Part shown: positions 1 to 64,000 of the stretch, piece after piece
Layout of the letters: every line of letters starts with the position of its first letter
How positions within the stretch are numbered: the stretch's first letter is position 1
NCBI RefSeq assembly: GCF_056712565.1
Contig: NZ_CM160072.1
DNA length: 64,000 bases
Direction: 5' to 3' (one strand)
Made by a program: the position numbers and the translations under genes
The notes under the pieces: generated by a model
Databases searched by the model: none
What the model was told of the DNA's origin: nothing
Seen by the model: the letters and a program-made list of their open reading frames with translations, nothing else

Positions 1-1049
1 ACTTTCTTGAGACGCCGGTTCAGCTCCGGGTTGGGACACTTGAGATCAACAAGAACATGCTGCTATGGATCAATGACGCTCTGATGGCGGTATTTTTCCT
101 GTTGGTTGGTCTGGAAGTTAAACGCGAGCTGATGCAAGGTTCGCTGGCCAGTCTGCGCCAGGCGGCATTTCCTGTTATTGCCGCAATCGGCGGGATGATT
201 GTCCCGGCATTGCTCTATCTGGCTTTTAACTATGCCGATCCGATTACCCGCGAAGGCTGGGCAATCCCGGCGGCGACTGACATTGCCTTTGCACTTGGTG
301 TGTTGGCGCTGTTGGGAAGTCGTGTTCCGTTAGCGCTGAAGATCTTTTTGATGGCTCTGGCTATTATCGACGATCTTGGGGCCATCATTATCATCGCATT
401 GTTCTACACTAATGACTTATCGATGGCCTCTCTTGGCGTCGCGGCTGTAGCAATTGCGGTACTCGTGGTATTGAATCTGTGTGGTGTACGCCGCACGGGC
501 GTTTATATTCTGGTTGGCGTGGTGCTGTGGACAGCGGTGTTGAAATCGGGGGTTCACGCAACCCTGGCTGGCGTCATTGTCGGCTTCTTTATTCCTTTGA
601 AAGAGAAGCATGGGCGCTCTCCGGCTAAACGTCTGGAGCATGTTTTGCATCCATGGGTGGCGTATCTGATTTTGCCGCTGTTTGCATTTGCTAATGCTGG
701 CGTTTCACTGCAAGGTGTCACGCTGGAAGGTTTGACCTCCATCCTGCCATTAGGGATCATCGCTGGTTTGCTGATTGGCAAGCCACTGGGTATTAGTCTG
801 TTCTGCTGGTTGGCGCTGCGTTTGAAATTGGCACATCTGCCAGAGGGAACGACTTACCAGCAAATTATGGCGGTTGGTATCCTGTGCGGTATCGGTTTTA
901 CTATGTCTATCTTTATTGCCAGCCTGGCATTTGGTAGCGTAGATCCAGAACTGATTAACTGGGCAAAATTAGGTATCCTTGTCGGTTCAATTTCTTCGGC
1001 GGTAATTGGATATAGCTGGTTACGCGTTCGTTTACGTCCATCAGTTTGA
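1..1049 (+). CDS. nhaA: Na+/H+ antiporter NhaA, 5'-truncated by window edge
   Basis: ORF 57..1049 in frame with window start; polytopic membrane protein matching NhaA C-terminal ~330 aa; position upstream of nhaR. Confidence 0.9.
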
Positions 1050-1108
1050 CAGGACGATGTACTGGGGAGCCATAAACGGCTCCCTTTTCATTGTTATCAG
1101 GGAGAGAA

Positions 1109-2014
1109 ATGAGCATGTCTCATATCAATTACAACCACTTGTATTACTTCTGGCATGTCTACAAAGAAGGTTCTGTGGTTGGCGCAGCGGAGGCGCTTTA
1201 TTTAACACCACAAACCATTACCGGGCAGATCCGGGCGCTGGAAGAGCGCCTGCAAGGGAAACTATTTAAGCGTAAAGGACGTGGTCTGGAACCCAGCGAA
1301 CTGGGGGAACTGGTCTATCGCTATGCCGATAAAATGTTCACCTTAAGCCAGGAAATGCTGGATATCGTCAACTATCGCAAAGAGTCCAACTTATTGTTTG
1401 ATGTTGGTGTGGCAGATGCACTTTCCAAACGTCTGGTCAGCAGTGTTCTGGATGCCGCAGTTGTGGAAGACGAGCAGATCCATCTACGCTGTTTCGAATC
1501 GACGCACGAGATGCTTTTAGAGCAGTTGAGTCAGCATAAACTGGATATGATCATCTCTGACTGTCCGATCGATTCCACTCAGCAGGAAGGGCTGTTTTCC
1601 ATGAAAATTGGCGAATGTGGTGTCAGTTTCTGGTGCACTAACCCACTACCAGAAAAGCCGTTTCCTGCCTGTCTTGAAGAGCGTCGTTTACTTATTCCGG
1701 GGCGTCGCTCAATGTTGGGGCGTAAGCTATTAAACTGGTTTAACTCCCAGGGCTTGAACGTCGAAATTTTGGGTGAGTTTGATGATGCTGCGTTGATGAA
1801 AGCCTTTGGGGCGACGCATAACGCTATTTTCGTTGCACCTTCGCTTTACGCTAATGATTTCTATAACGATGACTCGGTTGTGGAGATAGGCCGTGTTGAG
1901 AACGTGATGGAAGAGTACCACGCGATTTTTGCCGAAAGGATGATTCAGCACCCTGCAGTACAGCGTATCTGCAATACAGACTATTCTGCGCTGTTTACTC
2001 CAGCTTCAAAATAA
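1109..2014 (+). CDS. nhaR: LysR-family transcriptional activator NhaR
   Basis: ORF 1091..2014; start moved to ATG 1109 ([14 protein letters not shown]...), 301 aa; LysR HTH N-terminus. Confidence 0.9.
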
Positions 2015-2056
2015 ACATTTGTACTTTGCAGGCCGAATTTTGGCCTGCAGATGGAT

Positions 2057-2087
2057 ATAAAAAAACCCGCCAGAGCGGGTTTTTTTA
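2057..2087. terminator. Bidirectional rho-independent terminator between convergent nhaR and rpsT
   Basis: A-run, GC stem cccgc/gcggg, T-run (aaaaaaacccgccagagcgggttttttt). Confidence 0.6.
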
Positions 2088-2109
2088 CAAAGCTGACAAC
2101 AACAGGCAA

Positions 2110-2394
<285 letters not shown>

Positions 2395-2475
2395 CTATAT
2401 GGACAATTCAAAGGCCGAGGAATATGCCCTTTTAGCCTTCTTTTGTCAATGGATTTGTGCAAATAAGCGCCGTTA

Positions 2476-2694
2476 ATGTGCCGGCACTCGTTACGTAGTG
2501 ATGGCGCAGGATTCTACCAGCTTGCGGGGTGTGAATACAGCTTTTCCGCGAGAAAAATTGCAGCAGGCGGTCAGTTTCTTCCCATGATTTGCGCCATAGC
2601 AATGAAAAGCCACTTCTTTCTGATTTCGGTACTCAATCGCCGGTTAACCTTGACCGCTGTACAAGGTATACTCGGACGATTTTCACTGTTTTGA
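2476..2694 (+). CDS. yaaY: Small hypothetical ORF of doubtful coding status (yaaY-like)
   Basis: 72 aa ORF in the rpsT-ribF intergenic region at the position where K-12 annotates yaaY; no functional features. Confidence 0.3.
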   Translation: MCRHSLRSDGAGFYQLAGCEYSFSARKIAAGGQFLPMICAIAMKSHFFLISVLNRRLTLTAVQGILGRFSLF

Positions 2695-2701
2695 GCCAGA
2701 C

Positions 2702-3643
2702 ATGAAGCTGATACGCGGCATACATAATCTCAGCCAGGCCCCGCAAGAAGGGTGTGTGCTGACTATTGGTAATTTCGACGGCGTGCATCGCGGTCATCGC
2801 GCGCTGTTACAGGGCTTGCAGGAAGAAGGGCGCAAGCGCAACTTACCGGTGATGGTGATGCTTTTTGAACCTCAACCACTGGAACTGTTTGCTACTGATA
2901 AAGCCCCGGCACGGCTCACCCGGCTGCGGGAAAAACTGCGTTATCTTGCAGAGTGTGGCGTTGATTACGTGCTGTGCGTGCGTTTTGACAGGCGTTTTGC
3001 GGCGTTAACCGCGCAAAACTTCATCAGTGATCTTCTGGTGAAGCACTTGCGGGTAAAATTTCTTGCCGTAGGTGACGATTTCCGCTTTGGCGCTGGTCGT
3101 GAAGGCGATTTCTTGTTATTACAGAAAGCGGGCATGGAATACGGCTTCGATATCACCAGCACGCAAACTTTTTGCGAAGGTGGCGTGCGTATCAGCAGCA
3201 CCGCCGTGCGTCAGGCGCTTGCGGATGACAATCTGGCTCTGGCAGAAAGTTTACTGGGGCACCCGTTTGCCATCTCCGGGCGTGTAGTCCACGGTGATGA
3301 ATTAGGGCGCACTATAGGTTTCCCGACGGCGAATGTACCGCTACGCCGTCAGGTTTCCCCGGTGAAAGGGGTTTATGCGGTAGAAGTGTTGGGCCTTGGC
3401 GAAAAGCCGTTACCCGGCGTTGCAAACATCGGAACACGCCCAACGGTTGCCGGTATTCGCCAGCAACTGGAAGTGCATTTGTTAGATGTTGCAATGGACC
3501 TTTATGGTCGCCATATACAAGTAGTGCTGCGTAAAAAAATACGCAATGAGCAGCGATTTGCATCGCTGGACGAACTGAAAGCGCAGATTGCGCGTGATGA
3601 ATTAACCGCCCGCGAATTTTTTGGGCTAACAAAACCGGCTTAA
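2702..3643 (+). CDS. ribF: Bifunctional riboflavin kinase / FMN adenylyltransferase
   Basis: 313 aa ORF MKLIRGIHNL...; upstream of ileS. Confidence 0.95.
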   Translation: MKLIRGIHNLSQAPQEGCVLTIGNFDGVHRGHRALLQGLQEEGRKRNLPVMVMLFEPQPLELFATDKAPARLTRLREKLRYLAECGVDYVLCVRFDRRFAALTAQNFISDLLVKHLRVKFLAVGDDFRFGAGREGDFLLLQKAGMEYGFDITSTQTFCEGGVRISSTAVRQALADDNLALAESLLGHPFAISGRVVHGDELGRTIGFPTANVPLRRQVSPVKGVYAVEVLGLGEKPLPGVANIGTRPTVAGIRQQLEVHLLDVAMDLYGRHIQVVLRKKIRNEQRFASLDELKAQIARDELTAREFFGLTKPA

Positions 3644-3685
3644 GCCTGTTATGTAATCAAACCGAAATACGGAACCGAGAATCTG

Positions 3686-6502
3686 ATGAGTGACTATAAA
3701 TCAACCCTGAATTTGCCGGAAACAGGGTTCCCGATGCGTGGCGATCTCGCCAAGCGCGAACCGGGAATGCTGGCGCGTTGGACTGATGATGATCTGTACG
3801 GCATCATTCGTGCAGCTAAAAAAGGCAAAAAAACCTTCATTCTGCATGATGGCCCTCCTTATGCGAATGGCAGTATTCATATTGGTCACTCGGTTAACAA
3901 GATTCTGAAAGACATTATCATTAAGTCCAAAGGGCTTTCTGGATATGACTCGCCGTATGTGCCTGGCTGGGACTGTCATGGTCTGCCAATCGAGCTGAAA
4001 GTAGAGCAAGAATACGGTAAGCCGGGGGAGAAATTCACCGCCGCTGAGTTCCGCGCCAAGTGCCGCGAATACGCTGCGACCCAGGTTGACGGTCAGCGCA
4101 AAGACTTTATCCGTCTGGGCGTGCTGGGCGACTGGTCGCACCCGTACCTGACCATGGACTTCAAAACTGAAGCCAACATCATCCGCGCGCTGGGCAAAAT
4201 CATCGGCAACGGTCACCTGCACAAAGGCGCGAAGCCGGTGCACTGGTGCGTTGACTGCCGTTCTGCACTGGCAGAAGCGGAAGTTGAGTATTACGACAAA
4301 ACTTCTCCGTCCATCGACGTCGCTTTCCTGGCGGTCGATCAGGATGCGCTTAAAACGAAATTTGGCGTAAGCAATGTTAACGGCCCAATTTCGCTGGTTA
4401 TATGGACCACCACGCCGTGGACGCTGCCTGCTAACCGCGCAATCTCCATTGCACCTGATTTTGATTATGCGCTGGTGCAAATCGACGGTCAGGCCGTGAT
4501 CCTCGCGAAAGATCTGGTTGAAAGCGTAATGCAGCGTATCGGCGTTAGCGATTACACCATTCTTGGCACGGTGAAAGGTGCCGAGCTGGAACTGTTGCGC
4601 TTTACCCATCCGTTTATGGACTTCGATGTTCCGGCAATTCTCGGCGACCACGTTACGCTGGATGCCGGTACCGGTGCCGTTCATACCGCGCCAGGCCACG
4701 GTCCGGACGACTATGTGATCGGTCAAAAATATGGTCTGGAAACCGCTAACCCGGTTGGCCCGGACGGCACTTATCTGCCGGGTACTTACCCGACTCTGGA
4801 TGGCGTTAACGTCTTCAAAGCGAACGATATTGTCATTGCGTTGTTGCAGGAAAAAGGCGCACTGTTGCACGTTGAGAAAATGCAACACAGCTATCCGTGC
4901 TGCTGGCGTCATAAAACGCCGATCATCTTCCGCGCGACGCCGCAGTGGTTCGTCAGCATGGATCAGAAAGGTCTGCGTGCGCAGTCACTGAAAGAGATCA
5001 AAGGCGTGCAGTGGATCCCTGACTGGGGCCAGGCGCGTATCGAGTCGATGGTTGCTAACCGTCCTGACTGGTGTATCTCTCGTCAGCGTACCTGGGGCGT
5101 GCCGATGTCACTGTTCGTGCACAAAGACACAGAAGAACTGCATCCGCGTACTCTCGAACTGATGGAAGAAGTGGCAAAACGCGTTGAAGTTGACGGCATT
5201 CAGGCGTGGTGGGATCTCGATGCGAAAGAGATCCTCGGCGACGAAGCTGACCAGTATGTGAAAGTACCGGATACGCTGGATGTATGGTTTGACTCCGGAT
5301 CTACCCACTCTTCCGTTGTTGATGTGCGTCCGGAATTTGCCGGTCACGCAGCGGACATGTATCTGGAAGGTTCTGACCAACACCGTGGCTGGTTCATGTC
5401 TTCCCTGATGATCTCTACCGCGATGAAGGGCAAAGCGCCATATCGTCAGGTACTGACTCACGGCTTTACCGTGGATGGTCAGGGTCGCAAGATGTCTAAA
5501 TCCATCGGTAACACCGTTTCGCCGCAGGATGTGATGAACAAACTGGGTGCGGATATTCTGCGTCTGTGGGTGGCATCAACCGACTACACTGGCGAAATGG
5601 CCGTTTCTGACGAGATCCTGAAACGTGCTGCCGACAGCTATCGTCGTATCCGTAACACCGCGCGCTTCCTGCTGGCAAACCTGAACGGTTTTGATCCGGC
5701 AAAAGATATGGTGAAACCGGAAGAGATGGTGGTACTGGATCGCTGGGCCGTAGGTTGTGCGAAAGCGGCACAGGAAGACATCCTCAAAGCGTACGAAGCA
5801 TACGATTTCCACGAAGTGGTACAGCGTCTGATGCGCTTCTGCTCCGTTGAGATGGGGTCCTTCTACCTCGACATCATCAAAGACCGTCAGTATACCGCCA
5901 AAGCGGACAGCGTGGCGCGTCGTAGCTGCCAGACTGCGCTGTATCACATCGCAGAAGCGCTGGTTCGCTGGATGGCACCAATCCTCTCCTTCACCGCTGA
6001 TGAAGTGTGGGGTTACCTGCCGGGCGAACGTGAAAAATACGTCTTCACCGGCGAGTGGTACGAAGGCCTGTTTGGTCTGGCAGACAGTGAAGCAATGAAC
6101 GATGCGTTCTGGGACGAGCTGTTGAAAGTGCGTGGCGAAGTGAACAAAGTCATTGAGCAAGCGCGTGCCGATAAGAAAGTGGGCGGCTCGCTGGAAGCGG
6201 CAGTAACCTTGTATGCAGAACCGGAACTGGCGGCGAAACTGACCGCGCTGGGCGATGAATTACGATTTGTCCTGTTGACCTCCGGCGCTACCGTTGCAGA
6301 CTATAACGACGCACCTGCTGATGCCCAGCAGAGCGAAGTCCTCAAAGGGCTGAAAGTCGCGTTGAGTAAAGCCGAAGGTGAGAAGTGCCCTCGCTGCTGG
6401 CACTACACCCAGGATGTCGGCAAGGTGGCGGAACACGCAGAAATCTGCGGCCGCTGTGTCAGCAACGTCGCCGGTGACGGTGAAAAACGTAAGTTTGCCT
6501 GA
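3686..6502 (+). CDS. ileS: Isoleucyl-tRNA synthetase
   Basis: 938 aa ORF with class I aaRS HIGH ([11 protein letters not shown]) and KMSKS motifs. Confidence 0.97.
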
Positions 6503-6996
6503 TGAGTCAATCGATCTGTTCAACAGGGCTACGCTGGCTGTGGCTGGTGGTAGTCGTGCTGATTATCGATCTGGGCAGCAAATACCTGATCCTCCAGAAC
6601 TTTGCTCTGGGGGATACGGTCCCGCTGTTCCCGTCGCTTAATCTGCATTATGCGCGTAACTATGGCGCAGCGTTTAGTTTCCTTGCCGATAGCGGCGGCT
6701 GGCAGCGTTGGTTCTTTGCCGGTATTGCGATTGGTATTAGCGTGATCCTGGCAGTGATGATGTATCGCTCGAAGGCCACGCAGAAGCTAAACAATATCGC
6801 TTACGCGCTGATTATTGGCGGCGCACTGGGCAACCTGTTCGACCGCCTGTGGCACGGCTTCGTTGTCGATATGATCGACTTCTATGTCGGCGACTGGCAC
6901 TTCGCCACCTTCAACCTTGCCGATACTGCCATTTGTGTCGGTGCGGCACTGATTGTGCTGGAAGGTTTTTTACCTTCTAAAGCGAAAAAACAATAA
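6502..6996 (+). CDS. lspA: Lipoprotein signal peptidase II
   Basis: 164 aa membrane protein; ATG overlaps ileS stop (tgATGa), translational coupling. Confidence 0.95.
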
Positions 6997-7003
6997 TAAA
7001 CCC

Positions 7004-7072
7004 TGCCGGATGCGATGCTGACGCATCTTATCCGGCCTACAGATTGCTGCGAAATCGTAGGCCGCATCCGGC
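7004..7072. repeat. REP (repetitive extragenic palindrome) element
   Basis: gccggatgcg / cgcatccggc palindromic units typical of E. coli REP. Confidence 0.55.
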
Positions 7073-7103
7073 AAAAATCCTCAAAATATAAGAGCAAACC
7101 TGC

Positions 7104-7553
7104 ATGTCTGAATCTGTACAGAGCAATAGCGCCGTCCTGGTGCACTTCACGCTGAAACTCGATGATGGCACCACCGCTGAGTCTACCCGCAACAACGGTA
7201 AACCGGCGCTGTTCCGCCTGGGTGATGCTTCTCTTTCTGAAGGGCTGGAGCAACACCTGCTGGGGCTGAAAGTGGGCGATAAAACCACCTTCTCGCTGGA
7301 GCCAGATGCGGCGTTTGGCGTGCCGTCACCGGACCTGATTCAGTACTTCTCCCGCCGTGAATTTATGGATGCAGGCGAGCCAGAAATTGGCGCAATCATG
7401 CTTTTTACCGCAATGGATGGCAGTGAGATGCCTGGCGTGATCCGCGAAATTAACGGCGACTCCATTACCGTTGATTTCAACCATCCGCTGGCCGGGCAGA
7501 CCGTTCATTTTGATATTGAAGTGCTGGAAATCGATCCGGCACTGGAGGCGTAA
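7104..7553 (+). CDS. fkpB: FKBP-type peptidyl-prolyl cis-trans isomerase
   Basis: 149 aa [26 protein letters not shown]... Confidence 0.9.
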
Positions 7554-7554
7554 C

Positions 7555-8505
7555 ATGCAGATCCTGTTGGCCAACCCGCGTGGTTTTTGTGCCGGGGTAG
7601 ACCGCGCTATCAGCATTGTTGAAAACGCGCTGGCCATTTACGGCGCACCGATATATGTCCGTCACGAAGTGGTGCATAACCGCTACGTGGTCGATAGCCT
7701 GCGCGAGCGTGGGGCTATCTTTATTGAGCAGATTAGCGAAGTACCGGACGGCGCGATCCTGATTTTCTCCGCACACGGTGTTTCTCAGGCAGTACGTAAC
7801 GAAGCGAAAAGCCGCGATTTGACGGTGTTTGATGCCACCTGTCCGCTGGTGACCAAAGTGCATATGGAAGTCGCCCGCGCCAGCCGTCGTGGTGAAGAAT
7901 CTATTCTCATCGGTCACGCCGGGCACCCGGAAGTGGAAGGGACGATGGGCCAGTACAGCAACCCGGAAGGGGGAATGTATCTGGTCGAATCGCCAGACGA
8001 TGTGTGGAAACTGACGGTCAAAAACGAAGAGAAGCTCTCCTTTATGACCCAAACCACGCTGTCGGTGGATGACACGTCTGATGTGATCGACGCGCTGCGT
8101 AAACGCTTCCCGAAAATTGTCGGTCCGCGCAAAGATGACATCTGCTACGCCACGACTAACCGTCAGGAAGCGGTACGCGCCCTGGCAGAGCAGGCGGAAG
8201 TAGTACTGGTGGTTGGTTCGAAAAACTCCTCCAACTCCAACCGTCTGGCGGAACTGGCCCAGCGTATGGGCAAGCGCGCGTTTTTGATTGACGATGCGAC
8301 AGATATCCAGGAAGAGTGGGTGAAAGAGGCGAAATGCGTCGGCGTGACTGCTGGCGCATCAGCTCCGGATATTCTGGTACAGAACGTAGTCGCACGTTTA
8401 CAGCAGCTTGGCGGTGGCGAAGCCATTCCGCTGGAAGGTCGTGAAGAAAACATTGTTTTCGAAGTGCCGAAAGAGCTGCGTGTCGATATTCGTGAAGTCG
8501 ATTAA
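7555..8505 (+). CDS. ispH: 4-hydroxy-3-methylbut-2-enyl diphosphate reductase (IspH/LytB)
   Basis: ORF 7471..8505 trimmed to ATG 7555 ([19 protein letters not shown]...), 316 aa; starts 2 nt after fkpB stop. Confidence 0.95.
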
Positions 8506-8530
8506 GTCATTAGCAGCCTAAGTTATGCGA

Positions 8531-8559
8531 AAATGCCGGTCTTGTTACCGGCATTTTTT
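8531..8559 (+). terminator. Rho-independent terminator after ispH
   Basis: gccggt...accggc stem followed by T-run (gccggtcttgttaccggcatttttt). Confidence 0.55.
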
Positions 8560-8570
8560 ATGGAGAAAAC

Positions 8571-9485
8571 ATGCGTTTACCTATCTTCCTCGATACAGAC
8601 CCCGGCATTGACGATGCCGTTGCCATTGCCGCCGCGATTTTTGCCCCCGAACTCGATCTGCAACTGATGACCACTGTCGCGGGTAATGTTTCGGTAGAGA
8701 AAACCACCCGCAACGCCCTGCAACTGCTGCATTTCTGGAATGTGGATATTCCGCTTGCCCAGGGCGCTGCCGTACCACTGGTTCGTGCGCCGCGCGATGC
8801 GGCATCTGTACACGGTGAATCGGGAATGGCTGGCTATGACTTTGTTGAACACAACCGTCAGCCACTGGGTATACCGGCGTTTCTGGCAATTCGTGATGCC
8901 CTGATGCGTGCGCCAGAGCCCGTTACCCTGGTGGCCATCGGCCCGTTAACCAATATTGCGCTGTTACTTTCACAATGCCCGGAATGTAAGCCGTATATTC
9001 GCCGTCTGGTGATCATGGGCGGTTCTGCTGGTCGCGGCAACTGCACACCAAACGCCGAGTTTAATATCGCTGCCGATCCAGAAGCGGCAGCCTGTGTCTT
9101 CCGTAGCGGCATCGAAATCGTCATGTGCGGTCTGGATGTCACCAATCAGGCAATATTAACCCCTGACTATCTCGCTACTTTGCCGGAATTGAATCGCACC
9201 GGAAAAATGCTACACGCCCTGTTTAGCCACTACCGTAGCGGCAGTATGCAAAGTGGACTACGTATGCACGATCTTTGCGCTATCGCCTGGCTGGTGCGCC
9301 CGGAATTGTTCACTCTCAAACCGTGTTTTGTCGCGGTAGAAACTCAGGGTGAATTTACCTCAGGCACGACGGTTGTTGATATCGACGGTTGCCTGGGCAA
9401 ACCAGCCAATGTACAGGTGGCGCTGGATCTGGATGTGAAAGGCTTCCAGCAATGGGTGGCTGAGGTGCTGGCCCTGGCGCTCTAA
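8571..9485 (+). CDS. rihC: Non-specific ribonucleoside hydrolase RihC
   Basis: 304 aa; N-terminal DTDPGIDDA nucleoside hydrolase motif. Confidence 0.9.
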
Positions 9486-9507
9486 TAATAAAACAAGGAA
9501 GTGTTCT

Positions 9508-9873
9508 ATGACGTATGGAGAAGCGTATCTGGAAGGGTGGAAAAACATCTTTAATTATGAAGGTGTTTCCAATCGCTTCGAGTTCTGGTCGTTTATGATT
9601 GGTAGTGGCGTTATCTGTCTGCTTCCGCTTTTATGTTGGTGGTTAGCGGTAACAATTAACAATGACTATGGTGTTTTCATTTTTTTTGCGCTGCCCGCGT
9701 CATTTATTTTAACGTTGATTTTTGCCATACCGGCGATAGCGTTAGCCGTCAGAAGGATGCACGATATCGGATATTCAGGGTGGTGGGTTACCATTGTCGT
9801 GTTGATCCCTGTTACGGGCGTAATTCTGCTTATACTGTGCTGCCTGCCGTCAAAGTCACAAGACCAGGCATAA
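9508..9873 (+). CDS. DUF805-family small inner membrane protein (strain-variable gene)
   Basis: 121 aa; three predicted TM helices; RRMHDIGYSGWW motif characteristic of DUF805/YhaH-like proteins; strong SD aaggaag 6 nt upstream of ATG. Confidence 0.75.
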   Translation: MTYGEAYLEGWKNIFNYEGVSNRFEFWSFMIGSGVICLLPLLCWWLAVTINNDYGVFIFFALPASFILTLIFAIPAIALAVRRMHDIGYSGWWVTIVVLIPVTGVILLILCCLPSKSQDQA

Positions 9874-10018
9874 TGACAGAGGGTATGACGCATCACTTTC
9901 TGCGTCATGCCTTTCACTGATATCCCTCCCTGTTTATCATTAATTTCTAATTATCAGCGTTTTTGGCTGGCGGCGTAGCGATGCGCTGGTTACTCTGAAA
10001 ACGGTCTATGCAAATTAA

Positions 10019-10855
<837 letters not shown>

Positions 10856-10907
10856 CCACAAGATATTTATGGTGATGCAAAAACAACACATTTAATTCGT
10901 TGAATAT

Positions 10908-10940
10908 AAAGGGCTTTAATTTTTGGCCCTTTTATTTTTA
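10908..10940 (+). terminator. Rho-independent terminator after dapB
   Basis: gggc...gccc stem followed by T-rich run (aaagggctttaatttttggcccttttattttt). Confidence 0.5.
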
Positions 10941-11159
10941 GTGTTATGCTTTTAAATCTAATGCAAATGCTGAAAATTACATGTTTTGTATTCTGTTTTT
11001 GTTGTTTTAATGTAAATTTTGACCATTTGGTCCACTTTTTTCTGCTCATTTTGATTTCATGCAATCTTCTTGCTGCGCAAGCGTTTTCCAGAACATGTTA
11101 TATGATCTTTTTGTCGCTTAATGCCTGTAAAACATGCATGAGCCACAAAATAATATAAA

Positions 11160-11310
11160 AAATCCCGCCATTAAGTTGACTTTTAGCTCCCATATCTCCA
11201 GAATGCCGCCGTTTGCCAGAAATTCGTCGGTAAGCAGATTTGCATTGATTTACGTCATCATTGTGAATTAATATGCAAATAAAGTGAGTGAATATTCTCT
11301 GGAGGGTGTT
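11160..11310 (+). promoter_or_regulatory. carAB tandem promoter/operator region with ARG-box-like sequences
   Basis: AT-rich region immediately upstream of carA containing tgaattaatatgcaaat and gtgaatattc motifs resembling ArgR boxes; assignment from known carAB regulation. Confidence 0.5.
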
Positions 11311-12459
11311 TTGATTAAGTCAGCGCTATTGGTTCTGGAAGACGGAACCCAGTTTCACGGTCGGGCCATAGGGGCAACAGGTTCGGCGGTTGGGGAAGTC
11401 GTTTTCAATACTTCAATGACCGGTTATCAAGAAATCCTCACTGATCCTTCCTATTCTCGTCAAATCGTTACTCTTACTTATCCCCATATTGGCAATGTCG
11501 GCACTAATGACGCCGATGAAGAATCTTCTCAGGTTCATGCCCAAGGTCTGGTGATTCGCGACCTGCCGCTGATTGCCAGCAACTTCCGTAATACCGAAGA
11601 CCTCTCTTCTTACCTGAAGCGCCATAACATCGTGGCGATTGCCGATATCGATACCCGTAAGCTGACGCGTTTACTGCGTGAGAAAGGTGCTCAGAATGGC
11701 TGCATTATCGCAGGCGATAACCCGGATGCGGCGCTGGCATTAGAAAAAGCCCGCGCGTTCCCAGGTCTGAACGGCATGGATCTGGCAAAAGAAGTAACCA
11801 CCGCAGAACCCTATAGCTGGACACAAGGGAGCTGGACACTGACCGGCGGCCTGCCAGAAGCGAAAAAAGAAGACGAGCTGCCGTACCACGTCGTGGCCTA
11901 CGATTTCGGTGCCAAGCGCAACATCCTGCGTATGCTGGTGGATAGAGGCTGTCGCCTGACCATCGTTCCGGCGCAAACTTCTGCGGAAGATGTGCTGAAA
12001 ATGAATCCGGACGGCATCTTCCTCTCCAACGGTCCTGGCGACCCGGCCCCGTGCGATTACGCCATTACCGCTATCCAGAAATTCCTCGAAACTGATATTC
12101 CGGTATTCGGCATCTGCCTCGGTCATCAGCTGCTGGCGCTGGCGAGCGGTGCGAAGACTGTCAAAATGAAATTTGGTCACCACGGCGGCAACCATCCGGT
12201 TAAAGATGTTGAGAAAAATGTGGTGATGATCACCGCCCAGAACCACGGTTTTGCGGTGGATGAAGCAACATTACCTGCAAACCTGCGTGTCACACATAAA
12301 TCCCTGTTCGACGGTACGTTACAGGGCATTCATCGTACCGATAAACCGGCGTTCAGCTTCCAGGGACACCCGGAAGCCAGCCCTGGTCCACACGACGCCG
12401 CGCCGTTGTTTGACCACTTTATCGCGTTAATTGAGCAGTACCGTAAAACCGCTAAGTAA
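11311..12459 (+). CDS. carA: Carbamoyl-phosphate synthase small (glutaminase) subunit
   Basis: ORF 11284..12459 trimmed to TTG 11311 ([12 protein letters not shown]...), 382 aa, SD ggaggg upstream; carA is known to use a UUG start. Confidence 0.93.
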
Positions 12460-12476
12460 TCAGGAGTAAAAGAGCC

Positions 12477-15400
12477 ATGCCAAAACGTACAGATATAAAA
12501 AGTATCCTGATTCTGGGTGCGGGCCCGATTGTTATCGGTCAGGCGTGTGAGTTTGACTACTCTGGCGCGCAAGCGTGTAAAGCCCTGCGTGAAGAGGGTT
12601 ACCGCGTCATTCTCGTGAACTCCAACCCGGCGACTATCATGACCGACCCGGAAATGGCTGATGCAACCTACATCGAGCCGATTCACTGGGAAGTGGTACG
12701 CAAGATTATTGAAAAAGAGCGCCCGGACGCGGTGCTGCCAACCATGGGGGGGCAGACGGCGCTGAACTGTGCGCTGGAGCTTGAGCGTCAGGGCGTGCTG
12801 GAAGAGTTCGGCGTCACCATGATTGGTGCCACTGCCGATGCGATTGATAAAGCCGAAGACCGCCGCCGTTTCGACGTAGCGATGAAGAAAATCGGTCTGG
12901 AAACTGCGCGTTCCGGTATCGCTCATTCAATGGAAGAAGCGCTGGCGGTTGCCGCTGAAGTTGGCTTCCCGTGCATTATTCGCCCATCCTTTACCATGGG
13001 CGGTAGCGGTGGCGGTATCGCTTATAACCGTGAAGAATTTGAAGAAATTTGCGCCCGCGGTCTGGATCTTTCTCCGACTAAAGAGCTGCTGATTGATGAG
13101 TCGCTGATCGGCTGGAAAGAGTACGAGATGGAAGTGGTGCGTGATAAAAACGACAACTGCATCATCGTCTGCTCTATCGAAAACTTTGATGCGATGGGCA
13201 TCCACACCGGTGACTCCATCACTGTCGCGCCAGCCCAAACGCTGACCGATAAAGAATATCAAATCATGCGTAACGCCTCGATGGCGGTACTGCGTGAAAT
13301 CGGCGTTGAAACCGGTGGTTCCAACGTCCAGTTTGCGGTGAACCCGAAAAACGGTCGCCTGATTGTTATCGAAATGAACCCACGCGTGTCTCGCTCCTCT
13401 GCGCTGGCGTCGAAAGCCACTGGTTTCCCGATTGCCAAAGTGGCGGCGAAACTGGCGGTGGGTTACACCCTCGACGAGCTGATGAACGACATCACCGGTG
13501 GGCGTACTCCGGCCTCCTTCGAGCCGTCCATCGACTATGTGGTTACTAAAATTCCTCGCTTCAACTTCGAGAAATTCGCCGGTGCTAACGACCGTCTGAC
13601 CACTCAGATGAAATCGGTTGGCGAAGTGATGGCGATTGGTCGCACGCAGCAGGAATCCCTACAAAAAGCGCTGCGCGGCCTGGAAGTGGGCGCAACTGGC
13701 TTCGATCCGAAAGTGAGTCTCGACGACCCGGAAGCGCTGACTAAAATCCGCCGCGAACTGAAAGATGCTGGCGCAGAGCGTATCTGGTATATCGCTGATG
13801 CCTTCCGCGCGGGCCTGTCTGTAGACGGTGTATTTAATTTGACCAACATTGACCGCTGGTTCCTGGTACAGATTGAAGAGCTGGTGCGTCTGGAAGAGAA
13901 AGTCGCAGAAGTGGGCATCACTGGCCTGCACGCTGAATTCCTGCGCCAGCTGAAACGCAAAGGCTTTGCCGATGCGCGTCTGGCAAAACTCGCGGGCGTG
14001 CGTGAAGCAGAAATCCGCAAGCTGCGCGACCAGTATGACCTGCACCCGGTTTACAAGCGCGTGGATACTTGTGCGGCAGAGTTCGCCACCGACACCGCTT
14101 ACATGTACTCCACTTATGAAGAAGAGTGCGAAGCGAATCCGTCCACCGATCGTGAAAAAATCATGGTGCTCGGCGGCGGCCCGAACCGTATCGGTCAGGG
14201 TATCGAATTCGACTACTGCTGTGTACACGCCTCGCTGGCGCTGCGCGAAGACGGTTATGAAACCATTATGGTTAACTGTAACCCGGAAACCGTCTCCACC
14301 GACTACGACACCTCTGACCGTCTCTACTTCGAGCCGGTAACTCTGGAAGACGTGCTGGAAATTGTGCGTATTGAGAAGCCGAAAGGCGTTATCGTCCAGT
14401 ACGGCGGTCAGACCCCGCTGAAACTGGCGCGCGCGCTGGAAGCTGCTGGCGTACCGGTTATCGGTACCAGCCCGGATGCCATCGACCGTGCGGAAGACCG
14501 TGAACGCTTCCAGCATGCGGTTGAGCGTCTGAAACTGAAACAACCGGCGAACGCCACCGTTACCACCATCGAAATGGCGGTTGAGAAAGCGAAAGAGATT
14601 GGCTACCCGCTGGTGGTGCGTCCGTCTTACGTTCTCGGCGGTCGGGCGATGGAAATCGTCTATGACGAAGCTGACCTGCGTCGCTACTTCCAGACAGCGG
14701 TCAGCGTATCTAACGATGCGCCAGTGTTGCTGGACCACTTCCTTGATGACGCAGTAGAAGTTGACGTGGATGCCATCTGCGACGGCGAAATGGTGCTGAT
14801 TGGCGGCATCATGGAGCATATTGAGCAGGCGGGTGTGCACTCCGGTGACTCCGCATGTTCACTGCCAGCTTACACCTTAAGTCAGGAAATTCAGGATGTG
14901 ATGCGCCAGCAGGTGCAGAAACTGGCCTTCGAACTGCAGGTGCGCGGCCTGATGAACGTGCAGTTTGCGGTGAAAAACAACGAAGTCTACCTGATTGAAG
15001 TTAACCCGCGTGCGGCGCGTACCGTTCCGTTCGTCTCCAAAGCCACCGGCGTACCGCTGGCAAAAGTGGCGGCGCGTGTGATGGCTGGCAAATCGCTGGC
15101 TGAGCAGGGCGTAACCAAAGAAGTTATCCCGCCGTACTACTCGGTGAAAGAAGTGGTGCTGCCGTTCAATAAATTCCCGGGCGTTGACCCGCTGTTAGGG
15201 CCAGAAATGCGCTCTACCGGGGAAGTAATGGGCGTGGGCCGCACCTTCGCTGAAGCGTTTGCCAAAGCGCAGCTGGGCAGCAACTCCACCATGAAGAAAC
15301 ACGGTCGTGCGCTGCTTTCCGTGCGCGAAGGCGATAAAGAACGCGTGGTGGACCTGGCGGCAAAACTGCTGAAACAGGGCTTCGAGCTGGATGCGACTCA

Positions 15401-15698
15401 CGGCACGGCGATTGTGCTGGGCGAAGCGGGTATCAATCCGCGTCTGGTGAACAAGGTGCATGAAGGCCGTCCGCACATTCAGGACCGTATTAAGAATGGC
15501 GAATATACCTACATCATCAACACCACCTCAGGTCGTCGTGCGATTGAAGACTCCCGCGTGATCCGTCGCAGTGCGCTGCAATATAAAGTGCATTACGACA
15601 CCACCCTGAACGGCGGCTTTGCCACCGCGATGGCGCTGAATGCCGATGCGACCGAAAAAGTAATTTCGGTGCAGGAAATGCACGCGCAGATCAAATAA
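12477..15698 (+). CDS. carB: Carbamoyl-phosphate synthase large subunit
   Basis: 1073 aa ORF with duplicated ATP-grasp halves. Confidence 0.97.
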
Positions 15699-15750
15699 TA
15701 GCGTGTCATGGCGGATATTTTTCATCCGCTAATTTGATCGAATAACTAAT

Positions 15751-15778
15751 ACGGTTCTCTGATGAGGACCGTTTTTTT
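15751..15778 (+). terminator. Probable rho-independent terminator after carB
   Basis: acggt...accgt stem followed by T7 run. Confidence 0.4.
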
Positions 15779-15779
15779 G

Positions 15780-16490
15780 TGCACAGAAAACCCCCAGCTA
15801 GGCTGGGGGTTCCGGAAAGCTTTCAGCTTTGAGCCAGTTATTAAAACCCCTTTTGATTTGTTAAAACACCTTGCGGTCTGGCAACTGCAAGTGTCAAACA
15901 AGAAATCAAAAGGGGGTCCCAATGGGGAACGAAAAGAGCTTAGCGCACACCCGATGGAACTGTAAATATCACATAGTATTTGCGCCAAAATACCGAAGAC
16001 AGGTGTTCTACAGAGAGAAGCGTAGAGCAATAGGCTGTATTTTGAGAAAGCTGTGTGAGTGGAAAAGTGTACGGATTCTGGAAGCTGAATGCTGTGCAGA
16101 TCATATCCATATGCTTGTGGAGATCCCGCCCAAAATGAGCGTATCAGGCTTTATGGGATATCTGAAAGGGAAAAGCAGTCTGATGCCTTACGAGCAGTTT
16201 GGTGATTTGAAATTCAAATACAGGAACAGGGAGTTCTGGTGCAGAGGGTATTACGTCGATACGGTGGGTAAGAACACGGCGAAGATACAGGATTACATAA
16301 AGCACCAGCTTGAAGAGGATAAAATGGGAGAGCAGTTATCGATTCCCTATCCGGGCAGCCCGTTTACGGGCCGTAAGTAACGAAGTTGGATGCAAATGTC
16401 AGATCGTGTGCGCCTGTTAGGGCGCGGCTGGTAAGAGAGCCTTATAGGCGCATTTGAAAAACCTCCGGCTATGCCGGAGGATATTTATTT
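15780..16490 (+). mobile_element. IS200-type insertion sequence (IS200/IS605 family), about 0.71 kb; boundaries approximate
   Basis: Contains a 152-aa HuH Y1 transposase gene; subterminal imperfect palindromes cccccagctaggctggggg (15791-15809) and cctccggctatgccggagg (16462-16480); carB-caiF spacer is about 710 bp longer than in K-12 (from memory). Confidence 0.8.
15922..16380 (+). CDS. tnpA: IS200 transposase TnpA (Y1 HuH family)
   Basis: ORF 15871..16380 trimmed to ATG 15922 (MGNEKSLAHTRWNCKYHIVFAPKYRRQ...), 152 aa; SD ggggg upstream. Confidence 0.9.
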   Translation: MGNEKSLAHTRWNCKYHIVFAPKYRRQVFYREKRRAIGCILRKLCEWKSVRILEAECCADHIHMLVEIPPKMSVSGFMGYLKGKSSLMPYEQFGDLKFKYRNREFWCRGYYVDTVGKNTAKIQDYIKHQLEEDKMGEQLSIPYPGSPFTGRK

Positions 16491-16669
16491 GCCCATTAAG
16501 TAAATCTTTTGGGGAATCGATATTTTTGATGACATAAGCAGGATTTAGCTCACACTTATCGACGGTGAAGTTGCATACTATCGATATATCCACAATTTTA
16601 ATATGGCCTTGTTTAATTGCTGCAAAACGAGTCATAGCCAGTCTTTTAATTTGTGAAACTGGAGTTCGT

Positions 16670-17065
16670 ATGTGTGAAGGATGTGTTGAAAAACCACTCT
16701 ATTTGTTAATCGCCGAATGGATGATGGCTGAAAACCGGTGGGTGATAGCAAGAGAGATCTCTATTCATTTCGATATTGAACACAGCAAGGCGGTTAATAC
16801 CCTGACTTATATTCTGTCGGAAGTCACAGAAATAAGCTGCGAAGTTAAGATGATCCCTAATAAGCTGGAAGGGCGGGGATGCCAGTGCCAGCGACTGGTA
16901 AAAGTGGTTGATATCGATGAGCAAATTTACGCGCGCCTGCGCAATAACAGCCGGGATAAATTAGTCGGCGTAAGAAAGACGCCGCGTATTCCTGCCGTTC
17001 CGCTCACGGAACTTAACCGCGAGCAGAAGTGGCAGATGATGTTGTCAAAGAGTATGCGTCGTTAA
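16670..17065 (+). CDS. caiF: Transcriptional activator of carnitine metabolism CaiF
   Basis: ORF 16565..17065 trimmed to ATG 16670 (MCEGCVEKPLYLLIAEWMMAENRWVIAREIS...), 131 aa. Confidence 0.9.
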   Translation: MCEGCVEKPLYLLIAEWMMAENRWVIAREISIHFDIEHSKAVNTLTYILSEVTEISCEVKMIPNKLEGRGCQCQRLVKVVDIDEQIYARLRNNSRDKLVGVRKTPRIPAVPLTELNREQKWQMMLSKSMRR

Positions 17066-17094
17066 TGTCATTTCGTTGATACCGTGCGACCTGG

Positions 17095-17180
17095 TCGCTG
17101 GATGCGATGCTGGCGCATCTTATCCGGCCTACGGTTGCTTTACAGCCAGGTCGGATAAGGCGTTTATGCCGCATCCGACG
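17095..17180. repeat. REP element between caiF and caiE
   Basis: gatgcgatgctggcgcatcttatccggcctac ... ggataaggcgtttatgccgcatccg palindromic REP units. Confidence 0.55.
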
Positions 17181-17183
17181 ATG

Positions 17184-17774
17184 TTACCGTTTCGGCGTCA
17201 CATCCGTCGTCCCCTGCAAACGGGGGCGATTTTCCTCCATTTGCCTCAGTGGCTGCGTTTCATGTAACGCTGCATGACAGCGCCCGACAAGATCCTGATA
17301 CTCTTTGGTATTCAACCGTTTCCAGTGTAACTCGTCGTCACTCACGCTGCGTACAGCGCGGGCTGGCGTACCCATCAACAACTGGCGTTTCTCGCCGCGA
17401 AAGCCCGCTTTGACAAAGCTCATAGCGGCAACAATGCTCTCTTCGCCAATGACCGCGCCATCCATAATCACGCTGTTCATCCCGACCAGTGCATCGCGAC
17501 CAATCACACAACCATGCAGGATCGCTCCGTGCCCGATATGACCGTTTTCCCCAACGATGGTGTCAGTGTCGCAGTAGCCATGCATAATGCAGCCATCCTG
17601 AATATTGGCTCCCGCTTGCACGATCAACCGCCCGTAGTCACCACGCAGTGAGGCGAGTGGGCCGATGTAGACACCGGCTCCCACAATCACATCGCCAATC
17701 AATACTGCACTGGGATGGACAAACGCCGTCGGGTGAACAACCGGAATTAACCCCTCAAAGGCGTAATAGCTCAC
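17184..17774 (-). CDS. caiE: Carnitine operon protein CaiE (hexapeptide-repeat transferase family)
   Basis: ORF 17184..17795; start set to GTG giving 196 aa ([20 protein letters not shown]...). Confidence 0.85.
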
Positions 17775-17779
17775 GGTTG

Positions 17780-18565
17780 TTAACGTCCTTTCCACACTGG
17801 ATCGCGCTTCTCGGCAAACGCCAGCGGCCCTTCAATGGCATCCTCCGAATGCAGAACCGATGGATAGTGTTTCAACACGCCGCTGCGAATATAGCGATAC
17901 GCTTCTTCTACCGGCATTTCACTGGTGGTGCGGTAGATCTCTTTCAGCGCCGCAATCGCCAGCGGAGCGCTGTTAACCAGCTGCTGCGCCAGTTCGCGGG
18001 CGTTATCCATCAGTTCCGCCTGGCTAACCACGCGGTTGACTACCCCCCAACGCAGCGCCTCTTCTGCGCCCATTCGTCTGCCGGTCATCACCATTTCATT
18101 GACGATGGCAGGCGGCAGGATCTTCGGCAGACGCAGCACGCCGCCGCTGTCAGGAACGATGCCCAGTTTGGCTTCCGGTAGGGCGAAGCTGGCGTTATCG
18201 GCACAAACAATAAAATCTGCCGCCAGCGCCAGTTCAAAGCCGCCGCCAAAGGCATAGCCGTTCACAGCGGCGATGACCGGTTTGTCGAGATTGAAAATTT
18301 CGGTTAATCCCGCAAAACCTCCCGGGCCAAAGTCAGCATCCGGTGCTTCGCCTTCTGCTGCCGCTTTTAAATCCCAGCCCGCGGAAAAGAATTTCTCTCC
18401 GGCACCGGTAATAATGGCGACACGTAATTGCGGATCGTCACGGAAATTTAGAAATACTTCGCCCATTTCAAAGCTGGTTTTTGCATCAATAGCATTCGCT
18501 TTTGGACGATCAAGGGTAATTTCCAGAATTGATCCATTGCGGGTCAGATGTAATGATTCACTCAT
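17780..18565 (-). CDS. caiD: Carnitinyl-CoA dehydratase (crotonase family)
   Basis: ORF 17780..18673 trimmed to ATG 18565 ([27 protein letters not shown]...), 261 aa. Confidence 0.9.
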
Positions 18566-18673
18566 TCCTTTTCTCCATTTTTGCTTTTTCAGGGACGACA
18601 ACATCCCTGCAAAAAATGCATATTGTTTTAGAGCGTGATTATTAGCTGACAGGGTAGTTCCCTGCCGTTTCAT

Positions 18674-20227
18674 TTATTTCAGATTCTTTCTAATTATTTT
18701 CCCCGAGCAATTACGTGGCAGATCTTTTCTGATCTCCAGATAAGAGGGCACTTTAAATTTCGCCATATTCTGTTCACAGAAGCAGAAGAATTCCTCTTCG
18801 CTCAATGTTTCACCTTCATTCAGCACCACAAATGCTTTGATGGCTTCATCGCGAATCGAATCTTTAATACCCACAACCACGATATCCTGAATTTTTGGAT
18901 GGGTGGCGATGATATTTTCGAGCTCCACGCAGGAGACATTCTCGCCACCGCGTTTGATCATATTGCAGCGGCGATCGACGAAATAAAAAAAGCCCTCTTC
19001 GTCGCGGTATCCGGTATCGCCGGTATGTAGCCAGCCATCGGCTTCCAGCACTTTCGCAGTGGCTTTCGGGTTGAGAAAATACTCTTTGAAGATGGTTTTC
19101 CCTGGTACGCCTTTAATACAGATTTCACCGAGCTCACCAGCCGGGAGGGGACGATTGTGATCGTCGCGGATCTCCGCTTCGTAGCAAAAGCCCGCCCGAC
19201 CAATCGACGGCCAGCGCCGTTTATCGCCAGGGCGATCGCCGATAATGCCCACAATGGTTTCCGTCATCCCATAAGACGTCAGCAAGCGAACGCCGAAGCG
19301 TTCACAAAACGCGTCTTTTTCCTGTTCCGACAAGTTGAGATAAAACATCACTTCCCGCAGGCGGTGTTGCCGATCGTTCGCTGAAGGCGGCTGCACCATC
19401 AACGTACGAATCATCATCGGAATACATTCGGTAATGGTGGCGCGGTACTTCTGCACCTGTCCCCAGAAGGCGCGGGCGCTGTATTTCTCGACCAGCACAA
19501 AGGTGGCCCCGGCAGAAAACGCCGCCATCGCCGCAGTACACTGGCAATCGATATGAAACGCAGGCATTACCGTCAGGTAGACGTCATCGTCACGCAGTGC
19601 ACACTGCCAGGCGGAGTAATATCCAGCGAAGCGCAGGTTGTAATGGGTAATCACCACCCCTTTCGGTCGGGAGGTAGTGCCGGAGGTGAAGAGAATTTCC
19701 GCCGTATCGTCAGTCGATAGCGGCGGTGCATAGCACAAGGTGGCAGGTTGTTGATTTTTCAGTTGAGTAAACGAACTCACGCCATCATCAGCGGGAAGTG
19801 CCATATCTATCAGGCAAATGTGCCGCAACTGAGAGGCATCTTCCTGCTGAATCTGTTGATACATAGGATAAAATTGCGCACTGGTCACCAGCAGGCACGC
19901 CTGGCTATTTTGCAGGATCCACGTGCTTTCTTCGCGCAACAGGCGGGCGTTAATTGGCACCATAATCGCGCCAATTTTTGCCAGCCCGAACCAGCAAAAG
20001 ATAAATTCCGGGCAGTTGTCGAGATGTAGAGCAACCTTGTCGCCTTTGCGAATCCCCAGCGTATAAAACAGGTTTGCCGTGCGGTTAATCTCCTGATTTA
20101 ACTCAAGATAACTATACCGGTTAACGACTCCGCCGCTGGATTCACAAATCAGCGCCGTTTTATGACCGTAAACGTCCGCCAGATCGTCCCACATTTGACG
20201 TAGATGTTGTCCGCCAATGATATCCAT
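18674..20227 (-). CDS. caiC: Crotonobetaine/carnitine-CoA ligase
   Basis: ORF 18674..20242; start at ATG 20227 ([13 protein letters not shown]...), 517 aa; AMP-binding [10 protein letters not shown] motif. Confidence 0.9.
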
Positions 20228-20299
20228 TGCACCTCTATCCATTTTGTTCGTTTGTTATTGGGCGGGCGCTAGTCAGGCAAGTTGACTGACGCCACGCGT

Positions 20300-21535
<1,236 letters not shown>

Positions 21536-21551
21536 TTATGTAGCGCATGAC

Positions 21552-21644
<93 letters not shown>

Positions 21645-21645
<1 letters not shown>

Positions 21646-22787
21646 TAACGGTATTGCTTCAGCACCGCGCGACCCAGCGTCAGGATCTGCATTTCGTCAG
21701 ATCCTCCGGAAACGCGGTCTACACGCAGGTCACGCCAGAAGCGGCTGATGCGGTGGTTGCCCGCAATCCCGACACCGCCCAGCACCTGCATTGCGCTATC
21801 CACCACTTCAAATGCCGCATTGGCGCAGAAGTATTTGCACATCGCTGCATCGCCAGAGGTGATGGTGCCGTTGTCTGCTTTCCACGCTGCTTCATACAGC
21901 ATGTTTTTCATGGAGTTTAATTTGATCGCCATGTGGGCGAATTTTTCCTGAATCAACTGGAAACGACCAATAGCCTCGCCAAACTGCACACGCTGGTTGG
22001 CGTAGCGCGCCGCATCTTCAAAGGCGCACATCGCCGTACCGTAGTTGGTCAGGGCTACCAGGAAACGTTCATGGTCGAACTCTTCTTTGACGCGGTTAAA
22101 GCCGTTACCTTCCCGACCGAACATGTCTTTCTCGTCCAGTTCCACGTCGTCAAAGGTGATTTCACAGCAGCTATCCATACGCAGACCGAGCTTTTCAAGT
22201 TTGGTCACTTTGATGCCCGGTTTGCTCATATCAACAAACCATTCGGTGTAGACAGGTTTGTCCGGAGAAGCCCCGTCGCGCGCCATCACCACGATGTACG
22301 GGGTGTAGGCGCTGCTGGTAATAAAACACTTACTACCATTAAGATAAATCTTACCATTTCTACGGGTATAAGTCGTTTTCAGGCTACCCACGTCGGAGCC
22401 TGCGCCCGGTTCGGTAATTGCTGAGTTCCACATCTGCTTACCGGTGCCGCGGAAAGCCATAATCTTGTCGATCTGCTCTTGCGTACCTTCACGCAGGAAG
22501 GTGTTAAACCCGCCCGGTAACTGATACAGCACGTAAGTTGGCGCTCCCAGACGACCCAGTTCCATCCACACGGCGGCGAGAGTAACAAACCCCGCGTCCA
22601 GACCACCGTGCTCTTCAGGGATCAGCAGACTGTCGATACCCATATCCGCCAGGGCTTTGACAAAACGTTCCGGGTAGACGCTGTCACGGTCGCACTCGGC
22701 AAAATAGGCCTCCCAGTTTTCGCTGGCCATCAGTTCGCGGATACCGGCGACAAACAGTTCCTGCTCATCATTTAAATTAAAATCCAT
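21645..22787 (-). CDS. caiA: Crotonobetainyl-CoA reductase (acyl-CoA dehydrogenase family)
   Basis: 380 aa [32 protein letters not shown]... Confidence 0.95.
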
Positions 22788-22817
22788 CTTTCAACCTCTT
22801 GATATTTTGGGGGTTAA

Positions 22818-24804
<1,987 letters not shown>

Positions 24805-25575
24805 ATGAAGATTATTACTTGCTATAAGTGCGTGCCTGATGAACAGGATATTGCGGTCAATAATGCTGATGGTTCGTTAGACTTCAGCAAAGCCGATGCC
24901 AAAATAAGCCAATACGATCTCAACGCTATTGAAGCGGCTTGCCAGCTAAAGCAACAGGCAGCAGAGGCGCAGGTGACGGCCTTAAGTGTGGGCGGTAAAG
25001 CCCTGACCAACGCCAAAGGGCGTAAAGATGTGCTATCGCGCGGTCCGGATGAACTGATTGTGGTGATTGATGACCAGTTCGAGCAGGCACTGCCGCAACA
25101 AACGGCGAGCGTACTGGCTGCAGCCGCTCAGAAAGCAGGCTTTGATTTGATCCTCTGTGGCGATGGTTCTTCCGACCTTTATGCCCAGCAGGTTGGTTTG
25201 CTGGTAGGCGAAATCCTTAATATTCCGGCAGTTAACGGCGTCAGCAAAATTATCTCCCTGACTGCAGATACCCTCACCGTTGAGCGCGAACTGGAAGATG
25301 AAACAGAAACCTTAAGCATTCCGCTGCCTGCGGTTGTTGCTGTTTCCACTGATATCAACTCCCCACAAATTCCTTCGATGAAAGCCATTCTCGGCGCGGC
25401 GAAAAAGCCAGTCCAGGTATGGTCGGCGGCGGATATCGGTTTTAACGCAGAGGCAGCCTGGTCAGAACAACAGGTTGCCGCGCCGAAACAGCGCGAGCGT
25501 CAGCGCATCGTGATTGAAGGCGACGGCGAAGAACAGATCGCCGCATTTGCTGAAAATCTTCGCAAAGTCATTTAA
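24805..25575 (+). CDS. fixA: Electron transfer flavoprotein beta-subunit homologue FixA
   Basis: ORF 24742..25575 trimmed to ATG 24805 ([18 protein letters not shown]...), 256 aa. Confidence 0.9.
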
Positions 25576-25589
25576 TTACAGGGGATGCT

Positions 25590-26531
25590 ATGAACACGTT
25601 TTCTCAAGTCTGGGTATTCAGCGATACCCCTTCTCGTCTGCCGGAACTGATGAACGGTGCGCAGGCTTTAGCTAATCAAATCAACACGTTCGTCCTCAAT
25701 GATGCCGACGGCACACAGGCAATCCAGCTCGGCGCTAATCATGTCTGGAAATTAAGCGGCAAACCGGACGAGCGGATGATCGAAGATTACGCCGGTGTCA
25801 TGGCTGACACTATTCGCCAGCACGGCGCAGACGGTCTGGTGCTGTTGCCAAACACCCGTCGCGGCAAATTACTGGCGGCGAAACTGGGTTACCGCCTTAA
25901 CGCGGCGGTGTCTAACGATGCCAGCGCTGTTAGCGTGCAGGACGGTAAAGCGACAGTGAAACACATGGTTTACGGCGGTCTGGCGATTGGCGAAGAACGC
26001 ATTGCCACGCCGTATGCGGTACTGACCATCAGCAGCGGCACGTTCGATGCGGCTCAGCCAGACGCGTCACGCACTGGCGAAACGCACACCGTGGAGTGGC
26101 AGGCTCCGGCTGTGGCGATTACCCGCACGGCAACCCAGGCGCGTCAGAGCAACAGCGTCGATCTCGACAAAGCCCGCTTGGTGGTCAGCGTTGGTCGCGG
26201 TATTGGCAGCAAAGAGAACATTGCGCTGGCAGAACAGCTTTGCAAGGCGATAGGTGCGGAGTTGGCCTGTTCTCGTCCGGTGGCGGAAAACGAAAAATGG
26301 ATGGAGCACGAACGCTATGTCGGTATCTCCAACCTGATGCTGAAACCTGAACTGTACCTGGCGGTGGGGATCTCCGGGCAGATCCAGCACATGGTTGGCG
26401 CTAATGCGTCGCAAACCATTTTCGCCATCAACAAAGATAAAAATGCGCCGATCTTCCAGTACGCGGATTACGGCATTGTTGGCGACGCCGTGAAGATCCT
26501 TCCGGCACTGACCGTAGCTTTAGCGCGTTGA
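25590..26531 (+). CDS. fixB: Electron transfer flavoprotein alpha-subunit homologue FixB
   Basis: 313 aa ORF. Confidence 0.95.
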
Positions 26532-26581
26532 TCCACTCTGGCAGGGCTGCATTTTGGCCCTGCCGCTGACAGGGAGCTCTT

Positions 26582-27868
26582 ATGTCCGAAGATATCTTTG
26601 ACGCCATCATCGTCGGTGCAGGGCTTGCCGGTTCGGTTGCCGCACTGGTGCTCGCCCGCGAAGGTGCGCAAGTGTTAGTTATCGAGCGAGGCAATTCCGC
26701 AGGTGCCAAGAACGTCACCGGCGGGCGTCTCTATGCCCACAGTCTGGAACACATTATTCCTGGTTTCGCAGACTCCGCCCCCGTAGAACGCCTGATCACC
26801 CATGAAAAACTTGCGTTTATGACGGAAAAGTCAGCGATGACTATGGACTACTGCAATGGCGACGAAACCTCGCCATCCCAGCGTTCTTACTCCGTTTTAC
26901 GCAGTAAATTTGATGCCTGGCTGATGGAGCAGGCCGAAGAAGCGGGCGCGCAGTTAATTACCGGGATCCGCGTCGATAACCTCGTACAGCGCGATGGCAA
27001 AGTCGTCGGTGTAGAAGCCGATGGCGATGTGATTGAAGCGAAAACGGTGATCCTTGCTGATGGGGTGAATTCCATCCTTGCCGAAAAGCTGGGGATGGCA
27101 AAACGCGTTAAACCGACGGATGTGGCGGTTGGCGTGAAGGAACTGATCGAGTTACCGAAGTCGGTTATTGAAGACCGTTTTCAGTTGCAGGGTAATCAGG
27201 GCGCGGCTTGCCTGTTTGTGGGATCACCCACCGATGGCCTGATGGGCGGTGGCTTCCTTTATACCAATGAAAATACCCTGTCGCTGGGGCTGGTTTGTGG
27301 TTTGCATCATCTGCATGACGCAAAAAAATCGGTGCCGCAAATGCTGGAAGATTTCAAACAACATCCGGCCGTTGCACCGCTGATCGCGGGCGGCAAGCTG
27401 GTGGAATATTCCGCTCACGTAGTGCCGGAAGCGGGCATCAACATGCTGCCGGAGCTGGTCGGTGACGGCGTATTGATTGCTGGTGATGCCGCCGGAATGT
27501 GTATGAACCTCGGTTTTACCATTCGCGGTATGGATCTGGCGATTGCCGCCGGGGAAGCAGCAGCAAAAACTGTGCTTTCAGCGATGAAAAGCGACGATTT
27601 CAGTAAGCAAAAACTCGCGGAATATCGTCAGCATCTTGAGAGTGGCCCGCTGCGCGATATGCGCATGTACCAGAAACTACCGGCGTTTCTTGATAACCCA
27701 CGCATGTTTAGCGGCTACCCGGAACTGGCGGTGGGCGTGGCGCGTGACCTGTTCACCATTGACGGCAGTGCGCCGGAACTGATGCGCAAGAAAATCCTCC
27801 GCCACGGCAAGAAAGTGGGCTTCATCAATCTGATCAAGGATGGCATGAAAGGAGTGACCGTTTTATGA
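26582..27868 (+). CDS. fixC: FAD-dependent oxidoreductase FixC (ETF-quinone oxidoreductase-like)
   Basis: 428 aa; N-terminal GAGLAG FAD-binding motif. Confidence 0.95.
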   Translation: MSEDIFDAIIVGAGLAGSVAALVLAREGAQVLVIERGNSAGAKNVTGGRLYAHSLEHIIPGFADSAPVERLITHEKLAFMTEKSAMTMDYCNGDETSPSQRSYSVLRSKFDAWLMEQAEEAGAQLITGIRVDNLVQRDGKVVGVEADGDVIEAKTVILADGVNSILAEKLGMAKRVKPTDVAVGVKELIELPKSVIEDRFQLQGNQGAACLFVGSPTDGLMGGGFLYTNENTLSLGLVCGLHHLHDAKKSVPQMLEDFKQHPAVAPLIAGGKLVEYSAHVVPEAGINMLPELVGDGVLIAGDAAGMCMNLGFTIRGMDLAIAAGEAAAKTVLSAMKSDDFSKQKLAEYRQHLESGPLRDMRMYQKLPAFLDNPRMFSGYPELAVGVARDLFTIDGSAPELMRKKILRHGKKVGFINLIKDGMKGVTVL

Positions 27869-28152
27869 CTTCTCCCGTCAATGTGGACGTCAAACTGGGC
27901 GTCAATAAATTCAATGTCGATGAAGAGCATCCGCACATTGTTGTGAAGGCCGATGCAGATAAACAGGCCCTGGAGCTGCTGGTGAAAGCGTGCCCCGCAG
28001 GTCTGTACAAGAAGCAGGATGACGGCAGTGTGCGCTTCGATTACGCCGGATGTCTGGAGTGCGGCACCTGTCGCATTCTGGGGCTGGGGTCGGCGCTGGA
28101 ACAGTGGGAATACCCGCGCGGCACCTTTGGTGTGGAGTTCCGTTACGGCTGA
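27865..28152 (+). CDS. fixX: Ferredoxin-like protein FixX
   Basis: 95 aa; 4-bp overlap with fixC; Cys cluster CLECGTC. Confidence 0.9.
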   Translation: MTSPVNVDVKLGVNKFNVDEEHPHIVVKADADKQALELLVKACPAGLYKKQDDGSVRFDYAGCLECGTCRILGLGSALEQWEYPRGTFGVEFRYG

Positions 28153-28210
28153 TGTTGGTTTGATACGTAATGCCGTACTGACTCTCATTGCAAAAAAACA
28201 GGAATAACCC

Positions 28211-45033: not shown

Positions 45034-47385
45034 TCAAAATAGCCCAAGTTGCCCGGTCATAAGTGTAGCAAAATTATCCTCAATAAAAGGGAGTATTCCC
45101 TCCGCCACGGGTTGTAACTGGCGGGTCAGATAGTGTTCGTAATCCAGCGGTGAACGTTGGTAGTCCAGCGGCTCCGGGCCGTTGGTGGTCCATACGTACT
45201 TAATGGTGCCGCGGTTCTGATATTGCAAGGGGCGACCGCGCTTATGGTTTTCTTCATCGGCAAGGCGAGCGGCGCGTACATGAGGCGGAACATTACGCTG
45301 ATATTCGCTCAGCGGACGGCGAAGGCGTTTACGGTAAACCAGCCGCGTGTCCAGTTCGCCCGCCATCAGCTTGTCGATGGTTTCGCGCACGTATTCCTGA
45401 TATGGCTCGTTGCGGAAGATGCGCAGGTAAAGCTCCTGCTGAAACTGCTGGGCCAGCGGCGTCCAGTCGGTGCGCACGGTTTCCAGCCCTTTAAACACCA
45501 TCCGCTGTTTGTCGCCCTCCTGAATCAGTCCGGCGTAGCGCTTTTTGCTGCCGGTATCGGCCCCGCGAATGGTTGGCATCAGAAAACGGCAGAAATGGGT
45601 TTCATACTCCAGTTCCAGTGCGCTGGTCAGCCGTTGTTTTTGCAGCGTTTCCGCCCACCAGGCGTTAACGTGCTGCACCAGTGCACGACCGATTTTCGCT
45701 GCTTCTTCTTCCGAATGTGCACCTTTCAGCCAGACAAACGTTGAGTCGGTATCGCCGTAGATAACATCATAGCCCTGCGCTTCAATCAAGGTTTTGGTTT
45801 GCCGCATGATCTGATGACCACGCATGGTGATCGACGATGCCAGGCGTGGATCGAAGAAACGGCAGGCGGTGGTGCCGAGCACACCATAAAAGGCATTCAT
45901 AATGATCTTCAGCGCCTGCGAAAGCGGCTTATTACCCTGACGTTTGGCTTCATCGCGCCCGTGCCAGATGTTAGTCACAATCTCCGGCAGGCAATGTTTC
46001 TCCCGTGAGAACCAGGCATCGAGAAAACCTTCGGTACTGTGCTCTGGATCAGGCTGCGCCATGCCTTCCACCAGCCCGACGGGATCAATCAGAAAGGTGC
46101 GGATGATCGACGGGTACAGGCTTTTGTAGTCCAGCACCAGCACCGAATCATAAAGCCCAGGTCGCGAATCCATCACGTAGCCGCCAGGGCTGGCGTGCGG
46201 CGGCACTTCGCCGAGATTAGGCGCGACATAACCAGCGCGATGCATACGGGGAAAATAGAGATGACCAAACGCTGCCACCGAACCGCCGTGTCGATCTACC
46301 GGCAGGCCGTTCACCGTCGCCCGTTCGAGCAAAAACGGCATGATTTCAGTTTTGTGGAAGATCTGCGTCACCAGCTCGCAATCTTTCAGGTTATAAGTTG
46401 CCAGCGCAGGCTTATCTTCGGCGAAACGGCGGTCAATTTCGTCCATTCGATCCCACGGGTTATCGATAGATTTTCCTTCGCCTAATAACTCCTGAGCGAC
46501 GGTTTCCAGCGAGAATGAAGAGAAATTCCAGAACGCGGATTTCAGCGCCTCGATACCGTCGATAATCAGTCGCCCTTTGGCCTGAGCAAAAAAGACGTCG
46601 TTTTTAAAGCCGTGCTCGCGCCACTCCAGCTCGCTGTTATCACGCCCCAGACGCAGCGGAATACGGTAACGCTCGGCATGTTTTTGCAGCATTCGCAGAT
46701 CGAACTGCACCACGTTCCAACCGATGATCACATCAGGATCATGAGTCGCAAACCAGGCGTTAAGTTTTTCCAGTAGCAGCGGGCGGCTGGCGACGTATTC
46801 CAGTTCAAAATCGAGCGCGGAGGCGTCGCCATTCTCTGGCCCCAGCATATAAACGATACGCTGCCCGCAACCTTCCAGGCCGATGCAGTACAGCTCACCG
46901 TGGCGGGTGGTTTCAATATCAATAGAAACCCACTTGAGCGGCGGACGATAGTCGGGATGCGGTTTCAGACGGGCATTAACGATAGCGCCGTTGCGCATAT
47001 CACCCTCGACCCACACTGGCGAGGTGATAAACCGCTCCATCAGATAGCGTTCTGGCGGGCGCACATCGGCCTCGTAGACGGTAACGCCACCTTCACGCAG
47101 GCGCTTTTCGTAATTCATCAACTGGCGATGGGCGCGACAGTAAAGGCCATACACCGGCTGGCGGTGAAAATCTTTTAACGCCAGCGGCGTCAGGCGAAAG
47201 CCTTGTTCACCCTGCAAAATATGCTGAGCGCGGGGAACATGATCGGCGGGAATAAATGCCACGGACTCTTGCGGCGCAAGCGTAACCTGCAACGGCCCGT
47301 TGTCCGTTGCCAGCCAGAAGGAAACTTCGGTCCCTTGCGGGGTGTCCCGCCAGTGTCGGGTTAAGATAAAACCTGCCTGCGCCAC
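45034..47385 (-). CDS. polB: DNA polymerase II (B-family)
   Basis: 783 aa; exonuclease and YGDTDS polymerase motifs. Confidence 0.95.
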
Positions 47386-47459
47386 GCTGAAAATCCAATA
47401 AAAAACCAGGCTTGATTATAGCCTGGTTTCGTTTGATTGGCTGTGGTTTTATACAGTCA

Positions 47460-48155
47460 TTACTGCCCGTAATATGCCTTCGCGCCATGCTTACGCAGAT
47501 AGTGTTTATCCAGTAGCGTTTGCTGCATATCCGGTAACTGCGGCGCTAACTGACGGCAGAATATACCCATATAAGCGACTTCTTCCAGCACGATGGCGTT
47601 ATGCACCGCATCTTCGGCATTTTTGCCCCATGCAAACGGGCCGTGAGAATGGACCAGCACGCCGGGCATTTGCGCTGCATCGATACCCTGTTTTTCGAAG
47701 GTTTCTACGATGACGTTACCGGTTTCCCACTCATATTCACCGTTGATTTCTGCGTCGGTCATTTTGCGGGTGCAGGGAATGGTGCCGTAGAAATAGTCGG
47801 CGTGGGTGGTACCGGTTGCTGGAATCGACTGACCCGCCTGCGCCCAGATGGTGGCGTGGCGCGAGTGTGTGTGCACAATGCCGCCAATAGACGGGAATGC
47901 CTGATAGAGCAGCCGGTGAGTTGGCGTGTCGGAGGAGGGCTTTTTCGTACCTTCAACCACTTCACCGGTTTCGATGCTGACCACGACCATATCGTCAGCG
48001 GTCATGGTGCTGTAGTCGACGCCGGAAGGTTTGATCACCAGGACGCCGCGCCCGCGATCAACGGCGCTGACATTGCCCCAGGTGAGCGTGACCAGGTTGT
48101 GTTTTGGCAGCGCCAGGTTGGCTTCTAAGACCTGGCGTTTGAGATCTTCTAACAT
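47460..48155 (-). CDS. araD: L-ribulose-5-phosphate 4-epimerase
   Basis: 231 aa [33 protein letters not shown]... Confidence 0.95.
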
Positions 48156-48159
48156 GTTG

Positions 48160-48438
48160 ACTCCTTCGTGCCGGATGCGCTTTGCTTATCCGGCCTACAA
48201 AATCGCAGCGTGTAGGCCTGATAAGACGCGTCGGCGTCGCATCAGGCGGTGAATGCCGGATGCGCTTTGCTTATCCGGCCTACAAATCCGGAACGCGTAG
48301 GCCTGATAAGACGCGCCAGCGCCGCATCAGGCGGTGAATGCCGGATGCGCTTTGCTTATCCGGCCTACAAATCCGGAACGCGTAGGCCTGATAAGACGCG
48401 TCAGCGTCGCATCAGGCGTTACATACCTGATGCGGCTA
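48160..48438. repeat. BIME: about three tandem ~100-bp units of paired REP palindromes between araD and araA
   Basis: tgccggatgcgctttgcttatccggcctacaaa...gtaggcctgataagacgcg..gcgtcgcatcaggcg repeated three times with small differences. Confidence 0.65.
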
Positions 48439-48439
48439 C

Positions 48440-49942
48440 TTAGCGACGAAATCCGTAATACACTTCGTTCCAGCGCAGCGCGTCTTTAAACGCTGGAAGG
48501 CGGGTATCGTTATCAATCACTGTGATTTCAATGTCGTGCATCTCGGCGAACTGGCGCATATCGTTGAGGTTCAGCGCATGGCTGAAGACGGTATGGTGCG
48601 CGCCACCGGCAAGGATCCACGCTTCGGAAGCGGTCGGCAGATCCGGTTGCGCTTTCCACAGCGCATTCGCCACCGGCAGTTTCGGCAGGGAGTGCGGTGT
48701 TTTCACCGTGTCGATGCAGTTAACCAGCAGACGGTAACGATCGCCGAGATCAATCAGGCTGGCGACAATGGCTGGACCGGTTTGAGTGTTGAAGATCAGG
48801 CGGGCAGGATCGTCTTTACCGCCAATACCGAGATGCTGAACGTCGAGGATCGGTTTCTCTTCCACAGCGATCGACGGACAGACTTCCAGCATATGGGAGC
48901 CGAGTACCAGGTCATTACCTTTCTCGAAGTGATAGGTGTAGTCCTCCATAAAGGAGGTGCCGCCCTGCAGACCGGTTGACATCACCTTCATGATGCGAAG
49001 CAGGGCGGCAGTTTTCCAGTCGCCTTCGCCCGCAAAGCCGTAGCCCTGCTGCATCAGACGCTGTACGGCCAGACCCGGAAGCTGTTTCAGGCCGTGCAAA
49101 TCTTCAAAGGTAGTAGTGAAAGCGTGGAAGCCACCTTGTTCCAGGAAACGCTTCATCCCCAGCTCAATACGCGCCGCTTCCAGCACGTTCTGTCGTTTTT
49201 CGCCGTGGATTTGTGTGGCAGGTGTCATGGTGTAGCAGCTTTCGTACTCATCGACCAGCGCGTTAACATCGCCGTCGCTTATGGAGTTCACCACCTGCAC
49301 CAGATCGCCAACCGCCCAGGTATTGACGGAGAAACCAAACTTGATCTGTGCGGCAACTTTATCGCCATCGGTGACCGCTACTTCACGCATGTTATCGCCA
49401 AAACGGCAGACTTTCAGATGACGGGTATCCTGTTTAGAGACCGCCTGACGCATCCAGGAGCCAATACGCTCATGTGCTTGTTTATCCTGCCAGTGACCGG
49501 TAACAACGGCATGTTGCTGACGCATACGCGCGCCGATGAAGCCGAACTCGCGACCGCCATGCGCGGTCTGGTTCAGGTTCATAAAGTCCATGTCGATGCT
49601 GTCCCACGGCAGCGCCGCGTTGAACTGGGTGTGGAATTGCAGCAACGGTTTGTTGAGCATGGTCAGGCCGTTGATCCACATTTTGGCCGGGGAGAAGGTG
49701 TGCAGCCACACCACCAGACCAGCGCAACGATCGTCGTAATTCGCGTCGCGGCAAATAGCGGTGATTTCATCCGGCGTGGTGCCCAGCGGTTTCAGCACCA
49801 GTTTGCAGGGCAACTTCGCTTCTGTATTCAGTGCATTAACAACGTGTTCCGCATGTTGCGTCACCTGGCGCAGAGTCTCCGGGCCGTAAAGATGTTGGCT
49901 GCCAATTACAAACCACACTTCATAATTATCAAAAATCGTCAT
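48440..49942 (-). CDS. araA: L-arabinose isomerase
   Basis: 500 aa [30 protein letters not shown]... Confidence 0.95.
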
Positions 49943-49952
49943 TGTCGTGTCC

Positions 49953-51991
<2,039 letters not shown>

Positions 51992-52837
51992 ATGGCTGAA
52001 GCGCAAAATGCTCCCCTGCTGCCGGGATACTCGTTTAACGCCCATCTGGTGGCGGGTTTAACGCCGATTGAGGCCAACGGTTATCTCGATTTTTTTATCG
52101 ACCGACCGCTGGGAATGAAAGGTTATATTCTCAATCTCACCATTCGCGGTCAGGGGGTGGTGAAAAATCAGGGACGAGAATTTGTCTGCCGACCGGGTGA
52201 TATTTTGCTGTTCCCGCCTGGAGAGATTCATCACTACGGTCGTCATCCGGAGGCTCACGAATGGTATCACCAGTGGGTTTACTTTCGTCCGCGCGCCTAC
52301 TGGCATGAATGGCTTAACTGGCCGTCGATATTTGCCAATACCGGTTTCTTTCGCCCGGATGAAGCGCACCAGCCGCATTTCAGCGACCTGTTTGGGCAAA
52401 TCATTAATGCCGGACAAGGGGAAGGGCGCTATTCGGAATTGCTGGCGATAAATCTGCTTGAGCAATTGTTACTGCGGCGCATGGAAGCGATTAACGAGTC
52501 GCTCCATCCACCGATGGATAATCGGGTACGCGAGGCTTGTCAGTACATCAGCGATCACCTGGCAGACAGTAATTTTGATATCGCCAGCGTCGCACAGCAT
52601 GTCTGCCTGTCGCCGTCGCGTCTGTCGCATTTGTTCCGCCAGCAGTTAGGGATTAGCGTATTAAGCTGGCGCGAGGACCAGCGCATCAGTCAGGCGAAGC
52701 TGCTTTTGAGCACCACCCGGATGCCTATCGCCACCGTCGGTCGCAATGTCGGTTTTGATGATCAACTCTATTTCTCGCGAGTATTTAAAAAATGCACCGG
52801 GGCGAGTCCGAGCGAGTTTAGGGCAGGTTGTGAATAA
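51992..52837 (+). CDS. araC: Arabinose operon regulator AraC, C-terminally shortened (281 aa instead of 292)
   Basis: ORF 51941..52837 trimmed to ATG 51992 ([35 protein letters not shown]...); ends ...[12 protein letters not shown]; the missing tail EKVNDVAVKLS-stop is found 1.8 kb downstream at 54663..54698. Confidence 0.9.
52826..52834. repeat. Left copy of the 9-bp direct repeat GGTTGTGAA flanking the araC-yabI insertion
   Basis: Exact 9-mer also present at 54654..54662; both copies lie in the araC codons Gly-Cys-Glu. Confidence 0.7.
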
Positions 52838-53351
52838 TAAGAAAGAAGGGGGGGAACCCCCTTGCTTTCTTCATCTGACGTTATTTATATATTTCACGGG
52901 GGATTAATTTTAGTTATTTTTAGTTGAATCGTTTTACCTGAATTATTTTTTTTCTTGATAAAATATCGACAACGATTTCTTTTTGTAAAAATAAAACGAA
53001 GGCTTATGTATCGGGATACCCATCATGAACATATTGTCCGGTTGCATCAGGAGAATATATCAAGCGGTTTGTTCATCGTAGGAACACCACATTGAGCGGT
53101 TATGGCAGGCACTTCACGCCACCATAAATGCCGTTCGATGTGGCAGTTGTTGAAAAAAGTACGGCATTCTATGAAAAACGCCAGTTACTCCCTCAGAGGA
53201 GAACATGGTCTGGCAAAAGTGTAGCGGCATCAGGCGCAGCTATCTTTGTAAATTCATTCATAAAATGAATTGTATACAAAAAAATATTGAAAAATAATAT
53301 TTTTCCTTATTGATATTATTTGCTATACGTTTTTTTTGAGGGGAGATTGTG

Positions 53352-54200
53352 ATGAGCAAACGTAACGATATTACTGATGGAATATTTGCAACAACGAAAA
53401 AGTATGGATTAGTTTATACCGAAGAGTTAGGTTGGATCGATTTGGGGCATGCTCAGGGACAAGATGCCAGAATATTAAAAAGAAAATTGGAGCAAGAACA
53501 TTTTTCAACATATTACGATGAATTTCATGATTGGTATTTTCCTGTTGATTATCATCAGGAAATGGGAATTCGGAAAAAAATATTAGGAGTAGATCTTACA
53601 TTTCATACCGGTGTTTATACGAAGGTTATGGTTCGTTCATGTCTTTCACCCACTCTTAAAGCAAGAGTTGCCTTAACGTTAATGTATGGAACTGCGAAGA
53701 GGTTTGAAGCATGGCAAAACTCATTTATTTTTAACTGGTATACTGATAGCGGATTTAGTGCAGAAGATTTAGTCTCAGACTTGATTGGTTTTTATCGTGT
53801 ATTTGGAACAGGCCCCGATCCACTTTTATTGGCAAAACCTTTATCTTACACAAAAGCCTTACAAATATGGGATACATATGGAGCGCCAGGGAATTTTAAA
53901 AATACTGAGTTTACGCCATTCTTATTTACAACCCATCCTCCTTTTAAAAAAAATCAACTAATAAAAAAGAAGCTTCCAGAATGGTTAAATTATATAAAGC
54001 CATTAGATGAGTCTTTTTCAATATTGTTATATAATCAATATAATAATAGACCTGTTACTAATTATTATAAAGATAAAAACAGAATAAATCATGAGTTGTA
54101 TAGTTCATTATCAAGTTCGGGAGCTATAAAGTTTTCAGAATCTCCCTTTGAAAGACCGCTTTTTCTTTTCTTAAACCCTCATTATCCGCACAGGTCGTGA
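53352..54200 (+). CDS. Hypothetical protein, 282 aa, no signal peptide or TM segment (island gene A)
   Basis: ORF 53349..54200; ATG 53352 preferred over GTG 53349 (SD gaggggag 7 nt upstream); MSKRNDITDGIFATTKKYGLVYTEELGWIDLGHAQG...; I cannot assign a family from sequence alone. Confidence 0.6.
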   Translation: MSKRNDITDGIFATTKKYGLVYTEELGWIDLGHAQGQDARILKRKLEQEHFSTYYDEFHDWYFPVDYHQEMGIRKKILGVDLTFHTGVYTKVMVRSCLSPTLKARVALTLMYGTAKRFEAWQNSFIFNWYTDSGFSAEDLVSDLIGFYRVFGTGPDPLLLAKPLSYTKALQIWDTYGAPGNFKNTEFTPFLFTTHPPFKKNQLIKKKLPEWLNYIKPLDESFSILLYNQYNNRPVTNYYKDKNRINHELYSSLSSSGAIKFSESPFERPLFLFLNPHYPHRS

Positions 54201-54206
54201 GTAGAG

Positions 54207-54629
54207 ATGTCAAAATATATTTATATTTTATTATCATTTTTAGTTTTATTCTTTATATTTTTCTATGCTTATATCTCATTGATGTCAAAGGAACATCACT
54301 ATACACAGCATGAACTTTCCCCATTTTTCCTTTATACGCCAGAGAGTTTGCGAAATTTGCCAAACATATCAAACGTAGCCGAGTATAGCTATTACTATAA
54401 TGTTGATGATATGCAAACAAGAGTGATTGTTACATGGCGAAATATAGATAACATTTTTCTTCAGAAAGCAAAGCTAATAGATTTTTTGAAAAGAATGGGA
54501 CCGAGTCTACAAAACGATTGTATATGGTTTTTTCATGATAAAAGTGATTATGCAAATAATTTCCAGCGTTATTGCATCATTGAGCACCGTGATTCTCTGC
54601 AGGTGGAATATTTTGAGACTATCGAATGA
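54207..54629 (+). CDS. Hypothetical small membrane-anchored protein, 140 aa (island gene B)
   Basis: Starts 6 nt after gene A stop on the same strand; N-terminal hydrophobic segment IYILLSFLVLFFIFFYAYISL followed by a ~115-aa soluble domain. Confidence 0.55.
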   Translation: MSKYIYILLSFLVLFFIFFYAYISLMSKEHHYTQHELSPFFLYTPESLRNLPNISNVAEYSYYYNVDDMQTRVIVTWRNIDNIFLQKAKLIDFLKRMGPSLQNDCIWFFHDKSDYANNFQRYCIIEHRDSLQVEYFETIE

Positions 54630-54653
54630 TAGGCAGAGGGTGTCTTTTGTGCC

Positions 54654-54662
54654 GGTTGTGAA
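54654..54662. repeat. Right copy of the 9-bp direct repeat GGTTGTGAA
   Basis: Followed in frame by GAAAAAGTGAATGATGTAGCCGTCAAGTTGTCATAA encoding EKVNDVAVKLS-stop, the displaced AraC C-terminus. Confidence 0.7.
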
Positions 54663-54783
54663 GAAAAAGTGAATGATGTAGCCGTCAAGTTGTCATAATT
54701 GGTAACGAATCAGATAATTGACGGCTTGACGGAGTAGCATAGGGTTTGCAGAATCCCTGCTTCGTCCATTTGATAGGCACATT

Positions 54784-55548
54784 ATGCAAGCATTGCTGGA
54801 ACACTTTATTACCCAATCCACCGTGTATTCATTGATGGCGGTGGTGTTGGTGGCCTTTCTGGAGTCGCTGGCGCTGGTCGGTTTGATTCTACCCGGTACG
54901 GTGCTGATGGCGGGGCTGGGAGCGCTGATTGGTAGCGGTGAGTTAAGTTTCTGGTACGCCTGGCTGGCGGGGATTATTGGCTGCCTGATGGGCGACTGGA
55001 TCTCCTTCTGGCTGGGCTGGCGTTTTAAAAAGCCGTTGCATCGCTGGTCATTTCTGAAGAAGAACAAAGCATTACTCGATAAAACCGAACATGCGCTGCA
55101 TCAGCACAGCATGTTCACCATTCTGGTCGGTCGTTTTGTCGGTCCGACGCGTCCGCTGGTGCCAATGGTGGCGGGAATGCTGGATCTCCCGGTGGCAAAA
55201 TTTATTACGCCGAATATTATCGGCTGCTTGCTGTGGCCACAGTTTTACTTCCTGCCGGGGATTCTGGCGGGTGCGGCGATCGATATTCCTGCCGGGATGC
55301 AGAGCGGTGAGTTTAAATGGTTGCTGCTGGCAACAGCGGTGTTTTTGTGGGTTGGAGGCTGGCTGTGCTGGCGGTTATGGCGCAGCGGTAAAGCGACTGA
55401 CCGTTTGAGTCATTATTTGTCCCGCGGTCGTTTGTTGTGGCTGACGCCGTTGATTTCTGCCATCGGCGTGGTGGCGCTGGTGGTGTTAATTCGCCACCCG
55501 TTGATGCCGGTGTATATCGATATTTTGCGTAAAGTGGTTGGGGTTTAG
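54784..55548 (+). CDS. yabI: DedA-family inner membrane protein YabI
   Basis: 254 aa polytopic membrane protein. Confidence 0.9.
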   Translation: MQALLEHFITQSTVYSLMAVVLVAFLESLALVGLILPGTVLMAGLGALIGSGELSFWYAWLAGIIGCLMGDWISFWLGWRFKKPLHRWSFLKKNKALLDKTEHALHQHSMFTILVGRFVGPTRPLVPMVAGMLDLPVAKFITPNIIGCLLWPQFYFLPGILAGAAIDIPAGMQSGEFKWLLLATAVFLWVGGWLCWRLWRSGKATDRLSHYLSRGRLLWLTPLISAIGVVALVVLIRHPLMPVYIDILRKVVGV

Positions 55549-55567
55549 GGGATAGCCTTGTGCGGGT

Positions 55568-55658
<91 letters not shown>

Positions 55659-55661
55659 ATA

Positions 55662-56360
55662 TTAACCTTTAATTCCCAACAGCGCCGAAGCACTCGCCTT
55701 ACCGCTCAACAACTCATCGGTCTTACCCTGCCAGGCGATACGCCCGTCGGCGACCACCACCGAGCGCGTGGCGATCCGCGCCGCATCTTCCACACTGTGC
55801 GACACCATCAAGAGCGTCATTTTTTGCTGTTGGCAGCTCGAACTCACCAGCGTCAGCATCTCCTGACGTAGCGCCGGATCGAGTGCGGAAAACGGTTCAT
55901 CGAGCAATAAAATGGGCTGTTCGCGTACCAGACAACGCGCTAACGCCACGCGCTGTCGCTGACCGCCGGAAAGCTCGCCAGGTAACCGCGCCATTAAATT
56001 ATCAATCCCCATCTGGTGGGCAATCGCGTGCATTTTCTTCTGCTGCGCCGCATTTAGTTTCAACCCCGGATTTAGCCCCAGCCCGATGTTTTGCGCGACC
56101 GTCAGATGGCTGAACAGGTTGTTCTCCTGAAACAGCATCGACACCGGACGGCGTGACGGCGGCGTCGTGGTGTGATCTACGTCGTCGATAGTCAGCAAAC
56201 CGCTGGCTGGCGTCAGAAAACCGGCGATCAAATTAAGCAGGGTACTTTTACCTGCGCCGCTTGGCCCGAGGATCGCCACCTGCTCGCCGCGTTCCACCGT
56301 TAAGCTAAAACGCATCGGCAAATGGTGGTAAAGCCAGGTGATATCAGTCAGTTTTAACAT
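55662..56360 (-). CDS. thiQ: Thiamine ABC transporter ATP-binding protein
   Basis: ORF 55662..56381 trimmed to [13 protein letters not shown]... (232 aa); Walker [10 protein letters not shown]. Confidence 0.9.
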
Positions 56361-57954
56361 TTCGCCCCGGTATTTTTTCAATCACGGTAAACAGCAGAAA
56401 ACAGAGCAGCAGCAGAATTAACGCGGTGACCGCGCCGTCCTGGCTGCGATAGGAGCCAATTTGCTGGTAGAGATAAAACGGCAGGGTACGGAAATCATCG
56501 TTACCGAACAATGCCACCACGCCAAAATCACCAATCGACAGCACACAAGCAAAGGCCAGCGCCTGCGCCAGTGGACGTTTTAGGGCGCGCAGCTCCACCA
56601 CTTTTAAGCGTGACCAGCCTTCAATGCCCAGCGACTGACACAACATGCTGTAGCGGGCGGTGATATCGCGCATCGGGTTTTCCAGCACTTTCAGCGCATA
56701 AGGGATTGCCATTAACGCATTGGTGAAAATCACAATGCCGTCAGCAGATTGTGGCAGGCCGATAGTGTTGTTGAGCAGTAAAAAGAAGCCCGTAGCCAGC
56801 ACAATCCCCGGCATGGCGAGGATCAACATGCCGCTCATCTCCAGCGCCTGACCCGCCAGCATTTTCTGCCGCGCCCGAAGTTCGCGACTGCTCCATAGCA
56901 GCATCATGGTCAGCACTACGCACAATACGCCTGCCGCCAGCGCAATACGCAACGAGGTCCACAGCGCCTGCCACAGCACCGGTTGTGCCAGCACTTCCGG
57001 CAACTGGCGATTTACCCCATCGACGATCACCGCCAGTAACGGTGGCAGCAACAGCAGCAGCGCCAGCACAATTAACGCCGTGTCGCAAATGCGACTATGC
57101 AGACGATCGTCCGGGTCGCGCCAGCCTTGCAGCAGTGTGGTACCAGGCGCAATGGCCTTACTCAATCGCTGACTCAACAGCACCAGCCCGAGGCAGCACA
57201 CCATCTGGATCAGCGCCAGCATTGCCGCGCGGGCAGGATCGTAGTCGTAACTCAGCGCCTGATAGATTGCCAGCTCGATAGTGGTCGCCTGCGGACCGCC
57301 GCCCAGCGATAGCACGGTGGCGAAGCTGGCGAAACAGAGCATAAAGATTAGTGCGGCAACCGGCGGGATTTGTCGCCGTAACCACGGCCATTCGACGAAA
57401 CGGAAAAAATGCCAGCCGTGCATCCCAAGTTGGGCGGCAAGCTGACGTTGTTCGCCGGGAATGTTTTCCAGTGCCTGGAGTAATAAACGGCTAGCCATCG
57501 GCAGATTAAAAAACACATGGGCCAGCAAAATGCCTTGCAGGCCGTAGGGCGAAAAGGTCCACTCCAGACCAAGTGATTGCCAGAGCGAGGCCAGCCAGCC
57601 CTGGCGACCATAGACGCTAAGAATGCCGAAAACAGCAACCAGCACCGGGAGGATCAAGGTCATTGCGCACAGACGCAACAGCATCTGTCGCCCAGGAAAG
57701 CGCCTGCGATAGAGGGCGCGGGCGAGGAATATTGCGGGTACGACAGAGAGCAGCGCCGAGAGAAACGCCTGCCAGAAGGAGAAGCGCACCACATGCCACA
57801 GGTAGCTGTCCTGCCAGACTGCCACCCAGTCACCCTGCGGCGCGTTCCACCACAGGGCGAGAAACGCCGCCAGTGCAACCGCCACCACCAGCGTGGCGGC
57901 GCTTACGCCTGGAATTAACCAGCCGGGAATTAACGGCTGACGGCGCGTTGCCAT
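56344..57954 (-). CDS. thiP: Thiamine ABC transporter permease
   Basis: 536 aa polytopic membrane protein; overlaps thiQ start. Confidence 0.93.

Positions 57955-64000: not shown

Follow-up and report, generated by a model that had tools for sequence, protein, structure and literature searches.

The variable nhaR-rpsT slot in its unoccupied state in a phylogroup B2 strain of Escherichia coli

Introduction

What does it signify when a genome of Escherichia coli lacks the insertion sequence that lies between nhaR and rpsT in strain K-12? In K-12 MG1655, a copy of IS1 (IS1A, insA1/insB1) is found at positions 19796-20563 between these two genes, and this nhaR-IS1A-rpsT arrangement was described in a 2025 paper (PMC12428005). 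In the sequence considered here (the window, viz. the whole stretch of 64,000 nucleotides that was analysed), the same two genes are separated by 95 bp (2015-2109), as indicated by both the open reading frames and the annotation. A preliminary description had reported this distance and the lack of IS1, had assigned the window to a non-K-12 lineage, and had named the alignment with MG1655 as the check; in this alignment IS1A is present in K-12 and absent from the window, and a BLAST search with the K-12 IS1A gives no match at this site or anywhere else in the 64 kb. The observation is correct, ordinary and in substance already known. As a lineage marker the absent IS1 is correct and matters little; an annotated type strain is published, and both the K-12 IS1A and the OI-1 island of O157:H7 are on record. 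However, the picture that this observation implies, in which K-12 represents this spacer plus IS1, is wrong. The useful correction is that K-12 is the derived state and that a short spacer is the norm across the family.

Lineage of the window and contents of the spacer

The window shows no mismatches to the E. coli type strain DSM 30083/ATCC 11775 over positions 1-14004 and is 99.974% identical to it over 14074-64000, which confirms that it is of non-K-12 origin. The type strain belongs to phylogroup B2 whereas K-12 is placed in another group (PMC4334874). The features of the region between nhaA and rpsT are as follows.

1 to 1049, plus strand: 3' part of nhaA, the gene start lying before the window (ORF; type-strain annotation of the identical sequence)
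1109 to 2014, plus strand: nhaR, 301 codons, intact, with a TAA stop at 2012-2014 (ORF; type-strain annotation)
1441 to 2056, no strand: block of the W haplotype, comprising nhaR codons ~112-301 and the nhaR-proximal half of the spacer, which differs from every other E. coli class
2015 to 2109, no strand: nhaR-rpsT intergenic spacer of 95 bp, without gene, IS or island remnant
2025 to 2051, plus strand: hairpin 1, immediately following nhaR; stem of 12 bp, no U tract (folding)
2056 to 2057, no strand: right-hand boundary of the variable slot, just before the terminator, and the exact end point of the islands of other E. coli; alignments with K-12, O157 and ST131-type sequences resume at 2057
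2059 to 2086, no strand: symmetric intrinsic terminator A7-CCCGC-CAGA-GCGGG-T7, which folds on both strands
2110 to 2373, minus strand: rpsT, ribosomal protein S20 (ORF; type-strain annotation)

The same gene-free interval between nhaR and rpsT is found in the NCBI annotation of the identical type-strain sequence, and the NhaR protein encoded here is annotated as WP_000062878.1 in two genomes. The rpsT gene is 99.6-100% identical to that of all E. coli. For the 3' part of nhaA, the identity is 98.8% with the ST131 type and 92.9% with K-12. Over positions 1-1440 as a whole (nhaA and the 5' third of nhaR) the identity to K-12 is unusually low at 92.9-93.8%, versus ~97% downstream.

Variable gene content is also seen on the other side of nhaA. 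The type strain has, shortly before the start of the window (locus L085, 7986-11648), genes for an OmpK/Tsx-like channel, a sulfatase and a hypothetical protein between mokC and nhaA; ST131-type genomes share these three genes, which are absent from K-12 and O157. Since the genes between mokC and nhaA are variable, nhaAR is bracketed by two variable slots. Further features were noted along the window. A DUF805 gene (9508-9873, within 9480-9904) between rihC and dapB has no counterpart in K-12, where the alignment shows a gap, and an IS200C copy (15783-16483; tnpA at 15922-16380, minus strand) between carB and caiF is also absent from K-12. According to the type-strain annotation, a chromosomal ccdA and a frameshifted ccdB pseudogene are located between apaH and folA (32792-33343), and two hypothetical genes with an IS630 remnant between yabI and araC (53085-54629). 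The araA-araD intergenic region (48169-48434) contains a direct repeat with an offset of 85 bp and ~92% identity over 181 bp, which is probably a repeated extragenic element.

Hairpins and terminator in the spacer

The spacer had been described as holding only a bidirectional terminator. The terminator is indeed present at 2059-2086, but it is accompanied by one additional hairpin at 2025-2051. The spacer folds into two hairpins (2025-2051 and 2058-2087) with a z-score of -6.1, and none of 200 shuffled sequences folded as well. The nhaR-proximal hairpin has a folding energy of -18.7 kcal/mol (z-score -4.7) and, with 3 mismatches allowed, occurs in one copy in the 64-kb window, not in the many dispersed copies by which REP/BIME elements are recognised. 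Its stem is kept in E. marmotae, where the loop is different and a U4 tail is present. This hairpin probably protects the nhaR message or helps to end it. In strain STLEFF_47 (locus L004, 10689-12000), an IS3-family element is inserted in an otherwise window-type spacer at the position of window 2051-2053, at the 3' foot of this hairpin, and the 3-bp overlap would agree with a target duplication. In the same strain a K-12-like nhaA is joined to the W-type nhaR end.

The second hairpin is a G+C-rich stem-loop with an A run on its 5' side and a T run on its 3' side, and it folds on both strands as expected of a bidirectional intrinsic terminator. The element is found 21-26 nt past the rpsT stop codon in all 71 of the enterobacterial loci examined. 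It is located where the two convergent genes end and is conserved with compensatory changes in its stem, which is CCCGC/GCGGG in most loci and CCGGC/GCCGG in 8 of the 71, while the loops vary freely; in genera other than Escherichia, Citrobacter and Salmonella, the T run of the plus strand is conserved less well. This A7-stem-T7 hairpin serves as the rpsT terminator throughout the family and is present in the window in a fully symmetric form. Due to this symmetry it should also stop nhaAR transcripts, so that one element would end both convergent messages, that of rpsT on the minus strand and probably that of nhaAR on the plus strand. The terminator was called from folding, and a consensus terminator scan missed 2059-2086, probably because the stem is extended through the A/T pairs and no T tail is left. 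A search of positions 1000-3000 against Rfam 15 yielded no family at its gathering threshold; the best score was 32 bits versus a threshold of 54 (STnc370), and all of the matches were generic terminator look-alikes below threshold.

Occupation of the slot in E. coli and its relatives

The contents of the interval between nhaR and rpsT were counted in 5,426 complete E. coli genomes. A short contiguous spacer as in the window is present in 556 of them. A cassette encoding a GH31 glycoside hydrolase and an MFS transporter is found in 640 genomes, in 566 of these at 99% identity or above (including ST131 strains such as JJ1886) and in 74 at ~87%. The most common content, seen in 4,227 genomes and near-complete in 1,193 of them, is OI-1 or its remnants; this class includes the 574 genomes with the K-12 IS1 form. 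OI-1, or O-island 1 (z0020-z0025), has been described as a putative fimbrial cluster with six ORFs (PMC9387321); in strain Xuzhou21 it measures ~6.9 kb and five genes are annotated in it, viz. a hypothetical gene, an usher, a chaperone, a fimbrial subunit and espX1. The three states add up to 5,423 of 5,425 genomes and are nearly mutually exclusive. The same core flanks thus enclose alternative contents in genomes of one species, which is the mark of an island slot. In the window this variable slot, on which the nhaAR operon and rpsT converge, is intact and unoccupied. Further, as only 574 of the 5,426 genomes show the IS1 arrangement of K-12, a missing IS1 is by itself not diagnostic of lineage. 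No integrase or tRNA gene, as would characterise a site-specific island, is annotated in or beside either OI-1 or the GH31+MFS cassette. In the literature, no specific account was found of an nhaR-rpsT hotspot or of nhaR together with espX1.

A short spacer is the norm in Enterobacteriaceae: of the 70 enterobacterial species loci that carry both genes, 55 have an nhaR-rpsT spacer of at most 130 bp, 6 have one of 131-300 bp, and 9 have a longer one. Occupied slots are nevertheless seen in several relatives of E. coli. E. albertii and strain L007 contain decayed remnants of OI-1, and Escherichia sp. E1V33 has the GH31+MFS cassette at 87% identity. In C. werkmanii, C. youngae and K. spallanzanii the slot is filled by the same cassette, with a nucleotide identity of ~77%, and C. 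braakii has only a 293-bp remnant of it (the loci of this group are L014, L015, L017, L028 and L078, of which L017 is assigned from an equal gap of ~3.95 kb only). The presence of this cassette in other genera indicates that occupation of the slot is old and recurrent.

Linkage of the slot contents with the 3' end of nhaR

The differences between the window and other genomes are not limited to the spacer. Relative to the ST131 type, the window is identical over 1109-1440, differs densely from 1441 up to the nhaR stop, and is again 99.5% identical from 2057. In this block (1441-2004, the last ~190 codons of nhaR) the form present in the window, referred to here as W, shows 81% identity to ST131, and the same value is found against K-12, O157, E. 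albertii and two cryptic Escherichia; the latter are 86-97% identical to one another in this segment and constitute the K type. A comparison of W with K shows saturation at synonymous sites (pS 0.73), a dN of 0.05, an amino-acid difference of ~5% and a dN/dS of 0.02, a ratio of ~0.02 being also found for nhaR against all of its homologues. Saturation at synonymous sites together with a dN/dS of 0.02 indicates that W and K are both old, functional alleles.

The W block is present at 99.4% identity or above in 556 of the 5,426 genomes, all of which have the short spacer, and this is also the count of genomes with an empty slot; one genome has it at 90-95% identity. Other carriers of the block include Nissle 1917, UM146, NC101, Seattle 1946 and E2348/69, which we take to be B2 strains outside ST131. 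The identity classes of nhaAR (556, 573 and 4,296 genomes) mirror the slot states. The 3' end of nhaR co-varies with the content of the slot, with a sharp breakpoint at 1441. A pattern of this kind would arise if strains and species had exchanged the contents of the slot (nothing, GH31+MFS or OI-1) through homologous recombination in the genes on either side, with one crossover falling inside nhaR; the 190 codons at the 3' end of nhaR would then be expected to co-vary with the content.

Outside E. coli the W type was found in E. marmotae, for which one genome (GCA_031194715.1) was compared. Window and E. marmotae contig are collinear for 9 kb (93% identity), and the latter has a 102-bp spacer with both hairpins and a W-type nhaR 3' end, its W block being 90.4% identical to that of the window (88-90% in the block). 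When the E. marmotae block was compared with the E. coli genomes, only the 556 W genomes were matched, at 88%, and no intermediate lineage was seen. In neighbour-joining trees, which give the ingroup topology only as the Buttiauxella outgroup row was empty, W (window and E. marmotae) and K form sister groups within Escherichia. In a search for a donor of the W block, the best identity among the 80 species loci listed was 82% (these loci were reached through NhaR, and those with a species name did not include E. fergusonii, E. ruysiae or E. whittamii); E. marmotae, at 90%, is a relative and not the donor; and P0133 proved to be a B2 E. coli that carries one substitution. When proteins were searched with the last 204 amino acids of NhaR, no cluster was seen between 93% and 100% identity, and the cluster at 90% contains the NhaR of E. 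marmotae.

A third form of the nhaR end is found in Escherichia sp. MOD1-EC7003, where it is 88% identical to that of Kluyvera georgiana and ~79% identical to those of all other Escherichia. Downstream of nhaR in this strain (locus L019, 5382-10251) lies a different island, 4.3 kb or more in length, whose ORFs include a putative LacI-like regulator and a putative MFS transporter. MOD1-EC7003 represents an independent case of a foreign gene end that arrived together with the slot content.

A broader interpretation of these results is conceivable, although we would not go so far as to call it the probable one. The 3' half of nhaR and the slot may form a single exchangeable cassette whose very old haplotypes, saturated in their synonymous divergence, cross the borders of species and genera, W being present also in E. 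marmotae, K in E. albertii and a form similar to that of Kluyvera in MOD1-EC7003, with islands moving by replacement of homologous gene ends and not by means of an integrase, and with the empty allele as a long-maintained haplotype. If this is true, the empty allele of the window should not be interpreted as a trivial absence, but as a long-kept alternative haplotype. With moderate confidence, the deep W/K structure of the nhaR end can be regarded as the only element of this locus that is new, and it is so only mildly. The saturated divergence of the nhaR 3' end, linked with the slot, neatly illustrates how islands are replaced through homologous recombination in their flanks, and it could mislead phylogenies or MLST-like schemes in which this gene is included.

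Which allele is older in phylogroup B2

Based on these comparisons, we are inclined to regard the W block with its short spacer as the older state in phylogroup B2, and the ST131 type, in which a K-type nhaR end is combined with GH31+MFS, as a recombinant. The 5' part of nhaR, which is common to the window and ST131, is 96.6% identical to E. marmotae (dS 0.20) and 93.8% identical to K-12 (dS 0.38). Because this shared part is nearer to E. marmotae than to K-12, the ST131 sequence switches its affinity at 1441 and it is this sequence that looks mosaic.

The reverse course of events is rather doubtful but deserves to be considered. The B2 ancestor may have possessed a K-type nhaR and the GH31+MFS cassette, and after the split from ST131 a foreign empty-slot piece of ~0.6 kb may have replaced the 3' end of nhaR and deleted the cassette. 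Such an event would agree with the flanks of 1441-2056, which on either side match the ST131 type fully or at 99.5% identity, and with the fact that the nearest relative of the W block outside E. coli is in another species, E. marmotae. The block also varies by 0.6% or less among the 556 genomes, as would be expected too if B2 strains outside ST131 had received it recently in a single import. However, E. marmotae is 10-12% away and so is not the donor, no closer donor was found among the 80 species loci or in the protein search, and the affinity of the shared nhaR 5' part again points to ST131 as the mosaic. Between the right junction and the terminator there are no more than ~14 bp, and an arm of this length is awkward for a homologous crossover; this position, together with the near-invariance of W in E. 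coli, keeps the single-import alternative viable. Further, since the GH31+MFS cassette is found in the same slot of other genera, the occupied slot could be old and the short spacers the result of repeated loss.

The short spacer could also be thought to represent an in-situ deletion, in which an island was excised or precisely deleted to leave a scar of 95 bp. Deletion scars are known at this slot, as shown by the GH31 remnant in C. braakii and the decayed OI-1 of E. albertii and strain L007. However, the window contains no island-derived DNA, a homologue of the entire spacer is present in E. marmotae, and the neighbouring 564 bp of nhaR show 19% divergence, which a deletion cannot produce; due to these observations we consider this explanation very improbable.

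Origin of the IS1A in K-12

The alignment of the window with K-12 shows 89.6% identity over 1-2004 (nhaA-nhaR) and 97.3% from 2057 onward; it breaks at 2004/2057, and 2005-2056 has no counterpart in K-12. The K-12 spacer of 1,194 bp consists of a 175-bp stub of OI-1, the 768-bp IS1A, and 251 bp made up of a second stub plus the terminator. Without IS1 it would still be 426 bp in length, of which ~373 bp are OI-1 stubs with no homology to window 2005-2056, and neither the left nor the right stub has a match in the window. The sequences flanking the K-12 IS1A correspond to the O157:H7-type island of Xuzhou21 at 5061-5297 (100%) and 11803-12068 (98.5%), so that IS1A replaces 6,505 bp of island, and no target-site duplication is present. 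A second strain, 39EVA (locus L091, 8738-9769), has the same right IS1A junction as K-12 (locus L001, 2622-3564), but their left junctions are 89 bp apart, 39EVA retaining 89 bp more of the island than K-12; it likewise has no target duplication. The shared right junction, the differing left junctions and the lack of a duplication point to nested IS1-mediated adjacent deletions of OI-1. In the lineage of K-12, IS1 would have landed upstream of espX1 inside OI-1 and subsequently deleted 6.5 kb leftwards, which would have left IS1A between two island stubs. The sequence comparison indicates that K-12 is in a derived, damaged state, reached by the acquisition of an island, the insertion of IS1 into it and an IS1-mediated deletion. 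It would, in our view, almost certainly be incorrect to interpret K-12 as the spacer of the window plus a transposed IS1, with the window in the pre-insertion state, since, although IS1A is indeed present in K-12 and missing here, the non-IS spacer of K-12 is OI-1 DNA unrelated to window 2005-2056, its IS1A is without a target duplication, and codons 112-301 of nhaR differ by 19% between the two.

Taken together, it is likely that the window carries an unoccupied allele of the slot in which transcription would be stopped from both sides, that K-12 has passed from island to IS1 to deletion, and that the contents of the slot have been swapped by homologous recombination.

Comparison with known systems

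In K-12 (b0020-b0023), the flanking genes, their convergent orientation and the terminator element of rpsT are the same as in the window. The OI-1 of O157:H7 fills exactly the slot of the window, from the nhaR stop to the rpsT terminator, and is absent from the window itself. The GH31+MFS cassette occupies the same slot as a 3.8-kb insert linked to a K-type nhaR 3' end, and the flanks of the ST131 type match the window up to 1440 and again from 2057. Lastly, the terminator of the window has the same A7-CCCGC-loop-GCGGG structure as the rpsT terminator of other Enterobacteriaceae, which in K-12 has been called strong (PMC12428005); however, the CAGA loop is specific to B2 genomes, and whereas the element in the window is fully symmetric through its plus-strand T7, the genera similar to Enterobacter have TTCTTT in its place.

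Follow-up and report, generated by a model that had tools for sequence, protein, structure and literature searches.

The UUG start of Escherichia coli carA and an upstream in-frame GTG within a predicted ARG box

The carA gene of Escherichia coli has been described as having TTG as its initiation codon (PMC6245113; PMC2952853). Two promoters, the pyrimidine-controlled P1 and the arginine-controlled P2, serve the gene. The P1 start is located 100 nt upstream of the TTG (PMC2952853), the P1 transcript has GUUUGC as its 5' end, and the P2 startpoint is 67 nt downstream of that of P1 (PMC6245113). The ArgR operator at carAB P2, reported in the literature to be bound by ArgR in its arginine-bound form, is composed of two 18-bp boxes spaced 3 bp apart (PMC6245113).

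The window analyzed here is a stretch of 64,000 nucleotides (NCBI RefSeq assembly GCF_056712565.1, contig NZ_CM160072.1; all coordinates are those of the window). A sequence-only reading of the window had proposed that its open reading frame (ORF) track overshoots the carA start, which would be a TTG 27 nt further downstream, consistent with the known UUG initiation of carA. The knowledge to which it appealed is indeed in print, as both papers name TTG as the initiation codon. The TTG start of carA is thus a textbook case and an ordinary finding, already known.

The carA locus and its ribosome binding site

Positions 11000–11600 show 100% identity to E. coli ATCC 11775, and 5425 of the 5426 complete E. 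coli genomes match them at ≥95% identity. Locally, the genes are arranged in the order dapB (10034–10855), carA and carB. The carA coding sequence (11311..12459, + strand) encodes the 382-residue glutamine-hydrolysing carbamoyl-phosphate synthase small subunit and has a TTG start; RefSeq annotation, PDB chains and the profiles TIGR01368, PF00988 and PF00117 identify it. The large-subunit gene of the same operon, carB (12477..15698, + strand; ORF list and RefSeq annotation), begins 17 nt past the carA stop, an adjacency expected of a CarA gene. A weak match to the DapZ RNA (RF02551, 24.9 bits, below the gathering score of 56) is found in the dapB 3' UTR (10862–10939, + strand), which is the position of origin of the Salmonella DapZ sRNA.

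The mechanical ORF list does open the frame where the earlier reading said, with a 391-residue ORF (11284..12459) whose first codon is the GTG at 11284..11286 (+ strand). The in-frame stop codon on its 5' side is a TAA at 11269. The TTG (11311..11313, + strand) lies 27 nt, or nine codons, downstream of the GTG and is followed by ATT AAG TCA GCG, encoding IKSA. Annotation, protein sequences, family profiles, the Shine-Dalgarno (SD) sequence, transcript ends, interspecies comparison, frameshift alleles and ribosome-profiling data all agree with the earlier reading in placing the carA start at this TTG, and it is almost certain that carA is translated from UUG 11311 and not from GTG 11284.

The RefSeq carA coding sequence is the equivalent of 11311..12459 in all six records inspected (ATCC 11775, REL606, P393-F10, SCEC020022, ETEC1720 and GF66.1). 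Deposited chains of the E. coli small subunit (1JDB, 1BXR, 1CS0 and others; 382 residues) start with MIKSALL and align from residue 10 of the 391-residue ORF. The TIGR01368 profile matches with 508 bits (curated cut-off of 307) over its positions 1–360 of 361, and its position 1 corresponds to ORF residue 14. The N-terminal domain PF00988 (CPSase_sm_chain) covers residues 16–141, with its position 1 at residue 16, and the C-terminal class-I glutamine amidotransferase domain PF00117 covers residues 205–381. Both profiles therefore start downstream of the nine extra residues, for which the family offers no equivalent. N-terminal peptides of carA were sought in the supplements of TRAINSPOTTER and of an mBio 2024 riboproteogenomics study, and none were found in either.

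The sequence GGAGGG, which the earlier reading took to be the SD of the TTG, is present at 11301..11306 (+ strand), and its GGAGG core is separated from the TTG by 5 nt. The 20 nt preceding the TTG form a duplex with the 3' end of 16S rRNA with an energy of −9.8 kcal/mol, which is in the top 3% of the 3217 NTG triplets of the window. The 20 nt preceding the GTG yield −0.7 kcal/mol, weaker than about 93% of these triplets, and by this measure no SD precedes the GTG. The TTG thus stands in frame where conservation of the protein begins and has an SD within 4–9 nt upstream, a configuration characteristic of SD-dependent UUG initiation. In the proposed mechanism, this strong SD (GGAGG with a 5-nt spacer) would position the 30S subunit at UUG 11311 and would compensate for the weakness of UUG as a start codon.

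Transcript ends and the ArgR operator

The 5' end of the P1 transcript can be assigned to GTTTGC at 11211..11216 (+ strand) from the published distance and the sequence itself. A promoter-like site, TTGACT-17-CAGAAT, is located just upstream at 11176–11204. The promoter scan that found P1 scored P2 below threshold, so the position of P2 rests on the literature. The published coordinates would put the 5' end of the P2 transcript at about 11278 (+ strand), 33 nt before the TTG and about 6 nt before the GTG, with a precision of about 1–3 nt because the values derive from old S1 mapping reported in reviews. A GTG that close to the 5' end would leave no room for an SD on the P2 mRNA. On the P1 mRNA, the GTG is 73 nt from the 5' end. 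Further upstream, the RutR box TTGACCATTTGGTCCA (11019..11034, + strand) is listed at −284.5 from the carA start codon (PMC2475637), a distance that fits only 11311 as the start.

The leader also contains a full-length match to the Rfam sRNA family ES003 (RF02750, 87 bits, gathering score of 37) at 11211–11263 (+ strand). This match begins at the P1 5' end, corresponds exactly to nucleotides 1–53 of the P1 transcript and reaches just to the border of ARG box 1. One possible identity for it is a short 5'-leader fragment of the carAB mRNA.

Two 18-bp matches to the ARG-box consensus WNTGAATWWWWATTCANW, separated by a 3-bp gap and overlapping the promoter, display the architecture of an ArgR operator as judged from sequence. 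Predicted box 1 (11262..11279, + strand), at P2, has one mismatch to the consensus, and predicted box 2 (11283..11300, + strand), which starts 3 bp after box 1, has three. The GTG at 11284–11286 occupies positions 2–4 of this second box, where the TG is part of the conserved half-site TGAAT. The pattern TGA..T....TATTC of box 2 is conserved across Enterobacterales. The GTG is most probably a part of the second ARG box overlapping P2 and not a start codon. As mapped here, the ARG boxes span the P2 −10 hexamer and startpoint (+1). In one review sentence they partially overlap the −35 element (PMC6245113), and other papers mention only "the promoter". This has no effect on the start-codon call.

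Conservation of the start region and rival start sites

For interspecies comparison, 120 Enterobacterales loci were retrieved with a single degenerate DNA pattern encoding 13 residues, which left the start region unconstrained, and the 119 loci with enough upstream sequence were used. The codon aligned to 11311 is TTG in all 119 and never ATG, and GGAGG with a 5-nt spacer is present in 117. The codon at −27, aligned to the GTG, is of a start type in an open frame in 85 loci (GTG in 68, ATG in 13 and TTG in 4). An in-frame stop separates it from the TTG in 16 loci, and in the other 18 it is not a start codon (CTG, CCG, TCG, GCG, ACG and others). In 34 of the 119 loci, the nine-codon extension is therefore either interrupted by a stop or without a start codon, and 30 of the 66 distinct sequences are unable to encode it. 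The alignment contains indels of 1–2 nt between ARG box 2 and the SD, which argues that this stretch is conserved as an operator plus SD and not as codons. The one name in the set that does not point to Enterobacterales, a Candidatus Rariloculus versatilis metagenome-assembled genome, likewise carries TTG at the position aligned to the carA start, preceded by AGGAG at a distance of 7 nt, so the TTG start of carA may extend beyond this order.

These data bear on dual initiation, in which the TTG would be the main start and a minor, longer isoform would be made from the GTG on the long P1 transcript. The GTG is in frame and 73 nt from the 5' end of that mRNA, most Enterobacteriaceae have an open frame with a start-type codon here, and the 85 loci with such a codon make the sequence alone compatible with P1 initiation at a very low level. 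However, the GTG has no SD, the ARG-box half-site accounts for its TG, any base (G, A, T or C) can stand first in the −27 codon, and the indels mentioned above are tolerated. Furthermore, no such site appears in the Ribo-RET or INRI-seq lists. A minor isoform of this kind is very improbable.

The published initiation-site data come from K-12, whose sequence is identical to that of the window strain in this region. The earlier reading had named ribosome profiling as a check, and the published retapamulin data show initiation at the annotated TTG both in vitro and in vivo. The annotated initiation site of K-12 carA in INRI-seq Table S2 (29651, equivalent to window position 11311) has 14.6–26.3 CPM in five of five in vitro replicates, and the in vivo Ribo-RET value at the TTG (Meydan et al. 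2019, as given in the INRI-seq tables) is 421.9, flagged as detected. Initiation at 11284, the observation that would have overturned the TTG assignment, was looked for in the same tables, and none is reported at the GTG, which is absent from INRI-seq Table S3. The synthetic transcript used in INRI-seq begins GGG-AAAGTGAGTG and did contain the GTG.

The only non-annotated carA site in Table S3 is a CTG at −12 (11299..11301, + strand), in frame with the TTG and overlapping the SD. In favor of this CTG as a physiologically used alternative start is the peak assigned to it in five of five in vitro replicates, a sign that initiation near the carA start is not entirely clean in a purified system. 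Its in vivo Ribo-RET value, however, is 0 (flagged FALSE), it has no SD of its own, and it is not conserved, being replaced by TTG, TCG, TAG or CCT in other genera. The INRI-seq authors acknowledge truncated synthetic transcripts as a source of aberrant sites. We attribute the peak to an artefact, either of the in vitro system or of peak assignment, on the truncated transcript and consider use of the CTG in the cell to be highly unlikely.

Natural frameshift alleles within E. coli separate the GTG from the gene. In the 63 nt around the start, the exact window allele is present in 5372 of 5425 complete genomes, and K-12-type genomes are identical to it. Strain REL606 carries a 1-bp deletion that converts GGAGGG to GGAGG, together with a C-to-A change that creates an ATG in TCTATGGAGG. 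The deletion places the upstream GTG out of frame, and the GTG ORF ends at a TGA overlapping the TTG. Genome GF66.1 has the same 1-bp SD deletion, also with the GTG out of frame, and in both genomes the spacer is cut to 4 nt. Both encode the standard CarA (WP_000597260.1), annotated from the TTG. REL606 grows on minimal medium in the long-term evolution experiment, so its carA evidently functions without an in-frame GTG. The deletion was also considered as a common allele and this was rejected: the REL606 allele is unique among the 5425 genomes, and GF66.1 carries its deletion separately. The start region itself, tTGAtTAAg (11311–11319), places a stop codon in each of the other two frames (TGA and TAA) right across the start codon, so that out-of-frame translation arriving from upstream, such as that of the REL606 GTG ORF, ends on top of the TTG.

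With the extension missing or out of frame in 34 of 119 species, in REL606 and in GF66.1, the GTG can hardly be entertained as the true and sole start of a 391-residue CarA. That reading has in its favor that no start-type codon of the ORF precedes the GTG, that the 391-residue form is deposited for CFT073, UTI89 and APEC O1, and that GTG, ATG or TTG stands at −27 in an open frame in 85 of 119 loci. It is contradicted by the missing SD, by the distance of only about 6 nt to the P2 5' end, by the position of the extension outside the family profiles and the sequences of solved structures, and by the initiation-site data, which report no peak there and a strong one at the TTG.

Equally close to dismissal is ATT 11314 (AUU) as the start in place of the TTG, although it lies 8 nt from the GGAGG core, a still acceptable spacing, and the start was reportedly given as "UUG or AUU" in the first sequence paper, by Piette et al. 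in 1984. Codon 2 varies across species (ATT in 97 loci, ATA in 17, AGT in 3, AAT in 1 and ACG in 1) and the TTG is invariant, which rules out ATT as a conserved start; moreover, TTG is the start given in subsequent publications of that laboratory (PMC6245113; PMC2952853), and annotation and PDB sequences start with M-I-K.

Over-extended records, the 5' coding stretch and related systems

The nine-codon extension is almost certainly an artefact of defining an ORF by the first start codon after a stop. The over-extension is a real observation, and it is one expected by chance: according to our own calculation, which assumes uniform codon use and thus start-type codons (3/64) as frequent as stop codons (3/64), about half of genes should have an in-frame ATG, GTG or TTG between their start and the nearest stop upstream. 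The earlier reading had presented carA as an example of automated calls that over-extend. This holds for the mechanical ORF list and for older GenBank records, and does not hold for the current NCBI PGAP pipeline, which has the TTG in every RefSeq record checked. The exact 391-residue sequence, identical to the mechanical ORF product, was deposited in early submissions for CFT073 (AAN78538.1), UTI89 (ABE05546.1) and APEC O1 (ABI99520.1) and has a UniRef entry with 24 members, whereas current RefSeq/PGAP records carry the 382-residue form. The longer form is found on 36 contigs and the shorter one on at least 1000. In the 90%-identity protein cluster to which CarA belongs, carB large-subunit proteins (1073–1075 residues) also appear and the representative has 1074 residues, which looks like a clustering artefact.

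carA is thus a worked example of unreliable "longest ORF" start calls, of little weight beyond annotation hygiene, and older entries in GenBank and UniRef continue to carry the nine extra residues. It also illustrates that an in-frame start-type codon can arise as a by-product of an overlapping DNA operator.

A peculiarity of the locus is that the nucleotides running from the SD to the end of carA codon 22 (about 11301–11376) are almost invariant across Enterobacterales, insect endosymbionts included. In codons 1–22, synonymous sites are retained along with rare codons (CTA, GGA, CGG and GGG). The mean frequency of the top synonymous codon in carA is 0.90 for codons 1–22 vs 0.71 for codons 23–140 (Mann-Whitney p of about 9e-7). 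The same measure applied to carB as a control gives 0.77 and 0.70, a much weaker effect at its 5' end. RNAalifold finds only a small invariant hairpin in the start region, with essentially no covariation, and the predicted folding of the E. coli P2 leader together with 75 nt of coding sequence is not superior to that of shuffled sequences (z = +0.47). Structure prediction thus does not point to a special fold. Rfam places no cis-regulatory family over the carA start; its "carA motif" riboswitch candidate was considered and set aside as unrelated, being confined to beta-proteobacteria.

This frozen stretch may reflect constraints that apply to initiation regions in general, although the degree of conservation is unusual. 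With a rather low probability, it marks a cis-acting post-transcriptional element not described so far, by which CarA synthesis is set or regulated; a binding site for a protein or an sRNA, a folding element or a ribosome-standby element would be examples. That the TTG and the synonymous sites following it are invariant throughout the order hints at selection for low or tunable carA initiation, which is a question separate from that of the start codon.

The locus is otherwise that of E. coli K-12 carA (b0032; PDB 1JDB, 1BXR and 1CS0, chain B): the gene, the dapB-carAB arrangement, the control region, the TTG and the SD are the same. The CarA protein of the window differs from the K-12/PDB sequence in three residues. 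The two also differ on the 3' side of the operon. In the window, carB is followed just downstream by an ORF for an IS200-type Y1 transposase (PF01797, E = 2.7e-36; 15871–16380, + strand), and the gene at the position after carB in K-12 is presumably caiF. As for UUG genes with a compensating strong SD, Weyens et al. (1988, J Mol Biol 204:1045) reportedly dealt with the role of the strong SD at the weak start codon of the carAB operon, and they are cited for the idea that such an SD can make up for a weak codon; here the SD is a near-perfect GGAGG at optimal spacing. The locus analyzed here is itself that published example, and there are no differences between the two.

Follow-up and report, generated by a model that had tools for sequence, protein, structure and literature searches.

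Between carB (12477–15698, + strand) and caiF (16670–17065, + strand), the window (the whole 64,000-nucleotide stretch of DNA that was analyzed) carries a complete, ordinary, and already annotated IS200C of 711 bp at positions 15779–16489 (+ strand). The element directly follows the T-run that closes the carB intrinsic terminator (15751–15778, + strand; hairpin ACGGTTCTC-TGAT-GAGGACCGT followed by 7 T's; found by terminator scan and DNA fold), which is also its target. Downstream lie the core caiF promoter (16539–16588, + strand) and caiF itself, an intact gene of 131 amino acids (Pfam CaiF_GrlA; RefSeq annotation of the identical FY26 sequence). A first-pass annotation, made from the sequence alone, had put an IS200-like unit between the carB terminator and caiF; terminator scan, fold, and empty-site alignment all place it there.

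Boundaries were set by alignment to the empty site of Escherichia coli strain HM52, relative to which the inserted DNA measures 711 bp (15779–16489). The empty site reads ...GAGGACCG-T8-GCCC (where GAGGACCG ends in GGACCG), and the occupied site reads ...GAGGACCG-T7, then the element (GTGCACAG...ATATTTATT), then T-GCCC; there is no target-site duplication, and the carB terminator still has the hairpin and 7 of the 8 T's. The T-run alone would permit both ends to slide 1 to 2 nt to the left. The ends were fixed at 15779 and 16489 because other E. coli copies have the same ones: the sequence common to this copy and 8 other independent E. coli copies runs from GTGCACAG to ...TATTTATT. Junctions between tandem copies of IS1541 in Yersinia pestis, where ...ATATTTATT is followed directly by GTGCCCAG, give the same ends. 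Comparison with other copies, which the first-pass annotation had proposed as the way to define the element, thus settled its extent and showed the insertion to be free of a target duplication; the element that it had described at 15780–16490 stands, with its position corrected by one base. The distance that it gave to caiF is exact, with 180 nt separating the IS from the caiF ATG (16670), and the carB-caiF spacer, whose length it had expected to differ in strains lacking IS200, is 260 bp without IS200C and 971 bp with it. Terminal inverted repeats are absent, the two ends being GTGCACAG... and ...ATTTATT.

The element carries tnpA and no tnpB. The 152-amino-acid tnpA (15922–16380, + strand) is the sole family-matching open reading frame in the 711 bp, and its product, a Y1 HUH transposase, is identical to WP_000526115.1, labeled by RefSeq as “IS200/IS605-like element IS200C family transposase.” TnpA matched Pfam PF01797 (Y1_Tnp; E value, 1.9e-36; 125 bits; cutoff, 23) and the NCBIfam equivalog NF033573 (transpos_IS200; E value, 8e-42; 142 bits; cutoff, 55), and the solved IS200/IS605 transposases 2EC2 and 2F5G (both from Sulfolobus), 2A6M (IS608), and 2XM3 (ISDra2) aligned with it at E values of 6e-22 to 1e-15. 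In the alignment with 2EC2, the HUH motif (H61-I62-H63) falls on the HIH of that solved homologue and Y110 on the tyrosine of its RSYF motif. An HuH transposase of 152 residues had been read from the sequence at first sight, and both its length and its family hold; similarity to IS200/IS605 TnpA, on which that reading hung, was found in the Y1_Tnp, transpos_IS200, and PDB alignments alike. The copy is a full-length, structurally intact member of the tnpA-only group of the IS200/IS605 family. A longer frame of 169 amino acids, opening at a TTG at 15871, was dropped in favor of the ATG at 15922, which follows a Shine-Dalgarno (SD) sequence at a distance of 6 to 10 nt and is the start given by RefSeq. 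A second IS200 copy was sought across the 64-kb window and none was found, so that the window holds one.

Folded structures mark both ends of the element and the start of its gene. The left-end hairpin (15789–15811, + strand), with a stem of 10 bp and the loop TAG, was found by folding and in the Rfam alignment, and is presumed to be the hairpin bound by TnpA. The right end (16462–16489, + strand; scan, fold, and copy comparison) consists of the hairpin CCTCCGGC-TAT-GCCGGAGG at 16462–16480 and the tail ATATTTATT, which is T rich with an interrupted, probably weak T-run; it finishes in TTATT and so resembles the TTNTT found at target sites. These are the subterminal palindromes that had been noticed at the first reading. 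Between them, a 69-nt stem-loop in the 5′ untranslated region (UTR) (15847–15915, + strand; fold and covariation) buries the SD of tnpA, pairing GGGG at 15912–15915 with CCCC at 15847–15850, and the ribosome-binding site is indeed embedded in a stem-loop, as proposed. The fold had a z-score of −5.5, with 0 of 200 shuffled sequences folding as well, and among 16 diverse copies from across genera, double (compensatory) changes were seen in 13 of the 31 predicted pairs, mostly in the SD stem. Directly 5′ of each hairpin lies an A-tract: at the left end GAAAA, with its A's at 15787–15790 (+ strand), just before the GC core of the hairpin and kept in the left ends of the 16 diverse copies, and at the right end GAAAAA at 16456–16461. 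By analogy, this tract may be a putative “guide” for pairing with the T-rich sequence at which cleavage and insertion take place; in IS608, bases at the guide position pair with the cleavage and target sites and can be reprogrammed (PMC5934647).

Rfam family RF01405 (STnc490, the IS200 5′ region), presumably built on Salmonella sequences, matched 15789–15912 (+ strand) end to end with 146 bits (gathering score, 56). Two further Rfam matches, one to Ysr202 (32 bits; gathering score, 315) and a second one to STnc490 (20 bits; E value, 0.21), were set aside as partial matches that cover the right-end hairpin only. In Salmonella, the antisense small RNA (sRNA) art200 (STnc490) was defined experimentally opposite the tnpA 5′ UTR (PMC4513863). 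From that description, the corresponding minus-strand feature would span 15841–15930 (− strand), and a −35-like TTTACA at 15966–15961 (− strand) lies where the description would put the art200 promoter. The RF01405 match is on the tnpA-sense strand and starts from the left terminator hairpin, upstream of the reported tnpA transcription start site (TSS), and art200 runs antisense to it. It seems that the model captures the left end of IS200 and not art200 itself; being on the sense strand, the match therefore marks that end and is not evidence of art200 expression.

The layout is close to that of the prototype IS200 of Salmonella enterica (707 bp in PMC4513863), which likewise carries a single tnpA of 152 amino acids. 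The left terminator hairpin occupies nt 11 to 33 of the element here and nt 12 to 34 in Salmonella IS200, and the SD stem-loop nt 69 to 137 here and nt 69 to 138 there, with the ATG at nt 144. Relative to the Salmonella element, the present copy is the E. coli variant, named IS200C in RefSeq, with a few substitutions against the Rfam consensus, and the lengths of 711 and 707 bp probably differ through the definition of the ends within the T-run. The copy number is apparently one per genome in this lineage, in contrast to the 5 to 12 copies reported for Salmonella Typhimurium (PMC5435999).

IS1541 of Y. pestis and Y. pseudotuberculosis has an identical 19-nt left hairpin core, a near-identical 5′ UTR and right end (GGAGGATATTTATT), and the same insertion rule, after a hairpin and then TTNTT; it differs in its first 8 nt (GTGCCCAG, against GTGCACAG here) and in its high copy number, with at least 27 loci from one genome, head-to-tail tandems included. 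More distant are IS608 of Helicobacter pylori and ISDra2 of Deinococcus, whose TnpA proteins are homologous Y1 HUH transposases (2A6M, E value of 1e-17; 2XM3, E value of 1.5e-15). They share with IS200C subterminal hairpins in place of inverted repeats, the lack of a target duplication, insertion on the 3′ side of a short specific sequence to which the left end is directly joined, and, probably in the case of IS200C, an active strand on the lagging-strand template (PMC5027513). IS608 and ISDra2 also carry tnpB, which IS200C lacks; their targets are TTAC and TTGAT, respectively, whereas that of IS200C is TTNTT, and IS200C is predicted, by analogy with Salmonella IS200, to possess in addition a left-end terminator, an SD stem-loop, and an antisense RNA. 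We know of no association of IS608 or ISDra2 with terminator hairpins.

The distribution of the insertion was surveyed by megablast against 5,426 complete E. coli genomes, most of which have the empty site, and carriers were counted with a 200-nt probe across the left junction. The junction was present in exactly 128 of the genomes, in every case on the chromosome and with at least 99% identity, leaving about 98% of E. coli genomes without this copy. Carriers include UTI89, NU14, IHE3034, S88, UM146, APEC O1, APEC O18, IMT5155, the type strain ATCC 11775, and many avian-pathogenic (APEC) isolates of O1/O2/O18:K1; we take them to be strains of the ST95 complex. The insertion marks one clonal K1 lineage of extraintestinal-pathogenic E. 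coli (ExPEC) and APEC, is already known through its RefSeq annotation, and is useful mainly as a marker of that lineage. Among the 60 best-matching records, most had one match place for a 1.3-kb probe, so the carB-caiF copy is apparently the sole IS200 copy in most of those records. The CFT073 chromosome record had 21 match places, and the CFT073 copies encode the identical protein, WP_000526115.1.

Insertion behind a terminator is the rule for this element in E. coli. All nine independent copies lie directly 3′ of a hairpin that is rich in GC and ends in a T-rich tail; for eight of them it is the intrinsic terminator belonging to an upstream gene of the same orientation (carB, cof, glnS, rnb, plaP, ydgA, potE, and sseA); at the ninth, the hairpin is terminator-like and the upstream gene encodes a hypothetical protein. 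Species-representative genomes were then scanned with the 19-nt left-end hairpin, and the matches listed comprised 107 distinct sites, a sample to which a few genomes (Y. pestis, Vibrio ruber, Mailhella, and one Bacillota metagenome-assembled genome [MAG]) contributed most. IS200-type left ends among the matches listed came from Yersinia, Vibrio, Brenneria, Edwardsiella, Budvicia, and Dickeya and, further, from Oxalobacter, Mailhella/Desulfovibrio, Peptococcaceae, other Bacillota, Elusimicrobia, and Saccharibacteria. A strict terminator test (stem of at least 5 bp with at least 3 GC pairs, loop of 3 to 8 nt, and T-rich tail ending at most 3 nt before the element) was passed by 86 (80%) of the 107 distinct upstream flanks among the matches listed, by 0.97% of random positions in the same DNA, and by 8 to 9% of all TT[T/A/G]TT positions. 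Most of the 21 failing sites have an imperfect hairpin by eye. The flank consensus of the 107 sites among the matches listed was TTNTT, with T in 87 to 97% of them at −5, −4, −2, and −1.

The terminator enrichment itself is solid. We do not claim the association as new, because a preprint reports terminator-like sequences upstream of IS200/IS605 elements on a large scale (10.1101/2025.07.22.666184), and older IS1541 papers may already have noted it. As for its origin, we put forward tentatively, and with rather less than even confidence, that TnpA of the IS200 group reads a structure beyond the pentanucleotide itself, taking a terminator hairpin with TTNTT behind it, when this lies on the lagging-strand template, as a mimic of the element's own right end, which would make terminators a “safe harbor” across phyla. 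The preference could also in part reflect the survival of harmless insertions and not targeting. A terminator rule that holds across phyla would be of somewhat broader interest for IS biology, in that it would offer a reason for both the harmlessness and the persistence of IS200. The carB-caiF copy offers a clean example of an IS200 that has settled behind a terminator with neither neighbor damaged; for the carB-caiF locus itself, a known and annotated IS200C copy means little.

In Y. pestis NCTC5923, IS1541 forms head-to-tail tandems in which one left end starts exactly after the right end of another copy (...GGAGGATATTTATT followed by GTGCCCAG), an arrangement consistent with a right end serving as a terminator-like target. 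Three other matches of the 19-nt hairpin stood apart. The Ruminococcus MAG RUG14215 has the same 19 nt, CCCCCAGCTAGGCTGGGGG, with shared sequence before it, ATGCTTATT after it, and then unrelated flanks; this looks like the right end of a different multicopy element. Solo remnants of an IS200 left end were seen in Dickeya undicola, as an extended perfect palindrome (GTCTATAGAAAACCCCCAGCTAGGCTGGGGGTTTTCTATAGAC) without an IS body, and in Pluralibacter gergoviae, where the sequence diverges after about nt 78.

Taken together, by far the best explanation, which we hold with high confidence, is that an intact IS200C inserted behind the carB terminator in a clonal ancestor and persists as a near-silent passenger with close to no effect on its neighbors. 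The element would have entered the ancestor of one clonal K1-type ExPEC/APEC group by single-strand “peel-and-paste” transposition, its active top strand being joined into the lagging-strand template directly 3′ of the T-tract of the carB terminator. The top strand probably lies on the lagging-strand template here, because the + strand of the window has a positive cumulative GC skew and the IS200C site is at 35.7 kb on the + strand of UTI89, from which two facts we infer the direction of replication; the lagging-strand template is where the active strand is expected in the IS200/IS605 family (PMC5027513). At the target, the A-tract guide beside the end hairpins would pair with the T-rich cleavage site, and the terminator, once in single-stranded DNA, would resemble the element's own right end. 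That pairing and that mimicry are likely why sites with a GC hairpin and TTNTT are almost always used.

Once in place, the element would be kept quiet at several levels. Incoming transcription would be halted first at the carB terminator and next at the left-end hairpin, which in Salmonella IS200 works as a terminator in both directions and ends about 85% of the transcripts that reach it from outside (PMC5435999, PMC4513863). The tnpA promoter of Salmonella IS200 is intrinsically weak, its SD stem-loop cuts translation about 20-fold, and art200 together with Hfq represses tnpA further (PMC4513863, PMC5435999). If the E. coli copy behaves alike, translation of the transposase would be blocked by the SD stem-loop and, in addition, by art200 and Hfq, and with the right-end hairpin closing the unit, IS200C would be a nearly silent passenger.

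What the insertion means for caiF depends on where the promoter lies. Eichler et al. in 1996 reportedly placed the caiF TSS 82 nt ahead of the start codon, described an extended −10 and, at −41.5, a CRP motif, and counted NarL also among the regulators of caiF. By this reported distance, we take the TSS to be 16588. A CRP/FNR-type sequence, CAGGA-N6-TCACA, is then centered at 16546.5, or −41.5, and an extended −10, TGcATACTA, lies at 16572–16580. The fit of the TCACA half-site at −41.5, together with the FNR site given for caiF at −41.5 by Myers et al. in Table 1 (PMC3688515), serves as a cross-check on this TSS. On this placement, the IS end lies at about −99, with all three promoter features (the TSS, the extended −10, and the −41.5 site) 50 to 99 bp downstream of it; DNA upstream of about −99 is pushed 711 bp farther from caiF. 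Promoter-like sites, outward ones included, were sought in 15600–16750 and none was found, and with the TSS so placed, IS200C would appear neither to disrupt the caiF promoter nor to supply a new one. The insertion is most likely close to neutral for caiF, since it spares both the carB terminator and the core caiF promoter. The suggestion of the first-pass annotation that read-through, or termination within the element, could alter caiF expression gained no support from these results, although a modest regulatory effect on caiF could exist.

A stronger version, in which the insertion rewires caiF control and changes carnitine metabolism, either by cutting the gene off from upstream DNA (H-NS nucleation, a distal FNR or CRP contact, or UP-like AT-rich DNA) or by read-through from tnpA, we judge unlikely. 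The element does end only about 99 bp upstream of the TSS so placed, it is co-oriented with caiF, the point on which the first-pass annotation had raised read-through, and the T-run of its right-end tail is probably weak. In addition, caiF is controlled by FNR, CRP, and H-NS and is repressed by the last of these (PMC2131755), and the center of the K-12 FNR chromatin immunoprecipitation (ChIP) peak for caiF (34,059; PMC3688515) maps to about 15719 in the window, upstream of the insertion. Yet the caiF open reading frame and the promoter features named above (−41.5 site, extended −10, and TSS) are all intact downstream of IS200C, and the scan of 15600–16750 gave no promoter-like site. The weak tnpA promoter and the strong left-end terminator described for Salmonella IS200 also speak against it. 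Upstream of the insertion point, inspection by eye for the FNR consensus TTGAT-N4-ATCAA gave poor matches only. Literature searches on IS200 with caiF, caiF with UTI89, and IS200 with ST95 returned nothing relevant; neither a link between IS200 and caiF in E. coli nor a publication on the insertion was found.

That the element is a dead relic, no longer able to transpose, is also improbable. In favor of such a state are its standing as the sole match in most of the 60 best-matching records and the notorious immobility of IS200 (PMC4513863). Against it, TnpA is identical to the protein encoded by the CFT073 copies, in a record with 21 match places, the HUH motif and the conserved tyrosine are present, and the two ends agree base for base with those of other copies; “active” and “inactive” IS200 copies are, moreover, reportedly near-identical in sequence (PMC4513863).

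Very unlikely, finally, is a domesticated sRNA locus, in which the host would use the 5′tnpA sRNA, art200, or both as trans-acting regulators as in Salmonella, where 5′tnpA regulates invF and other virulence regulons (PMC5435999, PMC12594629): the 5′ region does match its Rfam family at 146 bits, and most of the 60 best-matching records have the element in a single unchanged copy, but the 128 genomes are a young clone whose flanks are also about 100% identical, so that conservation carries no selection signal, the transposase gene and both ends are equally intact, some 98% of E. coli genomes do without this copy, and the Salmonella target (invF, in SPI-1) has no stated counterpart here.

Three features near the element or in another genome were recorded in passing. 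A second hairpin, GGCGGAT-ATTTTTC-ATCCGC, lies at 15709–15729, about 10 nt past the carB stop codon. Its position is that of the K-12 FNR peak center for caiF (34,059), and the IS separates it from caiF. Between caiF and caiE (window positions 17080–17190) are REP/BIME-like palindromic repeats (...GCGATGCTGGCGCATCTTATCCGGCCTAC... and GTCGGATAAGGCGTTTATGCCGCATCCGAC). In E. coli FY26 (NZ_CP101741.1), a 381-bp tandem duplication takes in the end of the spacer between carB and the IS, the left end of the element, and some 65 codons from the start of tnpA. RefSeq annotates the duplicated part as a partial pseudogene of tnpA that precedes the complete gene; the duplication may be either a real rearrangement or an assembly artifact.

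What the first reader, a model, noticed from the sequence alone, without database searches (positions are those of the whole stretch)
15791..16480. Matched subterminal palindromes delimit the IS200 unit
CCCCCAGC-TAG-GCTGGGGG near the left end and CCTCCGGC-TAT-GCCGGAGG near the right end are related imperfect palindromes of the kind recognised by Y1 HuH transposases on single-stranded DNA. They give sequence-internal support for the element ends independent of the transposase ORF.
Basis: partly seen in the sequence, partly recalled or inferred. Interest (0 to 1): 0.2.

Follow-up and report, generated by a model that had tools for sequence, protein, structure and literature searches.

The report
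IS200 end hairpins, already known
The two small matching DNA hairpins are real and sit just inside the two ends of an ordinary IS200C insertion sequence in E. coli; they are the family's known end structures, so this is a correct but unsurprising finding.

Summary
CCCCCAGC-TAG-GCTGGGGG (15791-15809) and CCTCCGGC-TAT-GCCGGAGG (16462-16480) are perfect 8-bp stems with 3-nt loops. They differ by two compensated stem positions and one loop base.

Both lie inside a 711-bp insertion, 15779-16489, with ends uncertain by 2 nt. An empty carB-caiF site defines this insertion. It is IS200C: the TnpA gene at 15922-16380 is intact and matches Y1_Tnp at 1.9e-36, and 100%-identical copies are annotated IS200C in RefSeq. 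The hairpins are subterminal, starting 12 nt inside the left end and ending 9 nt inside the right end.

In 80 related loci from Proteobacteria, Firmicutes and Saccharibacteria, both hairpins keep their position, geometry and a shared template (GAAAA-CCnCnnGn-Tnn-...), with many compensatory changes. Y. pestis IS1541A carries the identical pair. This fits recognition of both ends by one protein, as shown for IS608 and ISDra2, but binding by IS200 TnpA has not been tested.

The left hairpin is also the published bidirectional terminator of IS200 (nt 12-34).

Side result: these elements sit immediately 3' of intrinsic terminators. The left flank ends in TTNTT in 56 of 63 sites, and the element itself ends in TTATT.

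Verdict: already known, low interest.

The parts
15751..15778 (+). Intrinsic terminator of carB: hairpin 15751-15772 plus a T-run 15772-15778. This is host flank and the insertion target.
   Evidence: The terminator scan finds it. It is present and uninterrupted in the empty site of UPEC 536. Eight of eight independent E. coli IS200C copies abut such a terminator.
15774..15778 (+). TTTTT, the last 5 nt of the left flank: the proposed left cleavage and target site (C_L). It is not part of the element.
   Evidence: The left flank ends in TTNTT in 56 of 63 distinct sites. Placing the cleavage 3' of this motif is an inference from the IS608 mechanism (PMC3201880).
15779..16489 (+). IS200C insertion sequence, 711 bp. 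The ends are ambiguous by up to 2 nt because the flank and the element both end in TT.
   Evidence: Comparison with the empty site. BLAST matches to independent plasmid copies and to IS1541A end at exactly 1-711. Identical copies are annotated IS200C in RefSeq.
15786..15790 (+). GAAAA immediately 5' of the left hairpin: a candidate guide sequence (G_L).
   Evidence: It is more than 90% conserved in alignment A1 and the same motif precedes the right hairpin. The guide role is inferred and the pairing test was inconclusive.
15791..15809 (+). Left subterminal hairpin CCCCCAGC-TAG-GCTGGGGG (extended form 15789-15811). It is the proposed TnpA binding site and also the published bidirectional terminator of IS200.
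   Evidence: It forms the first helix of the Rfam STnc490 match (146 bits). Covariation is shown. The terminator role is from PMC4513863 and PMC5435999.
15847..15915 (+). [quoted passage not shown] It is also the region complementary to the antisense RNA art200.
   Evidence: Inverted repeat I1, the predicted fold, the Rfam STnc490 match, and PMC4513863.
15922..16380 (+). tnpA, a 152-aa Y1 HUH transposase with H61-I62-H63 and the catalytic Y125.
   Evidence: Pfam Y1_Tnp at 1.9e-36. It is homologous to solved TnpA structures 2EC2, 2F4F, 2A6M/2VJV and 2XM3. Y125F is used as the catalytically dead mutant in PMC4513863.
16409..16452 (+). A second, inner hairpin of the right end (TGCGCCTGTTAGG ... 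CCTTATAGGCGCA). Its role is unknown.
   Evidence: Inverted repeat I6 and the predicted fold. A smaller hairpin (GGC-TAT-GCC) occupies the same place in the Firmicutes relatives.
16456..16461 (+). GAAAAA immediately 5' of the right hairpin: a candidate guide sequence (G_R).
   Evidence: Conserved in alignment A2. The guide role is inferred.
16462..16480 (+). Right subterminal hairpin CCTCCGGC-TAT-GCCGGAGG. It is the proposed TnpA binding site and is terminator-like on both strands.
   Evidence: The terminator scan finds it on both strands. Covariation is shown. The 3' end of the Rfam Ysr202 model aligns to it on the minus strand.
16485..16489 (+). TTATT, the last 5 nt of the element: the proposed right cleavage site (C_R).
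   Evidence: TTATT occupies this position in 48 of 79 distinct right ends, and TTTTT in 9. Sequence diverges immediately after it among E. coli copies.

Best explanation
The two palindromes are the left and right subterminal hairpins of an IS200C insertion sequence (IS200/IS605 family, IS200 group) inserted at the carB terminator.

Proposed mechanism, by analogy with IS608 and ISDra2:
- On the single-stranded top strand (the tnpA-sense strand, the + strand here), each hairpin is bound by one site of the dimeric Y1 HUH transposase TnpA.
- The enzyme cuts 3' of TTNTT in the left flank, 12 nt 5' of the left stem.
- It also cuts 3' of the element's own terminal TTATT, 9 nt 3' of the right stem.
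- The A-rich GAAAA just 5' of each hairpin probably positions these T-rich sites.
- The excised single-stranded circle reinserts 3' of another TTNTT, in practice the T-tract of an intrinsic terminator.

The left hairpin also acts at the RNA level as a bidirectional terminator that shields tnpA from outside transcription. The right hairpin, followed by a T-rich tail on both strands, probably does the same at the other end.

What is shown: the hairpins, the element ends, the absence of terminal inverted repeats, the conservation and covariation, the shared template, the target motif, and (from the literature) the left hairpin's terminator activity. What is inferred: TnpA binding, the exact cleavage positions and the guide role.
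For: Identity of the element:
- A 711-bp insertion relative to the empty site, with no terminal inverted repeats.
- TnpA matches Y1_Tnp at 1.9e-36 and carries the HUH motif and Y125.
- 100%-identical copies are annotated IS200C.

Conservation of the hairpins:
- A left hairpin was found in 74 and a right hairpin in 73 of 81 elements examined (the 80 fetched relatives plus the window copy), at constant positions.
- Left hairpin: 97.6% of cells paired and 121 cells changed on both sides, against 35 in shuffles. Sliding the partner by 1-3 columns drops pairing to 30-44%.
- Right hairpin: 89% paired and 74 double changes, against 19 in shuffles.

Evidence for one recognising protein:
- Both ends share the invariant positions CCnCnnGn, a loop beginning with T and a 5' GAAAA. 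This is more than a terminator would need.
- The 5' arms of the left and right hairpins are more alike within an element than between elements: 5.9 versus 5.2 of 8 positions, exceeded in 0 of 10,000 permutations. Three elements have identical arms.
- IS1541A carries the identical pair.

Target and strand:
- The left flank ends in TTNTT in 56 of 63 sites, and the right end is TTATT in 48 of 79.
- GC skew is positive on the + strand and tnpA is co-oriented with carB. This places the tnpA-sense strand on the lagging-strand template, as the family prefers (PMC5027513).

Family mechanism: PMC3201880 and PMC6006769. Terminator role of the left hairpin: PMC4513863 and PMC5435999.
Against: - No direct evidence was found that IS200 TnpA binds these hairpins. 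All structural and biochemical work cited is on IS608 and ISDra2.
- The IS608 hairpins are imperfect, with an extrahelical T that matters for binding (PMC3201880). The IS200 hairpins are perfect, and their stems read the same on both strands. Strand choice must therefore come from the loop and the flanks.
- The hairpins in the relatives were selected by requiring at least 7 of 8 pairs, which inflates the percentage paired.
- Pairing between the proposed guide and cleavage sites could not be demonstrated. A-rich and T-rich stretches pair in any register.
- The element ends are ambiguous by 2 nt, and a 709-bp element with a TT duplication fits the sequence equally well.
Confidence: 0.82

Rival explanations
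1. The hairpins are purely transcriptional insulators. The left one stops transcription coming in from carB. The right one ends tnpA transcription and blocks antisense transcription from the caiF side. They play no part in transposase recognition.
For: The left hairpin is experimentally a strong bidirectional Rho-independent terminator that stops about 85% of upstream transcripts (PMC5435999, PMC4513863). The right hairpin scores as terminator-like on both strands. In Yersinia an sRNA model (Ysr202) ends at the equivalent right-end hairpin on the minus strand.
Against: - A terminator needs a stable stem and a U-tract, not specific bases. Yet positions 1, 2, 4 and 7 of the stem, the first loop base and the 5' GAAAA are conserved at both ends across phyla.
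- On the + strand the left hairpin is followed by only two T (TTCC or TTCA).
- Left and right arms co-vary within elements.
- Spacing to the element ends is constant.
- Every characterised member of the family uses such hairpins as transposase binding sites (PMC3201880, PMC6006769).
Confidence: 0.1
2. The palindromes are host intergenic features, such as terminators or REP-like repeats of the carB-caiF spacer, that happen to flank the transposase gene.
For: The region is intergenic. A genuine host terminator lies just upstream at 15751-15778.
Against: - Both palindromes are absent from the empty carB-caiF site and lie inside the 711-bp insertion.
- They accompany the element at other E. coli loci (cof, rnb, plaP, glnS, potE, sseA) and on plasmids.
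- The pattern occurs nowhere else in the window.
Confidence: 0.01
3. The similarity between the two hairpins is a chance resemblance between two unrelated GC-rich stems.
For: About one perfect 8-bp stem with a 3-nt loop is expected by chance in 64 kb (64,000 x 4^-8, my own arithmetic).
Against: - 16 of 19 bases are identical, and both stem differences are compensated.
- 0.17 matches to the joint pattern are expected, and the pair was found.
- The same relationship recurs in 66 related elements.
Confidence: 0.01

Closest known systems
IS200 of Salmonella and its E. coli and Yersinia variants IS200C and IS1541A (IS200 group of the IS200/IS605 family)
   Same: - Same size class: 711 bp here, 707 bp published.
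- A single tnpA gene with the HUH motif and Y125.
- The left inverted repeat is at nt 11-33 here, against the published nt 12-34.
- The same 5'UTR stem-loop and art200 region (Rfam STnc490, 146 bits).
- IS1541A has both hairpins base for base.
- Identical copies are annotated IS200C in RefSeq (PMC4513863).
   Different: Nothing of substance. This is one more copy, at a carB-caiF site that is occupied in 128 of 5,426 complete E. coli genomes.
IS608 (Helicobacter pylori) and ISDra2 (Deinococcus radiodurans), the mechanistic paradigms of the family
   Same: - A homologous TnpA (E = 1e-17 and 1.5e-15 to the solved structures).
- Subterminal hairpins at both ends.
- No terminal inverted repeats.
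- Insertion 3' of a short specific sequence that abuts the left end.
- The element's own last bases form the right cleavage site.
- A short conserved motif 5' of each hairpin foot (PMC3201880, PMC6006769).
   Different: - The IS608 hairpins are imperfect with an extrahelical T. Those of IS200 are perfect 8-bp stems with 3-nt loops.
- Spacings differ: 19 and 10 nt in IS608, about 10-12 and 7-9 nt here.
- Cleavage sites differ: TTAC and TCAA in IS608, TTNTT and TTATT here. The left and right sites of IS200 look alike, as do the two candidate guides.
- IS200 has no tnpB.
- The IS200 left hairpin doubles as a transcription terminator.
REP sequences and their TnpA(REP)/RAYT proteins
   Same: Small GC-rich hairpins with a conserved 5' tetranucleotide, recognised on single-stranded DNA by a Y1 HUH protein (PMC6006769).
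   Different: REPs are dispersed in hundreds of copies without an adjacent transposase gene. These two hairpins occur only as the ends of the element: there are two matches in 64 kb, both in the IS.

Membership tests
IS200/IS605 family, IS200 group | Encodes a Y1 HUH transposase (Pfam Y1_Tnp) with the HUH motif and a single catalytic tyrosine | tested here: met
   Y1_Tnp at 1.9e-36 over profile positions 2-121 of 121. H61-I62-H63 and Y125 can be read in the ORF and align to solved TnpA structures.
IS200/IS605 family, IS200 group | tnpA only, no tnpB, and an element of about 0.7 kb | tested here: met
   The insertion is 711 bp and contains one 152-aa ORF that has a family match.
IS200/IS605 family, IS200 group | No terminal inverted repeats and no target-site duplication | tested here: inconclusive
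   The ends GTGCAC... and ...TTTATT are not inverted repeats. The flank and the element both end in TT, so the sequence alone cannot separate two readings: no duplication with a 711-bp element, or a 2-bp TT duplication with a 709-bp element.
IS200/IS605 family, IS200 group | Subterminal hairpins at both ends, some distance inside the cleavage sites | tested here: met
   The stems start 12 nt inside the left end and finish 9 nt inside the right end. They are conserved with covariation in relatives.
IS200/IS605 family, IS200 group | Insertion 3' of a specific short sequence that abuts the left end, with orientation-specific insertion | tested here: met
   The left flank ends in TTNTT in 56 of 63 distinct sites. 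The left end is always on the side of the upstream co-directional gene's terminator.
IS200/IS605 family, IS200 group | Guide sequences 5' of each hairpin foot that base-pair with the cleavage sites | tested here: inconclusive
   GAAAA is conserved 5' of both hairpins and is complementary to the T-rich sites. Three pairing registers tested on alignment A2 gave no decisive covariation.
IS200/IS605 family, IS200 group | TnpA binds the hairpins and cleaves only the top strand of single-stranded DNA | not testable with these tools
   This needs biochemistry. It is inferred from IS608 and ISDra2 (PMC3201880).
IS200/IS605 family, IS200 group | The active strand lies preferentially on the lagging-strand template | tested here: met
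   Cumulative GC skew of the + strand rises across the window and tnpA is co-oriented with carB. A single copy is only weak evidence. The family rule is from PMC5027513.
IS200C (the named isoform) | Near-identity to copies annotated IS200C | tested here: met
   100% identity over the element to copies in CFT073 and other strains annotated 'IS200/IS605-like element IS200C family transposase'.
Rfam RF01405 STnc490 (IS200 5' region RNA) | Score above the gathering threshold with the model's structure | tested here: met
   146.4 bits against a threshold of 56, covering model positions 1-124 of 124 at 15789-15912. The first helix of the model is the left hairpin.

The most novel reading that the evidence does not exclude
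IS200-group elements may recognise intrinsic terminators as structured targets. A GC-rich hairpin followed by a 6-11-nt T-rich tail ending in TTNTT looks like the element's own right end, which is a hairpin plus ATATTTATT. On this reading the transposase, or the excised circle, would select terminators by right-end mimicry on single-stranded DNA, rather than by the pentanucleotide alone. That would explain why all 8 independent E. coli copies examined, and 35 of 63 copies across phyla under strict criteria, sit exactly at the end of a terminator T-tract.
Probability: 0.25. Interest if true: 0.5.

Novelty: already known. Interest (0 to 1): 0.12.

Why it matters
For annotating this window, the result fixes the element at 15779-16489. 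It also shows that the carB terminator and the caiF upstream region are otherwise intact.

More generally it matters little. Subterminal hairpins are the textbook signature of IS200/IS605 elements, and the left hairpin of IS200 has been published as a terminator since the 1990s.

The modest added value is comparative. The left and right hairpins follow one shared sequence template with compensatory evolution across phyla. The left-flank target (TTNTT at terminator T-tracts) matches the element's own right terminus. Together these make a concrete, testable model for the cleavage sites of IS200, which has never been dissected biochemically as IS608 has.

Tried and rejected
- **Older IS200 papers.** I tried to read Beuzon and Casadesus 1997 (PMC146608), Beuzon et al. 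1999 (PMC148624), Barabas et al. 2008 (PMC2680152) and the 2015 Microbiology Spectrum review by DOI. None is held. Statements about the IS200 ends therefore rest on PMC4513863 and PMC5435999, and I found no published description of the IS200 right-end hairpin specifically.\n- **Guide and cleavage-site pairing.** I looked for covariation at the right end in three registers: a simple stem extension, an extension with a bulged +1 base, and an IS608-like pairing of the 4 nt 5' of the foot with the last 4 nt. All pair well, but so do the slid controls, because the sequences are A-rich opposite T-rich. A few suggestive co-changes appear (GAAGAA with GTTCC; T at -2 with A at +7). The result is inconclusive.\n- **A Salmonella reference copy.** The one fetched from the plasmid collection (L092) is degenerate at its right end and was not usable.\n- **The exact element ends.** Further copies could not resolve the 2-nt ambiguity, because every left flank and every right terminus ends in TT.\n- **Host-feature and chance explanations.** Both were rejected.

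Full report
**1. What is in the sequence**

- The left one is CCCCCAGC-TAG-GCTGGGGG at 15791-15809. It extends by two A:T pairs to 15789-15811.
- The right one is CCTCCGGC-TAT-GCCGGAGG at 16462-16480.

Each is a perfect 8-bp inverted repeat around a 3-nt loop, so "imperfect" is not the right word. The two differ at stem positions 3 and 6, both compensated on the opposite arm, and at one loop base.

The repeat finder lists them as inverted repeats and also as a 23-nt direct repeat pair, AAAACCCCCAGCTAGGCTGGGGG and AAAACCTCCGGCTATGCCGGAGG. As single-stranded DNA each forms the hairpin on either strand, with z-scores of -3.5 to -4.8. A degenerate pattern covering both matches nowhere else in the window, where 0.17 matches are expected.

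**2. What element they belong to**

- The ORF at 15922-16380 (152 aa) matches Pfam Y1_Tnp at 1.9e-36. It is homologous to the solved TnpA structures of Sulfolobus, IS608 and ISDra2.
- The HUH motif is H61-I62-H63. The tyrosine at position 125 is the residue mutated in the catalytically dead control of PMC4513863.
- The left 124 nt match Rfam STnc490 at 146 bits, and the first helix of that model is the left hairpin.
- A megablast search of complete E. coli genomes finds 100%-identical copies annotated "IS200/IS605-like element IS200C family transposase".
- The same carB-caiF insertion is present in 128 of 5,426 genomes. Most genomes have the empty site.

**3. The true ends**

Aligning the window with the empty site of UPEC 536 (...GGACCGTTTTTTTT|GCCCATT...) shows a 711-bp insertion. 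The left flank ends in T's and the element ends in ...TTATT, so the junction can be drawn in three ways: 15777-16487, 15778-16488 or 15779-16489.

I prefer 15779-16489, for three reasons:
- Sequence diverges immediately after ATTTATT in every independent copy.
- BLAST matches to plasmid copies and to Y. pestis IS1541A end at exactly these positions.
- This reading puts both cuts 3' of the same kind of pentanucleotide.

The sequence alone cannot exclude a 709-bp element with a TT duplication.

On the preferred reading the hairpins are subterminal. The left stem begins 12 nt inside the left end, or 10 nt counting the AA:TT extension. The right stem ends 9 nt before the right end, or 7 nt counting the extension. 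The published map of Salmonella IS200 puts the left inverted repeat at nt 12-34 (PMC4513863). Here it is at nt 11-33.

**4. Comparative evidence**

A scan of one genome per species returned 80 loci encoding TnpA relatives at 66-91% identity. They come from Enterobacterales, Vibrio, Desulfovibrio, Sutterella, many Firmicutes and Saccharibacteria.

Among 81 elements (these 80 plus the window copy), a hairpin of the same geometry lies 106-142 nt upstream of the start codon in 74. Another lies 65-109 nt downstream of the stop codon in 73.

| Hairpin | Cells paired | Cells changed on both sides | Same in shuffles | Paired when partner is slid 1-3 columns |
|---|---|---|---|---|
| Left | 97.6% | 121 | 35 | 30-44% |
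| Right | 89% | 74 | 19 | 31-51% |

Up to five pair types occur at a single left-hairpin position. The caveat is that I picked hairpins by requiring at least 7 of 8 pairs, so the percentage paired is inflated. The compensatory changes, the fixed positions and the conserved flanks do not depend on that filter.

Both ends follow one template:
- GAAAA, then CCnCnnGn, then a loop beginning with T, then the complementary arm.
- The left hairpin is followed by TTC. The right hairpin is followed by AT and a T-rich tail.

Stem positions 1, 2, 4 and 7 are essentially invariant at both ends. Within an element the left and right 5' arms agree at 5.9 of 8 positions, against 5.2 for shuffled pairings. None of 10,000 permutations reached the observed value. 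Three elements have identical arms at both ends. IS1541A on the Y. pestis pMT plasmid has both hairpins base for base.

**5. How it most likely works**

In IS608 and ISDra2, dimeric TnpA binds the left and right subterminal hairpins on the top strand of single-stranded DNA. It cuts at sites some distance away, and those sites are positioned by base interactions with a short guide just 5' of each hairpin foot. The left site lies in the flank and is also the insertion target. The right site is the last bases of the element (PMC3201880, PMC6006769).

The IS200C anatomy maps onto this scheme:

| Feature | Left end | Right end |
|---|---|---|
| Hairpin | 15791-15809 | 16462-16480 |
| Candidate guide | GAAAA, 15786-15790 | GAAAAA, 16456-16461 |
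| Proposed cleavage site | flank TTTTT, 15774-15778 | terminal TTATT, 16485-16489 |

Across 63 distinct left flanks, the last five bases are TTTTT (34), TTATT (8), TTGTT (7) or TTCTT (7). TTATT occupies the terminal position in 48 of 79 distinct right ends. Similar candidate guides at the two ends fit similar cleavage sites at the two ends.

I could not demonstrate the guide pairing by covariation, because A-rich and T-rich stretches pair in any register. TnpA binding and the cut positions are therefore inferences.

The tnpA-sense strand is the G-rich strand of the window and is co-oriented with carB. This places it on the lagging-strand template, as the family prefers (PMC5027513).

**6. A second, experimentally shown function**

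The left inverted repeat of IS200 is a strong bidirectional Rho-independent terminator. It stops about 85% of incoming transcripts and so protects tnpA from outside transcription (PMC4513863, PMC5435999).

The right hairpin scores as terminator-like on both strands. The 3' hairpin of the Yersinia sRNA model Ysr202 aligns to it on the minus strand.

Could the hairpins be terminators only? The base-specific conservation shared by both ends, the constant spacing to the termini and the co-variation of left and right arms argue against that. Terminator activity and transposase recognition are not mutually exclusive.

**7. Side observation on targets**

In all eight independent E. coli sites examined, the left end abuts the intrinsic terminator of the upstream gene, and tnpA is co-directional with that gene. 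The sites are downstream of carB, cof, a hypothetical gene, rnb, plaP, glnS, potE and sseA.

Across phyla:
- The 45 nt to the left of the element fold at a median of -19.4 kcal/mol, against -9.2 for a control stretch 100 nt further upstream (p = 1e-16).
- 35 of 63 left flanks meet strict terminator criteria, against 0 of 63 controls.

A recent preprint reports an excess of terminator-like sequences upstream of IS200/IS605 elements and reads it as a limit on transposase expression (bioRxiv 10.1101/2025.07.22.666184). My data show that part of that signal is the insertion target itself. The target, a hairpin plus a T-rich tail ending in TTNTT, resembles the element's own right end. Whether the hairpin is required, or only the T-tract combined with selection for harmless sites, remains open.

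**8. Verdict**

- The hairpins are perfect, not imperfect.
- They are subterminal, and the element spans 15779-16489.
- Transposase binding is inferred, not shown.
- The left hairpin has a known terminator role.

This is a new copy of a well-known element, and its end structures are already described. Interest is low.

Noticed in passing
window 15751-15778; loci L002, L003, L085, L086, L088-L091, and most of L005-L084: IS200-group elements sit immediately 3' of an intrinsic terminator of a co-directional upstream gene. The left flank ends in TTNTT in 56 of 63 distinct sites, and 35 of 63 are strictly terminator-like against 0 of 63 controls. The target (a hairpin plus a T-rich tail) resembles the element's own right end.
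   Followed up: partly
L004 (E. coli FY26, NZ_CP101741.1), locus positions about 470-1560: At the same carB-caiF site, strain FY26 carries a partial tandem duplication. The carB terminator flank, the left end and the first ~195 nt of tnpA occur twice, with left hairpins at 492 and 873, followed by one complete element. This could be a real rearrangement or an assembly artefact.
   Followed up: no
window 16409-16452: There is a second, inner hairpin in the right end (TGCGCCTGTTAGG ... CCTTATAGGCGCA). A smaller hairpin (GGC-TAT-GCC) occupies the same place in the Firmicutes relatives. Its role is unknown.
   Followed up: no
window 16460-16595 (+) and 16457-16648 (-): Two weak Rfam matches are driven by the right hairpin. 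STnc490 scores 20 bits because the right hairpin resembles the left one. Ysr202 scores 32 bits because the terminal hairpin of that Yersinia sRNA model aligns to the right hairpin on the minus strand. The second match suggests that a Yersinia sRNA ends at an IS1541 right end.
   Followed up: no
window 17040-17210: There are two sub-threshold matches to Rfam naRNA4 (REP-derived nucleoid-associated RNA) downstream of caiF. They probably mark a REP/BIME cluster between caiF and caiE.
   Followed up: no
window 16490-16670: The IS lies 180 bp upstream of the caiF start codon (ATG at 16670), between the carB terminator and the caiF regulatory region. Any effect on caiF expression was not examined. 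The insertion is present in 128 of 5,426 complete E. coli genomes.
   Followed up: no
plasmid hits H46-H53 (for example NZ_CP010305.1, pO157) and H37-H42: Many E. coli plasmids carry isolated IS200C fragments without tnpA. One class is a right-end-only piece (element nt 571-711, 92% identity). The other is a left-half piece (nt 1-337). These are remnants that retain a single hairpin.
   Followed up: no
L010, positions about 1160-1190: In Enterobacter sp. Bisph1, the right end of the element is followed within about 10 nt by a left-end-like sequence (AACCTCCCCAGTCAGGCTG). This suggests tandem or nested IS200-like copies.
   Followed up: no

Follow-up and report, generated by a model that had tools for sequence, protein, structure and literature searches.

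A tandem BIME-2 array of variable unit number in the araA-araD spacer of Escherichia coli

The araA-araD spacer and its tandem array

The window (the whole 64-kb stretch of DNA that was analyzed) carries the araBAD operon and polB on the minus strand and araC on the plus strand, the latter with an NCBIfam score far over the cut-off. Table 1 gives the positions of the genes and of the elements described below.

Table 1. Genes and sequence elements of the araBAD region, with positions in the window
Feature	Position	Strand	Evidence
polB	45034-47385	-	NCBIfam score far over cut-off
araBAD intrinsic terminator (AAACCAGGCTATAATCAAGCCTGGTTTTTTATT)	47396-47429	-	Sequence; stem AAACCAGGC/GCCTGGTTT, then T-run
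araD	47460-48155	-	NCBIfam equivalog match over cut-off
araA-araD intercistronic spacer, 284 bp	48156-48439	-	ORF coordinates and NCBIfam; part of araBAD mRNA
araD Shine-Dalgarno sequence, AAGGAG (on mRNA)	48161-48166	-	Read from sequence; 5 nt upstream of ATG 48155-48153
BIME-2 tandem array	48169-48418	.	Tandem Repeats Finder, three-copy repeat finding, unit alignment
Y-type REP, unit 1 (GCCGGATGCGCTTTGCTTATCCGGCCTAC)	48170-48198	+	RNA hairpin, -12.9 kcal/mol, z = -3.4
Z2-type REP, unit 1 (mRNA strand GCCUGAUGCGACGCCGACGCGUCUUAUCAGGCCUAC)	48212-48247	-	RNA hairpin, -21.1 kcal/mol, z = -6.0
naRNA4-like segment, second	48215-48280	-	RF02564, 57.4 bits
Y-type REP, unit 2	48255-48283	+	Sequence, RNA fold, mapped K-12 gyrase positions
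Z2-type REP, unit 2	48297-48332	-	RNA hairpin, -20.8 kcal/mol, z = -4.1
naRNA4-like segment, best (Y of unit 3, 7-nt linker, Z2 of unit 2)	48300-48365	-	RF02564, 58.9 bits
Y-type REP, unit 3	48340-48368	+	Sequence, RNA fold, mapped K-12 gyrase positions
Z2-type REP, unit 3	48382-48417	-	RNA hairpin, -21.4 kcal/mol, z = -6.7
Truncated fourth Y REP (ACCTGATGCGGCTAC)	48425-48439	+	Sequence; abuts araA stop codon
araA	48440-49942	-	NCBIfam equivalog match over cut-off
araB	49953-51653	-	NCBIfam equivalog match over cut-off

Most of the spacer between araA and araD is occupied by a tandem repeat, to which Tandem Repeats Finder assigned a period of 85, 2.9 copies, 93% matches, no indels, and a score of 444; it was the only strong tandem repeat of the window, and by far the strongest. 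A repeat finder placed three copies at spacings of 85 and 85 bp. Pairwise comparison of the 85-nt units gave identities of 77/85, 76/85, and 80/85 (5 to 9 differences per pair), and the differences were confined to the linkers or to the apical part of the Z2 hairpin, with none in the main stems. The array covers 250 of the 284 bp of the spacer (88%), or ∼93% if the truncated REP at its araA end is included. The sequence-only reading of this DNA had described three near-identical tandem units between araD and araA, which these measurements confirm, and a spacer made up almost entirely of them, which is a fair description; its unit length of ∼100 bp, set against the measured period of 85 bp, was an overestimate.

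From position 48000 to 48600, the window is 100% identical to E. coli ATCC 11775. UTI89, S88, APEC O1, and many other strains of the B2 phylogroup obtained the same score as ATCC 11775 in the four-unit-query search described below, which suggests that they are identical at the spacer too. The RefSeq records of MG1655 and ATCC 11775 have no repeat feature annotated in the araA-araD spacer.

REP composition and hairpins

Read on the plus strand, each unit consists of a Y-type REP of 29 nt (GCCGGATGCGCTTTGCTTATCCGGCCTAC), a 13-nt tail-to-tail linker, an inverted Z2-type REP of 36 nt (GTAGGCCTGATAAGACGCG..GCGTCGCATCAGGC), and a 7-nt head-to-head linker (GGTGAAT). Unit 1 has AAAATCGCAGCGT as its 13-nt linker, and units 2 and 3 have AAATCCGGAACGC. 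When the transcribed strand was folded as RNA, the Y hairpins gave -12.9 kcal/mol and the Z2 hairpins -20.8 to -21.4 kcal/mol. The truncated Y REP pairs with the head of the Z2 REP of unit 3 (48408-48417) in a 10-bp terminal hairpin of -16.0 kcal/mol. None of 200 shuffles was as stable as any of the six REPs, and one of 200 matched the terminal hairpin; the fold of the whole spacer reached -141.8 kcal/mol (z = -6.1). An A-to-G change in the Z2 REP of unit 2 puts a G-U pair in place of an A-U pair, so that the stem is kept. As all six REPs fold as palindromic hairpins, the earlier interpretation of the units as paired REPs, i.e., BIMEs, holds.

REPs are imperfect palindromes, 20 to 40 nt long, that carry GTAG/CTAC at the foot, and the array contains six such elements of 29 or 36 nt, with either CCTAC at the end or GTAGG at the start of each. 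Across the window, 14 copies of the REP foot motif CTTATCMGGCCTAC were counted where 0.03 would be expected, with six of the 14 in the array and all of them spread over six separate intergenic sites; the occurrence is thus not due to chance, and the elements are members of a dispersed REP family. Queries made of the spacer plus its flanks found a median of 9 to 16 matching places per E. coli genome. The array itself is extragenic, lying between the start of araD and the stop of araA.

BIME class

Two classes of BIME are distinguished by Ton-Hoang et al. (PMC3333891): BIME-1, in which a y REP is combined with a z1 REP in a single copy and the L linker is long, often with an IHF site, and BIME-2, in which y and z2 REPs form multiple tandem copies with short linkers and a strain-dependent copy number. 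In the ara spacer, a Y REP (GCCGGATGCG...CCGGCCTAC) and an inverted Z2 REP (GTAGGCCTGATAAGACGCG...GCATCAGGC) alternate three times, and the naRNA4 consensus, itself Y-Z2, aligns with this pair. The linkers are short, 7 and 13 nt, with no long L linker, and the number of tandem copies, 2.9 here, varies among strains in alleles of 1, 2, 3, and 4 units. The array is a BIME-2; it has all of the sequence features of that class and none of those that set BIME-1 apart.

This assignment bears directly on the proteins that the sequence-only reading had associated with the array, DNA gyrase and IHF, as the gyrase statement fits a BIME-2 and the IHF statement does not. An IHF-binding BIME (BIME-1, RIB, or RIP) would accord with the binding of IHF by REP/BIME elements in general (PMC3333891, introduction), and like a BIME-1 the array is extragenic and has two inverted REPs, one of them of the Y type. 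However, the IHF target is the L linker of the single-copy Y + Z1 BIME-1 (PMC3333891), with a long, conserved sequence that is absent from the ara array, whose Z-type REPs are Z2 and not Z1 and whose units are joined in tandem by the short linkers. In addition, the IHF consensus WATCAANNNNTTR has no match in the spacer with 0 or 1 mismatch, and the K-12 orthologue is listed under BIME-2 and not BIME-1 (PMC6379681). We therefore consider IHF binding of this kind extremely unlikely and have dropped the attribution.

The K-12 orthologue as a substrate of gyrase and TnpA_REP

The orthologous array of E. coli K-12 has already been published, and its element, class, cleavage by gyrase, and use as a TnpA_REP substrate are all known. 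Sutormin et al. (PMC6379681) list "BIMEs2 66566-66813, 247 bp" between araD and araA in their table DS3, with three Topo-Seq gyrase cleavage sites under ciprofloxacin and three under rifampicin plus ciprofloxacin; the entry as it stands in that table also credits "Espeli, Boccard 1997: 2 cuts." These records agree with the gyrase binding proposed for such arrays by the sequence-only reading. The gyrase signals are at 66656, 66662/66663, 66741, 66748, and 66820-66827, with the strongest at 66826, and the same study reported a preference of gyrase for y over z2 REPs and a rise of the signals at BIME-2 with rifampicin, i.e., when transcription is blocked (PMC6379681).

The K-12 MG1655 locus has the same architecture as that of the window strain, with a spacer of 284 bp, three 85-bp Y-Z2 units, and a truncated Y REP at the araA stop. 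The two spacers differ by 16 substitutions in 284 positions and align without indels, so that a window coordinate equals the K-12 coordinate minus 18395; this mapping assumes that the reference used in PMC6379681 shares MG1655 coordinates here, an assumption supported by its BIME interval. Mapped in this way, the cuts at 66656 and 66663 fall at 48261 and 48268 in the Y REP of unit 2, those at 66741 and 66748 fall at 48346 and 48353 in the Y REP of unit 3, and the strongest signal, 66826, falls at 48431, which is offset 7 of the truncated Y REP. In successive 85-bp units, the K-12 cuts thus recur at offsets 7 and 14, in the contexts CCGGA|TGCG and GCTT|TGCT, and their location inside Y REPs agrees with the preference of gyrase for y over z2 (PMC6379681).

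Among the 16 substitutions is one in the truncated Y REP, where position 48428 is T in the window strain and G in K-12 (CCTGATGCG versus CCGGATGCG). With T at this position, the hairpin formed with the preceding Z2 head becomes perfect; the substitution lies 3 nt from 48431, the equivalent of the strongest K-12 gyrase cut. The linkers also differ, as K-12 has three copies of AAAATCGCAGCG and the window strain has one AAAATCGCAGCG and two AAATCCGGAACGC.

TnpA_REP is a REP-associated tyrosine transposase (RAYT) whose araD-A substrate is single-stranded DNA, and the oligonucleotides B315 and B316, taken from the MG1655 araD-A BIME, supported TnpA_REP cleavage and strand-transfer recombination in vitro (Ton-Hoang et al., PMC3333891). 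As DNA, the K-12 array is thus a gyrase cleavage site that is independent of transcription, with cuts at the same two Y REP offsets of successive units, and in single-stranded form it is cut and recombined in vitro by TnpA_REP. Both data sets are those of K-12 and not of the window strain, whose spacer departs from that of K-12 at 16 of its 284 positions, 48428 among them.

Copy-number variation in E. coli

Spacer alleles of 114, 199, 284, and 369 bp, read directly, contain one, two, three, and four units, respectively, and the 284-bp allele is found in both K-12 and the window strain. A fifth allele, of 168 bp, consists of one unit and a GC-rich palindrome of ∼54 bp (GAGAGGTCGTTTCCCCTCACCCCGGCCCTCTCCCCAAAGGGGCGAGGGGGAAAACAA) adjoining the araD start. 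An example of it is found in E. coli 97-3250 (NZ_CP027599.1; positions 457-624 of locus L003), corresponding to 48156-48439 of the window. The palindrome, which we take to resemble a boxC repeat, has no copy in the 64-kb window.

Allele shares were estimated from two even-step samples of the ranked E. coli matches, comprising 98 informative rows, in which classes were called by the length of the matched stretch and the sequence was checked for one or two representatives per class. Three units were present in 36/98 rows (37%), one unit with the GC-rich insert in 32/98 (33%), two units in 19/98 (19%), and one unit in 10/98 (10%); the single four-unit row (1/98) was the top-ranked match and is not representative. 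No genome without an element at the araA-araD junction was found among the E. coli genomes sampled. The sequence-only reading had called for a comparison of unit number across strains, and the outcome bears out the variability that it expected, with one to four units in complete E. coli genomes.

A synthetic four-unit query of K-12 sequence gave a 100% one-piece match in GM4792, XL1-Blue, and two other genomes. The 369-bp four-unit spacer lies at 357-725 of locus L006 in E. coli K-12 GM4792 (NZ_CP011342.2) and is also present in XL1-Blue (NZ_CP081007.1), whereas MG1655 and W3110 have three units. Unless these assemblies are wrong, unit number has changed within K-12 laboratory lineages, which is relevant to engineering at araBAD. 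The corresponding query built from units of the window strain detected no four-unit allele among its close relatives, and its best matches were all three-unit loci that were split in two pieces. Since the K-12 and window alleles differ in their linkers (AAAATCGCAGCG versus AAATCCGGAACGC), the three-unit state most likely arose independently in the two. Plausible drivers of the polymorphism of one to four units are the action of TnpA_REP and, with it, slippage of the 85-bp units or unequal exchange between them.

The araA-araD junction in other genera

We compared the junction in related species. E. albertii has a 114-bp spacer with one Z2-Y unit, and a REP pair occupies the spacers of Citrobacter werkmanii (96 bp), Superficieibacter (110 bp), and a proteobacterial metagenome-assembled genome (143 bp; L030). 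The junction is filled by CCCTCTCC/GGAGAGGG elements, which are like the GC-rich palindrome of the 168-bp allele, in Pseudocitrobacter (99-bp spacer) and Kluyvera (75-bp spacer). A single hairpin followed by a T-run is found in the 48- to 60-bp spacers of Leclercia, Enterobacter sp. Bisph1, and Mangrovibacter, and a hairpin with no T-run in the 49-bp spacer of Enterobacter sp. BIGb0383 (L013, ∼3004-3052). The hairpins of the first three share position and strand with the E. coli array, just upstream of the araD ribosome-binding site, but each is one GC hairpin with a T-run, is not a REP, and is not repeated. Rosenbergiella, with a 16-bp spacer, has no element.

Two side observations came from these loci. 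In Leclercia adecarboxylata, Mangrovibacter, and Enterobacter sp. Bisph1 (L009, L014, and L016, ∼3004-3060), the hairpin with its T-run is an apparent terminator inside the operon. In Enterobacter cloacae DSM 26481 (NZ_CP056117.1; L015, 1501-3000), the araA frame breaks near codon 57, after which there are stop codons in the original frame, and the rest of the gene still gives a 92% AraA match in tblastn; this araA is either a frameshifted pseudogene or the product of a sequencing error.

These comparisons bear on whether the array has any selected role. It could be a selfish or neutral passenger, REP/BIME elements having spread and expanded in tolerant intergenic gaps, and neither the ara operon nor the chromosome would then derive a selected function from it. 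Such an origin would suit the range of copy number from 1 to 4, the roughly one-third of sampled genomes that have one unit and an unrelated palindrome, the linker difference between K-12 and the window strain, which points to repeated independent expansions, and the different elements carried at this site by related genera. On the other hand, gyrase cleaves the array in vivo in K-12, every sampled E. coli genome has the element, and a strong hairpin is present in every Enterobacteriaceae spacer examined (47 to 143 bp), the only exception being Rosenbergiella (16 bp). We regard the passenger explanation as possible but on the whole doubtful.

In a more ambitious proposal, the junction may be a conserved Enterobacteriaceae slot for an attenuator or 3′ end, filled by interchangeable hairpins, with the E. 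coli unit number serving as a heritable dial for the AraD:AraBA ratio. If so, terminator-like hairpins, GC-rich boxC-like palindromes, and single or multiple REPs would replace one another at this site, and a dial of one to four units, changing even within K-12 laboratory lineages, would set the flux through toxic L-ribulose-5-phosphate. We think this improbable.

The array within the araBAD message

A scan of the spacer (48156-48439) found no sigma-70-like promoter and no hairpin with a T-run terminator. The hairpins of the array are followed by linkers or further REPs and not by a U-tract. An intrinsic terminator is located downstream of araD, in the araD-polB gap, where the scan flagged the palindrome on the plus strand only. 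With neither promoter nor terminator in the spacer and the operon terminator after araD, the array lies inside the araBAD message, as the sequence-only reading had placed it.

The same data leave practically no room for a nonrepeat element in the spacer, be it small ORFs, an internal araD promoter, an intrinsic terminator, or a CRISPR-like array. Mechanically called ORFs of 51 to 73 amino acids do overlap the spacer on the plus strand, but 85 is not a multiple of 3, so that alleles of one to four units would shift any reading frame, and the scan for promoters and terminators speaks against both of these. None of the readings of the spacer as coding ORFs, an internal promoter, or an intrinsic terminator was retained. 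A CRISPR array was likewise rejected, because repetition extends over all 85 bp of the period and hence also over what lies between the palindromes, leaving no unique spacers; the earlier reading had made the same argument.

On the mRNA, the first hairpin begins 5 nt past the araA UAA, and the last REP, the Y REP of unit 1, stops 3 nt short of the araD Shine-Dalgarno sequence, which is conserved in E. albertii. Liang, Rudd, and Deutscher reportedly dealt in 2015 with trans-translation and REPs located near stop codons. In the araBAD transcript, the array RNA would fill the stretch from the araA stop to the araD ribosome-binding site with six or seven stable hairpins. These would be expected to block 3′-to-5′ exonucleases, stabilizing the araBA part of the message, and to cause some Rho-assisted attenuation before araD, tilting expression toward araB and araA.

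Such a role for the ara array, as an exonuclease barrier or a partial attenuator, is one that we infer from three lines of evidence: the effect of the REP325 array on yjdMN, the protection of 3′ ends by hairpins, and the hairpins at this junction in other Enterobacteriaceae. REP325 is a six-unit Y-Z2 BIME-2 array between yjdM and yjdN whose transcription starts at the upstream gene's promoter, and it stabilizes yjdM and lowers yjdN about 10-fold, partly through Rho, with a ladder of hairpin-ended RNAs (2026 preprint). It is the best-studied model for the action of such an array on its own operon, as a stabilizer and a partly Rho-dependent attenuator, and the ara array resembles it in having tandem Y-Z2 units inside an operon, which align end to end with naRNA4 on the sense strand; it has three units compared to six in REP325. 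Stable hairpins with no U-tract define 3′ ends protected from exonucleases in Rho-dependent transcripts (PMC6061677). The REP stabilizers of malE-malF and hisJ-hisQ (Newbury et al. 1987, as cited in PMC6061677) are also intercistronic REP hairpins placed to protect the upstream message; according to that citation, protection from 3′ exonucleases was measured there, whereas at ara it would follow by analogy. REP effects are context dependent, and half-lives are not uniformly changed by REPs (2026 preprint). In the literature on araBAD mRNA processing and stability at this spacer, we found nothing specific on 3′ ends, half-lives, or the AraA:AraD ratio, and the RepRanger paper makes no mention of ara.

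The strength of any such effect is limited by two considerations. Strains thrive with one to four units or with a different element, which implies that a dosage effect is mild or weakly selected. Loss of AraD leads to arabinose sensitivity through accumulation of L-ribulose-5-phosphate. As cells short of AraD are poisoned by arabinose, selection should work against strong attenuation ahead of araD.

The likeness to REP325 also raises the possibility that the array is a source of naRNA4-type nucleoid-associated small RNAs that, with HU, bridge cruciforms and condense the chromosome. Two Y-linker-Z2 segments of the mRNA strand match naRNA4 (Rfam RF02564), the Y-Z2 RNA of REP325, over the full model with E values of about 1e-9, and a role with HU in the nucleoid was proposed for REP325 RNAs by a 2015 study. 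However, both matches lie under the Rfam gathering score of 59.5, by 0.6 and 2.1 bits, respectively, and the naRNA4 model differs from the ara segments in the top of the Y hairpin (8 nt versus 3 nt) and in the Y-Z2 linker (13 nt versus 7 nt). Moreover, REP325/naRNA4 caused no measurable nucleoid compaction and REP-REP contacts were undetected in the 2026 preprint, whose authors overlap with those of the 2015 study, and the ara array is transcribed only upon arabinose induction of the operon. A source of nucleoid-associated RNAs is therefore very unlikely.

Taken together, the data are very probably best explained by the BIME-2 of the E. coli araA-araD junction, acted on by gyrase and TnpA_REP at its K-12 orthologue and with the putative RNA role outlined above. 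The feature is real, was correctly located, and was essentially correctly interpreted from the sequence; it is a textbook element already characterized at this locus, and the finding is an ordinary one, since the K-12 orthologue has been catalogued and tested. Only mildly new are the spectrum of alleles and the recurrence of hairpin elements at the junction across genera. Of modest value are the corrected IHF attribution and the coexistence in E. coli of alleles with one, two, three, and four units and with one unit plus a GC-rich palindrome, for the four commoner classes of which we provide a rough, sample-based distribution. As other genera keep a strong hairpin at the same place, the locus offers a convenient natural allelic series for relating REP unit number to expression within an operon.

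Other REPs in the window

Several further REPs were seen in the window. A cluster at 41154-41271 contains a 19-bp direct duplication, GTAGGCC(T/G)GATAAGACGCG, by which a truncated Z2-like foot is connected to a chimeric REP whose CCGG stem is of the Y type and whose top is like that of Z2; ∼45 bp further along is a Y REP of reverse orientation that has the longer, canonical top (GCCGGATGCGGCGTGAACGCCTTCTCCGGCCTAC). At 55569-55653, there is a degenerate convergent pair, composed of a Z2-like REP with the foot CCTGC and a Y-like REP in whose stem GTCGGAT replaces GCCGGAT. Single REP feet are found at three more places, 7027, 17119, and 21598.

Follow-up and report, generated by a model that had tools for sequence, protein, structure and literature searches.

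In the DNA stretch of 64,000 nucleotides analysed here (the window), araC stops after 281 codons, and the codons for the 11-residue tail known from E. coli K-12 (EKVNDVAVKLS-stop) are found downstream, directly 3' of a second copy of GGTTGTGAA. Is the DNA in between a discrete, strain-specific insertion in araC, as the initial annotation proposed, or has it come in by another route, and what may its two genes do? We have compared the slot between araC and yabI in E. coli, Salmonella, and Citrobacter. With moderate confidence, we regard the block at 52838–54662 as one of three alleles of this slot, a mosaic which should have originated from allelic replacement and which carries ORF1-ORF2 as a predicted lipid-enzyme payload, rather than as a fresh insertion in araC. 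The features of the region are collected in Table 1.

Table 1 Features of the araC–yabI region in the window, with the basis of each assignment.
Feature	Position	Strand	Description and basis
araC	51992..52837	+	281-aa form, ends ...FRAGCE-TAA; annotated so in RefSeq at the identical locus
Left copy of the imperfect direct repeat, TTTAGGGCAGGTTGTGAATAATAAG	52817..52841	+	proposed 3' terminal part of the (b)-like araC allele that came in, with its TAA stop; repeat search and junction comparison
G+C-rich hairpin, then T-rich run	52839..52871	+	probable araC terminator, bidirectional by pattern; terminator scan and RNA fold
Relic of alternative island (b)	52838..53043	+	araC-pfkB spacer and first 13 pfkB/rikA codons, ATG at 53006, MYRDTHHEHIVRL; alignment to DP033 locus L003
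IS630-family 3' relic	53047..53243	+	frameshifted C-terminal transposase part and right terminus; RefSeq pseudogene, blastn
AT-rich ORF1 upstream region	53244..53351	+	putative former IS insertion target, with the ORF1 ribosome-binding site GGAG inside; read from the sequence
ORF1, WP_000044501.1, 282 aa	53352..54200	+	predicted soluble, divergent DUF4056 / CapCone-type Lipocone
ORF2, WP_000049681.1, 140 aa	54207..54629	+	predicted N-terminal transmembrane helix, then DcrB/PsbP/Mog1-like alpha/beta domain
Right copy of the repeat, TTTTGTGCCGGTTGTGAAGAAAAAG	54645..54669	+	proposed resident K-12-type araC 3' end from ~nt 826 on
Displaced K-12-type AraC tail codons (54663–54698) and araC-yabI spacer	54663..54783	+	conserved spacer; sequence comparison
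yabI, DedA family	54784..55548	+	right-hand core gene of the slot; RefSeq annotation and ORF list

The araC–yabI slot and its alleles

Much of the initial description has been borne out. The DNA between the GGTTGTGAA copies is AT-rich (34% G+C in the block interior versus 55% in the flanks), contains two co-oriented ORFs, and is extra DNA of foreign composition relative to K-12. The distance from the tail codons to yabI is 85 nt, the same as in a K-12-like genome. The hairpin just past the araC stop folds at -21.2 kcal/mol (z = -3.3) and has a terminator-like score, and a degenerate version of it occupies the corresponding position in allele (b), introduced below. As had been stated, the block contains no integrase according to the ORF list, no tRNA according to the tRNA search, and no terminal inverted repeats according to the repeat search.

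On the other hand, the block is by no means strain-specific. Actually, 486 of 5,426 complete E. coli genomes carry it at 98.5–100% identity, always at the araC–yabI site, and the carriers span several B2 lineages; S88, IHE3034, ABU 83972, ATCC 25922, LF82, and the type strain ATCC 11775 are among them. In E. coli lineage group B2, the block is a widely shared allele. It is common in reference genomes, but without an annotated function. A search for plasmid copies of the block has found none.

Besides the block, the slot is either empty, the K-12-type state (a), in 4,332 genomes, or occupied by island (b), a 5.6 kb pfkB/rikA-dap2-tctCBA island, in 582. Together, the three alleles account for 5,400 genomes out of the 5,401 that gave a match, and the empty site holds a single GGTTGTGAA. 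ST131-type B2 strains have the metabolic island in this slot, and strains which we take to be ST95 and ST73 are carriers of the 1.8 kb block. Overall, the three-allele slot (empty, 1.8 kb, and 5.6 kb) separates major B2 lineages and could be used as a typing marker. The stretch 52838–53043 of the block is itself homologous to part of island (b), and not anonymous AT-rich DNA.

Judged by sequence comparison, the block is a mosaic of three pieces: a relic of island (b), what remains of the 3' end of an IS630-family element, and a cassette with two genes. The first piece aligns to positions 9501–9761 of the DP033 locus with 89% identity in aligned columns and 63 gap columns. The second piece, in a block which was thought to contain no transposase, is the 3' relic of an IS630-family element. 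RefSeq labels it a transposase pseudogene, and its nucleotide identity to ISEc33 is ~72% across 197 nt (blastn, query 18–214). The relic is truncated on the left, at the junction with pfkB'; in the ISEc33 locus L050, the match stops 1–2 nt short of the point where the interrupted host gene resumes, so that the relic ends at the true IS terminus. IS630-family relatives of the relic are present in 2,029 genomes. An intact donor, i.e., a full IS630 element or pfkB beside ORF1, was not found among the genomes searched. Several apparent intermediate proteins were rejected, as they are error-ridden assemblies of the same allele.

The third piece, ORF1-ORF2, is an uncharacterised two-gene cassette that is widespread in Enterobacterales. 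The order araC(281 aa)-ORF1-ORF2-yabI is found in Citrobacter portucalensis and at 8 of the 8 places listed for one Salmonella AraC protein. With three alleles in E. coli and the cassette in the same slot in Citrobacter and Salmonella, the site can hardly be regarded as no hotspot. The cassettes of Citrobacter and of one Salmonella lineage have ~70% amino-acid identity to that of E. coli (between genera, 69–77% for ORF1 and 45–63% for ORF2); between ORF1 and yabI, the E. coli and Salmonella sequences align collinearly, and an AT-rich stretch of similar length lies upstream of ORF1 in both genera. In all 8 gene contexts examined, ORF2 is directly downstream of the ORF1 homologue. The cassette is AT-rich (31–38% G+C), patchy in distribution, and linked to mobile elements. 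The Salmonella and Citrobacter cassettes are closer to each other than either is to the E. coli one; together with the TGTGAATAA shared in Salmonella, these relationships would also fit an ancient presence with repeated loss, against the origin that we favour below.

As for araC itself, it does end in ...RAGCE-TAA at 52835–52837, but this end is not premature. A length of 281 aa is that of AraC in Salmonella and Citrobacter, as seen in the loci L008, L011, and L031. Citrobacter and Salmonella have the spacer motif AAAGTGAATGATG 3' of ORF2 as well. At empty Salmonella sites, the sequence is GGATGTGAA-TAA-AAAGTGAATGATG... (TGTGAA-TAA-AAAGTGAATGATG...TCATAA); therefore, the cassette lies just 3' of the ancestral araC stop, and not inside araC as had been assumed. 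As these alignments indicate, the 281-aa AraC is the ancestral form, and the 292-aa AraC of K-12 is the derived one, its 11-aa tail being a TAA-to-GAA read-through into the spacer. This corrects a tempting misreading: the 281-aa AraC of B2 strains is not truncated but ancestral, so a defect in araC should not be assumed.

Origin of the block

The 9-bp direct repeat, on which the insertion reading relied, is real in the sense that GGTTGTGAA occurs exactly twice in the window (52826–52834 and 54654–54662). However, the true repeat is longer and imperfect, with 80% identity over 25 nt. In shuffled sequence the 9-mer has on average 0.48 matches, and because 8 of 100 shuffles give at least 2 matches, it is weak evidence when taken alone.

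We have compared the junctions with a near-isogenic B2 strain with an empty site (L007). Within araC, there is 1 mismatch in nt 1–767, while there are 7 in the 76 nt from 768 to 843 (Fisher p = 3e-7). That is, the divergent araC allele comprises the last ~76 nt, from araC nt 768 (~52759 in the window), and the divergent sequence begins within araC, ~60 nt upstream of the repeat. The right flank is nearly the same as in L007 from the first base of the right repeat onward, with 2 mismatches over 121 nt followed by 6 over 1,700 nt. The right repeat copy matches the state (a) K-12-type araC end at 20 of 21 positions, the sole difference being the junction base; the right copies in Salmonella and Citrobacter share just TGTGAATAA or less. 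The Arg-Ala codons differ between the two copies (AGG GCA vs TGT/CGT GCC), as expected for two different araC alleles. Instead of a discrete insertion with a 9-bp duplication, we thus see a three-part mosaic with its left boundary inside araC.

We infer that the most likely event was an allelic replacement in a B2 ancestor with an empty, K-12-type site. The incoming DNA would have been anchored by a homologous crossover within araC, upstream of nt 768, and its far end, ~20 nt past ORF2, would have joined the resident araC at ~nt 826 via a TTT microhomology. Such a process would be homology-facilitated illegitimate recombination, and the slot could illustrate allelic replacement with a microhomology joint. 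The direct repeat would then be the overlap of the incoming and the resident araC 3' ends, and not a transposase footprint. AraC should have stayed intact because the incoming DNA brought its own stop codon, and the 11-aa tail of K-12 type would have been left stranded as non-coding DNA. An IS630-family element may formerly have been inserted in the AT-rich region upstream of ORF1. Such an origin would be at odds with any related genome in which the right repeat is already TTTTGTGCCGGTTGTGAA beside a flank that is not of K-12 type.

A second explanation, which we consider unlikely though not negligible, is a single ancient insertion right after the araC stop, before Escherichia, Salmonella, and Citrobacter diverged, with a ~9-bp duplication (TGTGAATAA), vertical descent, and many losses between the repeats. 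The E. coli block would then be a kept and further rearranged ancestral allele, and the empty K-12 site would be a deletion exposing the GAA copy and leading to the 292-aa AraC. Such a history accords with the same slot, order, and orientation in three genera, with cassette identities that parallel the host tree, and with the exact 9-bp TGTGAATAA on either side of the Salmonella cassette, of which the empty Salmonella site has one copy; moreover, GAA in the non-coding right copy would be neutral until exposed by deletion. However, a simple deletion product should retain the differences at nt 768, 813, and 816, and L007 does not have an araC 3' end of the block type. The 20/21 identity of the right copy with K-12-type araC is confined to E. 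coli, and the divergence is 9% left of the block versus an ordinary 1.7% on the right, which an old balanced allele would not predict. The three genera represent more than 100 My of vertical descent, and the persistence of the low cassette G+C content in all of them would be surprising after such a time. The pair is also placed elsewhere, at araD-polB, in Trabulsiella and Enterobacter sp. ENT03.

It is very improbable that the block is the remnant of an integrase-bearing islet which targeted the araC 3' end and supplied a substitute araC end, with the imperfect repeat (15–25 nt) as attL/attR and an integrase module lost later. Although the repeat exceeds a typical transposase duplication, the left copy re-encodes R-A-G-C-E-stop by other codons like a substitute gene end, and one site is used in three genera, neither the block nor the 8 cassette contexts contain an integrase, an excisionase, or a tRNA, the related loci have no integrase, no PHROG family matches, and plasmid copies are likewise missing. 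Furthermore, the substitute araC end runs into the (b) spacer and the pfkB homologue rather than into element DNA, and the divergence starts before the repeat, in araC.

A recent and strain-specific insertion, in which a mobile element duplicated a 9-bp target site within the coding part of araC, is scarcely credible: an exact 9-mer on both sides that is single at empty sites and the foreign base composition agree with it, but the carriers extend across several B2 lineages, the block is made of three unrelated pieces without terminal inverted repeats, the sole transposase is an internal, truncated relic of the IS630 family, whose elements duplicate TA, the left boundary lies in araC upstream of the repeat, and the 9-mer recurs by chance in 8% of shuffles.

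Predicted function of ORF1 and ORF2

From its family features, ORF1 is predicted to be a divergent DUF4056 / CapCone-type Lipocone related to TelC. Taken alone, ORF1 matches Pfam PF13265 (DUF4056) at E = 0.4, below Pfam significance. Of 20 aligned members of its family, 13 reach E <= 0.1 against PF13265, and 1 of them E <= 0.001 (best 1.8e-6); phmmer links ORF1 to these family members at ~E = 1e-38. A Foldseek search has returned DUF4056-labelled AlphaFold models and one RHS repeat-associated core-domain protein with this fold (A0A7K3WRL0, 531 aa, E = 2e-9, TM 0.53). A fold search has not recovered TelC.

The Lipocone family fold is described as a four-helix cone core with a beta-hairpin clasp or cap, and its signature comprises a His on helix H2 with Gly at six and xD at four residues upstream, and a catalytic Asp on H4 that is preceded by S/GxxSxx and has an aromatic residue plus Ser three residues upstream; an Asn four residues past the catalytic Asp is usual, but not universal, in the clade (bioRxiv 10.1101/2025.01.14.632903). 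In ORF1, the invariant residues are G27, D30, H33, S133, S136, and D139. The motif G27-W-I-D30-L-G-H33, invariant in 20 sequences, has its Gly six and its xD four residues before the predicted catalytic His, and S133-G-F135-S136-x-E-D139, also invariant, gives S-x-x-S-x-x-D with an aromatic residue and a Ser ahead of the predicted catalytic Asp. Position 143, where the clade usually has Asn, is Asp in 19 of the 20 sequences and Asn in one. ORF1 carries the active-site signature of a recently proposed superfamily of lipid-head-group enzymes, and the cassette is a cheap and specific target for toxicity and immunity assays.

These features suggest that ORF1 may be a soluble enzyme related to the lipid II phosphatase toxin TelC, and its predicted target is a lipid head group linked through phosphate, e.g., that of an envelope precursor carried on undecaprenyl diphosphate. 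ORF2, with a transmembrane helix at residues 2–26 ahead of its DcrB/PsbP/Mog1-like domain, has what one would look for in a partner: it is small, fast-evolving, membrane/periplasm-located, and encoded directly 3' of ORF1. It would be membrane-anchored and periplasm-facing, and its most likely task would be to neutralise ORF1 or to localise it, as an immunity protein does. The putative pair may have a toxin/immunity-like role.

It is possible, if doubtful, that the pair is not a toxin and its immunity protein but a self-acting envelope module, in which a lipid-carrier phosphoesterase in the cytoplasm or associated with the membrane tunes the precursors of cell wall or exopolysaccharide, or a phage defence of the abortive-infection type, with ORF2 as the sensor and ORF1 as the killer. 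ORF1 has neither a signal peptide nor a delivery domain, starting with MSKRxDI and with the domain from residue 1, and of the 648 related clusters, the best 150 consist almost entirely of stand-alone proteins, without long fusions. Neither Hcp, VgrG, PAAR, Rhs, or LXG genes nor other T6SS/T7SS neighbours were found in the 8 contexts. These observations weigh against the toxin/immunity-like reading. In addition, it has been proposed that intracellular stand-alone Lipocones act as effectors in stress or antiviral responses, and that other families are lipid-carrier enzymes with housekeeping roles (bioRxiv 10.1101/2025.01.14.632903). On the other hand, ORF1-ORF2 has no match in PADLOC, NCBIfam, or PHROGs, the first of which counts against a defence role; a fast-evolving partner and the apparent use of the fold at the tip of an RHS toxin would be more usual in conflict between bacteria; and the patchy, AT-rich, mobile-element-linked distribution is unlike that of housekeeping genes.

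Extending the toxin/immunity-like reading, one may speculate, though we deem it distinctly unlikely, that ORF1-ORF2 is an active enterobacterial conflict module of a new type. ORF1 would destroy undecaprenyl-diphosphate-linked cell-wall precursors under the restraint of ORF2, with a signal-less delivery or trigger, and the module, long kept at the ara locus, would aid the competitiveness of B2 extraintestinal pathogenic E. coli.

Comparison with known systems

Homology-facilitated illegitimate recombination, in which a homologous anchor is combined with a microhomology joint, is known from natural transformation in Acinetobacter and Streptococcus. The proposed event resembles it in the araC homology on one side and the 3–4 nt microhomology (TTT) on the other, and in the replacement of ~55 nt of recipient DNA with a gain of ~1.9 kb. 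It differs from the natural-transformation cases in that one extant allele is the basis of the inference. E. coli is not known to be naturally transformable at high rates, and the delivery could equally have been by conjugation or transduction.

In E. coli integration hotspots and slots with alternative cassettes, a fixed core-gene slot likewise houses lineage-dependent gene sets that are exchanged via flanking homology. The araC–yabI slot differs in being very small and without tRNA or integrase, and, unlike at those hotspots, one of its alleles occurs in other genera at the same position. A further likeness is with phage 21 and e14 at icd, where the element supplies a substitute 3' end of its target gene: here, too, the functional end of araC would come from the incoming DNA, with the original 3' end displaced downstream as an imperfect direct repeat. 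However, the block has no integrase or att machinery, and its substitute end would be a chromosomal araC allele, 11 codons shorter than the resident one.

As for the cassette, a DUF4056 ORF has been reported in a bicistronic unit in variable region 2 of SPI-6 in S. Kentucky (PMC11669294). By description, such orphan T6SS effector-immunity pairs are like ORF1-ORF2 in combining a DUF4056-type protein with a small partner and in being AT-rich and patchy, although T6SS genes adjoin none of the 8 ORF1-ORF2 contexts. The other relevant system is TelC/TipC of Streptococcus intermedius, together with CapCone-DUF4056. TelC is exported by a T7SS, whereas ORF1 has neither LXG, PAAR, nor a signal sequence; ORF1 also has a C-terminal extension of ~60 residues compared with its ~233-aa relatives, and ORF2 is DcrB/PsbP-like rather than TipC-like. 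What they have in common is the arrangement: a small partner with a membrane anchor follows a soluble protein, as described for Lipocone toxins and their immunity proteins.

The block and the three alleles of the araC-yabI slot

The AT-rich DNA of about 1.8 kb between araC and yabI (hereafter the block) had been described in the initial annotation as a novel, strain-specific insertion into araC. The described features of the block are real, but this reading of them is unsupported. As reported, araC ends at ...FRAGCE-TAA, the codons of the K-12 AraC tail stand directly 3' of the second repeat copy, and the 85 nt between these codons and yabI are identical in length to those of a K-12-like genome. 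The G+C content of the block is 34%, against 55% on either flank, and the hairpin 3' of the araC stop (fold -21 kcal/mol, z = -3.3) is scored as a terminator. The 9-bp direct repeat, GGTTGTGAA, does occur exactly twice in the window, but the true repeat is 25 nt long and imperfect; the 9-mer alone is weak evidence, since two or more copies are found in 8 of 100 shuffles. A transposase had been claimed to be absent, and we find the 3' end of an IS630-family element within the block (see the table). Searches of the block for Rfam families, for tRNAs and among plasmids gave no match; a weak hit to the manA-II motif of Rfam at 53204-53336, in the AT-rich ORF1 leader, reaches 22.7 bits, where the gathering score is 100 (E = 0.67), and is almost certainly due to chance. 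The literature returned nothing on the block, either for the protein accessions or for araC/yabI/island.

The block is far from strain-specific, being present in 486 of 5,426 complete E. coli genomes at 98.5-100% identity, and in all 486 it is single-copy, chromosomal and at the same araC-yabI site. The carriers include S88, IHE3034, APEC O18, ABU 83972, ATCC 25922, LF82 and the type strain ATCC 11775, and we take them to belong to phylogroup B2, in lineages such as ST95 and ST73. In RefSeq, the annotation of the block consists of a pseudogene for an IS630 transposase and of two hypothetical proteins, WP_000044501.1 (ORF1, 282 aa) and WP_000049681.1 (ORF2, 140 aa). In some carriers, such as E. 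coli E02, ORF1 is split into two ORFs, and in ATCC 25922 and 23AR1217 either ORF1 is split or three hypothetical proteins are annotated in the block. These cases suggest that a frameshift has inactivated ORF1 in some lineages, or else that the assemblies contain errors.

Empty sites were counted with a query made of the left and right flanks joined together, where a contiguous match means an empty site; 4,332 of the 5,426 genomes are of this type (allele a). Another 582 carry at the same place a 5.6 kb insert (allele b) with pfkB/rikA, the dihydrodipicolinate-synthase-like dap2, and tctCBA, which is typical of ST131 and occurs in other lineages too. The name RikA comes from Salmonella STM3547, a ribose kinase of the PfkB type (PMC13432705). 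The island displaces the entire spacer between araC and yabI, reaching to within 8 nt of the yabI start. Since 4,332, 486 and 582 sum to 5,400, and 5,401 genomes have any match at all, the slot has three alleles, i.e., empty (a), metabolic island (b), and block (c). The block is thus one of three alleles of the slot, common in B2, and it was formed around an old uncharacterised cassette, the ORF1-ORF2 pair, through recombination and IS decay. Beyond the reconstruction of the locus, what is new here is only the account of the two AraC lengths and the placing of ORF1 in an enzyme superfamily that has been proposed recently.

Coordinates of the features of the block and of related loci (bare coordinates refer to the window; L numbers are related loci)
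Feature	Location	Remarks
araC	51992-52837	
GGTTGTGAA, two copies	52826-52834 and 54654-54662	
araC-pfkB spacer and first 13 pfkB codons, allele (b)-like	52838-53043	89% identity in aligned columns, several indels
IS630-family relic	53047-53243	Begins three bases after the pfkB' part; 3' end of element, including transposase sequence
AT-rich leader of ORF1		108 nt, 3' of the IS terminus
ORF1	53352-54200	
ORF2	54207-54629	
K-12 AraC tail codons	54663-54698	
Repeat element between yabI and thiQ	55569-55600	
Allele (b) island	L003 9501-15079 (E. coli DP033)	Same slot as window 52838-54783
Split ORF1	L004 10014-10861 (E. coli E02)	
Cassette at araD-polB	L012 5862-7361 (Trabulsiella odontotermitis)	Own araC-yabI slot empty
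Cassette at araD-polB	L016 6266-7762 (Enterobacter sp. ENT03)	Own araC-yabI slot empty
Empty araC-yabI spacer	L016 970-1030 (Enterobacter sp. ENT03)	Minus strand as read
araD-polB spacer with three tandem places	L013 2602-2802	
Truncated ORF1 locus (P0057)	L014 8001-9211 (metagenome-assembled contig, Citrobacter/Salmonella-like)	

The cassette in other genera and the end of araC

Homologues of ORF1 at about 70% identity are found in Citrobacter, Salmonella, Trabulsiella and Enterobacter. The order araC (281 aa)-ORF1-ORF2-yabI is seen in Citrobacter portucalensis and in all the contigs listed for one AraC protein of Salmonella enterica. From ORF1 through yabI, the alignment of the E. coli block with Salmonella is collinear. 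Among E. coli, Salmonella and Citrobacter, amino acid identity is 92-95% for AraC and 85-87% for YabI, 69-77% for ORF1 and 45-63% for ORF2, and the cassette has a G+C content of 31-38% in all three alike. In Trabulsiella and Enterobacter sp. ENT03 the cassette lies between araD and polB, at the opposite end of the ara operon. The cassette is thus found repeatedly beside ara genes. A contig scan with the lone ORF1 protein recovered one locus, that of ENT03; an alignment query would reach further. In Yersinia, Rahnella, Hafnia and Enterobacter ludwigii, remoter pairs (about 233 aa and about 138 aa) have unrelated core genes on either side, and some of these pairs adjoin IS4 or Tn3-type fragments. 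Overall, the cassette predates the E. coli strains.

On a metagenome-assembled contig (L014), an araC about 80% identical to that of E. coli is followed by an ORF1 truncated at 177 aa, and an opposite-strand gene with a Mom domain (a phage Mu DNA-modification family) replaces ORF2, where the contig ends. This arrangement may be yet another state of the slot.

The sequence 3' of ORF2 is GATGTAAAGAAAAAGTGAATGATG...TCATAA in Citrobacter and TATTGTGAATAAAAAGTGAATGATG...TCATAA in Salmonella. A look-up with the Salmonella AraC protein gave occupied loci only, and empty Salmonella-type sites were recovered from metagenome contigs by an exact DNA pattern; they read ...GCAGGATGTGAA-TAA-AAAGTGAATGATGCGTCCGTAAAGATGTCATAA...yabI, with an AraC of 281 aa. 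From these spacers and empty sites it follows that the last 11 residues of K-12 AraC are encoded by an old stretch of the araC-yabI spacer, and that the 292-aa K-12-type AraC arose via TAA -> GAA. The cassette stands immediately 3' of the ancestral stop codon and not within the ancestral araC, so an insertion inside the gene, as first proposed, is not supported. The alleles (b) and (c) both encode an AraC of 281 aa, after which come TAATAAG and the hairpin region. The Salmonella cassette is bounded by an exact TGTGAATAA.

The empty spacer of ENT03 begins with a short tandem repeat (AAACGTAAATG / AAACGAAAATG / AAACGAAAAG) directly 3' of a TGA stop, and so differs from the AAAGTGAATGATG spacer that is conserved in Escherichia, Salmonella and Citrobacter. 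Between yabI and thiQ in the window, an element of ~32 nt matches three tandem places in an araD-polB spacer (L013) at 91-94%, and is probably a REP/BIME-type repeat.

Origin of the E. coli allele

As the reference for divergence we used CU42ET-1 (L007), a B2 strain with an empty site and flanks near-identical to the window. In araC the two differ by 1 mismatch in nt 1-767 and by 7 in nt 768-843 (Fisher p = 3e-7). On the right-hand side of the block, the 121 nt of tail and spacer contain 2 mismatches and the following 1,700 nt contain 6. This distribution indicates that foreign-type DNA begins within araC, some 60 nt ahead of the repeat, and stops where the right copy starts, at its first base. 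This right copy, TTTTGTGCCGGTTGTGAAGAA, is identical to the resident-type araC, TTTCGTGCCGGTTGTGAAGAA, at 20 of 21 positions, with the sole difference at the junction, while the right copies of Salmonella and Citrobacter match araC over a shorter length. In the left copy, the Arg-Ala codons differ from these, being AGG GCA, as in allele (b) and Salmonella.

The simplest account is that the E. coli block arose by allelic replacement. One crossover would have taken place within araC, and the far end of the incoming DNA, about 20 nt past ORF2, would have joined the resident araC near nt 826 through a microhomology of TTT; the repeat would then be the stretch where two araC alleles overlap. Earlier, presumably in the donor lineage, an IS630 element would have inserted 108 nt 5' of ORF1, and its interior would have become fused, by deletion or recombination, to a (b)-like pfkB at codon 13; the relic ends exactly at the IS terminus. 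Among the loci searched no donor or intermediate allele was found, and the candidates at 75-89% protein identity are poor assemblies of the block allele itself. Two of them, P0033 and P0039, come from loci with 98-99% identity in DNA, so their divergence reflects assembly errors.

In the main rival account, the insertion is ancient, produced a 9-bp duplication and was then lost repeatedly. This account would explain both the synteny in three genera and the Salmonella repeat, but it leaves unexplained the asymmetry of divergence and the 3' end of araC in L007. As this 3' end is not of the block type, L007 is not a simple deletion derivative of the block either.

Predicted function of the cassette

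The ORF1 family comprises 648 clusters at 50% identity, and among the best 150 of them almost all members are stand-alone proteins of 200-360 aa with the domain starting from residue 1. Two motifs are invariant, GWxDxGH (G27, D30, H33) and DSGFSxED (S133, F135, S136, D139). Pfam DUF4056 (PF13265) is matched by 13 of 20 family members at E <= 0.1 (best 1.8e-6), and is the only Pfam match of ORF1 alone (E = 0.4). The AF2 model of ORF1 (pLDDT 84) matches AlphaFold models that are labelled DUF4056, as well as one RHS core-domain protein (E = 2e-9); against the PDB, the model had no match and the family sequence profile gave nothing even at E <= 10. ORF2 as a single sequence found nothing in Pfam, its relatives are all unannotated, and in its AF2 model (pLDDT 89) a transmembrane helix at the N-terminus precedes an alpha/beta domain. 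Neither ORF1 nor ORF2 has a usable match in NCBIfam, PADLOC or PHROGs.

Immunity proteins of Lipocone toxins are described as fast-evolving and membrane or periplasmic, and PsbP/Mog1-type partners are reported for T6SS-delivered CapCone-1 toxins (bioRxiv 10.1101/2025.01.14.632903). In Salmonella, a candidate effector is a DUF4056 ORF in a bicistronic unit of a T6SS variable region (PMC11669294). In the 8 cassette contexts examined, ORF1 has no signal peptide, delivery domain or secretion-system neighbour, which counts against a secreted-toxin role, and the defence-system models of PADLOC do not match the cassette. We therefore predict that ORF1 is a lipid-head-group phosphoesterase and ORF2 its membrane partner. 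The cassette is most likely a conflict module of the toxin/immunity-like kind, and a self-acting or antiviral role is a serious alternative.

DUF4056 has been placed in the CapCone group of the Lipocone superfamily, in the same clade as the lipid II phosphatase toxin TelC (bioRxiv 10.1101/2025.01.14.632903). The signature of this clade has, on the His side, Gly six residues before the catalytic His and xD four before, and on the Asp side, S/GxxSxx before the catalytic Asp, with Phe-Ser three residues before (bioRxiv 10.1101/2025.01.14.632903). Although the "usual" Asn of the clade at +4 from the catalytic Asp is Asp in ORF1, all the listed elements of both sides are present in it.

Follow-up and report, generated by a model that had tools for sequence, protein, structure and literature searches.

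The araC locus and its annotation

The window (the whole stretch of DNA that was analysed, 64,000 nucleotides in length) contains an araC gene which from its annotated start gives an open reading frame of 846 nt and a protein of 281 aa with the C-terminal end ...SEFRAGCE (Table 1). Positions 52820–52837 read AGG GCA GGT TGT GAA TAA, i.e., the residues R A G C E and the stop, and a second TAA comes next. The araB gene is found on the minus strand at 49953–51653, 338 bp from the start of araC, and the divergent araBAD arrangement is present. The window matches the chromosome of the E. coli type strain ATCC 11775 with 100% identity, and for this strain RefSeq gives the identical 281-aa AraC CDS (WP_001350361.1) with no pseudogene flag. 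Genomes free of the insert described below carry an araC of 879 nt encoding 292 aa, with the end ...RAGCEEKVNDVAVKLS, and yabI is located 85 bp further on. Within residues 1–281 the window AraC differs from the K-12-type protein by D7A and R89H alone. D7A (codon 7, 52010–52012) falls within the N-terminal regulatory arm; R89H (codon 89) is encoded at 52256–52258.

The first-pass annotation had described this AraC as 11 residues shorter than the K-12 type as the result of an insertion. The difference in length, 281 against 292 aa, is confirmed by the sequence and by RefSeq, and the connection to an insertion also stands, as 1.83 kb of additional DNA separates araC from yabI and the native end of the gene is found as a relic on the far side of it. 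The difference is not an assembly or sequencing artefact, because the identical structure is present in 486 independent complete genomes.

Table 1. Features at the araC–yabI junction of the window and the observations on which their assignment is based.
Feature	Position	Strand	Description and basis
araC CDS	51992..52837	+	281 codons and TAA; RefSeq WP_001350361.1
Left copy of the 18-bp imperfect direct repeat (TTTAGGGCAGGTTGTGAA)	52817..52834	+	araC codons 276–281; allele of the inserted DNA
Tandem stops TAA TAA	52835..52840	+	Sequence; 3' ends of araC compared across genera
Remnant of the left end of another island	52838..53043	+	blastn to L003 (strain Eco-15); annotation of L003 and L088
G+C-rich hairpin (AAGGGGGGGAACCCCCTT) with T-rich tail	52846..52873	+	Terminator scan; stem-loop 52846–52863; now 3' of araC
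IS630-family transposase remnant	53085..53224	+	Pseudogene fragment; RefSeq "frameshifted; incomplete; missing N-terminus"
ORF283	53352..54200	+	282 aa and stop; hypothetical, DUF4056-related family; module gene 1
ORF140	54207..54629	+	Hypothetical; module gene 2; N-terminus MSKYIYILLSFLVLFFIFFYAYISL hydrophobic by eye
Displaced native araC 3' end	54645..54698	+	Non-coding relic; both junctions aligned to an empty-site genome; repeat and pattern searches
Native araC–yabI intergenic region	54699..54783	+	Alignment; same as in empty-site genomes
yabI (DedA family)	54784..55548	+	Conserved right-hand neighbour

The junctions of the insert

The relic corresponds to native araC codons 276–292 and their stop, displaced 1,828 bp downstream. 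It begins with the right copy of the direct repeat (54645–54662, TTTTGTGCCGGTTGTGAA), continues with the 11 tail codons (GAA AAA GTG AAT GAT GTA GCC GTC AAG TTG TCA) and ends with TAA. The repeat search placed the starts of the two copies 1828 bp apart, with 15 of the 18 positions identical. When the 64-kb window was searched for the native 18-mer allowing up to three mismatches the two repeat copies were the only sites, and two such matches were found in none of 100 shuffles. Chance is no explanation for the imperfect repeat together with the relic. The last six codons read TTT AGG GCA GGT TGT GAA in the window and TTT CGT GCC GGT TGT GAA at the native end, i.e., the left copy differs by synonymous changes only (AGG GCA for CGT GCC) and the two copies represent distinct alleles. 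As the copies are different alleles the inserted DNA must be assumed to have carried its own araC terminus, stop and hairpin, and since the native end survives downstream of the insert it was a K-12-type end that was displaced. With the last codons, the stop and the hairpin supplied by the incoming DNA, araC was not simply cut. The original description of an insertion that cut araC at its stop is therefore not correct in that respect; the boundary of the foreign DNA lies earlier and the last six codons already belong to a different allele.

The hairpin that follows the stop is stable, with an RNA fold of −21.9 kcal/mol (z = −3.07) for 52826–52885 and an equal or better fold in none of 200 shuffles. 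The stem-loop is terminator-like, and transcription would be expected to end there. The terminator scan that picked out this hairpin found no terminator-like site on the + strand of the K-12-type araC–yabI intergenic region, in agreement with the earlier remark that the 3' UTR of araC has been altered.

To the right of the relic, promoter-like sites for yabI were found at 54690–54718 and 54726–54754, and both are present in the empty-site genome too. The spacer that follows codon 281 (AAAGTGAATGATGT...TCATAA; 54663–54783 in the window and the equivalent in loci L009–L026) is strongly conserved in Escherichia, Citrobacter, and Salmonella, and this holds whether it is translated or not, which suggests a constraint unrelated to AraC, possibly in the regulation of yabI.

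A recombination breakpoint within araC was also sought, by comparing SNP patterns with one genome of K-12 type and one carrying the tricarboxylate transporter island described below. Over roughly 52257–52750 the window araC is nearer to the latter. No breakpoint is claimed, because such a pattern is inseparable from ordinary phylogroup divergence.

The mosaic insert and its two-gene module

The insert of 1,828 bp is a mosaic made up of the start of a sugar-kinase/tricarboxylate transporter island, an IS630 remnant and a two-gene module of low GC content. Its first part shares homology with the spacer next to araC and with the start of a PfkB-family kinase gene, up to codon ~13 (ATG at 53006). 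The IS630 remnant is annotated in the same way in CFT073, UTI89, and Nissle. The module (53352–54629) has a GC content of 33% against 53% for araC.

Searches of Pfam, NCBIfam, PADLOC, and PHROGs gave no match for ORF283. There are 307 homologues in Enterobacterales, and 14 of 41 family members matched DUF4056 weakly. An AlphaFold2 model of ORF283 (pLDDT 85.7) had no fold match in the PDB. A partner ORF of ~140 aa is found 3' of the ORF283 homologue in nearly every genus examined, while in Citrobacter freundii-type contigs the partner is 90–100 aa or not called. ORF140 is fast-evolving, with 24–55% identity between genera. A T6SS effector–immunity pair was considered for ORF283 and ORF140. The small partner ORF is nearly always present downstream, a neighbouring hcp gene was seen in a single context (Pectobacterium versatile, L102), and neither family nor fold searches gave a match to known effectors. 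In CFT073 (L085, 6262–7109) and Nissle 1917 (L087, 1913–2760) ORF283 is split by a frameshift and in UTI89 (L086, 11587–12195) it is shortened, with ORF140 intact in all three, so that in some lineages the module is losing its first gene by decay.

No gene for a tyrosine or serine recombinase or an integrase was found in the insert by way of the ORF list, RefSeq annotation or profile searches, and no recombinase gene is called at the module loci of Citrobacter or Salmonella either. A search for terminal inverted repeats in the insert was likewise negative. Direct repeats resembling att sites do span the gene end, as they would in an integrase island, and the recombinase of such an island is missing. 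Insertion of a transposon or IS element with duplication of its target site was considered and rejected, because the repeat copies are nonidentical and represent two alleles, the ends are not inverted, and the only IS sequence is an internal IS630 fragment of 140 bp.

Other DNA at the araC–yabI junction

The araC–yabI site is clearly an insertion hotspot, with at least four different cargoes across strains. One of these is an island of 5.5 kb that begins right after the araC stop and encodes a PfkB-family kinase, a protein of the dihydrodipicolinate-synthase family and a TctCBA tripartite tricarboxylate transporter (L003, 6462–11634; L080, 9084–14255; L088). Klebsiella spallanzanii carries the same Tct island at the same site, with 79–89% protein identity. 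E. coli strains with the Tct island (e.g., Eco-15 and AR_0055) share the 281-aa end of the window araC (TTTAGGGC.GG.TGTGAATAATAAGAAAGAAGGGGG), and the homology extends as far as codon ~13 of the kinase gene. They differ from the window in that the island is complete, in that the IS630 remnant, the ORF283/ORF140 module and the relic of the native end are absent, and in that the region upstream of yabI is unlike that of the window. D7A was also missing from the sole 281-aa allele of the Tct-island type that was compared (Eco-15). In strain 21221 (L004, 6232–7350) ISKpn26 is inserted in codon ~279 of an araC of the Tct-island type, giving a chimeric AraC of 312 aa and a truncated island.

Strain SCPM-O-B-8794, a divergent GTDB representative labelled E. 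coli (L005, 8843–16843), encodes an AraC of 281 aa, with numerous synonymous differences in the gene, and has another cargo directly after the TAA. Its ORFs of 201, 879, 250, 248 aa and so on have sizes which suggest a chaperone–usher fimbrial operon, and yabI is absent within 8 kb. Two 6.5-kb contigs in assemblies of Photorhabdus namnaonensis and Xenorhabdus szentirmaii (L006 and L007) contain a K-12-type E. coli araC whose native downstream spacer adjoins unrelated sequence. These contigs are probably contamination with a pBAD-type vector.

Frequency among E. coli genomes

The 281-type end with its downstream sequence is present in 1,066 of 5,426 complete E. coli genomes (~20%), and a lesion specific to one strain was rejected on this ground. 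The exact insert of the window accounts for 486 of the 5,426, where it is always single-copy and chromosomal, at least 98% identical and located between araC and yabI; the module was never found on a plasmid or at another site in these genomes. Carriers include 536, LF82, UM146, CE10, CFT073, UTI89, and Nissle 1917, and the AraC protein of the last three is identical to that of the window. About 570–580 complete genomes have the Tct-island form with the 281-aa end, a figure obtained by subtracting the 486 genomes with this insert from the 1,066 with 281-type ends.

The end of AraC among Enterobacteriaceae

In a protein search a length of 281 aa and the end ...SEFRAGCE were found for AraC of Klebsiella, Enterobacter, Buttiauxella, Cronobacter, Dryocola, and others, and the RAGCE end is also found in AraC of Salmonella and most Citrobacter. 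At the DNA level the comparison was made with araC loci from one genome per species. Citrobacter werkmanii, C. youngae, two further Citrobacter, Salmonella arizonae, Klebsiella, and Kluyvera encode 281 aa and read TGT GAA TAA AAA GTG AAT GAT G... (TGTGAA TAA AAAGTGAATGATG). K-12-type E. coli, E. albertii, two other Escherichia species, C. amalonaticus, and C. sedlakii encode 292 aa and read TGT GAA GAA AAA GTG AAT GAT G...TCA TAA (TGTGAA GAA AAAGTGAATGATG...TCATAA). From codon 281 to the ATG of yabI there are 121–122 nt in Escherichia, Citrobacter, and Salmonella. As the spacer is of nearly constant length across these genera, the 11-residue K-12 tail EKVNDVAVKLS is a single-base stop-loss, TAA to GAA, with read-through into former intergenic DNA.

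The first TAA of the window, at codon 282, is in the stop position of Citrobacter, Salmonella, Klebsiella, and Kluyvera araC. Compared with the 281-aa AraC of Salmonella, Citrobacter, Klebsiella, and Enterobacter, the window protein has the same length and the same SEFRAGCE terminus with TAA at codon 282, and 86–94% identity. The difference lies downstream: the other genera have the native spacer (AAAGTGAATGATG...) between the stop and yabI, whereas the window has foreign DNA after the stop, and its native spacer, in which GAA is present as in Escherichia, sits 1.8 kb away. K-12 AraC (292 aa) is encoded at the same locus, divergently from araBAD, has the same domain architecture and is 99% identical to the window protein. 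The latter is without the C-terminal EKVNDVAVKLS, its stop and 3' UTR come from the inserted DNA, and a hairpin follows directly after the stop.

Measured against the family, this araC does not have its stop upstream of the usual end; it stops where its orthologues do. The view that a full-length protein has been truncated therefore does not hold, as 281 aa with ...SEFRAGCE is the usual terminus in Enterobacteriaceae and the 292-aa form is the stop-loss extension. Whether AraC of reference strains is 281 aa long, the point on which the first-pass annotation had made its reading depend, has two answers: it is not so for K-12 (292 aa) but it is for most related genera. The window allele is ordinary because its stop matches that of most related bacteria and because about a fifth of E. 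coli share the ending.

Domain content and regulatory function

The window AraC scores 506.4 bits against a cut-off of 208 with the NCBIfam AraC equivalog profile NF007860, residues 2–281 corresponding to profile positions 7–286 of 292. The arabinose-binding and dimerisation domain (Pfam AraC_binding, cupin-type) covers residues 22–160 (E = 9.7e-27), and the structures 2AAC, 1XJA, 2ARC, and 2ARA of the N-terminal domain match residues 1–178. HTH_18 covers residues 201–278 (profile positions 2–79 of 80) and HTH_AraC residues 240–277, and both helix-turn-helix motifs are inside residues 201–278. It had been proposed that the change lies beyond the second helix-turn-helix, and with HTH_18 ending at residue 278 this is borne out. 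PDB entry 2K9S, the DNA-binding domain of AraC (107 residues), aligns to residues 175–281 and ends exactly at the window terminus. The fragment of residues 175–281 is a working sequence-specific DNA-binding module (PMC6884087), and the boundary at these residues is taken from the match to 2K9S together with the use of the fragment in that study.

Because the binding and dimerisation domain and both helix-turn-helix motifs are complete, canonical regulation of araBAD and of other ara promoters by the 281-aa protein would be expected, including activation of PBAD in response to arabinose and repression by looping. Its function is very probably intact, as had been supposed from the start, judging from the domain content and from 2K9S, which ends at residue 281. 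Expression of araBAD needs AraC. An araBAD deletion gave Nissle 1917 the severest mouse-gut colonisation defect among the mutants tested, 2.7 log (PMC3547972). As Nissle needs araBAD and its AraC is identical to that of the window, the regulon presumably works in a strain with this allele; this evidence is indirect, for it shows that araBAD is used and says nothing on whether induction kinetics are normal. It is possible that the 11-residue tail has a subtle role in K-12, e.g., in stability or solubility. D7A, in the regulatory arm, and R89H could change regulation independently of the tail and are as plausible a source of any altered regulation as its absence. In the literature that was searched nothing dealt directly with the AraC tail or with islands between araC and yabI, and no induction assay of the 281-aa allele was found.

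Origin of the arrangement

It is highly probable that the window araC is an ordinary and functional allele with the family-typical end at residue 281, that a mosaic displaced the native end of the gene, and that the K-12 tail is a young add-on. From the directly observed relic and the stop position in other genera we infer the following order of events. In Escherichia and in two Citrobacter species the ancestral TAA would have changed to GAA, letting translation run 11 codons into former intergenic DNA. An Escherichia ancestor of the 292-aa type would later have taken in foreign DNA that overwrote the end of araC. In this event the mosaic of 1,828 bp would have been placed between araC and yabI in this lineage, bringing its own araC codons 276–281, the double TAA and the hairpin, and the native Escherichia-type end (codons 276–292) would have been pushed downstream and kept as the relic. 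The 281-aa protein produced would regulate araBAD and other ara promoters canonically. The arrangement resembles that of islets which replace the 3' end of their target gene, as at tRNA genes, in that the gene end was rebuilt by incoming DNA and the original end persists as a repeat beyond the insert. It differs from them in lacking an integrase and terminal inverted repeats and in showing no mobility among E. coli genomes.

The opposite order of events is conceivable. The module, the 281-aa araC and the duplicated terminus could be old and shared by descent with Citrobacter and Salmonella, with the K-12 form arising later, which we consider unlikely. The stop of the relic would in that case have decayed (TAA to GAA), and recombination between the repeats would have removed the module and spliced the decayed relic onto araC, a sequence of steps of similarly low probability. 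There are observations that speak for this order. First, an ORF283 homologue and a small partner are present at araC–yabI in C. freundii-type contigs and in one Salmonella enterica genome; in the former they lie between perfect 17-bp copies of the araC end (CGCTGGATGTGAATAAA), and in the latter the flanking repeat is degenerate. Second, the identities of the ORF283 family, 77% between Citrobacter and Salmonella and 69–70% from E. coli to either, parallel those of the flanking genes. Third, a spacer specific to each genus follows the right-hand repeat copy. Direct repeats are, moreover, a known substrate for precise deletion.

Set against an old module are the empty 292-aa sites of E. albertii and two other Escherichia species, so that the module haplotype would need to have persisted as a polymorphism across speciation. 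The window relic is also nearer to the empty-site sequence of E. coli than the E. albertii sequence is, and the GC content of the module, 33–37%, is still far under that of its neighbours. The left flank in the window consists of debris of another island and an IS630 fragment and not of a simple Citrobacter-like junction, and in C. amalonaticus and C. sedlakii GAA is found where no module is present, so that a direct point mutation suffices to give the longer protein. Because of the empty sites, the two Citrobacter species with GAA and the composition of the left flank, entry of foreign DNA into a 292-type ancestor, or at least an origin of the 292-aa form by point mutation, is tentatively favoured over an old module. 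Were the old module nevertheless correct, the araC end (...GGNTGTGAA TAA) would be a recurrent insertion point in enterics with a toxin–immunity-like islet there, enclosed by repeats of the araC terminus in Escherichia, Citrobacter, and Salmonella, the loss of which made the K-12 tail; we regard this as improbable. The textbook K-12 AraC tail would then be a resurrected piece of junk DNA.

It is quite improbable that the module is a site-specific mobile element which attaches at the araC terminus (...GGNTGTGAA TAA) and became integrated independently in three genera. A direct repeat of the same terminal araC bases does flank the module in E. coli, Citrobacter, and Salmonella, and in other Enterobacterales the family is found at many unrelated chromosomal sites, some of which adjoin fragments of integrase, resolvase or Tn3-type genes. 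The insert itself, however, offers only the IS630 remnant, with neither recombinase nor inverted ends, and it occupies one site in single copy, never on a plasmid, throughout the 5,426 E. coli genomes. The closest homologues, those of Trabulsiella and Enterobacter sp. ENT03, are located in the araD–polB interval, where the flanks have no 9-mer in common, and the window repeat copies, with 15 of 18 positions identical, are different alleles and no fresh duplication.

That a full-length 292-aa AraC was cut by insertion in its 3' end, a lesion which may alter the function or expression of the regulator, is very unlikely: Escherichia species are generally of the 292-aa type, such an end was displaced in this lineage as the relic testifies, and the 3' UTR was changed, but the stop falls at the family-consensus codon rather than at a breakpoint of random position, the last codons are those of a homologous allele and differ only synonymously, major successful lineages are fixed for the allele, the solved DNA-binding domain stops at residue 281, and a true disruption looks different, as the chimeric end of strain 21221 illustrates.

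Implications

The finding is real but ordinary, i.e., the window araC is a common and catalogued natural allele. Little consequence for arabinose biology is to be expected, because the protein is catalogued in RefSeq, is carried by hundreds of well-studied strains and has the terminus normal for its family. The sole mildly novel angle is the possibility that a repeat-flanked islet common to three genera had a part in shaping the K-12 tail.

The case illustrates that with K-12 as the yardstick a family-typical gene end looks damaged, when it is the K-12 tail itself that is derived. No truncation flag is due for this araC in annotation and variant-calling pipelines. Where PBAD circuits are used in Nissle, CFT073, and other B2 strains, the host AraC is the 281-aa protein with D7A and R89H. 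The araC–yabI junction, finally, provides a handy natural example of an insertion hotspot.

Follow-up and report, generated by a model that had tools for sequence, protein, structure and literature searches.

The slot between araC and yabI differs in content among E. coli genomes. It is empty, holds a kinase cassette (about 581 genomes) or holds a module of two genes, here called A and B (486 genomes); in K-12 the distance between araC and yabI is just 85 bp. The kinase cassette of the ST131 type comprises five genes, which encode a DeoR-HTH/PfkB kinase, a DHDPS-family enzyme, TctC, TctB and TctA. A cassette of the identical type occupies the same araC-yabI place in Klebsiella spallanzanii. 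The right flank of the ST131 cassette resembles Klebsiella and not K-12, which suggests an import by flanking homology.

Two further systems are relevant for the comparison. In CapCone-DUF4056 proteins of the Lipocone superfamily, the active-site His is preceded by a Gly at a distance of six residues, and a conserved Asp is preceded by the motif S/GxxSxx (bioRxiv 10.1101/2025.01.14.632903). One T6SS effector candidate proposed for Salmonella is a DUF4056 ORF located in a bicistronic unit. Among insertion sequences, ISEc33 of the IS630 family (about 1160 bp) is the nearest annotated intact relative, within the E. coli collection, of the relic described below. A search of the literature on the araC-yabI locus itself yielded nothing relevant.

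The window is the whole analysed stretch of 64,000 nucleotides (contig NZ_CM160072.1 of assembly GCF_056712565.1). Its positions 52700–54800 are 100% identical to S88, ATCC 11775 and many ExPEC genomes, and the locus is E. coli chromosome of the B2 type. The genes araD, araA and araB on the minus strand are followed by araC, the 514 bp of interest (52838–53351), gene A, gene B and yabI (from 54784 onward) on the plus strand, and then by thiQ and thiP on the minus strand. The araC product ends with FRAGCE*, and the K-12 protein is 11 residues longer. Of 5,426 complete E. coli genomes, 486 carry the entire low-GC insert. Judging from strain names, we take the carriers to include the B2 strains S88, UM146, 536, ABU 83972 and Nissle 1917 and the phylogroup F strain SMS-3-5. 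The mosaic of the 514 bp is the same in 486 of the 486 module-carrying genomes (identity of at least 98%). Thus, this one allele probably has a single origin.

An earlier note on this DNA had described the 514 bp as an AT-rich, non-coding leader upstream of gene A with long A/T tracts and a boundary hairpin. Indeed, no ORF of at least 60 aa overlaps the region on either strand, the longest having 46–53 aa. This absence is the chance expectation for non-coding DNA of 36% GC and is therefore no evidence of anything special. The A/T-rich string quoted in that note is located at 53278–53337, ten A or T runs of at least 5 nt were counted, and the hairpin is present at the araC boundary. AT-rich, on the other hand, applies to the two ends only. 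The overall GC content is 0.36, with 0.30 at 52838–53006 and 0.20 at 53249–53351, but 0.46–0.47 in the middle ~240 bp (53007–53248). For genes A and B the values are 0.31–0.34, for araC and yabI 0.53–0.54, and the neighbourhood has ~53%. This uneven GC content is the first sign of a composite make-up.

The region consists of five pieces rather than one AT-rich leader (Table 1). Most probably, it is a scar of recombination and insertion that carries a functional element at each end, and not a dedicated regulatory leader. The gap between araC and gene A is mostly evolutionary debris, real but ordinary. RefSeq already marks its central piece as an IS630 pseudogene, whereas the stub of the kinase gene is unannotated.

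Table 1. Features of the araC-yabI region, in positions of the window.
Feature	Position	Strand	Basis or remark
araC, 281-aa form	51992–52837	+	RefSeq annotation of the identical S88 locus; K-12 comparison
Direct repeat of the araC 3' end, left copy (TTTAGGGCAGGTTGTGAA), imperfect, 18 nt	52817–52834	.	
Hairpin, intrinsic-terminator-like on both strands	52839–52871	+	directly 3' of the araC stop codon
Orphaned AT-rich leader of the DeoR-HTH/PfkB kinase-DHDPS-TctCBA cassette	52872–53006	+	
PfkB-family kinase gene, first 13 codons (MYRDTHHEHIVRL)	53007–53045	+	
IS630-family 3' relic, last ~200 bp, 47% GC	about 53046–53248	+	DNA alignment, tblastn, PGAP pseudogene
Right terminal inverted repeat core (GCGCAGCTATC)	53234–53244	+	ISEc33: GCGCAGCTATT, then TA target
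Native gene A upstream region, ~100 bp, 20% GC	53249–53351	+	
Candidate sigma-70 promoter of gene A	53301–53329	+	inferred from phylogenetic footprint
Elements of the candidate promoter: -35 TTTTCC, 17-nt spacer, TG, -10 TATACG	53301–53306 (-35), 53321–53322 (TG), 53324–53329 (-10)	+	
Gene A Shine-Dalgarno region (GAGGGGAG)	53338–53345	+	aligned with GGAG in orthologues
Gene A, 282 aa, annotated hypothetical protein	53352–54200	+	RefSeq
Gene B, 140 aa, hydrophobic N-terminal helix	54207–54629	+	conserved gene A partner
Direct repeat, right copy (TTTTGTGCCGGTTGTGAA)	54645–54662	.	
Non-coding copy of the K-12 AraC tail codons (EKVNDVAVKLS*)	54663–54698	+	followed by K-12-type yabI upstream region

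The hairpin has arms of 15 nt, a calculated RNA ΔG of −21 kcal/mol and a z-score of −4.0, and its stability was equalled by none of 200 shuffled sequences. It passes a terminator pattern scan with five U in eight positions. With Rho-independent terminators it shares the GC-rich stem (7–15 pairs) and the position right after the araC stop. It differs from them in its 3' tail UUGCUUUCUU, which is only moderately U-rich and has no clean U run. Probably, the hairpin ends transcription of araC.

The sequence following the hairpin originates from the kinase cassette. A sensitive DNA search matched 52838–53043 to DNA under or upstream of a gene annotated as "PfkB family carbohydrate kinase" with 66% identity, and in ST131-type E. 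coli and Klebsiella spallanzanii the spacer between araC and the kinase gene is homologous to 52838–53045. In a four-way alignment, the left junction of the cassette at the araC stop, the leader blocks, the Shine-Dalgarno sequence GAAGG, the ATG and 13 codons are kept in the window. Of the 13 N-terminal residues, 10–11 are shared between the window, ST131 (MYRDTRREYIVRL) and Klebsiella (MYRDTRREHIVRL). Everything past codon 13 is missing, and an abrupt change from kinase homology to the IS relic occurs at codons 13–14. The kinase codons now open a chimeric ORF of 29 codons (53007–53096 including the stop codon). Compared to the functional ST131 copy, the leader has lost 24, 26, 2 and 7 nt in four deletions (59 nt in total). 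The deleted 26-nt stretch is T-rich and is retained by both the E. coli ST131 and the Klebsiella leaders. Furthermore, the conserved leader block GTGATAAT reads GTAAAAAT in the window. With 66–81% identity to the ST131 copy, this relic is far more diverged than the flanking genes.

The GC-richer central piece is the 3' end of an IS630-family element. RefSeq (PGAP) annotates an IS630-family transposase pseudogene at 53085–53224, and a sensitive DNA search matched 53047–53253 to IS630-family transposase genes, including that of an intact, plasmid-borne ISEc33. The nucleotide identity to ISEc33 is about 72–75% (72.4% in the DNA search). The homology spans about transposase residues 281–343, the stop codon and the right inverted repeat, and tblastn of the last 36 codons of the relic against ISEc33 gave an E-value of 3e-14. 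Of the transposase gene, only the C-terminal ~63 codons are present, and these are interrupted by an in-frame stop (TGG to TAG) and a deletion of 13 nt; the catalytic region is absent. Thus, the relic derives from a transposase gene but is not a functional one; the element is dead.

The edges of the relic are of different kinds. On the right side, transposase C-terminus and inverted repeat can be recognised by comparison with ISEc33, and the relic stops at the point where ISEc33 does. Since the repeat core ends at 53244, the right edge (53244–53250) represents a genuine end of the IS. TA flanks ISEc33, whereas the window has TT at the expected position and TA 4 nt further on. The left edge, at ~53046, is uncertain by a few bases and is an internal break, as the window retains only the last ~200 bp of the element. 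No left inverted repeat was found for the relic, because its left side is the junction with kinase codon 13. A stronger IS match (84.6% identity) turned out to be another truncated relic. An outward-reading hybrid promoter at the IS end was also considered; the TTGTAA at 53246 is not accompanied by a -10 element at usable spacing. One suggestion of the earlier note was a degenerate gene remnant of the island itself. Remnants do occur here, but they are an IS630 transposase tail and the kinase stub of a competing cassette and thus not the island's own.

The A-B module is found in other genera at either end of the ara locus. Gene A has its closest homologues (70% identity) in Citrobacter, where the A-B pair lies between an araC of 281 aa and yabI. 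The pair lies between araD and polB in Trabulsiella, a Leclercia MAG, Enterobacter ENT03, Buttiauxella and locus L096, so that the link of the module to the ara locus can be at one end or at the other. Modules on the araD side are co-directional with araBAD. Had the 514 bp been a leader proper to such islands, it would be expected to recur with them. Neither its sequence nor its length does: the spacer between araC and gene A measures 97–167 bp in Citrobacter and in locus L095 compared to 514 bp here, and most of the region is unalignable. Only the last ~100 bp (53249–53351) align with DNA upstream of gene A in the orthologous modules of Citrobacter, Trabulsiella, Enterobacter and related genomes.

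This proximal block contains a candidate sigma-70 promoter. All eight orthologues have the pattern TTGnnn-17-TATAA(A/C/T), and the -10 element is TG-extended in seven of them. The -35 element starts 48–54 nt before the ATG, and the sequence between the hexamers is not conserved. By simple sigma-70 scoring of the 130 nt upstream, at most two positions score higher than this site in any of the sequences. Conserved hexamers with a free spacer in two genomic contexts would be the footprint expected of a promoter owned by the module. The 17-nt spacing, the TG and the near-fixed distance to the ATG across several genera and both contexts are in line with TG-extended sigma-70 promoters. The E. coli copy, in contrast, deviates in both hexamers. 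It reads TTTTCC-17-TGCTATACG and is alone in lacking the G of TTG; C and G occupy the last two positions of the -10 element. It matches the consensus at two of six positions (-35) and at four of six positions without the final T (-10). Thus, the hexamers of this candidate promoter are weaker than those of all eight orthologues. A consensus promoter scan found no site on the plus strand and three on the minus strand, a number equal to the shuffle expectation. The unconserved TGATATTAT at 53311–53319 is a possible alternative extended -10 element.

From the position of the hexamers, transcription of gene A is predicted to start near 53336, with a 5' UTR of about 15 nt. The 0.5 kb would therefore not be a leader in the transcript sense. 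The proposal that the region carries a promoter fits its last ~55 bp, where the candidate footprint is located, and not the rest. Two AT-rich palindromes are present in the promoter-proximal block. The one at 53251–53271 is situated at the IS junction (AATTCATT-N5-AATGAATT); the other one (53283–53311) has arms of 14 nt and overlaps the degenerate -35 element. Conservation in the orthologues was seen for neither palindrome. In DNA of 20% GC they could have arisen by chance, or they could be an operator specific for E. coli.

The left end of the region is of the kinase-cassette type and the right end is of the A-B-module type; therefore, the allele of the window is the two joined at the IS relic. 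The following course of events would account for this. An IS630-family element presumably inserted about 100 bp upstream of gene A and left the promoter intact. The middle of the transposase gene may afterwards have been joined to kinase codon 13, either by a deletion or by illegitimate joining, anchored by homology, with a kinase-cassette allele. Among the 486 E. coli copies, no intermediate allele was found that has an intact IS ahead of gene A or carries the two cassettes together. Two seemingly divergent gene A fragments (P0039 and P0020) represent the same locus with assembly errors. Because the kinase leader has diverged so far from the ST131 copy, the order of events can only be inferred.

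At present, genes A and B would be transcribed from a predicted sigma-70 promoter of their own, located between about 50 and 23 nt upstream of the ATG. This promoter appears to travel with the module in other genera and to be weakened in E. coli by the changes from TTG to TTT (-35) and from TATAAA to TATACG (-10). As promoter and module have 20–34% GC, coating by H-NS is likely, and genes A and B are expected to have a low basal expression. Probably, no function resides in the middle ~375 bp. For expression studies of the two-gene module, which is specific to strains of phylogroups B2 and F, the last ~100 bp would be the relevant part, and a naturally weakened promoter is to be expected.

Three other explanations assign a function to more of the region. 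Transcription of genes A and B might arise further upstream, from an orphaned promoter of the kinase cassette within 52872–53006 that was freed from the lost DeoR-type regulator and still fires. Read-through of the IS relic would then give both genes a 5' leader of ~350–450 nt and offset the weakened native promoter. Such a capture is consistent with the retention of the kinase leader, Shine-Dalgarno sequence and ATG, with the lack of any terminator-like site on the plus strand between 52872 and gene A, and with the degradation of the native promoter compared to all orthologues. Several promoter-like sites also score equal to the native one. On the other side, promoter-like sites are no commoner than in shuffled sequences, one of the conserved leader blocks is altered, and it is because of the four deletions in the leader (59 nt, including the T-rich 26 nt) that promoter capture is considered unlikely. 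An alternative is based on H-NS, which prefers AT-rich, horizontally acquired DNA. In this case, the whole of 52838–53351 would be kept as a nucleation platform for silencing the island. As in xenogeneic silencing, a promoter and two genes of 20–34% GC are embedded in a neighbourhood of ~53% GC; the two AT-rich blocks have 0.20–0.30 GC, genes A and B 0.31–0.34, and A and T tracts are abundant. However, the published high-affinity H-NS motif TCGATAAATT is not enriched (three matches with at most two mismatches versus 1.1 ± 1.1 in shuffles), the central 240 bp have 46–47% GC and the left AT-rich block is debris inherited from another cassette. Furthermore, the Citrobacter spacer is merely 97–167 bp long, and the module is syntenic across genera, in contrast to a recent foreign import. 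A platform maintained for silencing is thus quite improbable. H-NS binding to the proximal 100 bp is plausible from composition alone and is compatible with the scar explanation too.

The earlier note had also named a small RNA. The plus strand folds somewhat better than shuffles (z of −3.0), which is attributed to the local palindromes. A small protein might be encoded by the chimeric ORF of 29 codons from 53007, whose GAAGG ribosome-binding site is intact. This ORF, however, is an accidental fusion of 13 kinase codons with out-of-frame IS sequence. An Rfam scan of 51500–55500 gave no matches at E≤1 on either strand, and the region has no internal terminator on the plus strand. Apart from the promoter-proximal 100 bp, there is no conservation outside the single E. 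coli allele. A small RNA or small protein is therefore the most improbable of all explanations considered here. The scar explanation, with a terminator-like hairpin at one end and the candidate promoter at the other, remains preferred.

Direct repeats are located at the outer boundaries of the module. The left copy is part of araC; its variants are synonymous and are common to the ST131-type cassette. In E. coli, 3 of the 18 positions are not the same in both copies. Equivalent repeats are present in C. freundii and C. farmeri at the same distance from the yabI ATG (139–140 nt). These repeats of 15–18 nt agree between the copies within C. freundii and within C. farmeri and differ between the species. 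The sequence of the right-hand copy in C. farmeri is likewise GAAGAAAAAG. C. portucalensis and L095 have decayed repeats or none, and there are none where the module follows araD. In genera without an insert, araC ends at the 281-aa position, and the stop is followed by related sequence.

These repeats, together with the three alternative contents of the slot, allow a more far-reaching reading, in which the araC stop is a cross-genus site of cassette exchange used by an unrecognised site-specific insertion mechanism, and the scar results from one cassette displacing another. This reading is regarded as very doubtful. If it were true, the 11-residue extension of K-12 AraC would stem from the right-hand repeat copy after loss of the module. 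The 292-aa AraC of K-12 may have originated in this way, by recombination between the repeats, or by a change of TAA to GAA. The scar hints at the source of the longer C-terminus of K-12 AraC, and it dates and orders events at a small hotspot beside the ara operon.

As a conserved pair, genes A and B occur across Enterobacterales and also in Vibrio and Methylobacter, often with several diverged copies per genome. That the module is an active transposon was considered and rejected: paralogues within the same genome are only 65–85% identical, the similarity stops at the operon edges and no direct repeats surround the copies after araD. Gene A belongs to an Enterobacterales-wide family with weak similarity to DUF4056; the Pfam E-value is 0.13 for gene A, which is below the threshold, and 1.3e-6 in family members. 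Apart from this sub-threshold match, searches of Pfam, PADLOC and NCBIfam with genes A and B gave no hit. The AlphaFold model of gene A is confident, with a pLDDT of 86.5 and a pTM of 0.86, and comparison of the predicted fold with the PDB gave no neighbour. G27...H33 and S133-G-F-S136-A-E-D139 are invariant in 45 homologues, and gene A may be likened to CapCone-DUF4056 by these motifs. Gene B encodes a small protein with an N-terminal membrane helix; gene A accompanies it without exception, in Vibrio and Methylobacter as well. It is a reasonable guess that genes A and B are an effector-immunity pair. In some genomes, among them Nissle 1917, Seattle 1946 and relatives, the module of otherwise 1412 bp is 1–2 nt shorter, and its annotation lists three hypothetical proteins where two are usual. 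This points to a frameshift that splits one gene, so that the module would be decaying in some of the strains.

Follow-up and report, generated by a model that had tools for sequence, protein, structure and literature searches.

The window (the whole 64,000-nt stretch of DNA that was analyzed, contig NZ_CM160072.1) stems from an E. coli host of the extraintestinal-pathogenic type and carries a small AT-rich islet at the end of araC. On it lie two genes, here called A and B, together with the following features:

52835..54653, no strand assigned: AT-rich islet of ∼1.8 kb, inserted in the 3′ end of araC (araC/yabI), delimited by BLAST against a K-12-type empty site
52826-52834 and 54654-54662: repeat GGTTGTGAA at both islet junctions
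52846..52863, plus strand: predicted terminator-like, GC-rich hairpin, AAGGGGGGGAACCCCCTT followed by the T-run GCTTTCTTCA (terminator scan)
53085..53224, plus strand: IS630-family transposase pseudogene fragment within the islet, 5′ of gene A (RefSeq, identical S88 sequence)
53338..53345, plus strand: Shine-Dalgarno-like GAGGGGAG, 6 nt 5′ of the start codon of gene A (direct reading of the sequence)
53352..54200, plus strand: gene A, 282 aa, soluble protein with a CapCone-1 (Lipocone superfamily) domain, predicted T6SS cargo toxin (ORF and annotation)
54207..54629, plus strand: gene B, 140 aa, membrane-anchored protein with a periplasm-facing α/β domain, predicted cognate immunity protein
54645..54698, plus strand: displaced remnant of the K-12-type araC 3′ end (terminating in AGCEEKVNDVAVKLS and the stop codon), now 3′ of gene B (BLAST and direct comparison with the empty site)

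In the alignment that delimited the insertion, positions 1-542 of the empty site corresponded to window positions 52300-52841, and positions 518-1173 to 54645-55300; K-12 has a natural empty site for the islet. AraC comprises 281 aa in the window compared with 292 aa in the K-12-type record, and the terminator-like hairpin sits at the left islet boundary, just 3′ of the shortened araC stop codon. The GC content was 0.30-0.34 over genes A and B, 0.30-0.41 over the islet, and ∼0.55 in the flanks. Coordinates and base composition thus bore out the first-pass annotation of this DNA, which had described two co-oriented ORFs of 282 and 140 aa, 6 nt apart on an AT-rich islet. The IS630-family fragment is annotated in the S88 RefSeq record as “frameshifted; incomplete; missing N-terminus” at locus positions 3246-3385, from which the window coordinates above were calculated. 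When an islet-spanning query was compared with 5,426 complete E. coli genomes, at least 80% of it was present in 486. Carriers in phylogroup B2 include S88, APEC O1, and ATCC 11775, and CFT073 has a decayed copy.

For gene A, the ATG at 53352 was favored over an alternative GTG one codon upstream because RefSeq uses it and because the N-terminus of the family, MSKR, is invariant. RefSeq labels both products as “hypothetical protein” (A, WP_000044501.1; B, WP_000049681.1). The translation of gene A contains neither a hydrophobic segment nor a signal peptide, and a single cysteine (RSCLSP), all of which had been noted before from the ORF. This cysteine was considered as a catalytic residue and rejected, as its position is not conserved and is occupied by glycine in the short forms of the family. 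Gene A has 732 representative relatives, and its AF2 model reached a pLDDT of 82.5.

Searches of Pfam, NCBIfam, PADLOC, and PHROGs returned nothing significant for either protein, and neither had initially been recognized as a member of a characterized family. For gene A, this can no longer be upheld. Its residues 3-152 equal the 150 residues of CAR16209.1 except for A104V, and CAR16209.1 is listed in the file CapCone-1.tsv (Figure 1-source data 1) of the Lipocone survey (Burroughs, Nicastro and Aravind, eLife 2025; PMC12419801). Many Enterobacterales relatives sharing the motifs GWIDLGHA and DSGFSxEDLVSDL occur in the same file, and none in the files of the other families (PMC12419801). Thus, judged by its sequence, gene A already has an entry in CapCone-1, a Lipocone family defined by computation, and nothing sets it apart from that family. 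It also conforms to the description of CapCone-1 as a soluble domain of reduced hydrophobicity, the score given by the authors for CAR16209.1 being −0.366 (PMC12419801). The fold described for CapCone-1 has a four-helix cone core, a β-hairpin clasp whose extra strand leads into helix 2, and a “cap” covering the active site. All signature residues of the CapCone group are present, at the following sites:

53430..53453, plus strand: helix-2 active-site motif G27-W-I-D30-L-G-H33-A (alignment A1, CapCone signature)
53706..53717, plus strand: helix-3 active-site residues E119 and Q122, in RFEAWQ (alignment A1 and model)
53748..53789, plus strand: helix-4 motif S133-G-F-S136-A-E-D139-L-V-S142-D143-L-I-G146 (alignment A1, clade signature)

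The published helix-2 signature consists of the active-site histidine, a glycine at −6, and an xD/DK motif from −4 (PMC12419801, section 12), which in gene A reads G27-W-I29-D30-L-G-H33. A conserved glutamate and a second polar position are expected near the end of helix 3 (PMC12419801); E119 and Q122 lie at the end of a helix predicted by AF2 for residues 100-122. Helix 4 is defined by S/GxxSxx before the active-site aspartate, an aromatic residue followed by serine at −3, a small residue and asparagine at +3/+4, and a glycine near the helix end (PMC12419801). The corresponding motif of gene A precedes and enters a helix predicted for residues 139-151, and the usual asparagine at +4 is an aspartate in this family (asparagine in one member). 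In alignment A1, which comprises 35 sequences of the gene A family, G27, D30, H33, E119, Q122, S133, F135, S136, D139, and S142 were invariant and D143 and G146 nearly so; all helix-4 motif positions were invariant or at least 90% conserved.

The only Pfam family matched by members of the gene A family was DUF4056 (PF13265), with 22 of the 35 sequences at E ≤ 0.1, 1 of 35 at E ≤ 0.001, and a best value of 1.8e-6. The alignment spans the catalytic core (query 14-146 versus model 63-183), and gene A itself scored weakly (E = 0.4, 10.4 bits). Because of this score, and because only one relative passed the stricter threshold, DUF4056 was regarded as a sister family, and gene A as lying outside of it. 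In the Lipocone survey, DUF4056 appears as “CapCone-DUF4056” and is not among the toxin-tip families listed (PMC12419801).

Gene B follows gene A after 6 nt on the same strand. That it begins with a strongly hydrophobic segment, as had been pointed out earlier, agrees with the AF2 model:

54213..54284, plus strand: N-terminal transmembrane or signal-anchor helix of gene B, residues 3-26 (AF2 secondary structure, hydrophobicity)

Among 72 members of the B family, 97% have an N-terminal hydrophobic helix, whose flanks carry a charge bias (N-flank +3.0 versus C-flank −0.6), and 55 have exactly two cysteines in the ectodomain. Gene B is therefore predicted to adopt an N-in/C-out topology, and its domain was placed in the periplasm because of the conserved membrane helix, the N-in/C-out bias, and the conserved cysteine pair. 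The earlier statement about unfamiliarity stands for gene B insofar as it belongs to no Pfam or NCBIfam family, although partners of its type are entered as “PsbP/Mog1” in the Lipocone context data (PMC12419801). Its putative fold is PsbP/MOG1/DcrB-like, and the fold class of DcrB, PsbP, MOG1, and DUF1795 (Eag chaperone) is among the closest known systems. A BamE-like fold was also considered and rejected, as the BamE-like immunity proteins of Lipocone toxins, usually lipoproteins, have a two-helix hairpin followed by three β-strands, an arrangement not found in gene B.

Conservation of the A-B pairing among homologues had been named beforehand as a condition on which the two-gene module would depend. 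The survey covered 80 loci in other genomes of Gammaproteobacteria, with 81 homologues of gene A, and pairing was counted from HMM alignment coordinates. For 78 of the 81, a match to the B-family HMM lay directly 3′ in the same orientation, and in many cases the two genes share 4 or 8 nt. Pairing at this frequency far exceeds what chance would produce. Several genomes contain three to four paralogous A-B pairs. The small size of A and B, their adjacent, co-directional placement, and the IS remnant on a mobile-looking islet would also fit a classical type II toxin-antitoxin system of the chromosome, an addiction pair whose action stays inside a single cell. This explanation is scarcely credible: such an antitoxin would be a DNA-binding protein of the cytoplasm, but the small downstream protein is predicted to be anchored in the membrane and to face the periplasm, the curated family libraries gave no toxin-antitoxin match, and the genomic context and domain fusions of relatives indicate secreted toxins.

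As to this context, 8 of the 80 loci have an hcp gene directly 5′ of A and co-directional with it; in 2 further loci, hcp adjoins A but is encoded on the opposite strand. Five of the encoded proteins were tested and identified as Hcp/TssD (TIGR03344), with 119-188 bits compared with a cutoff of 58.9. The hcp-linked loci include those of Buttiauxella, the closest long-form relatives, in the order araD-hcp-A-B-polB. In other relatives, the A-like domain is part of larger proteins: it forms the C-terminal tip after an RHS core in P0269 (TIGR03696, 72.7 bits), follows an eCIS core/DUF4157 in P0265 (PF13699, E = 5e-32), and is also found fused to LysM. The context network published for CapCone-1 comprises RHS (94), DUF4157 (21), and HCP (8 + 8; PMC12419801), and the same arrangement was recovered independently here, that is, a PsbP/Mog1-type gene 3′, Hcp 5′, and N-terminal Rhs and DUF4157 fusions. 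In most of the 80 loci, A and B stand alone, flanked by housekeeping genes, so that dependence on a T6SS is unsupported at those loci. In the window, no T6SS genes were found, and tblastn with ten Hcp queries detected no hcp remnant in the islet or elsewhere in the window; the connection of this A-B pair with a T6SS is thus made through its homologues only.

Effector/immunity, toxin-antitoxin, and defense functions had all been proposed at the outset. The first is well supported by the hcp, Rhs, and eCIS links, the near-universal pairing, and a fast-evolving, periplasm-facing B; the other two found no support in the neighborhood survey recommended then or in the family libraries. An anti-phage defense or abortive infection system, in which a cytoplasmic, lipid-attacking A under control of B as membrane sensor would kill the infected cell, could account for a small AT-rich islet with two genes and a membrane component, varying among strains (486/5426), and some Lipocone families (Min-Wnt) are indeed used in antiviral immunity (PMC12419801, supplementary table). 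CapCone-1, by contrast, is not among the antiviral contexts in that work. Moreover, PADLOC and PHROGs yielded no family matches (in PADLOC-DB, neither A nor B had a hit at E ≤ 1), and none of the 80 loci lay in a phage or defense-island context, the neighbors being housekeeping genes or hcp instead of defense islands or prophages. The same domain occurs as Rhs tip and as an eCIS-domain cargo, which are delivery contexts of inter-bacterial toxins. A defense function is therefore considered very improbable.

Gene B diverges faster than gene A: between E. coli and Citrobacter, identity was 46% for B and 70% for A. Tandem duplicates of B were present in three loci (L041, L065, and L085). Within E. 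coli, A has decayed repeatedly; two of the sites are homopolymers:

53574..53580, plus strand: A7 homopolymer in gene A, frameshift site (alignment of CFT073 with the window)
53946..53953, plus strand: A8 homopolymer in gene A, end of the common 202-aa truncated variant (alignment A3 of E. coli variants, sequence)

In CFT073, a 1-nt deletion at A7 splits A into two ORFs, and B is intact (alignment and annotation). The 202-aa truncated variant (P0004) has 385 member sequences, and alignment A3 revealed several independent truncations of A in E. coli. These data also bear on the possibility that A modifies envelope lipids of its own producer, for example, by remodeling lipid head groups or polysaccharide intermediates linked to lipids, in a housekeeping or accessory role, with B as membrane partner and neither being a weapon. 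The Lipocone paper describes many Lipocone families as metabolic enzymes of lipids, peptidoglycan, or exopolysaccharide (PMC12419801); furthermore, most loci lack any secretion gene, and the three to four paralogous pairs of several genomes would be compatible with metabolism. However, A is soluble without signal peptide or transmembrane helix and B faces the periplasm, which would place the two in different compartments of the producer. The associations with Hcp, Rhs, and eCIS, the patchy distribution among strains, the repeated pseudogenization of A only, and the rapid divergence of B are hallmarks of conflict systems, not of metabolism. A metabolic role is accordingly very improbable.

The role of B is where the present reading departs from the published one. 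The authors of the Lipocone survey consider the B-type partner a transport-mediating domain diagnostic of T6SS (PMC12419801). Accordingly, A would be a T6SS CapCone-1 toxin and B a PsbP/MOG1-type adaptor or transport factor loading or exporting it, with immunity being absent, unnecessary, or encoded elsewhere. In favor of this view stands the label in the data of that paper (PMC12419801). Several observations argue against it. The 80-locus survey revealed no other candidate immunity genes in the islets. Eag/DUF1795 chaperones are cytoplasmic, soluble, and encoded 5′ of their effector, whereas B has a conserved N-terminal membrane helix, which together with its topology bias and cysteine pair would place its domain in the periplasm, and lies 3′ of A (78/81). 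B also evolves faster than A, is duplicated in tandem, and is kept where A is broken. Finally, a B-like gene was found 3′ of an orphan Rhs-CT version of the toxin, the usual place of immunity genes, and an unrelated lipoprotein gene takes this place after another Rhs-CapCone tip, which suggests that different proteins alternate in the immunity slot. An adaptor function of B therefore appears unlikely. Because of its anchor, periplasmic topology, cysteine pair, fast evolution, tandem copies, position after an Rhs tip, and retention after decay of the toxin, immunity is favored here.

Taken together, the A-B islet probably represents an orphan, Hcp-linked T6SS cassette encoding an effector that targets lipid head groups and a periplasmic immunity protein; the secretion route, the toxicity, the lipid substrate, and direct neutralization of A by B are what we infer. 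Gene A would be a soluble enzyme made up of a standalone CapCone-1 domain, which, having no signal peptide, might travel with Hcp as T6SS cargo and be injected into the periplasm of neighboring Gram-negative cells. There, its conserved His33/Glu119/Asp139 pocket is predicted, by analogy with TelC, to attack phosphate-linked lipid head groups. The molecule destroyed would be an envelope precursor carried on a lipid, namely lipid II or another undecaprenyl-linked intermediate, or else the head group of a phospholipid. Gene B would be translated from the same transcript and held in the inner membrane by its single N-terminal helix. Its α/β domain would contain a disulfide and face the periplasm, and B would neutralize incoming A in sibling cells. 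As to a possible delivery apparatus in the host lineage, T6SS-i2 is reported as present and complete in ∼98-99% of ST95 and ST73 genomes (PMC12282107).

The template for both the proposed mechanism and the location of immunity is TelC-TipC of Streptococcus intermedius, a pair formed by a lipid II phosphatase toxin (TelC) that is secreted via T7SS/Esx and an immunity protein (TipC) that acts outside the cytoplasm. TelC likewise is active only there. To our knowledge, no toxin other than this Gram-positive T7SS protein has yet been shown to act on head groups in this way. TelC belongs to the same clade (ClaspCone-CapCone-TelC), has an equivalent His/Glu/Asp pocket, and is the only member of the clade that has been assayed (PMC12419801); in the literature searched, no experiments on any CapCone protein were found.

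In its layout, the pair resembles hcp-linked orphan T6SS cassettes. Tae/Tai-type pairs (e.g., the amidase pair Tae4-Tai4) are arranged as hcp-effector-immunity islets. Shared with these are the small effector without signal peptide, the periplasm-directed small partner directly 3′, and, within the A family, hcp directly 5′ in some loci and islets dispersed at a distance from the main T6SS cluster. Likewise, a toxin domain in the position of a polymorphic-toxin C-terminal tip, typical of T6SS effector-immunity systems, occurs in P0269 and P0265, and a co-directional adjacent partner, predicted to reside in the compartment of the toxin, accompanies nearly all A homologues (78/81). The differences are that Tae4-Tai4-type systems target the peptidoglycan sacculus, the predicted target of A being a lipid head group, and that the E. 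coli A-B copy has lost, or never had, an adjacent hcp.

The family, this member of it, and its genomic context are already known as published computational predictions, and novelty is low for this reason. Beyond that, it is possible, albeit somewhat doubtful, that the B-type proteins are a previously unrecognized immunity family and not T6SS adaptors, and that A would make accessible to experiment, for the first time, a Gram-negative T6SS effector that kills by cleaving or exchanging the head group of a phospholipid or of a lipid-linked envelope precursor (lipid II or another undecaprenyl-linked carrier). If the proposed function is true, many extraintestinal-pathogenic E. coli of phylogroup B2 carry a T6SS weapon against the lipid carriers or membrane-lipid head groups of their competitors, which would matter for colonization of the gut and for the displacement of strains. 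At 1.3 kb, the pair is small, the organism is tractable, and natural controls exist in the K-12 empty site and in CFT073 with its frameshifted toxin and intact partner; it therefore lends itself to the first biochemical assay of a Lipocone enzyme of the CapCone type, and in E. coli it could settle whether the PsbP/MOG1-like partner confers immunity or serves as a secretion adaptor.

Some further candidates were considered during the survey. Large genes 5′ of A in other genomes were inspected as possible VgrG/Rhs carriers, but by inspection their N-termini looked like those of housekeeping genes (glmU/glmS, secD/F, bioC/D, flhB/A, and AcrB-like). A DUF4751 gene at the araD-polB site of Citrobacter/Salmonella was rejected as an orphan B, as the B HMM gave no match. 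The Salmonella orthologue was likewise rejected as a member of the SPI-6 T6SS cluster: this protein, 69% identical to gene A, sits at araC-yabI as in E. coli. In S. Kentucky, VR2 of SPI-6 is reported to contain a DUF4056 ORF (PMC11669294).

The two-gene reading of the first-pass annotation was correct in all it described: two co-directional ORFs (genes A and B; 282 and 140 aa) are separated by 6 nt, and both carry the RefSeq label "hypothetical protein." The pair lies on an AT-rich islet with the following features:

52846-52863, perfect hairpin of high GC content (AAGGGGGGGAACCCCCTT), each strand with a T-run, directly past the shortened araC stop at the left edge of the islet
53085-53224, IS630-family transposase pseudogene fragment in the islet, 5′ of gene A (RefSeq annotation of the identical S88 DNA)
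53352-54200 (+), gene A
54207-54629 (+), gene B
54651-54698, displaced original araC 3′ end (...AGCEEKVNDVAVKLS, then stop), a non-coding remnant 3′ of gene B (comparison with the empty site)

Gene A starts with the ATG at 53352, because this is the RefSeq call, the codon is preceded at 6 nt by the SD-like GAGGGGAG, and MSKR is an invariant N-terminus in the family. In Serratia plymuthica, one A ORF is seemingly extended at its N-terminus (288 aa; compare P0093), probably because an in-frame start farther upstream gave rise to an annotation artefact; a 2476-aa ORF (7-7437 of that locus, L048) with an N-terminus that looks NRPS-like ends just 5′ of this A-B copy.

A word-indexed search returned 307 relatives of A across Enterobacterales and relatives of B in E. 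coli only, the latter because B, as the genes next to A homologues on the 3′ side showed, diverges fast though it is one family. Between E. coli and Citrobacter, its identity was 46% (A, 70%), and to Serratia-type copies about 20% (A, about 40%). The A-B pairing, whose lack among homologues the first-pass annotation had named as a refutation, was preserved: when HMMs of both families were applied to 80 loci from reference genomes, B lay directly downstream on the same strand for 78 of 81 A genes; of the other three, one lay too close to the contig end for a B gene, and two were unpaired. The start of B often overlapped the stop of A, by 4 or 8 nt, several genomes carried 3-4 paralogous pairs, and beyond Enterobacterales the module occurred in Vibrio, Cellvibrio, Alteromonadaceae, Exilibacterium, Thiobius, and one Burkholderiales MAG.

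Curated libraries yielded for gene A a weak match to DUF4056 alone (E = 0.4), which was also the sole Pfam family matched across 35 relatives (22 at E ≤ 0.1, best 1.8e-6). Through DUF4056, the literature led to the paper on the Lipocone superfamily by Burroughs, Nicastro, and Aravind (first on bioRxiv, in eLife in 2025; PMC12419801), which describes three "CapCone" families that form one clade with TelC, a lipid II phosphatase toxin. Invariant alignment residues of A match the CapCone signature on helix 2 (G27 at −6, I29-D30 as xD, and H33), helix 3 (E119, Q122), and helix 4 (S133-G-F135-S136-x-E-D139, S142-D143, G146). The AF2 model of A (pLDDT 82.5, confident) shows, at the level of secondary structure, a short hairpin that leads to the His helix, and a second, long one, which could be the CapCone "cap." Decisive for the assignment is the authors' CapCone-1 sequence file, which contains many relatives with identical motifs and an entry, CAR16209.1, that equals gene A residues 3-152 bar one substitution; by this match, gene A is a catalogued CapCone-1 domain. 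The earlier statement that neither protein belongs to a recognized family is out of date for A, the family having been published in 2025, but holds for B as far as Pfam is concerned, which matched no B member. The family, the gene A protein, and its characteristic neighbors are already published, as predictions only, and the literature searched contained no experimental work on any CapCone protein.

When all neighboring ORFs of the 80 loci were clustered, the only recurrent neighbor besides A, B, and generic ABC ATPase and LysR families was a ∼160-aa protein, identified as Hcp/TssD by the TIGR03344 scores of five representatives (119-188 bits; cutoff 58.9). In 8 loci, hcp shared the strand of A and lay directly 5′ of it; these include Buttiauxella (araD-hcp-A-B-polB), which has the long-form relatives nearest to the E. 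coli gene. In 2 further loci, hcp was adjacent to A but on the opposite strand. Most of the 732 representative relatives of A from an exhaustive profile search were standalone, with the domain beginning at residue 1; a few were fused:

P0269, RHS core (TIGR03696, 72.7 bits), then A-like domain
P0248, orphan Rhs-CT copy
P0265, eCIS core/DUF4157 domain (PF13699, E = 5e-32) fused to A-like domain
P0256 and P0270, LysM fused to A-like domain

Given these Hcp-, Rhs-, and eCIS-linked relatives and the pairing with B, the effector/immunity option of the first-pass annotation was right in kind. Another of its options, a defence or abortive-infection module, is very improbable, as A and B had no PADLOC or PHROG match and the surveyed loci no defence context. 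Neither hcp nor an hcp remnant was found in the E. coli islet or the window; the E. coli pair is therefore an orphan. A large survey reports that ST95 and ST73 genomes carry T6SS-i2, in complete form, in about 98-99% of cases (PMC12282107). We infer that A, which lacks a signal peptide and is made in the cytoplasm, would be exported by a T6SS, probably as Hcp-associated cargo, and would attack a phosphate-linked lipid head group in the periplasm of the target cell; the analogy with TelC makes lipid II, or a different carrier linked to undecaprenyl, the leading candidate. In kin cells, A would be physically blocked by B, whose predicted position is in the inner membrane with its domain in the periplasm.

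CFT073 has lost 1 nt from an A7 tract (53574-53580), which splits A and leaves B intact. Independent truncations of A occur in other E. coli; one common form, of 202 aa, stops at an A8 tract (53946-53953). Behind these poly-A-tract variants could be simple decay, errors of sequencing in certain assemblies, or on/off switching of the toxin by slipped-strand mispairing.

A hydrophobic N-terminal helix was present in 97% of 72 B proteins, and the net charge of its N-terminal flank (+3.0) against that of its C-terminal flank (−0.6) indicates an N-in/C-out orientation, which places the domain in the periplasm; 55 of the 72 have exactly two ectodomain cysteines. A classical TA pair is, next to this predicted topology, scarcely credible. 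The AF2 model of B (pLDDT 95, very confident) consists of a helix (3-26) and a beta-alpha-alpha-beta-beta-alpha-beta-beta-beta domain, for which Foldseek on AFDB50 retrieved its own uncharacterised family, a few "DUF943" proteins, and no others. The latter, such as A0ABD5H1Y7 of Citrobacter portucalensis (E about 2e-6), are putative membrane proteins of enterobacteria; their family might be related to B and likewise consist of immunity proteins anchored in the membrane and facing the periplasm.

The Lipocone authors labeled the PsbP-like partner a "toxin effector transport mediating domain" (PMC12419801). Two tandem B genes follow a single A in Pectobacterium carotovorum, Photorhabdus khanii, and Mixta theicola (L041, about 8694-9560; L065, about 8732-9700; L085, about 8690-9550), resembling the orphan immunity arrays of other polymorphic toxins. 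Behind an orphan Rhs-CT version of the toxin, a B-family gene lies 12 nt downstream (HMM E = 4e-7), and behind another Rhs-CapCone tip, an unrelated lipoprotein gene comes next, so the canonical immunity slot is taken by different proteins in different loci. Eag-type chaperones are cytoplasmic, whereas B is predicted to combine a membrane helix with a periplasmic domain, and a role as secretion adaptor is therefore unlikely. Immunity is favored instead by that topology together with the cysteine pair, the fast divergence, the tandem copies, the Rhs-CT slot, the survival of B beside broken A, and the lack of another candidate immunity gene within the surveyed islets. The pair offers a compact E. 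coli model for a first biochemical test of the CapCone toxin class, with natural controls in the K-12 empty site and in CFT073 (broken toxin, intact partner), and is also suited to resolving the role of the PsbP/MOG1-like partner.

The host chromosome is an E. coli of B2/ExPEC type, and the islet stretch is 100% identical in S88, ATCC 11775, APEC O1-type, and other strains. GC content between araC and yabI is 0.30-0.41 (about 0.39-0.41, somewhat above the rest of the islet, around the IS630 fragment) versus ∼0.55 in the flanks. Compared with the K-12-type empty site, where araC and yabI are 85 bp apart, the insert comprises ∼1.8 kb (roughly 52835-54653) within the araC 3′ end, with GGTTGTGAA at both junctions (within 52826-52837 on the left and 54645-54698 on the right). 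The insertion shortened araC: AraC in the window has 281 aa, ending ...RAGCE, whereas the K-12-type protein (292 aa) continues with EKVNDVAVKLS. As AraC also has 281 aa in related Citrobacter and Salmonella loci, recombination from a Citrobacter-like donor may have brought in the islet along with the araC 3′ end. The hairpin past the new stop resembles an intrinsic terminator that works in both directions. Of the 5426 complete E. coli genomes, 486 contain at least 80% of the queried islet-spanning stretch; that A and B form an envelope-lipid housekeeping system is improbable.

Orthologous pairs occupy the same araC-yabI site in Citrobacter and a rare Salmonella lineage; in Leclercia, Trabulsiella, Enterobacter sp. 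ENT03, and Buttiauxella, pairs lie on the opposite side of the ara operon, in the araD-polB interval. Small islets seem to integrate recurrently at the ara flanks. The araD-polB interval, site of the (hcp-)A-B module in Leclercia, Trabulsiella, and Buttiauxella, holds in Citrobacter/Salmonella a DUF4751 gene (128-139 aa; L002, 199-585; L088, 4165-4584), which did not match the B HMM and is unrelated to B; the E. coli window lacks this gene, polB and araD being adjacent. In Rahnella, a homologous pair adjoins an intact IS4-family transposase gene (L004, 4363-5685).
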